Positions 1-64,000 of a DNA stretch of 64,000 bases are shown one piece after another. The stretch's first letter is position 1. Each line of letters starts with the position of its first letter. The DNA comes from Hormiphora californensis. Its lineage: Eukaryota; Animalia; Ctenophora. The notes under the pieces are model-generated. The model was not told the DNA's origin. It worked only from the letters and a program-made list of their open reading frames with translations, and made no database searches. The position numbers were made by a program, and so were the translations under genes. Where the stretch lies: assembly GCA_020137815.1 (NCBI GenBank), contig CM035356.1, positions 5,766,001 to 5,830,000 of the forward strand, in the 5' to 3' direction.

Positions 1-39197: not shown

Positions 39198-39958
39198 TAA
39201 TACGTTTGATCCGGACGCTCTTGGCAATTTCTTTCTGATTTCTATCAATTTCTTTACTTTCTGTTTTATTTGTGCCATATTTGATTGCAATCTTATTAAT
39301 TTATCGCTTCCCACAATTTGCTGCTTTTAAATCACTTCTTCCTCCTACTGGACAACTTCCCACCTTCGAGCCCCCTTCTGTACTTCCTCTAGAGTTGGGA
39401 CTTTGGCCTCTCCTGGGCACCCCTTTGCACCCTCCCTTGTACCTGTTTGTACATCCTCCTTCCTGAGTCTTTGGTGTATCCTTTTGCCATCTGTGGTACC
39501 TGCTTCTACATTCTCCCTCGCTCCTGGGTAGTGGCCAGTGGGTATATCTTCCTGCACTCTCCCCTTTCCGAGTACCACCTTCCCTCCGTACCCTAGGTAC
39601 TTCCTTCTGCACCCCAGCCCGGCCCTGGGTCTTTCCTTCTGCATTCTCTCTTGGCCCACCTTTCATGCATGATGCACACCCAGCACCCTTCCTCTTTATG
39701 GTACCTGCTTCTTCATCCCCCTCCTGGGTACCTCCTTCAGCCTTCTGTACCCTTACTCCTTCATACCTGCTTCTACATCCTCCCCCTTTTGGGTAACTTC
39801 TTTTGCATCCCCCTTTTTGGTACCTGCTTCTACATCGTCTCTCCTCGGTACCTACTTTTGAACCCTCCTTCCTTGTTACTATACCTATCCTCTCTATTTA
39901 TAATTATCCTTTAATCCCTAAATTTCTTATTTATAACTGGATGTATTTAATAGTTTAA

Positions 39959-40552
39959 GGCTATAAGCATACTGATCGTGATGATCATAATCAGGTCAGT
40001 GTGCGGAGATTTTGATGGTCACCATCAAAGAAGCGCACACACTGATGGTTATCATCATGATGGAGGCTTGATGCATCATGATGATCTCCAACCATAGTGT
40101 GTTCACGTTTGATCATCATAAACCATAGTGTGCGCACGTTTGATCATCATAGACCATACTCAACTTGCTGTAACTTGCCTTTTGATCATGATCATCATGA
40201 CCAGTGTGCTCAGCATGATGATGCTATCTCCCCCTTGCCCAGTCGCGCGCTCTGAGAGGCTGTTGCATATCACGTGACCTGTACAACAGCCTCTCAGTGC
40301 GCGCGAATTCGTACACGTGGTACATATCACATGACTACAGTGCAGCCCTCCATAAGAATAAGATCAGAACGTGCGCACACTAGGTGTTGATGATCATCAT
40401 CCAACTTAAGAGACGGCTCCAGGGCCAGCTCTTACGTGATGATCATAATGTTCCGCACACTGCAGTTTTTTGCAGATGATGATGATCAAAACCATGAGCA
40501 CACTTCATCTTTTTAACTGATTATGATCATCACGATCAGTATGCTTATAGCC
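39959..40552. mobile_element. PIF/Harbinger-type MITE
   Basis: 36-bp TIR GGCTATAAGCATACTGATCGTGATGATCATAATCAG, TAA TSD at 39956-39958 and 40553-40555, internal hairpin 40245-40305. Confidence 0.9.
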
Positions 40553-41359
40553 TAATGCTGCAAATGGAAAACTTGAAAGTAGGAATTAAATGTGATGTGT
40601 ACGGATGTCGGATGTGTAATGTCTACAAAGAGGAAAAGTCTTCTTCTTTTCTCTCGGGGAATCATTACAAAAGAGGTACTGTTACTACTAATTACTAAAT
40701 TCTGTACCAGCTAATGTTGCAAGAAACCCCAGTTAATCGAATCACGATCGATAAACAGACTATTATAATACATGTTCACCATTTTTGTAGCTAGGTACAT
40801 CATCATGCCTATAAACCATCTTTGCCCCATCCAGGTACCAACTGATATGATAAACATGGGAATCTAGCTTTCACCGCAGTAACGATTAGACGTTGGCCAA
40901 CTAGTATGTGGCTGGGATATTTTCCGAAAAGAGAACTGGACTGGACGCGTGAACTACACTCATCTTCATAACCAAGAAGGTTAGTTGTCAAATCGTCCCT
41001 TCCCAAATCCCTCCCGAGTTCCATTCTCTTCCCAGTTATTTATTCTATTCCCCTCCCAGTTATTTATTACATTTCTATTTAGTATTTATCTTAATTACAT
41101 GCTATTCAACATGGAGGTTTAATGATTTTGATAGAGGAATCTGTCTCCCTCTGTCGTTCGCTTTCAGATGTCTTCTCTCTATCTCTTGCTCTATCTCTAG
41201 CTCTATTTCGGAGAGCGAACTGTATTGACATGTTTCTGGCCCACCCTGTATCTCCATCTTGTTATGTTCTAACCCTCCTAGGAAAGAGGTTCGAGCAAGG
41301 CCATCTCCATCGCTATCTCTCTTTCTCTCTCTCTCTCTCTCCCTCTCTCTCTCTCCCTC

Positions 41360-41444
<85 letters not shown>

Positions 41445-41576
41445 CTCCCTCACCACTGTATTCTTTCAGGAAAACTCATCACAGAACGGCGCTCAGTTGG
41501 AACGGCCGGAATACCTGGGTGGAAGGGTAAAATATCTGCAATGAGAGGTGTATCCTGCTTCTCAAAGATCCCTTTC

Positions 41577-41879
41577 GAAGTTATGGACTCTCTAAACGAG
41601 AAGCCTGTGATCTCCAAGTGTTCTAGAGTGGTTGCTGCTGATGGAAAAGTGAGACCTGTCGTTGTCTCTCTGAACTCCAGGGAAACTCTGATTTCTCTCC
41701 TGAGGAAGGCGAGGGAGCTCAAGACTACTACGGCCTACTCCAAGGTGTTTCTGGAGCCTGATCGGACTCTAGAGCAGAGGGTTGAGAAAAAGAGAACATT
41801 AAAGACTTTGAGTGAGTTGAGAAGGTCGCATCCTGAGGGACGCTATTTGATTATGGGTGGAGTAATACAGTGTGTGTAG
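41577..41879 (+). pseudogene. Fragment of a LINE ORF1-like protein C-terminus
   Basis: VRPVVVSLNSRE..LLRKARELK..KVFLEPDRTLEQR, homologous to the 45888 ORF; no ORF2 downstream. Confidence 0.7.
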
Positions 41880-42255
41880 GACTCTGGGTGTCGCCTGTCA
41901 TATCGGGATTATTCCTGTGTTGGCGAAGCCCTTGAATGAGTGTTTGAAATATTTGAACTTTCATTGTTTTCCGTACTCATTCTAAATGTTGACCCCGAAA
42001 TAGACAAGGAACAAATATAATACCGCCAAAGTGATTAAATCTTGTTCCAGATAAAAACATGGGTGGGGTGAACAGTTTGATCACAACGGACCGTTTTATA
42101 ATTATGAATGTGTGGATGTTATTAATTGTTGATATTTTTCGTCTATTTGAACAATGAACTGTGTACCATTTTATTATGCATGTCAGTTTAAATTATTAGT
42201 AAACAATTACAAAGAACAGTGTGGTTGAATCATTGAAACATGTTTGTAATTATCC

Positions 42256-42374
<119 letters not shown>

Positions 42375-42981
42375 CCCTTACTCTTTCCCTCTCTGTATAC
42401 AAACATGTTTCATTTTGTGTTTAATAACGGAATACTGGAACTTGGAAATGGTCTTAAAATGAGGAAGAAATTCATAAACATGGTTACGGCACTTGTCAGC
42501 GCATTTCTTAGCTGTTTCCATGAGACCTCCTTCCTTTGTCCTTGAACAAGGTGTCCTGCTGGGCGCGCGGTACATATTGGTGCGCGCGGTATAAAAGTAC
42601 AGATGAAAGTCAAAAGGTGACAGCATTTGAAACGTAGACAATTTATTGGTTTTGGCGGGTATTTGGCCCAGGTTCCAAAAACCTAATTTCGAACCTATTT
42701 CATCCAATTTTTTTACTGAATCTTGTTCGCAGAGTGATTTGGAACACTGTGCTTTTTACTAGACCAAAATCCGATGTGTCAATCAGGAATAAGGGGCATT
42801 TATATCGTTTGACTGGCAATTAGACCTTAATTGACTCCTAGTGACCAATTTACCCAGTCACGCGTATATTTCTGGTAATTCACATGACTCCTAATGAGTT
42901 TCTTAACCATTTCCAAGGATAAAATAAGGGGGTAAAATTCGTGACTGGATCAGATTAGGGTCCCTACTATTTCAGATAAAG

Positions 42982-44421
42982 TCCTTTTTTTTTTCAACTG
43001 TTCACCCCAAAAACTGAAATTTAATAAAAATTAGAATTTGGGTGGCGCGCGCTATAAAGTCGGATTTTTTGAAACTGTCACCCCCCTAGAGTTTTCAAAT
43101 TTCTTTAAATGACCATAAGTCCGGTTCCTGATGAGATAGAGACTTGAAACTTCGAGGTTACAAAGATCTTGCTAAGTTCTTCCGAACCTCCAAATTTCAA
43201 GTCTCTATCTTATCAGGAACCGGAGATATGACAAATTTTGTTATTTCAGGGTGGTGACAGTTTCAAAAAATCCGATAGTGGGAGACACTAGCGTGGTACG
43301 CGCAAAAAAATGCGCGCCACACGATTATCATAATTGATGAATATCTCCGGTTCCTGATAAGCTACAGAGTTCGTTTGGGTACCGTTGGAAAGGAAATTTC
43401 AAGCCCTATCGAATGGGGCCAGCGTTAAAATCTGGGTGTTTCGTGAGTGCTGACAAACGGTTTTTTAGGGTTAGGGCTAAAGTAGGGTTAGGGTTAGGGT
43501 TGGGGTTTGGGTTGGGGTTAGGCCTTGACATTCCCTACTAGATAAACTTTGAATCAGCCAAAACGGTTGAGTGGTTCGGCGGTTAGAGCCGTTTTAGTGA
43601 ATCAACTTTTTTGGCAGCGCGCACCTGTAAACAGGCCACCAAACACCCAGATTGTAACGGCGCCCATCGAATGGCGAAGGTTTGAAGTCTTTATCTTATC
43701 AGGAATAGGAGGGAAGGTGGTACTCGGAAAGGGGAGAGTGCAGGAAGAGGATAACCGGGCCAAGGGAGAGAGCAGAAAGATATACCCACCGGCCACTACC
43801 CAGGAGCGAGGGAGAATGTAGAAGCAGGTACCACAGATGGCAAAAGGATACACAAAAGACTCAGGAAGGAGGATGTACAAACAGGTACAAGGGAGGGTGC
43901 AAAGAGGTGCCCAGGAGAGGCCTAAGTACAAACTCTAGAGGAAGTACAGAAGGGGGCTCCAAGGTGGGAAGTTATCTAGTAGGAGGAAGAAGTGATTTAA
44001 AAGCAGCAAATTGTGGGAAGCGATAAATTAATAAGATTGCAATCAAATATGGCACAAATAAAACAGAAAGTAAAGAAATTGATAGAAATCAGAGAGAAAT
44101 TGCCAAGAACGTCCGGATCAAGTGTATCAAAATCCACCAAAGTGGAAATGAAACATTTCTGGTTCGGCTCGGCTTTGGACGAACTTCTCGCTCAGAAAGA
44201 GCCGCGCACTTGCACGCGCAAATCCATTTACGAATTTCACTACTGCGCGCGAAATTAAGAAACCCTACTAGTTATGAGCCAAAACGAAATTGGTGTGGCG
44301 CGCATTTTTTTGCGCGTACCACGCTAGTGTCTCCCACTACGACTTTACGTTAACATGTGATAAACGCGCAAAAAAATTCCGCGCACGACTTTGGGGGGTG
44401 AACAGTTGAAAAAAAATGGAG
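42982..44421. mobile_element. Nested MITE stack
   Basis: Outer TIR TCC(A)TTTTTTTTCAACTGTTCACCCC; inside it the AAGTCGG MITE; inside that MITE's right TIR an element 43276-44339 with 47-bp TIR TAGTGGGAGACACTAGCG and 3-bp TSD CGA. Confidence 0.85.
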
Positions 44422-45147
44422 TATATGATCTGTACTGGATAGAAAAATGGTTTTGCAAAATAAAACATTTTTTAAGGCACAAGTTTTTTATTTTTACTTT
44501 TTAGCTAATTTGTTGAAAAACGCTGCCTCATGAATTAAATGGGGATTTGGATCGTTACTTTGTAGTATACGCCCAAGTTTTTTCAAAAAAATATCAAAAA
44601 TTTTCATAATTTTTGATTTTTAGAGGGCCACATTTGCAAAATTTTACGAAATATAGTTGATTTAGGGTACCCCCAAGGACGCAACCAGTTAGGATGGACC
44701 CCTAACTGGTAATTTTCTCTAGGGGGTGGGTACTGGGTACTTAGTGGGTCACTGATCCCCCATCTGCGTCGTTGCCAAAAATAATTCGTTCGATATCACA
44801 GCTTTTTCCGTTGTGCTCGTTGTGCTTGTCTTTTAGAGCGTTAGAACATCCTTGTTTCTTGACAAGATCTTTCCAGTAAAAGATTAAGATTAACTGCCAA
44901 CCCTATTTAAACAAAGCCCAAACTAAAAGGGCCCCAATTGGTTAGATATAACTCGACATTATCTTCTTAACCTCAAAATGTGAAATCTCTATCTCATCAA
45001 GGGTGGAGCTATGACCGTGGGAAATTTCATGAAACCCAATCGAGGGGCTTGTTTGTTTGGGTTAAACTTTACTCTTTAGGTATATTGTTTAGGGATACTT
45101 ATGACTGTTATTGCTGTTTACGATTTTCATCGATCACATGTTTTAGT

Positions 45148-47437
45148 ATGAATCCGTGGGCTATAAAAAATCAAAAGAGATCAGTGACATCACTCCAGTC
45201 CCTGAGTGTACTTGCATTTGTAAGGAACTGGGACACACTACACTCAACGCCCATGCCACCAATCTATCATCATGACCTAGTTGAGCGGTGTCTTGTACGA
45301 GGCCGGGTCGAGAGATTGAGGTCTATGATTCTCAGACGCGAGGTAGGGAATATACACATTATACAGTGGTGTTTTGTTTTGTGTCATACTGGTATGAATG
45401 TTTGTCACGTTATAACAGGTTATAAGCCCCCTCACCCTTGGCTTTTGCCTCGGGATCGGCGTCATGATTTATACCAGTTTAATCGCCTGGTAGGGCGATT
45501 AAACTTCATTTGGCTGTTCCCAATTCGCGCTGGGAACAGCCAACTGTATACCGCACCAAGCTATAAACGTTTGCATACTCAGCGACCAGTGCTATCTTTA
45601 TCGAAGCTCGGTATTATTTGGTTTCCAACCTATTTACGTCTGAGTGTGTGTGGTTGACATATAGAGAGGAAATAATGATGATTTATTAGATCATTAGTAG
45701 ATCTGTGGCCGGTGGAGATAGAGAGAGAAAGATCACTCGTTATATATTGTCAGTACTTCCGATATACTTGACTGTAGGGACCAATTATACTTCTATTCCG
45801 ATTTAAACTTTTCAACACTACTTTAAACAAATTAATTTGAGTTTTAGGATAAAGCTGATGTAACAGCCCACGAGGGGCAGGAAGAAAATGGTAAATACGG
45901 ATAATGAAGAAGAAGCAACTCCTCGGATTTACCTGGTAGCTCATCCTGGGAAACCGGCTACTGATATTGATAGGAGGAATGTCAACGACTGCCAACATGA
46001 TACAGTATATTGGGTAAAAGACTTGTTGTCGGAGTGTTCAGGGTTTGGATACAGTAACCCAGAGTTAGTGAGATATGGAACTGGTCCTCCACCAAGGGCT
46101 ACCTGGGATGATTTGGAGGTTCCATCTACGAGCAAGCTTAATACGCTGTCGAAGAAAAAGCTGTTAGATTTTACTAAGAGGGCGTGTGGTATTTTGCTTG
46201 AACAGACATTCCCACTAATTCAAAAGTTGCGTGACAAGGGTTGTGAAAGTATGATGGTTAGAGAGTGCAAAGAGGAGCTCAGACAGCACGGAAAGGAGCT
46301 AATTAAAGCTCAACGAGACCTAGTAGCGGCACAAGAGGAGCTACTCAATATCCAGAGGCAGTTGCTTGAAAAGAGGGAGGTTGAGATTACAGCTGTGCAG
46401 TCAACGGCACAGCAAGAAATGAAGAGCTTCTCCTCCGTTTTGAAGGAAGAATGTGCCTCGGCGCTGGCGCCAAAGAAAATTCAATCAGCTATTGTGGCAG
46501 CCTCTGAGGACCGTGGGTGTAACATCATCATCCATGGCCTGGAAGAGTCAATAAATAGTAGCGTGGAGCTTGAAACTCAAGTAGAGTCTCTTCTTGTTGA
46601 GCTAGGAGAGACTCAGAACGTGAAATCAGTGGAGCGCTTGGGAAGGCAGTCTTTAACTGTCAGACCAGTGAAAGTCGTACTGAAGAGCAGAGACGCTCAG
46701 ATGTCGATCCTGTCGAAAAAATCCCGACTAAAAAGGACCGGCAAGTTCGATAAGGTCTTCATTTCGCCTGACAGGACTTTGGAGGAACGAAATGAGAGAA
46801 GACAGCTTGTTGATCGACTGAAGAAAATGGTGCAAAGGTCTCCTGGAAAACATTACTTCATTCGTGGGAAGGAGGTGGTGGAAGCACCAGGGACCACTGA
46901 GAATTGAAATTAAATTTGTTGATTTTAGAAGTGATGAGCGAGGAAAGGACAGTTGAGTTGAAAGGTGGTCATTTGTTTGATAGCCTCAATTATTTTTCAA
47001 GTTTCAAGTTTCAATCCATGATGTTAAGAATATATAATGATGATTTAATACCACAATATCTTTATTCTAATACCACAATATATCTACTCTAATACCAGAA
47101 TATCTCTACTTTAATACCATAATATCTGACGAATATTTGCCTGGTTAGACTGTGTTTCGGGCGCCGCGCCCCCGAATCACCTTACAAATGTAAAGGGAGG
47201 GTTAGAACATAACAAACGAGTATCTGATCATCCATTCCATTCAGATTCTTATTAGTCTCCTGGGGGGATCTGACTGTTTGGTTCTGTTTCACCGCTGTAT
47301 ACAACATCTAATGGATGCAGGCATCCCGATTTGTAGCGACATAGCGACACTCATTCGAACAGGTATTGGGAAGAGGAATGTGAGGCATTTTCCGCAAAAA
47401 GAGAGAGGGGAGAGAGAGAGAGTGAGAGAGAGAGAGA

Positions 47438-47468
<31 letters not shown>

Positions 47469-50400
47469 GGGGAGAGAGAGAGAGAGAGAAACAGAGAGGG
47501 ATGTTGTGATAGAATGATATTGTGTGATGACAGCTATTCATGCAGGTGTATCCATTGAGGATAGATTACGGATAGGAATGTTCCTTGGACAGTGTGGCTG
47601 GTACGATCCCGCCCAGACCGTGCTATCTGATCTGGCATCTGATCCGGCCACAACTCCAACCCAGCTTCACCATACCCTCACACACTCCGCCTATCTGGCT
47701 GCCCTAGACTTACAGCTTCAGCAAAGCCCAGTTATCTCTGGAGAAGGCCGGAGATAGTGGTGGAAGGGGTTGGTAGCAGGGCACTATCTTGGGGAATTAC
47801 TGCTTATCGGTTTTATTGCGTTAGCCAATACGATGAAGCTTCAGTATGGGCTGAGAAGGCGTTGGTAGCGATTGACGATCAAATAGACACTAAATCTTGT
47901 ATTTTACTCCTTCGTTTATTATCAAAGGTATGTGCTATATTTCTGGAGAACTGATTTTATCATAAGTAGGATATATAATTCTCATGCCATTAAAATATAC
48001 ATCTCTATAATTCTCAGCCAATTAAAGATAATCTACTAAAGATATCAATCTTTTCTTCTAACTGAATTTTAAGTCTGGCACAAATCCAACGTATAATTAT
48101 CATCTCAAGAAGATCTTCACCCCTTTAAATAAGTTCCCCACTATTTGTAGGTTTACATCAAGACCCCTCCAGCCCCCTATTCATTTACAAGTTTACTAAG
48201 CAAATTTAGACACTAGGTTTATTTGCAGGTCTACATCAACACTAGAAAGTTTTGCCGTGCAGAATGTCTCGTTAGCCATGCTGTTAACCTATCCCTAGTC
48301 ACCTACTCTCCCTCTCACCCCGAGTACGCGGCCGCTCTCCAGGATTACGGATTCTGCCTTCTACACCTGGACAGAGTCGAGGAAAGTGTCACCGTGAGTT
48401 TGGGTGGAGGGTAACCGGGATCAGGGTTTTGGGGCCAGTCATCGGGGTATCGGCATGAGAGGGGGTATCGCACTAATGAGAGGGGGGCATGCGAGTTCTT
48501 ATTGCTGTCTTTACAACAGTTTTTTTGCTTTCCATTTGAGGAGAGGTGGCCAGCTAATTGGTCCACACATATCACACCCATTCTCTCTCTCCAAAGTGTG
48601 ACTTCACACCCCCCCATTGACAGCCTTTGTCACACCCTCCCTCTCTCCAAAGTGTGACTTCACACCCCCATTGACAGCCCTTGTGTAGTCATTATTACAA
48701 CCCTTGTGTTTTGAAAAGGTGTGGTACTGAAATGTGTGTGTATAACTGTGTGGTTCAAATACACACGTGAAAACATGTGGTAATTGGTTTGGTAATTGTG
48801 TGGCATGAGACCAATAACGTTTACAGAGTGTCATGTTAGCATTATATACGGGTAGTACCCATGTTGTAGGACTCATGTTAATACCCATGATAGGACTATA
48901 ATATATCGACAGGAAAATATTAGATAGTACTAGATAGCTCATTCACGTCATAAAATGAATCTTTTGTGTGAGCACATGCTTCATGACGTTACGTTCATTA
49001 GAACATTCTTTGTGATAGACATGCACCGCATTCTTACATTATCATACCACGCATATGCTCTATAGGATAGAAGTGCTCTTTTCTCTATTCATCATGATAT
49101 GATCATAATTCGATAAATCGTAATTCTTCTTTCTCGTTCTCTGAATTATCTGTTCTTTATTTTCTAAAAAAAGGTTTTCCTAAACAAAAGGTATTTTCTA
49201 AACCAAAACTTCCAAAAGTCAAACACTTCTTTCTCGATCTCACTCCCTCTCTTTCTCTATCTTTTTTTTTCTCTCTCTCTCTCTCTCTCTCTCACACACT
49301 GAAATCACAAGCCAAATGGCCAGATCGTGTTTGGATCATAATTGGATATCGTTAATTACCCACTAAATTTCTTTGAGTCACGACCGTTTATTGCTGCTCG
49401 TGTGGCCAAATGGAAAAGAAAGATGTAACAACCAATCAGAACTCGTTATTTAGGTCACGTGACTGGTTTCCCCAGAACTAGATATCAGTATCATGACCAA
49501 TTTCCCGGAAACACGAAATTAGGCAGCTATCTTGGTGACGCAGTCACCCCTACAAGCCAACAGAATTTCATCACCAAGCAGCTATCCAAACTACTAAATA
49601 AATACTCCCTGCCAGGAACCGACCGAATCAGGAAATACTGGTCCCTGATTGGCTGGTAACCAGTCACGTGACCTAAATAACGAGTTCTGATGGGTTGTTA
49701 CTTGTGTCGGTCGGTTCCTGCGTTATGCCCTGTTTCTCTCCTGCTGCTGCAGCAGTCTTACCTCCCCTTCTTTTCTTGGGACTTGGGTGGGTGAGACGTC
49801 GTGGTATTATTATTATTAGGGGGATATTATTAGCATATTATTAGCTGAGATACCCTCTACTCCCTCCCTCTCACAATATCCCCCATGTATATCACCGATG
49901 ATATGATACCCCCCCCCCATATCCCAGGTGTATCACCGTGCCCTAAAGATAATGTGTGATGTGTTTGGAGAACTGAATGTCCGCTCTGCCGTTGCTCACG
50001 AGGACCTGGCCTACGCAACCTACGTTTACCAGTATAATCACGGCAACTATACTCGCTGTTTGGAGTTGTCTGACGCCAGCATCAGGTAGGGCAATCTGTC
50101 AGAGCATTGCAGCATGATCCCACGAACCGACCAAATCAGGAAATACTGGTCCCTGATTGGCTGATAACCAGTCACGTGACCTAAATAACGAGTTCTGATT
50201 GGTTGTTTACTTGTGTCAGAGCATTGCAGCCTGATCCTATTCTCATTTTTTCAAATAAGGAGAACAGCAGGCAGATCATTGGCATGAGATGTTCATTTAA
50301 TTAATTGTACTGGGTACACAATAATTCTCAGCATAGCAGGGAAAACTGTGCCATTTGTGTGGTGGTGATTTGTACATGTGGTAGTGACCACATTCAATCA

Positions 50401-53400
50401 TTAACCGTCACACAACTCTGATCTACAGATGTCTCATGTGTACAGTGACTTGTATAATAATAAAGTGACGTCACTGCATGTTTTCTGACGTCATGAAACA
50501 TGTTTTCTCATCCACCTCATGATGTAAACCCAGCGGATCCCTTCCACAGGATCGAGTGCACTAAACCCCTTCTCCCAGGATTGTGAACAAGTTGTTACCG
50601 GAGGAGCATTTGTTACGGGCGAGCTACCAGCCGACTTAGGGCCCTCATTCTCGAGGAATTGGCGTACAATAAGATTAGAGAGTAGGGAGGGGAGGCAGCT
50701 CCTAAAAGAAGGTACGTTAATAAAATAGAGAGTAGGGAGGGGAGGCAGCTCCTAAAAGAAGGTACTTTAATAAAATAGAGAGTAGGGAGGGGAGGCAGCT
50801 GTTTGTTTGCATGTTTATTAGTGCATGGGAGAGTACTGCACATGTAACGAGGGACATGACATCACTAATTAGACACATGTTGTTCGAATATGTTGAGATA
50901 TAAATACTACTATCATCTACTATGATAGTATAGCCTATAGTTAGTAGTTATTATACGAAGCCGAACATCTCCATCCTTGTGCTGCTGAAATATGTCTTGA
51001 TGTGGGCAAATCACACAATATGCTAATTAGTGTAATTAGTATACATGCACATAATACGAACAAGCTACGTCACAAACCACACAAATAACAAATCTCCCTC
51101 CCTCGGCAGCACAATCCCTGCATCGCGACTCCCTCAAGTTATGTAAGAGGGTTCTGGGAGAGAGTAACATCCAGACAGCGAAGCACTATGGTAATTTGGG
51201 CCGGTTGTACCAGTCTATGGGGCTCTTCAAGTCAGCTGAAAAGATGCACAAACGAGCCATCAAAATTAAGGTGAGGTTATACCGTTTTCTGTTTCTGTTT
51301 CTGTTCCAGGATTATGTTGGTAGTTGGTAGATGAGTTACAGAACCGCTTACCCAACTTTCGTGCGCTAGAAAGGGATGGGTTACTTCGTTACCAAGTTGG
51401 AAGTGATTAGTGGTCTCTAGTTGGTAGTATCCACATGTTAGATAATTTCTGATCGCGCACAGGCTCTCTAGTGGAGGGAATTTACAACTGTGAGCCCCTA
51501 CAGGTTCTATGTTTCTGTTTCTGTTTCTGTTCCAGCTGATTATAATGTTGATAGCGCCCATCCTTGGATTTCATCACTTGTGTCGCTCACACTGCATTTT
51601 TTTCCTTAAAATGACATCAGTGAGTTCGACGAGGATTCGGCAGAGCAATACATCACATGATCATTTTCACGATTACACAATTTGAGATTGGCTTACAGCA
51701 GAGGGGTACCGCTGATCTAACGACCCTCTTCACCTCTTACATAGTGGGCAAAAGTATCACGTTTAGTGATCATTTTCGACTTCCTGTCTGTGTTTCTGCA
51801 CGGATACATTACAGATAGTTGAATGAAGTGTGTCTACTTTATCGATGCTAGATTTTGCCCGTTCTGTGAAGAGAGAAACGGTTATGGTTCCTACGATTAT
51901 TGATGATGGCTTAAGCTCTTTCAGTTCGCAAAAATTACTATTGTTTCTAAAACATCTAAAACATTTAACACATTATAACTTGAAACAGGTCAGATTTTAC
52001 TAATCAGTTTAGCGAAATAAGAAGAAAGTTATATTTACAGCGTTAGAATGGAACATCCAAATGTCCGTATGATGATCGCCCATGCGAAATCTCATAAACA
52101 CCGTCTGGTTGCCGAGGAGATTAAAGCTCAAGGATGGCTTGATAACTTGAAGACTGATAGAACTCGAAACGCCAACTTTAAAGCTGCTGCGGTGGAGGGA
52201 CAGGAGGTAATGGAAAAACTCATGATGAAGCTCAAGGGAGATATAACCGTTGATGAATTCAAAGTGTGGCTTCAAATGAAGGAGGGTCATGCCAATAGGG
52301 AGAGTCAGCATTATTGGGGGATATGGGGTCACGATTCGGTAGAATCAAACAGGGTCCAGGCAGGTACTCGAGACTGCATCAAGGAAATCAGAGAAATGTG
52401 TCACTAATGGCCTGTAGTCACCTCCGAATCTTTCATGGAGTTTTGGACCATGTTTACTGAGAACAGATAGATATAGAAATGATAGAGAGAGAAAAAGACA
52501 AAGCCAGCAAGAGAGAGAGAGACTGGGAACGAGTTATTTTGACGGTTTACTGTTTAGATAAGATTTTGGCACTGTTAGGAGTGTCCGACCAGTGCCATGA
52601 TTTTCTTTTTGCCTCTTTTTTGGGAAGATGTTTGTTTTTTAGCTCGCAACTTTTTTAGCGAAGTGCGCCCGCCTCTCTTATTAGAGATATTCATGACATC
52701 GTTCTATAAAACTCCTTTTAATAACCGTGAATCGAGTCATCAGACATCGGGCAACGAGACGAAAATGGCAAAAGCCACAAACTTAGATACTATGAGGAAA
52801 CTCAGATATTAAAGTCCAATTTTTTATTTAAGCGACAGGCCGCCGCGCATGAAAATGCAGCGCTCGAAATCGATTTCTGGTTCCTGATTATAAGCTAGCG
52901 ACTTTTTCTTGGTGCCATTGGAAAGATAAAAATTTTATCTTTCCAACGCAACCAAGATCAAGTCTTTATCTTATCAGGAACCGGAGATATGACCAATTAA
53001 CCAATTGAGTGCGCCGCGGCCTGTCGCTTAAATAAAAAATTCGACTATATAACGTTTTCACCAGTAAAGTCGGATTTTTTGAAGTTGTCACCCCAAAATG
53101 ACCGCGCATGTGAAATTTATCAATTTTGACGCGCACACCACACGTTAACATGTGATGTGACGCGCAAAAACATTCCGCGCACAAAGAGGGGGGGTGACAA
53201 CTTCAAAAAATCCGACTTTATCCCCTATGAGCACAGCCTTTGCTAATAAAATAGTTCCACTCTCATCATAATAAGCTCAAGAAATAGTTTTACTGACATC
53301 AGCCTGTTCGTCAACTCTTGTTTATATCATTTTGCCCATGTTGTAATGCAGAAAGTGCTGGTATTTGGTCAGTGGTTCCGTAATCAACCGAATTGTCTGT

Positions 53401-55063
53401 TTTCTCATCGATACAGTTCATTGTTGTAAGGCGCCACGACACAGCAGTGGAACTATGCGCGCGATTAGGCGGGTGCGCGCGAGGTATTTTACTATTCTTA
53501 TCTCTGAACCTGGATCAAAAACTCGAACTTCACTGTCAGGCCATCCACCCTTCCACCCTAATCACCTGTAACTATTTTACAGGAATCGCTGCTAGGACCG
53601 GATAATTATGAAGTTGCCCTGTCTCTGGGTCACCTGGCCAGTCTCTATAACTATGATATGAAGCGATATAAGGCGGCCCTACCCCTCTATCTCCGCTCAA
53701 TTTCCATTTCAATTGCCATATTTGGTCCGGCATTCAGTGGACTGGAATATGATTACAGGGGACTCATGCACCTCTATAGCAATACCGACAAGGTAAATGA
53801 CAAATAGTAAATACAACAATGTCAGTTAATCCCTGCAGGATTCAATATCATGGATATGTTTCCTGAAAATCTAACCTCCCCTTGCCTCCCCTCTAACCCC
53901 CTCGCCCCTATCTAACCTCTTCGCCTCTATCTAACCCCTCACTAACCTCTTCGGCCCTCTCTAACCCCCTCGCCCCTCTCTAACCACTTCACCCCTCTCT
54001 AACCCCCCGCTCGGCCCTATCTAACACCCTCGCCCCTCTCTAACCACTTCACCCCTCTCTAACCCCCCGCTCGGCCCTATCTAACCCCTCACCCCCTTGT
54101 CCCTCCCTAACTCCACTTGCCCCCTCCCTAACCCCCCTCTCTAACTCCCTCGCCCTCTCTAACCCCCTCGCCCCTCTCTAATAACCCCCTCGCCCCTATA
54201 TAACCCCTCACCCCCTCGCCACTCTCTAACCCACCCTTCTCTAACCCCTCACCACCCCCTTGCCCCTCTCTAACCCCCCTCGCCCCTCTCTAACCCCCTC
54301 GCCCCACTCTAACCACTTCGCCCCACTCTAACCACTTCGCCCCTCTCTAACCCCCCGCTCGGCCCTATCTAACCCCTCACCCCCTTGCCCCTCCCTAACT
54401 CTCCTTGCACTCCCTAACCCCCCCTCGCCCCTATCTAACCCCCTCGCCCATCTCTAACCCCCATCGCCCCTCCCTAACCCCCCTCGCCCCTCTCTAACCC
54501 CCTCGCCCCTCTCTAACCCCTCCGCCACTCTCTAACCACTTCGCCCCTCTCTAACCCCCGCTCGGCCCTATCTAACCCCTCACCCCCTTGCCCCTCCCTA
54601 ACTCTCCTTGCACTCCCTAACCCCCCCCCCTCGCCCCTCCCTAACCCCCCTCTAATAACCCCCTCGCCCCTATATAACCACTTCGCCCCTCTCTAACCCC
54701 CCGCTCGGCCCTATCTAACCCCTCGCCCCTCCCTAACTCCACTTGCCCCCTCCCTAACCCCCCTCCCTAACCCCCTCGCCCCTCTCTAATAACCCCCTCG
54801 CCCCTATATAACCCCTCACCCCCTCGCCACTCTCTAACCCACCCCCTCGCCCCTCCCTAACCCCCCTCACCCCCCCCCCTAACCCCCTCGCCCCACAGAT
54901 GGAGGGATACCACGACAACCTGGTCAAGCTGCAGGACTGGATAGAACTGAGAAAGAGATGTGAATCCAAAGGTGAAGCAGATTTAGTTAACCCTTCGGGA
55001 GGAAAGTTGCTACCCACTGCAACTGTAATTCAAAGAATTTTAGGACAATGTGACTGTGCCTAG
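45148..55063 (+). CDS. APPBP2: Amyloid protein-binding protein 2 (TPR substrate receptor of CRL2)
   Basis: Exons 45148-45342, 47245-47362, 47546-47927, 48229-48393, 49928-50085, 50579-50711, 51110-51270, 53583-53792, 54899-55063. Motifs FLGQCGWY, HPEY..LQDYGF, AHEDLAYATYVYQY, TAKHYGNLGRLYQSM, YEVALSLGHLASLYNYDM, SGLEYDYRGL. Apparent indels in exons 3 and 6. Confidence 0.93.
45807..45841 (+). other. Genomic copy of a ctenophore-type spliced-leader exon sequence
   Basis: ACTTTTCAACACTACTTTAAACAAATTAATTTGAG matches the cydippid ctenophore SL as I recall it (not verified by search); followed by TTTTAG rather than a GT donor. Confidence 0.75.
45888..46907 (+). CDS. Stand-alone LINE ORF1-like protein (coiled coil, RRM, CTD; 339 aa) inside APPBP2 intron 1
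   Basis: Heptad region ELIKAQRDLVAAQEELLNIQRQLL; NIIIHGLEES; RLGR..VRPVKVVLKS; KVFISPDRTLEERNERRQL; no EN/RT follows. Confidence 0.85.
   Translation: MVNTDNEEEATPRIYLVAHPGKPATDIDRRNVNDCQHDTVYWVKDLLSECSGFGYSNPELVRYGTGPPPRATWDDLEVPSTSKLNTLSKKKLLDFTKRACGILLEQTFPLIQKLRDKGCESMMVRECKEELRQHGKELIKAQRDLVAAQEELLNIQRQLLEKREVEITAVQSTAQQEMKSFSSVLKEECASALAPKKIQSAIVAASEDRGCNIIIHGLEESINSSVELETQVESLLVELGETQNVKSVERLGRQSLTVRPVKVVLKSRDAQMSILSKKSRLKRTGKFDKVFISPDRTLEERNERRQLVDRLKKMVQRSPGKHYFIRGKEVVEAPGTTEN
50676..50799 (+). repeat. 50-bp tandem repeat copying the APPBP2 exon-6 end and donor
   Basis: TAGAGAGTAGGGAGGGGAGGCAGCTCCTAAAAGAAG|GTAC at 50676 and 50726, partial third copy at 50776. Confidence 0.92.
52048..52407 (+). 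CDS. Candidate orphan 119-aa protein nested in APPBP2 intron 7
   Basis: Non-repetitive ATG ORF with protein-like composition, preceded by TTTACAG acceptor-like site at 52034-52040; no homology recognised. Confidence 0.45.
   Translation: MEHPNVRMMIAHAKSHKHRLVAEEIKAQGWLDNLKTDRTRNANFKAAAVEGQEVMEKLMMKLKGDITVDEFKVWLQMKEGHANRESQHYWGIWGHDSVESNRVQAGTRDCIKEIREMCH
52812..53048. mobile_element. MITE with TIR AAGTCCAATTTTTTATTTAAGCGACAGGCCGC
   Basis: Imperfect TIR of about 35 bp, TA flanks; shares internal TCTTATCAGGAACCGGAGATATGA with the AAGTCGG family. Confidence 0.8.
53067..53218. mobile_element. AAGTCGG-family MITE
   Basis: TIR AAGTCGGATTTTTTGAAGTTGTCACCCC perfect at both ends, TA flanks. Confidence 0.88.
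53870..54896 (+). repeat. About 1-kb CTAACCCCCTCGCCCCTCT minisatellite filling APPBP2 intron 8
   Basis: Dozens of about 19-bp units; the last unit is the real acceptor CTAACCCCCTCGCCCCACAG. Confidence 0.9.
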
Positions 55064-56811
55064 AAAGGGCAACTTTTTTATTGTGAATTTAATCAAAAAC
55101 TTAAGTAATTTATATAGCTTATTAAGATATAGCTGTTCTCTGAGAGAACGCGAAATAAAAAACTGATTTACTTTTGTAAGGAAATGTGTGCTTGATAATT
55201 TTAGCGGTTTTCCCAAAGGAGAGACGAATTTTTGAAGCTTTGCTCCCTTTGAGTAGTTTTGATTCATTTATTATACTGAGGCGCCGGGTTTTCATAGACA
55301 TTTGACACTTTTGTCAATAACTGTTTTTAGTCCAAAGTTGCGAGTTACCGAAACAACGATCTAGCATCTAGATAGTAAATATATCTAGACAATAATCAAG
55401 ACAATATTAATCTGATTGACGTATTCACCATATAATTTCAAATTACGACTATATACTATCGAAAATTAAAATGTGACAGTCCGTTTTCATTCTTTTATTC
55501 TTATTTCTGAATTGTGTTAAAATAAACTGAATCTATTTAATTTCCTAATTACTCCGTTTTTAAATTTCAAACCGCAGTGTTTCCCCCAAAACCACTTGCC
55601 CTGATTCACCATTGATTCCCAACCACCATTCCGCCCCCTGGAGAGCCCACAATTCCGTGTTGAGTAACAGTGCTGCTTGTAGTCAAATTACCGTAATAGA
55701 AATGCAGTAATGAGACACGCACGTTGCATAACGCACAGCAAAAAGTGCATGTGTTCAGCACGTACTAGCGCCCTGATTGGCCACGGTTGTGCGTCGTCTT
55801 ACTGTATCTCAGTTTTCCATTACCGTTTTCCCACTACAAGCGACCGGGTTACTCAACAAACCATTCAAATGCATTCCGCGCCGGTCAAACTTGCTGGGTA
55901 AGGGGTCTCCACCCAACAGGGCAAACTGAAACAAAGTTATCTACTGGTATATGAAATCCATATATGTGTATAGAGTTCAATGTTCCTTCACACTCTCTCA
56001 TTTCAAAAAAAAATCAGTCGAACACACACACACACACATTACACACACTCATATTTATAGAACAGAGAGGGGTTAACGACCAACTTATGAAATCGATAAC
56101 CGGCAGTCCTATGAGACATCCCCTTGTCCTACTTCAGGAATGTGATGTCGCGCGGGTCGGGGAGGGCATTCCTATGATACAACCATATCCTTGTCAATTG
56201 CCTTGCTTGTTGTTTTGCCACGCTTCGCACGGGAGTAGTAAGGGTGACTGGGTCACACCAAGTTGCTCAGTTCTATATCGATTTCGTAAGTTGGCCTGCT
56301 AACACATTGTTACAAACAATCACACCGATATATACTTTCAATTGTGTAAAGCTTCTCAAGGACGCAAAAAGTAGAGAAAAAAAGCAGGTGCTACTCATCG
56401 ATTATAATACGTGTACAGGGGTGTGTGTGATAAATGGGTGGACAAAATCACACATTTATCACACCCCCCTAGTACAGTTACGTATACGTGGTTCTAGAAT
56501 ACTTTCTAAATCCTAACTAAAAAATAATTTTCAGATCCTATCACACACTCAATTTCACTCTTTTTTCATCGTCCGACACATTGTTCATCTGTCAGAGCAT
56601 TGGCCTGACAGTTGTTCATGCGTTTCTTTTAACGCAGAAAACATAACTCAATCCACCTTCAAAAACATCCTATAATTACATCTCTCACACACACACACAC
56701 ACTCACACTTTTTCACTAACTAATTCTCATTTGTTAAATCGTAATCACACACACTCTCTCCCAGTTCACAGTCTCTCCGTCCTCTCTCGCTCTTGTAGGG
56801 GTGCGATTGAA

Positions 56812-56963
56812 TCAGCCGTACACTCGGACAGTTGAGTCGGCCCCCGAAGTCGCTATGAAGTTTAGGAATGGATGGAACCGGACACACAGGATCCCTTCGT
56901 CGTGACGCCGCTGGAGAAAATGGCGTGTTAGTCGGAGGTTGGGGAGACTAGAGAGATAGAGAA

Positions 56964-57038
<75 letters not shown>

Positions 57039-57822
57039 TCACAAACCTGGTGAGCTGTTTCCTCGTGATCACAAGTCCAATCCTCAATGTTCCACGTCCT
57101 TATTGAGAGCGAGTGGGATGCGGTAAGGAGGTTGGATCCCGTCATGGGGTCTATGGATAGAGAGCTGATAGCATCCGTATGTACAATCATGTGGTGCACC
57201 ATGGTCCCATCATCCGTATTGAAAACCCGTATCTCTCTATCCGTGTATCCGGCGATAACAAGCGGTTGGGTAGGATGTGTATCAAGGGCTGTTACTCCGC
57301 CCTCCTCAGTCATCCCACTTTCCAGGGTCCGGACTACACCAGCGCTACTCACAGCTAATGAGCTGGACTTGAGAGTTGTTGAGTCCCACTGCTATAAGGT
57401 CCGGGGAGGTCCTGGGGGAGAGATGTTTTTATGAGATGGGCAAGATATGTGGTTATTAGTTGTAATATAGGACCAGATGGTACATAGTTCTATTTTGGGA
57501 AAATACACTCGTAGTGGATTTAATGGATATCCAAGGGATTTATTAAAAAGGTTTTTATGTCTCCCAGGCTCACTTGATATATTGGATAGCAGATGCAGGT
57601 CCTCCCACCGGTACCCGGGCTACCAGGGGAGCCTCTCTAGAAATGTCCCAAACACACAGCGTACCATCGCTACCACAGGACGCTACTTCCGTCACACTCT
57701 CGGGGTGCAGTGTGAGACCCCATACGGCGTCAGAGTGTCCTTCTAACACCTGGCACTCAATCATCATCTCGTCTGCGGGGGAAGGGGTACATTAGCGAGG
57801 TGAGGAGAGGGAGTGAGAGAGA

Positions 57823-57876
<54 letters not shown>

Positions 57877-59485
57877 GAGAGAGTGTGAGAGAATGTTAGA
57901 GGTGAGAGGAATGAATGTGTGAGAGAGCAATTCTCATCTCATCTTATAGCACCCCCTCATATACGGGATAACAGTTCATGTTGCTGCAGTGGCGATAGAT
58001 ACTGGTGTTCACATGTGTTGGGTATTTAGAATCCTGATGGAAATGGTTCCTATAATGCCCAACATAAGACCACACTAATCATTGGTGTCCGTTATTGGGG
58101 CAAGAATCCTTGTCAGCAAATCACTGCTAGATAAAATACAAAATATTACAACCAATCATTTACCGTATGGATCATAAAGATTATACTCGGCGGTATGGGG
58201 TATTTTCCAGCACCGGACAGTGGCATCAGCACCACCAGAGAAAAGGACAGACTCCGGGTTTCCCTTGGTACACACACAACTCAGAACGGCTCCTGTGTGT
58301 CCGCGGAATGTATAGAGAGGGTCCACATCGGGTCCACCGCTGTAATGTGGTGTTTAGTGATTAGAAACTTATGGTTGGGTTAGTGGTTACAATGGAATGT
58401 GGTTAGTGGATGAATTGAAAGGACACAAACGGAGATAAGGATAAGTAAAGACCTCCGTGAGATACCTATATAATGGTACATTTTAAACCCACCGTTTGTG
58501 GCCAGTGAAAGCATCTAGATCCCACATTTTGAGGGTTGCATCATCAGAGGCGGTAAAGAGAAGGAGTTTATCTGGGCTGAAACAGAGCTGCCTCACACAG
58601 TCAAAATGGGCCCTTACCGAGCACTTCAGAACGGGCTTGTTACTGGGCGCTAGTGAATAGCTCTGAAATAATTATAATTTAGTCATTCGGTGAGTGAGAT
58701 TGGTTTAGAAATAGCACCCTCCTCTACCCTCCATCTATCTCTTTATCCCTCTATCTCTCCAAGAGGAGGTTAGTAAAGAAATCTGATTTTCTCTCACACT
58801 AACACACACACACACACGCACAATCTAATTCCGCTGTATAACGGTCACAAAGGATCAAAATATGCCCCATCCCAGGGTACTGGTTATGTGTTCCCGAGCA
58901 AGGCAACATGGTACAGTGTGTAGTTCGTACAGTGTAACGCGGTACTACGTTTAGAATTCTAACCGATGGCACACTCAGAAAATAACACTCATTACTAGAT
59001 TGGATAAGGAATGATTTATATAACTCGGTGGGACTTCCAAAATTTCACTAAACGGTGTCTCACTACTTGAATCTACTTACATCATAGGTATGTTCAGCAT
59101 CATTTGCCACTTGGATTCCTGCCAATTCTCCCAGAGACTGAACCGAGAACATTCTATCTTCTATCGTTTCTGTGGGGGAGGGTTCGTCGTACTTAGGTAA
59201 AAAATACGTAAAGTGGGGAGACGAACAGTTCAACTAACCAAGTACACACCCTAAACCTAATCGGGACTTGGAGGTAACAGCTGACAACTAACCGGATTTC
59301 TTTGGGTCATTATTATGGAGGAAATCAATATCTTTGAAGTCCTTGTTACTTTTTGTCGACACCTTCATCCCTGAGGGAATGTTATCCGTTCCCTTTGGCA
59401 GTTGGTTTGGGATCGGAGAGTGTTCCTCCTCGTCATATAGATTCATGGGACCTTCTGGGAGGGAGAGAGAGGGTTAGATGAGAGA

Positions 59486-59559
<74 letters not shown>

Positions 59560-60976
59560 GACCTTCTGGGAGGGTTAGGTTTTATTTTATTGACGAGAAA
59601 TTGTATAGCGGTGGGAGAAATGCTGGACTAAGTGATTCTTTCGCCACACATAACATTAGATGTTCATTCATTTCTCACCAGGGTTTTATCCCTAAAGGAG
59701 ACTAATGGTCGAGCACATGTGACGCAGAATGAAGAAATATAAAATATGGATGGACTGCTGAGTTGTGGTCTAGTATATTAAAAAAGGCAGATCATGCTCG
59801 ATGTCTCAACATTTGCAGTATAATAGGAGATCTGGGAGGGGGTTTGGAGTTGGTAATTGGCCCCTTCATTAAATATCACGAGGACTTACTTCGGTTGAAT
59901 CTCTTTCCGTTTCTGTACATACTATCGAGACTATCGTAGTTGGACCATCCCCCTGCCTTCAACCCCCGAGGTAGAGAGTTATCCTTGGAGATGGGGGCTG
60001 AAAATCTGACGGGGATTATTTGGGTTATGATAGAGATGAAACATTCCCCAGCAAGAAAAGAGTGTCAAGCGACCTCAACTTCAATTCAACGTGAGGATAT
60101 TTTGTTACTAAACAAGTATATTCCTTAACTCTATCTCCCTCTTCTTTCTCGATCCTATCTGTATGTATTTATAACCCTATCTCCCTCTTTTCTGTATCCC
60201 AGTCCCCTCTTCTCTCACTTGAGCCCACTGCCCAGATCTCCATCCCCAGTCCCCTATACTCACTCGAGGTCATCTCCATCGTCATCATCATCTTCATCTG
60301 CCTCTTCTTCATCATCTTCTTCGCCCATGAAATCAAATGCTCTCAAGGCATCCTCCTCTTCTTTTTCTTCGTCCGACTAAAATATGGGAGAAGGGATGTT
60401 ATAATACAGGAATGGGACCAATGTGAGAAAGAAACTCTCCAATTAAATTATCCCAATTCGAAACATAATCCAAGAGTACTCTCATCTCAACTCAAAACAA
60501 CCCTCATTAGTACTCACACTATCATCATCTTCATCGAGCATAGGCATCATTTTATTCTCAGCATGCTGCTCAAATGGCATCCTCTCGAGGGCGGGCGATG
60601 TACCCGTGTCAGCAACGGGGGGTTTCATTAAGTGATTCACAGTCTCACTATTAGCTAGACTCTGCATAATCCGTAACCGGGCCGTTCTTGTTTCGAGTAA
60701 CCGCTCTGTTGAGCCTATCTCCGTTAGATATCTGGGGAGAGATGGTGGAACTTGGTATGTCGGAGGGGAAGTTTTAGGATTGGGATATGATATTGAACAT
60801 GATTTGAAGATGATCGGAATGTTACAATGGAATTACTCACTGTTTGAGAAGGGCTCGTCCCTGTTTCACTTGCATGTTGAACAGGAGGGGGAGGGGGATC
60901 CATAATCCCGTCCATTTCATTTTTATCCTCCTCTTCTTCTGCACCGACCTCTCCATTGACACGGACAGATCCCATC
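56812..60976 (-). CDS. STRN: Striatin family WD40 protein (STRIPAK scaffold); N-terminal exons outside the window
   Basis: Exons approx. 60976-60841, 60731-60518, 60376-60264, 59997-59890, 59454-59294, 59195-59079, 58661-58494, 58350-58164, 57772-57574, 57411-57047, 56910-56812. Motifs KQGRALLKQYLTEIG, ALRAFDFM, RAHFDCVR..TASDDATLKMW, YTFRGHTGAVL, GHSDAVWGL, HPTQPLVI, SHSLSIRTWN, ATSGADSTVRVY. Internal boundaries approximate; apparent indels. Confidence 0.9.
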
Positions 60977-60979
60977 CTG

Positions 60980-61112
60980 GGAGAGAGGGAGATTGTTAAT
61001 TTCGGGGGAGAGGGAGTGGGGGGTTTGGGAGAGAGAGTTAGATTGTTAATTTCGGGGGAGAGGGGAGTTAGACTGTTATTTTCGGGGGGAGAGGGAGTTA
61101 GATTGTTATTTT
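60980..61112 (-). repeat. About 30-bp repeats of branch point plus pyrimidine tract upstream of a striatin acceptor
   Basis: AAAT(T/A)ACAATCTAACTCCCTCTCCCCCG-like unit x4, the last ending in CCCAG at 60977. Confidence 0.75.
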
Positions 61113-61995
61113 GTAACAACAAATCTGAGAGCTTCTTCTTGCAGTCCCGTTTGCTGCTCTGCAGCAGTTGCTGTACATTTTTTTACTCGATGGGGGGCTT
61201 GCATATTAAGCTAGGCAGTGTCGTTGGTGCGCGGCTGACCGCGCCAAAAAACAGGACATTTGTACAGAGATAGAGGTGTGGCGTGTTACTGTAGGTACTG
61301 CGCGCGAGGAACAGGGATCAACTGCTGCGAGAGAGCGGGGGAATGGAGGGAAGGGAATGGAGGCAGAGGGAGGGGCAATGGAGGCAGCTCAGAGGGAAGG
61401 AGGGGCAATGGAGGGGGTAAAGGGAGGTGGTAAACAGGGTGTGAACTGCATGTCGTGTTTGCTAGTCGCGAGCGCACTTGCGAGACAAGCAAACACGTCA
61501 AGGTTCATTAACAAGCATGCTGCTCAGTCATTTTAGATTTAATACACAATGTAAGGATACCATGTAATAGGTGAGACTCTTGCCGTCACCCTCGTTCAAG
61601 TCCCGTGAAAAACGGAGCAGTACACGCAAACTGATGCCCATTTTCCTCGCGTGACCCCGATTCAGCAGTTTGAGACACCAACTCTTTAGGGGGCCATATC
61701 TCAGGAACCAGACAAGATAGGAAAAATCGCCGTCTAATGAGGCGTACAGTTTTTAATCTAGTTTACCACTGTACCGGCCGTTTCACTCTCCGACCTAAAA
61801 CAAAAATCGCAACCCCACAAAACTTCAAAATAATGAAATTCGCATCTCGCATGTCGTGTTGCATGTCGTGTTGCATGTCGTGTCATGTTATTGACGCGCT
61901 CGTGTTCAACTCTCACACAGCAGCTGCAGAACATGGCGGGAAACATCGAGGAGTAGAGAGAGGGTCGGAGCCGAATCAAATATTTCTTGATCTTG

Positions 61996-63600
61996 ATCTA
62001 CTCCATCTCTCAGCTATCCTACCCCTCATCAACTCGATCTCTCAGCTACCCTACCCCTCATCTACTCCATCTTTCAGCTACCCTACCCCTCATCTACTCC
62101 ATCTTTCAGCTACCCTACCCCTTATCTAGTCCATCTCTCAGCTACCCTACTCCTCATCTACTCCATCTCTCAGCTTCCCTATTAGGGAAGCATAGAGATG
62201 GAAACGATTAGGGGTAGGGAATCCCTATCCATAATCGTTTCCATCTCTATGCTTCCCTAGCCCTCATCAACTCCATCTTTCAGCTACCCTACCCCTAATC
62301 TAGTCCATCTCTCCGCTACCCTACTCCTCATCTACTCCATCTCTCAGCTACCCTACCCCTTATCTAGTCCATCTCTCAGCTACCCTACTCCTCATCTACT
62401 CCATCTCTCAGCTTCCCTATTAGGGAAGCATAGAGATGGAAACGATTAGGGGTAGGGAATCCCTATCCATAATCGTTTCCATCTCTATGCTTCCCTAGCC
62501 CTCATCAACTCCATCTCTCAGCTTCCCTACCTCCCATTTACTCCATCTCTCAGCTTCCCTACCTCCCATTTACTCCATCTCTCAGCTACCCTACCCCTCA
62601 TCTACTCCATCTTTCAGCTACCCTACCCCTTATCTAGTCCATCTCTCAGCTACCTTACTCCTCATCTACTCCATCTCTCAGCTTCCGCCTTCCCTATTAG
62701 GGAAGCATAGAGATGGAAACGATTAGGGGTAGGGAATCCCTATCCATAATCGTTTCCATCTCTATGCTTCCCTAGCCCTCATCAACTCCATCTTTCAGCT
62801 ACCCTACCCCTAATCTAGTCCATCTCTCCGCTACCCTACTCCTCATCTACTCCATCTCTCAGCTACCCTACCCCTTATCTAGTCCATCTCTCAGCTACCC
62901 TACTCCTCATCTACTCCATCTCTCAGCTTCCCTATTAGGGAAGCATAGAGATGGAAACGATTAGGGGTAGGGAATCCCTATCCATAATCGTTTCCATCTC
63001 TATGCTTCCCTAGCCCTCATCAACTCCATCTCTCAGCTTCCCTACCTCCCATTTACTCCATCTCTCAGCTTCCCTACCTCCCATTTACTCCATCTCTCAG
63101 CTACCCAACCTCCCATTCACTCCATCTATCAGCTTCCCTACCTGCCATTTATTCCATCTCTCAGCTACCCAACCTCCCATTCACTCCATCTATCAGCTTC
63201 CCTACCTGCCATTTATTCCATCTCTCAGCTTCCCTACCTCCATTTTAACTCCATCTCCACTTCGCTACCCCCCCTTATTTCCCATTCTCACCCCCCAACC
63301 CCCCATTCCCCTCTATCGCTCCCTACCCCCCTTTACTCCACCCCTCACTTCCCTCCTCCCTTTTTACCCCCCCTCACTTCCTCCCTCCCATTTACCCACC
63401 CCTGCCTCCCTTTTACCCATCTTCGTACCCTCCCCCCCATTCACTCCATCTCTCAGCTACCCTACCCCCAAATTTACTCCCATCTCTGCTTCCTACCTCC
63501 TTTTCCCATTTTCCAGTTACCCCTACCTGCCTTTTATTTCCTCTTTCAGATCCCACCTCCCTTTTACCCATCCTCAGCTTACCACCTCCCATTTACTCCA
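61996..63600. repeat. 32-bp satellite with four embedded 77-bp palindromes
   Basis: CATCTACTCCATCTCTCAGCTACCCTACCCCT units; hairpins at 62183-62259, 62421-62497, 62698-62774, 62936-63012; degenerates after about 63250. Confidence 0.92.
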
Positions 63601-64000
63601 TTTTTCCAGCGGTTGCGGACTGTGTGCTACACTCTAAGCAAGTGGACTTATTCAAAATTTTAGTTTTGAAAAAGGCCAAAAAGTCTAAACTCAGGAGACT
63701 CTATATCTAAAAGTTACACAGGGGGGACTCCTTAAAAGTCTAAACAAAGGGGGACTCTAATCTACATAAATCAAAATTAGATATAGAGTCCGCCTTTCGC
63801 CCGCGAACTCGAGATTTCGGCCGTTGCCGGAAACGGTTTTTGTCTAACCCCTATATAATTTAGAATTTTAGGGCCGTTTTTGGGGTTCGGGGGTTGGGGT
63901 TTTGGGTTAGTGTTGGGGTTTAGGTTTTTGGGTTGGGTTAGGATTTTAGAATAGGTGGGGGTTTGGGAATTTGGCGCCAAAAATTACTAGGGGACCTTTC

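What the first reader, a model, noticed from the sequence alone, without database searches (positions are those of the whole stretch)
45800..47048. Spliced-leader-headed, ORF1-only retrocopy: a candidate non-autonomous retroelement that cycles through trans-splicing
Seen: a 35-nt sequence ACTTTTCAACACTACTTTAAACAAATTAATTTGAG (45807-45841) lies 46 nt before an intact, intronless 339-aa LINE-ORF1-like ORF; no ORF2 follows; the unit ends in ..TATAATGAT and is bracketed by GATTTAA at 45800-45806 and 47042-47048. Knowledge: the 35-mer matches my recollection of the ctenophore spliced leader, which is normally added only at the RNA level; SL RNA genes have a GT donor after the leader, absent here. 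Inference: a mature trans-spliced mRNA was reverse-transcribed full length (LINE ORF2 in trans) into APPBP2 intron 1, in sense orientation. Such an element could need no promoter, being released from host pre-mRNA by SL trans-splicing at the AG ending the relic leader or the TTTTAG right after it. A diverged ORF1 fragment without ORF2 at 41577 hints at a family.
Basis: partly seen in the sequence, partly recalled or inferred. Interest (0 to 1): 0.9.

Follow-up and report, generated by a model that had tools for sequence, protein, structure and literature searches.

The report
Leader-capped half-LINE in comb jelly
A 1.2-kb repeated jumping element in what is likely a comb-jelly genome, missing at this spot in other chromosome copies, begins with the leader that comb jellies splice onto their messenger RNAs and encodes only a protein predicted to fold like the RNA-packaging protein of LINE retrotransposons, so it likely copies itself from leader-spliced RNA with a borrowed reverse transcriptase and may need no promoter of its own.

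Summary
45805-45841 equals the last 37 nt of the published Hormiphora spliced leader, lacks the GT donor, and lies 46 nt before an intact 339-aa ORF whose model matches human LINE-1 ORF1p best. Contigs of two samples join the flanks across a 1208-nt gap: the element is 45805/7-47012/14, ends in (TTTCAAG)x3 and duplicates at most 2 bp; the claimed 7-bp duplication is host DNA. It is a family: L002 (70% protein identity, other flank) has 42 leader bases, the same 5' UTR and an identical 77-nt tail; leader-UTR junction contigs are deep in DNA runs of two species labels; the ORF is under purifying selection. It lies sense in APPBP2 intron 1. So: an ORF1-only non-autonomous LINE (HAL1/HeT-A/Ag-Sponge kind) headed by the spliced leader. 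Renewal of the head by trans-splicing each round is inferred, not shown: no RNA covered the junction, no partner LINE was found. Leader-bearing transposons were noted in flatworms; this scan already found the same kind repeatedly in this genome.

The parts
45805..45841 (+). Spliced-leader head: last 37 of 44 nt of the published leader; first AA shared with the target site; no GT donor after it
   Evidence: L002 carries 42 of 44 nt
45842..45887 (+). 46-nt 5' UTR beginning TTTTAG (acceptor-like), with two small predicted hairpins
   Evidence: 45 of 46 identical in L002; fold; junction contigs in X4, X6, X13
45888..46907 (+). Intact 339-aa ORF1: helical N-terminus, long coiled coil (121-192), RRM (212-294), CTD; type II (L1-like) architecture
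   Evidence: no Pfam family above cut-off; dN/dS 0.10-0.14 in the C-terminal 60% against L002
46908..46994 (+). 3' UTR; from 46935 on identical in the diverged copy L002, likely the signal read by a partner reverse transcriptase
   Evidence: 77 of 77 identical over 46935-47011 against 19 of 27 just before it
46995..47014 (+). Terminal tandem tail (TTTCAAG) x2.9, true 3' end; last AA shared with the target site
   Evidence: empty-site joint 45804->47013; L002 ends in the same tail
47015..47048 (.).
   Evidence: present on the empty allele side of the joint
45148..45342 (+). Probable APPBP2 exon 1 (TTTTAG one base before its ATG; GT donor at 45343)
   Evidence: weak homology only (E 1.6 to Bolinopsis P0247 residues 4-60), phase fits exon 2
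47245..47362 (+). APPBP2 exon 2; further exons to about 55060
   Evidence: profile E 0.044 within the window; downstream exons 42-80% identical to Bolinopsis APPBP2

Best explanation
This is a recently inserted copy of a multi-copy, ORF1-only retroelement that begins with the host's spliced leader; it was likely reverse-transcribed from a leader-spliced RNA by the ORF2 protein of another LINE, and its lineage likely gets a fresh leader by trans-splicing in each round instead of carrying a promoter. Shown: ends, leader identity, a second leader-headed copy with another flank, conserved UTR and tail, empty allele, constrained ORF. Predicted: L1-type ORF1 fold. Inferred steps: (1) a copy lying sense in a host transcript (here APPBP2 intron 1) is transcribed by read-through; (2) the spliceosome adds a new capped leader at the AG that ends the old leader, which leaves the sequence unchanged; (3) ORF1p packages the RNA; (4) a partner LINE enzyme recognises the conserved 3' end and inserts the cDNA with 0-2 bp of duplication, losing a few leader bases. 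Odds: family and retro-origin about 0.9; template was trans-spliced RNA about 0.8; renewal in each round about 0.55-0.6.
For: Leader 37/37 in the window and 42/42 in L002 against the published sequence, with unrelated upstream flanks. Same joint (leader|TTTTAG) in both, though their ORFs differ by dS 0.42-0.62. Junction contigs without differences in DNA runs of organism A (X4 depth 305, X6 1398) and organism B (X13 1600), against 33 for the unique flank in X4. Element bins 4,100-103,000 against flank bins 270-540 in X3, higher in the 3' half, falling at the tail. Empty allele in two samples. Top 11 Foldseek matches are human L1 ORF1p. 15 of 15 relatives with a contig length sit on contigs of 1.08-1.89 kb, the 96% relative on 1,223 nt, whereas ORF2 relatives from the same sources sit mostly on 3.3-5.9 kb contigs. 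L001-L003 also end soon after ORF1 in LINE-type tails. About 30% of Hydra transposon reads carry a leader (PMC12220107); 56% of Hormiphora long reads do.
Against: No RNA contig covered the leader-UTR junction in the two RNA or possibly-RNA runs laid (X22, X19). The old leader ends in GAG, while 6 of 6 host intron acceptors read cleanly end in CAG; the better acceptor TTTTAG six bases later is kept in the copies. Identity of the leader between subfamilies is not diagnostic, because UTR and tail are as conserved. No partner LINE with this tail was found. No contig spanning this copy's own filled junctions was listed (tables cut, contigs drop alleles). Short junction contigs have under 31 letters on one side; only L002 bridges fully. 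L001 and L003 do not show a leader (contigs start after or without it).
Confidence: 0.58

Rival explanations
1. The leader was captured once and is now an inherited part of the element, working as an internal promoter or transcription-start signal (like a SINE head); trans-splicing, if any, uses the TTTTAG acceptor only to make a translated message.
For: TTTTAG is the same hexamer that precedes the APPBP2 start and is kept in all copies seen; GAG is a poor acceptor. Leader relics were proposed as promoters in dinoflagellates (PMC5585692, passages); a promoter role of the leader exon in Ascaris is recalled, from no call.
Against: Copies lose leader bases on insertion (7-9 here, 2 in L002), so an inherited head should erode and drift, yet it equals the present host leader; many different genomic sequences follow the leader (9-18 contigs per run with mixed, non-GT starts), which fits repeated capture.
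Confidence: 0.2
2. A few fixed source loci with their own promoter and outron make trans-spliced RNA; all leader-headed copies, this one included, are dead-end retrocopies.
For: Explains a constant joint without using the GAG acceptor; L002 carries a +1 frameshift; purifying selection fits working source loci.
Against: No loose end of a non-leader sequence before 45842 among the 20 rows listed of 63; many diverged lineages (33-96%) with different tails would each need such a source; a retro-lineage loses promoter and outron in its first round.
Confidence: 0.15
3. One-off processed retrogene of a domesticated ORF1-like host gene.
For: Intact ORF under constraint; intronless.
Against: High depth in three samples, second copy with another flank, heptamer tail instead of poly(A), empty allele.
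Confidence: 0.03
4. Assembly artefact (cDNA chimera or misjoin) at this site.
For: Filled junctions of this copy were not listed.
Against: Both ends fall exactly at the family's ends and meet the empty allele to within 2 bp; leader-UTR junctions are deep in DNA runs; L002 is an independent contig.
Confidence: 0.04

Closest known systems
ORF1-present non-autonomous LINEs: HAL1 (L1 clade), HeT-A (Jockey), Ag-Sponge (CR1) (PMC5786205, passages)
   Same: One ORF1 protein, no ORF2, LINE-type 3' end, needs another element's reverse transcriptase.
   Different: 5' end is the host spliced leader, not a LINE promoter region; heptamer tail; relatives carry three unrelated tails; parent LINE not identified.
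Leader-bearing transposon loci in flatworms (PMC12582326: 597 discarded loci; PMC5832876: six elements; passages)
   Same: Genomic leader fused to a transposon, read as integration of trans-spliced transposon RNA.
   Different: Noted in passing, mostly partial leaders on LTR and LINE loci, one paper allowing misassembly; no family with a fixed leader joint, empty allele or renewal model in the passages read.
Relic-leader retrogenes of dinoflagellates (PMC5585692, passages)
   Same: Leader in DNA marks reverse transcription of a mature message; recycling is repeated.
   Different: Host genes, often stacked relics; here a selfish multi-copy element with a single leader.
Trans-spliced transposon transcripts of Hydra (PMC12220107, passage)
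   Same: Transposon RNAs receive the leader in an early-branching animal.
   Different: RNA level only in the passage read; no genomic leader-headed family described.
Genomic leader copies of Hormiphora (718) and Mnemiopsis (491) (PMC8527503, passages)
   Same: This head is one such copy.
   Different: The paper treats them as leader loci and mapping artefacts; 'retro' does not occur in its main text.
Leader-gene-targeting elements SLACS/CRE/CZAR and NeSL (recalled; listing only)
   Same: Non-LTR elements tied to spliced-leader sequence.
   Different: They encode a reverse transcriptase and insert into leader genes; this one has none, carries the leader with it and sits in an intron.

Membership tests
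ORF1-only non-autonomous LINE | Single ORF of LINE ORF1 type | tested here: met
   Model CC-RRM-CTD (mean pLDDT 72); top 11 PDB matches human L1 ORF1p, E 5e-5 to 2e-3; type II occurs in L1, CR1, L2 clades (PMC4120745). Pfam PF02994 did not hit.
ORF1-only non-autonomous LINE | No ORF2 inside the element | tested here: met
   Ends fixed by the empty allele; 107 nt from stop to end; L001-L003 likewise.
ORF1-only non-autonomous LINE | Dispersed copies with shared ends and different flanks | tested here: met
   L002; depth. Copy number not counted: no genome held.
ORF1-only non-autonomous LINE | Recent mobility (presence/absence) | tested here: met
   Empty allele in X3 and X5; filled junction not listed in reads.
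ORF1-only non-autonomous LINE | 3' end shared with an autonomous LINE | tested here: inconclusive
   Not shared with the window's LINE (986 of 1000 shuffles as good); relative L003 does share that LINE's tail (0 of 1000); no partner found for this tail.
ORF1-only non-autonomous LINE | Target-site duplication | tested here: inconclusive
   At most AA, which also belongs to leader and tail; the claimed 7 bp is refuted.
HAL1 proper (L1-derived) | Poly(A) tail and L1-clade parent (recalled) | tested here: not met
   Heptamer tail, no poly(A).
Spliced-leader RNA gene | GT donor right after the leader | tested here: not met
   TTTTAG follows.
Spliced-leader RNA gene | Sm site and leader-RNA fold downstream | not tested
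   No dedicated test; Rfam gave only one sub-threshold snoRNA match.
Relic-leader retrogene (dinoflagellate type) | Leader relic at the 5' end of an intronless copy | tested here: met
Relic-leader retrogene (dinoflagellate type) | Copy of a host gene with a parent locus | tested here: not met
   Transposon ORF1 fold, multi-copy, LINE tail; a parent locus could not be sought genome-wide.
Element renewed by trans-splicing (proposed kind) | Capped, leader-joined element RNA from a copy with a shortened leader | not testable with these tools
   Only contigs were served; X19 and X22 did not cover the junction.
Element renewed by trans-splicing (proposed kind) | Alternative joints or stacked leaders among copies | tested here: inconclusive
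   No 6-nt skip listed in 4 of 4 runs at a 1% threshold under very deep leader cover; no stacked leader in window or L002.

The most novel reading that the evidence does not exclude
Comb jellies host a class of promoterless retroelements whose 5' end is supplied by the host spliceosome: an ORF1-only unit is released from any host transcript by leader trans-splicing at the end of its own old leader, borrows reverse transcriptases by swapping 3' tails, and so explains many of the hundreds of genomic leader copies; its tail repeat, which matches the leader's first bases, may let one target site anchor both ends.
Probability: 0.5. Interest if true: 0.8.

Novelty: new variant of a known kind. Interest (0 to 1): 0.55.

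Why it matters
Non-LTR elements must rebuild their 5' end and promoter in each round; known answers are internal promoters and self-cleaving ribozymes in co-transcripts (PMC5786205). Leader trans-splicing would be a third, host-supplied answer, and it gives a cap for translation as well. It would recast the 718 and 491 genomic leader copies reported in two ctenophores as largely transposon heads, and it bears on why trans-splicing lineages tolerate intronic elements. A polymorphic, intact copy with a shortened leader in a known host intron makes the idea directly testable with long capped-RNA reads.

Tried and rejected
No whole genome is held, so copies were not counted or placed on a tree. 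Leader pattern: 0 matches in viral and prokaryote genome collections; tail pattern: 0; protein in viral contigs: 0 of 51 candidates. RNA: X22 had no depth over 45860-46699 and X19 none past 45850; absence in contigs proves nothing. One X6 contig starts at 45846, where two joint forms would merge, but graph breaks have other causes; not used. One X22 contig has 41 nt like the tail (5 differences) with other sequence around it; a weak hint of a partner, not used. A circular-permutation reading (tail = missing leader start) was dropped: L002 has both a near-full leader and the tail. The 7-bp duplication and the 41577 fragment as family member were rejected. Pfam was uninformative for the ORF and 15 of 150 profile hits scanned; the protein atlas gave unnamed clusters and a 0.88 lead to Baculo_FP_2nd. 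Derelle 2010 (PMC2844618) is not held and the Hormiphora supplement could not be read; both may bear on leader variants and on what the genomic leader copies are. Passages of PMC7986045, PMC10282587, PMC12460157 and PMC4402516 added nothing. The wide structural search did not run.

Full report
Observation. The 35-mer, the 46-nt spacing and the intact 339-aa ORF are as described. PMC8527503 (passages) gives a 44-nt leader for Hormiphora californensis; 45805-45841 equals its last 37 nt. It occurs once in the window, never in 100 shuffles, and is followed by TTTTAG, not by a GT donor. The source is therefore likely a ctenophore close to Hormiphora or Pleurobrachia; the best APPBP2 relative is from Bolinopsis. 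The paper counts 718 leader copies in that genome and 491 in Mnemiopsis without a retro-explanation, so a genomic leader alone is not unusual there.

True ends. Contigs of four runs were laid on 45300-47370. X3 (depth 246, shorter side 32 nt) and X5 (depth 34, side 49 nt), two samples of organism A, each hold a contig that joins 45804 to 47013, skipping 1208 nt, with two letters fitting either side; X7 and X22 do not list it. This is the empty allele. The element is thus 45805/7-47012/14, ends in 2.9 copies of TTTCAAG, and duplicates at most AA. No contig across this copy's filled junctions was listed; the tables are cut and contigs drop alleles, so this is a gap, not a refutation.

Family. 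Of 33 pattern matches in metagenome contigs, 4 encode relatives. L002 (70% protein identity) has 53 nt of unrelated flank, 42 of the 44 leader bases, the same joint, a 5' UTR identical at 45 of 46 sites and a tail identical at 77 of 77, while the ORF halves match at 251 of 375 and 559 of 645 sites; it carries a +1 frameshift. In X3, element bins have summed depth 4,100-103,000 against 270-540 in unique flank bins, higher in the 3' half and falling at the tail; X5 and X7 (organism B) show the same drop at the tail. Contigs with no difference cross the leader-UTR joint in X4 (depth 305; unique flank 33), X6 (1398) and X13 (1600, organism B), though each has fewer than 31 letters on one side. The tool warns that depth is no copy number; ten to some tens of copies is my rough reading. 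18 relatives were found among 4146 candidates; the 15 with a contig length sit on 1.08-1.89 kb contigs, the 96% relative on 1,223 nt, whereas relatives of the window's LINE ORF2 sit mostly on 3.3-5.9 kb contigs (long proteins need long contigs, so this control is biased).

Protein. The model shows a coiled coil, an RRM and a C-terminal domain (pLDDT 72); its 11 best PDB matches are human LINE-1 ORF1p. This is ORF1 type II, found in L1, CR1 and L2 clades (PMC4120745, passages). dN/dS against L002 is 0.63 in residues 1-125, 0.10 in 126-250 and 0.14 after the frameshift; against L001 0.20. A profile finds 10,118 representatives at E up to 0.001.

Tails. L001 ends in (TGA)n, the window copy and L002 in the heptamer, and L003 in a stem plus TTA repeats that resembles the 3' end of the LINE at 25330-28945 (score above 1000 of 1000 shuffles, best place in the window). 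The window element's own tail does not resemble that LINE. ORF1-only units thus appear to carry tails of different LINEs, which fits borrowed enzymes; the partner for this tail was not found.

Host site. APPBP2 exons run on the + strand; exon 1 (45148-45342) rests on weak homology, a GT donor and phase, exon 2 on a profile hit. The element is sense in intron 1, so read-through would cover it.

Mechanism. A DNA copy that starts at the leader needs an RNA that starts there. Either trans-splicing made that RNA or the leader starts transcription. Copies lose leader bases (7-9 here, 2 in L002) yet match the present leader, and in DNA runs 9 to 18 listed contigs per run continue from the leader into mixed, mostly non-GT sequence, which suggests repeated capture; I favour renewal by trans-splicing. 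Against it: the old leader ends in GAG whereas 6 of 6 cleanly read host intron acceptors end in CAG (two further rows were off-register or the start acceptor), the better TTTTAG acceptor is kept in the copies, no 6-nt skip was listed in 4 of 4 runs (weak test), and neither RNA run covered the joint. An inherited leader acting as promoter (0.2) and fixed source genes with outrons (0.15) remain.

Prior work. ORF1-only LINEs are known (PMC5786205, passages). Leader-bearing transposon loci were noted in flatworms (PMC12582326, PMC5832876; passages), leader-spliced transposon RNAs in Hydra (PMC12220107), relic-leader retrogenes in dinoflagellates (PMC5585692). Nine searches listed no paper describing a leader-headed ORF1-only family or a renewal cycle in ctenophores; most subscription papers, Derelle 2010 and the Hormiphora supplement were not seen. 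This scan has reported the same kind on other pieces of this genome, for ORF1-only units and full LINEs (48 of 67 notes fit the words 'spliced leader', 8 shown); those are unchecked notes, not support.

Verdict. A real, recent, leader-headed half-LINE with corrected ends; new variant of a known kind. Interest 0.55; 0.8 if renewal by trans-splicing is shown.

Noticed in passing
window 46995-47014 and 45805-45841; L002 54-60: The tail repeat matches the leader's first bases (7 nt against the L002 leader; chance 2% anywhere in the leader, 0.3% in its first 10 nt, post hoc). The target's last bases resemble both, so one microhomology could anchor both ends.
   Followed up: partly
window 25330-28945: 5'-truncated LINE: end of a zinc-knuckle-like ORF1, intact endonuclease-RT ORF2 (about 970 aa), strong terminal stem and (TTA)n tail; a 95% relative lies on a 4,933-nt contig. 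L003, an ORF1-only relative, has a similar tail.
   Followed up: partly
window 41445-42250: 5'-truncated distant ORF1-like fragment without ORF2, lying between two (TC)n runs; may be a microsatellite-targeting relative.
   Followed up: partly
leader hub: In DNA runs many different sequences follow and precede the leader, the majority start after it not GT, so many genomic leader copies are probably heads of other retro-sequences.
   Followed up: partly
window 45864-45876; L001 2-13: A small GC hairpin shortly before the start codon is predicted in both, with different loops.
   Followed up: no
window 38834-39587 and 43055-44339; 52810-53210: Inverted duplicate of a composite repeat with a palindromic 220-bp insert at different positions; looks like a miniature inverted-repeat element inside another repeat.
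   Followed up: no
window 34991-38625: Tandem duplicate of an intronless BTB-domain gene on the minus strand (93% over 846 nt); the second copy has a broken frame.
   Followed up: no
window 45440-45580 and 47120-47260: Two short very high-depth repeats in the same intron.
   Followed up: no
L004 422-1350: A 39% relative also stands without ORF2 on a 1.9-kb contig and has no ctenophore leader; ORF1-only units of this type may be wider spread.
   Followed up: no
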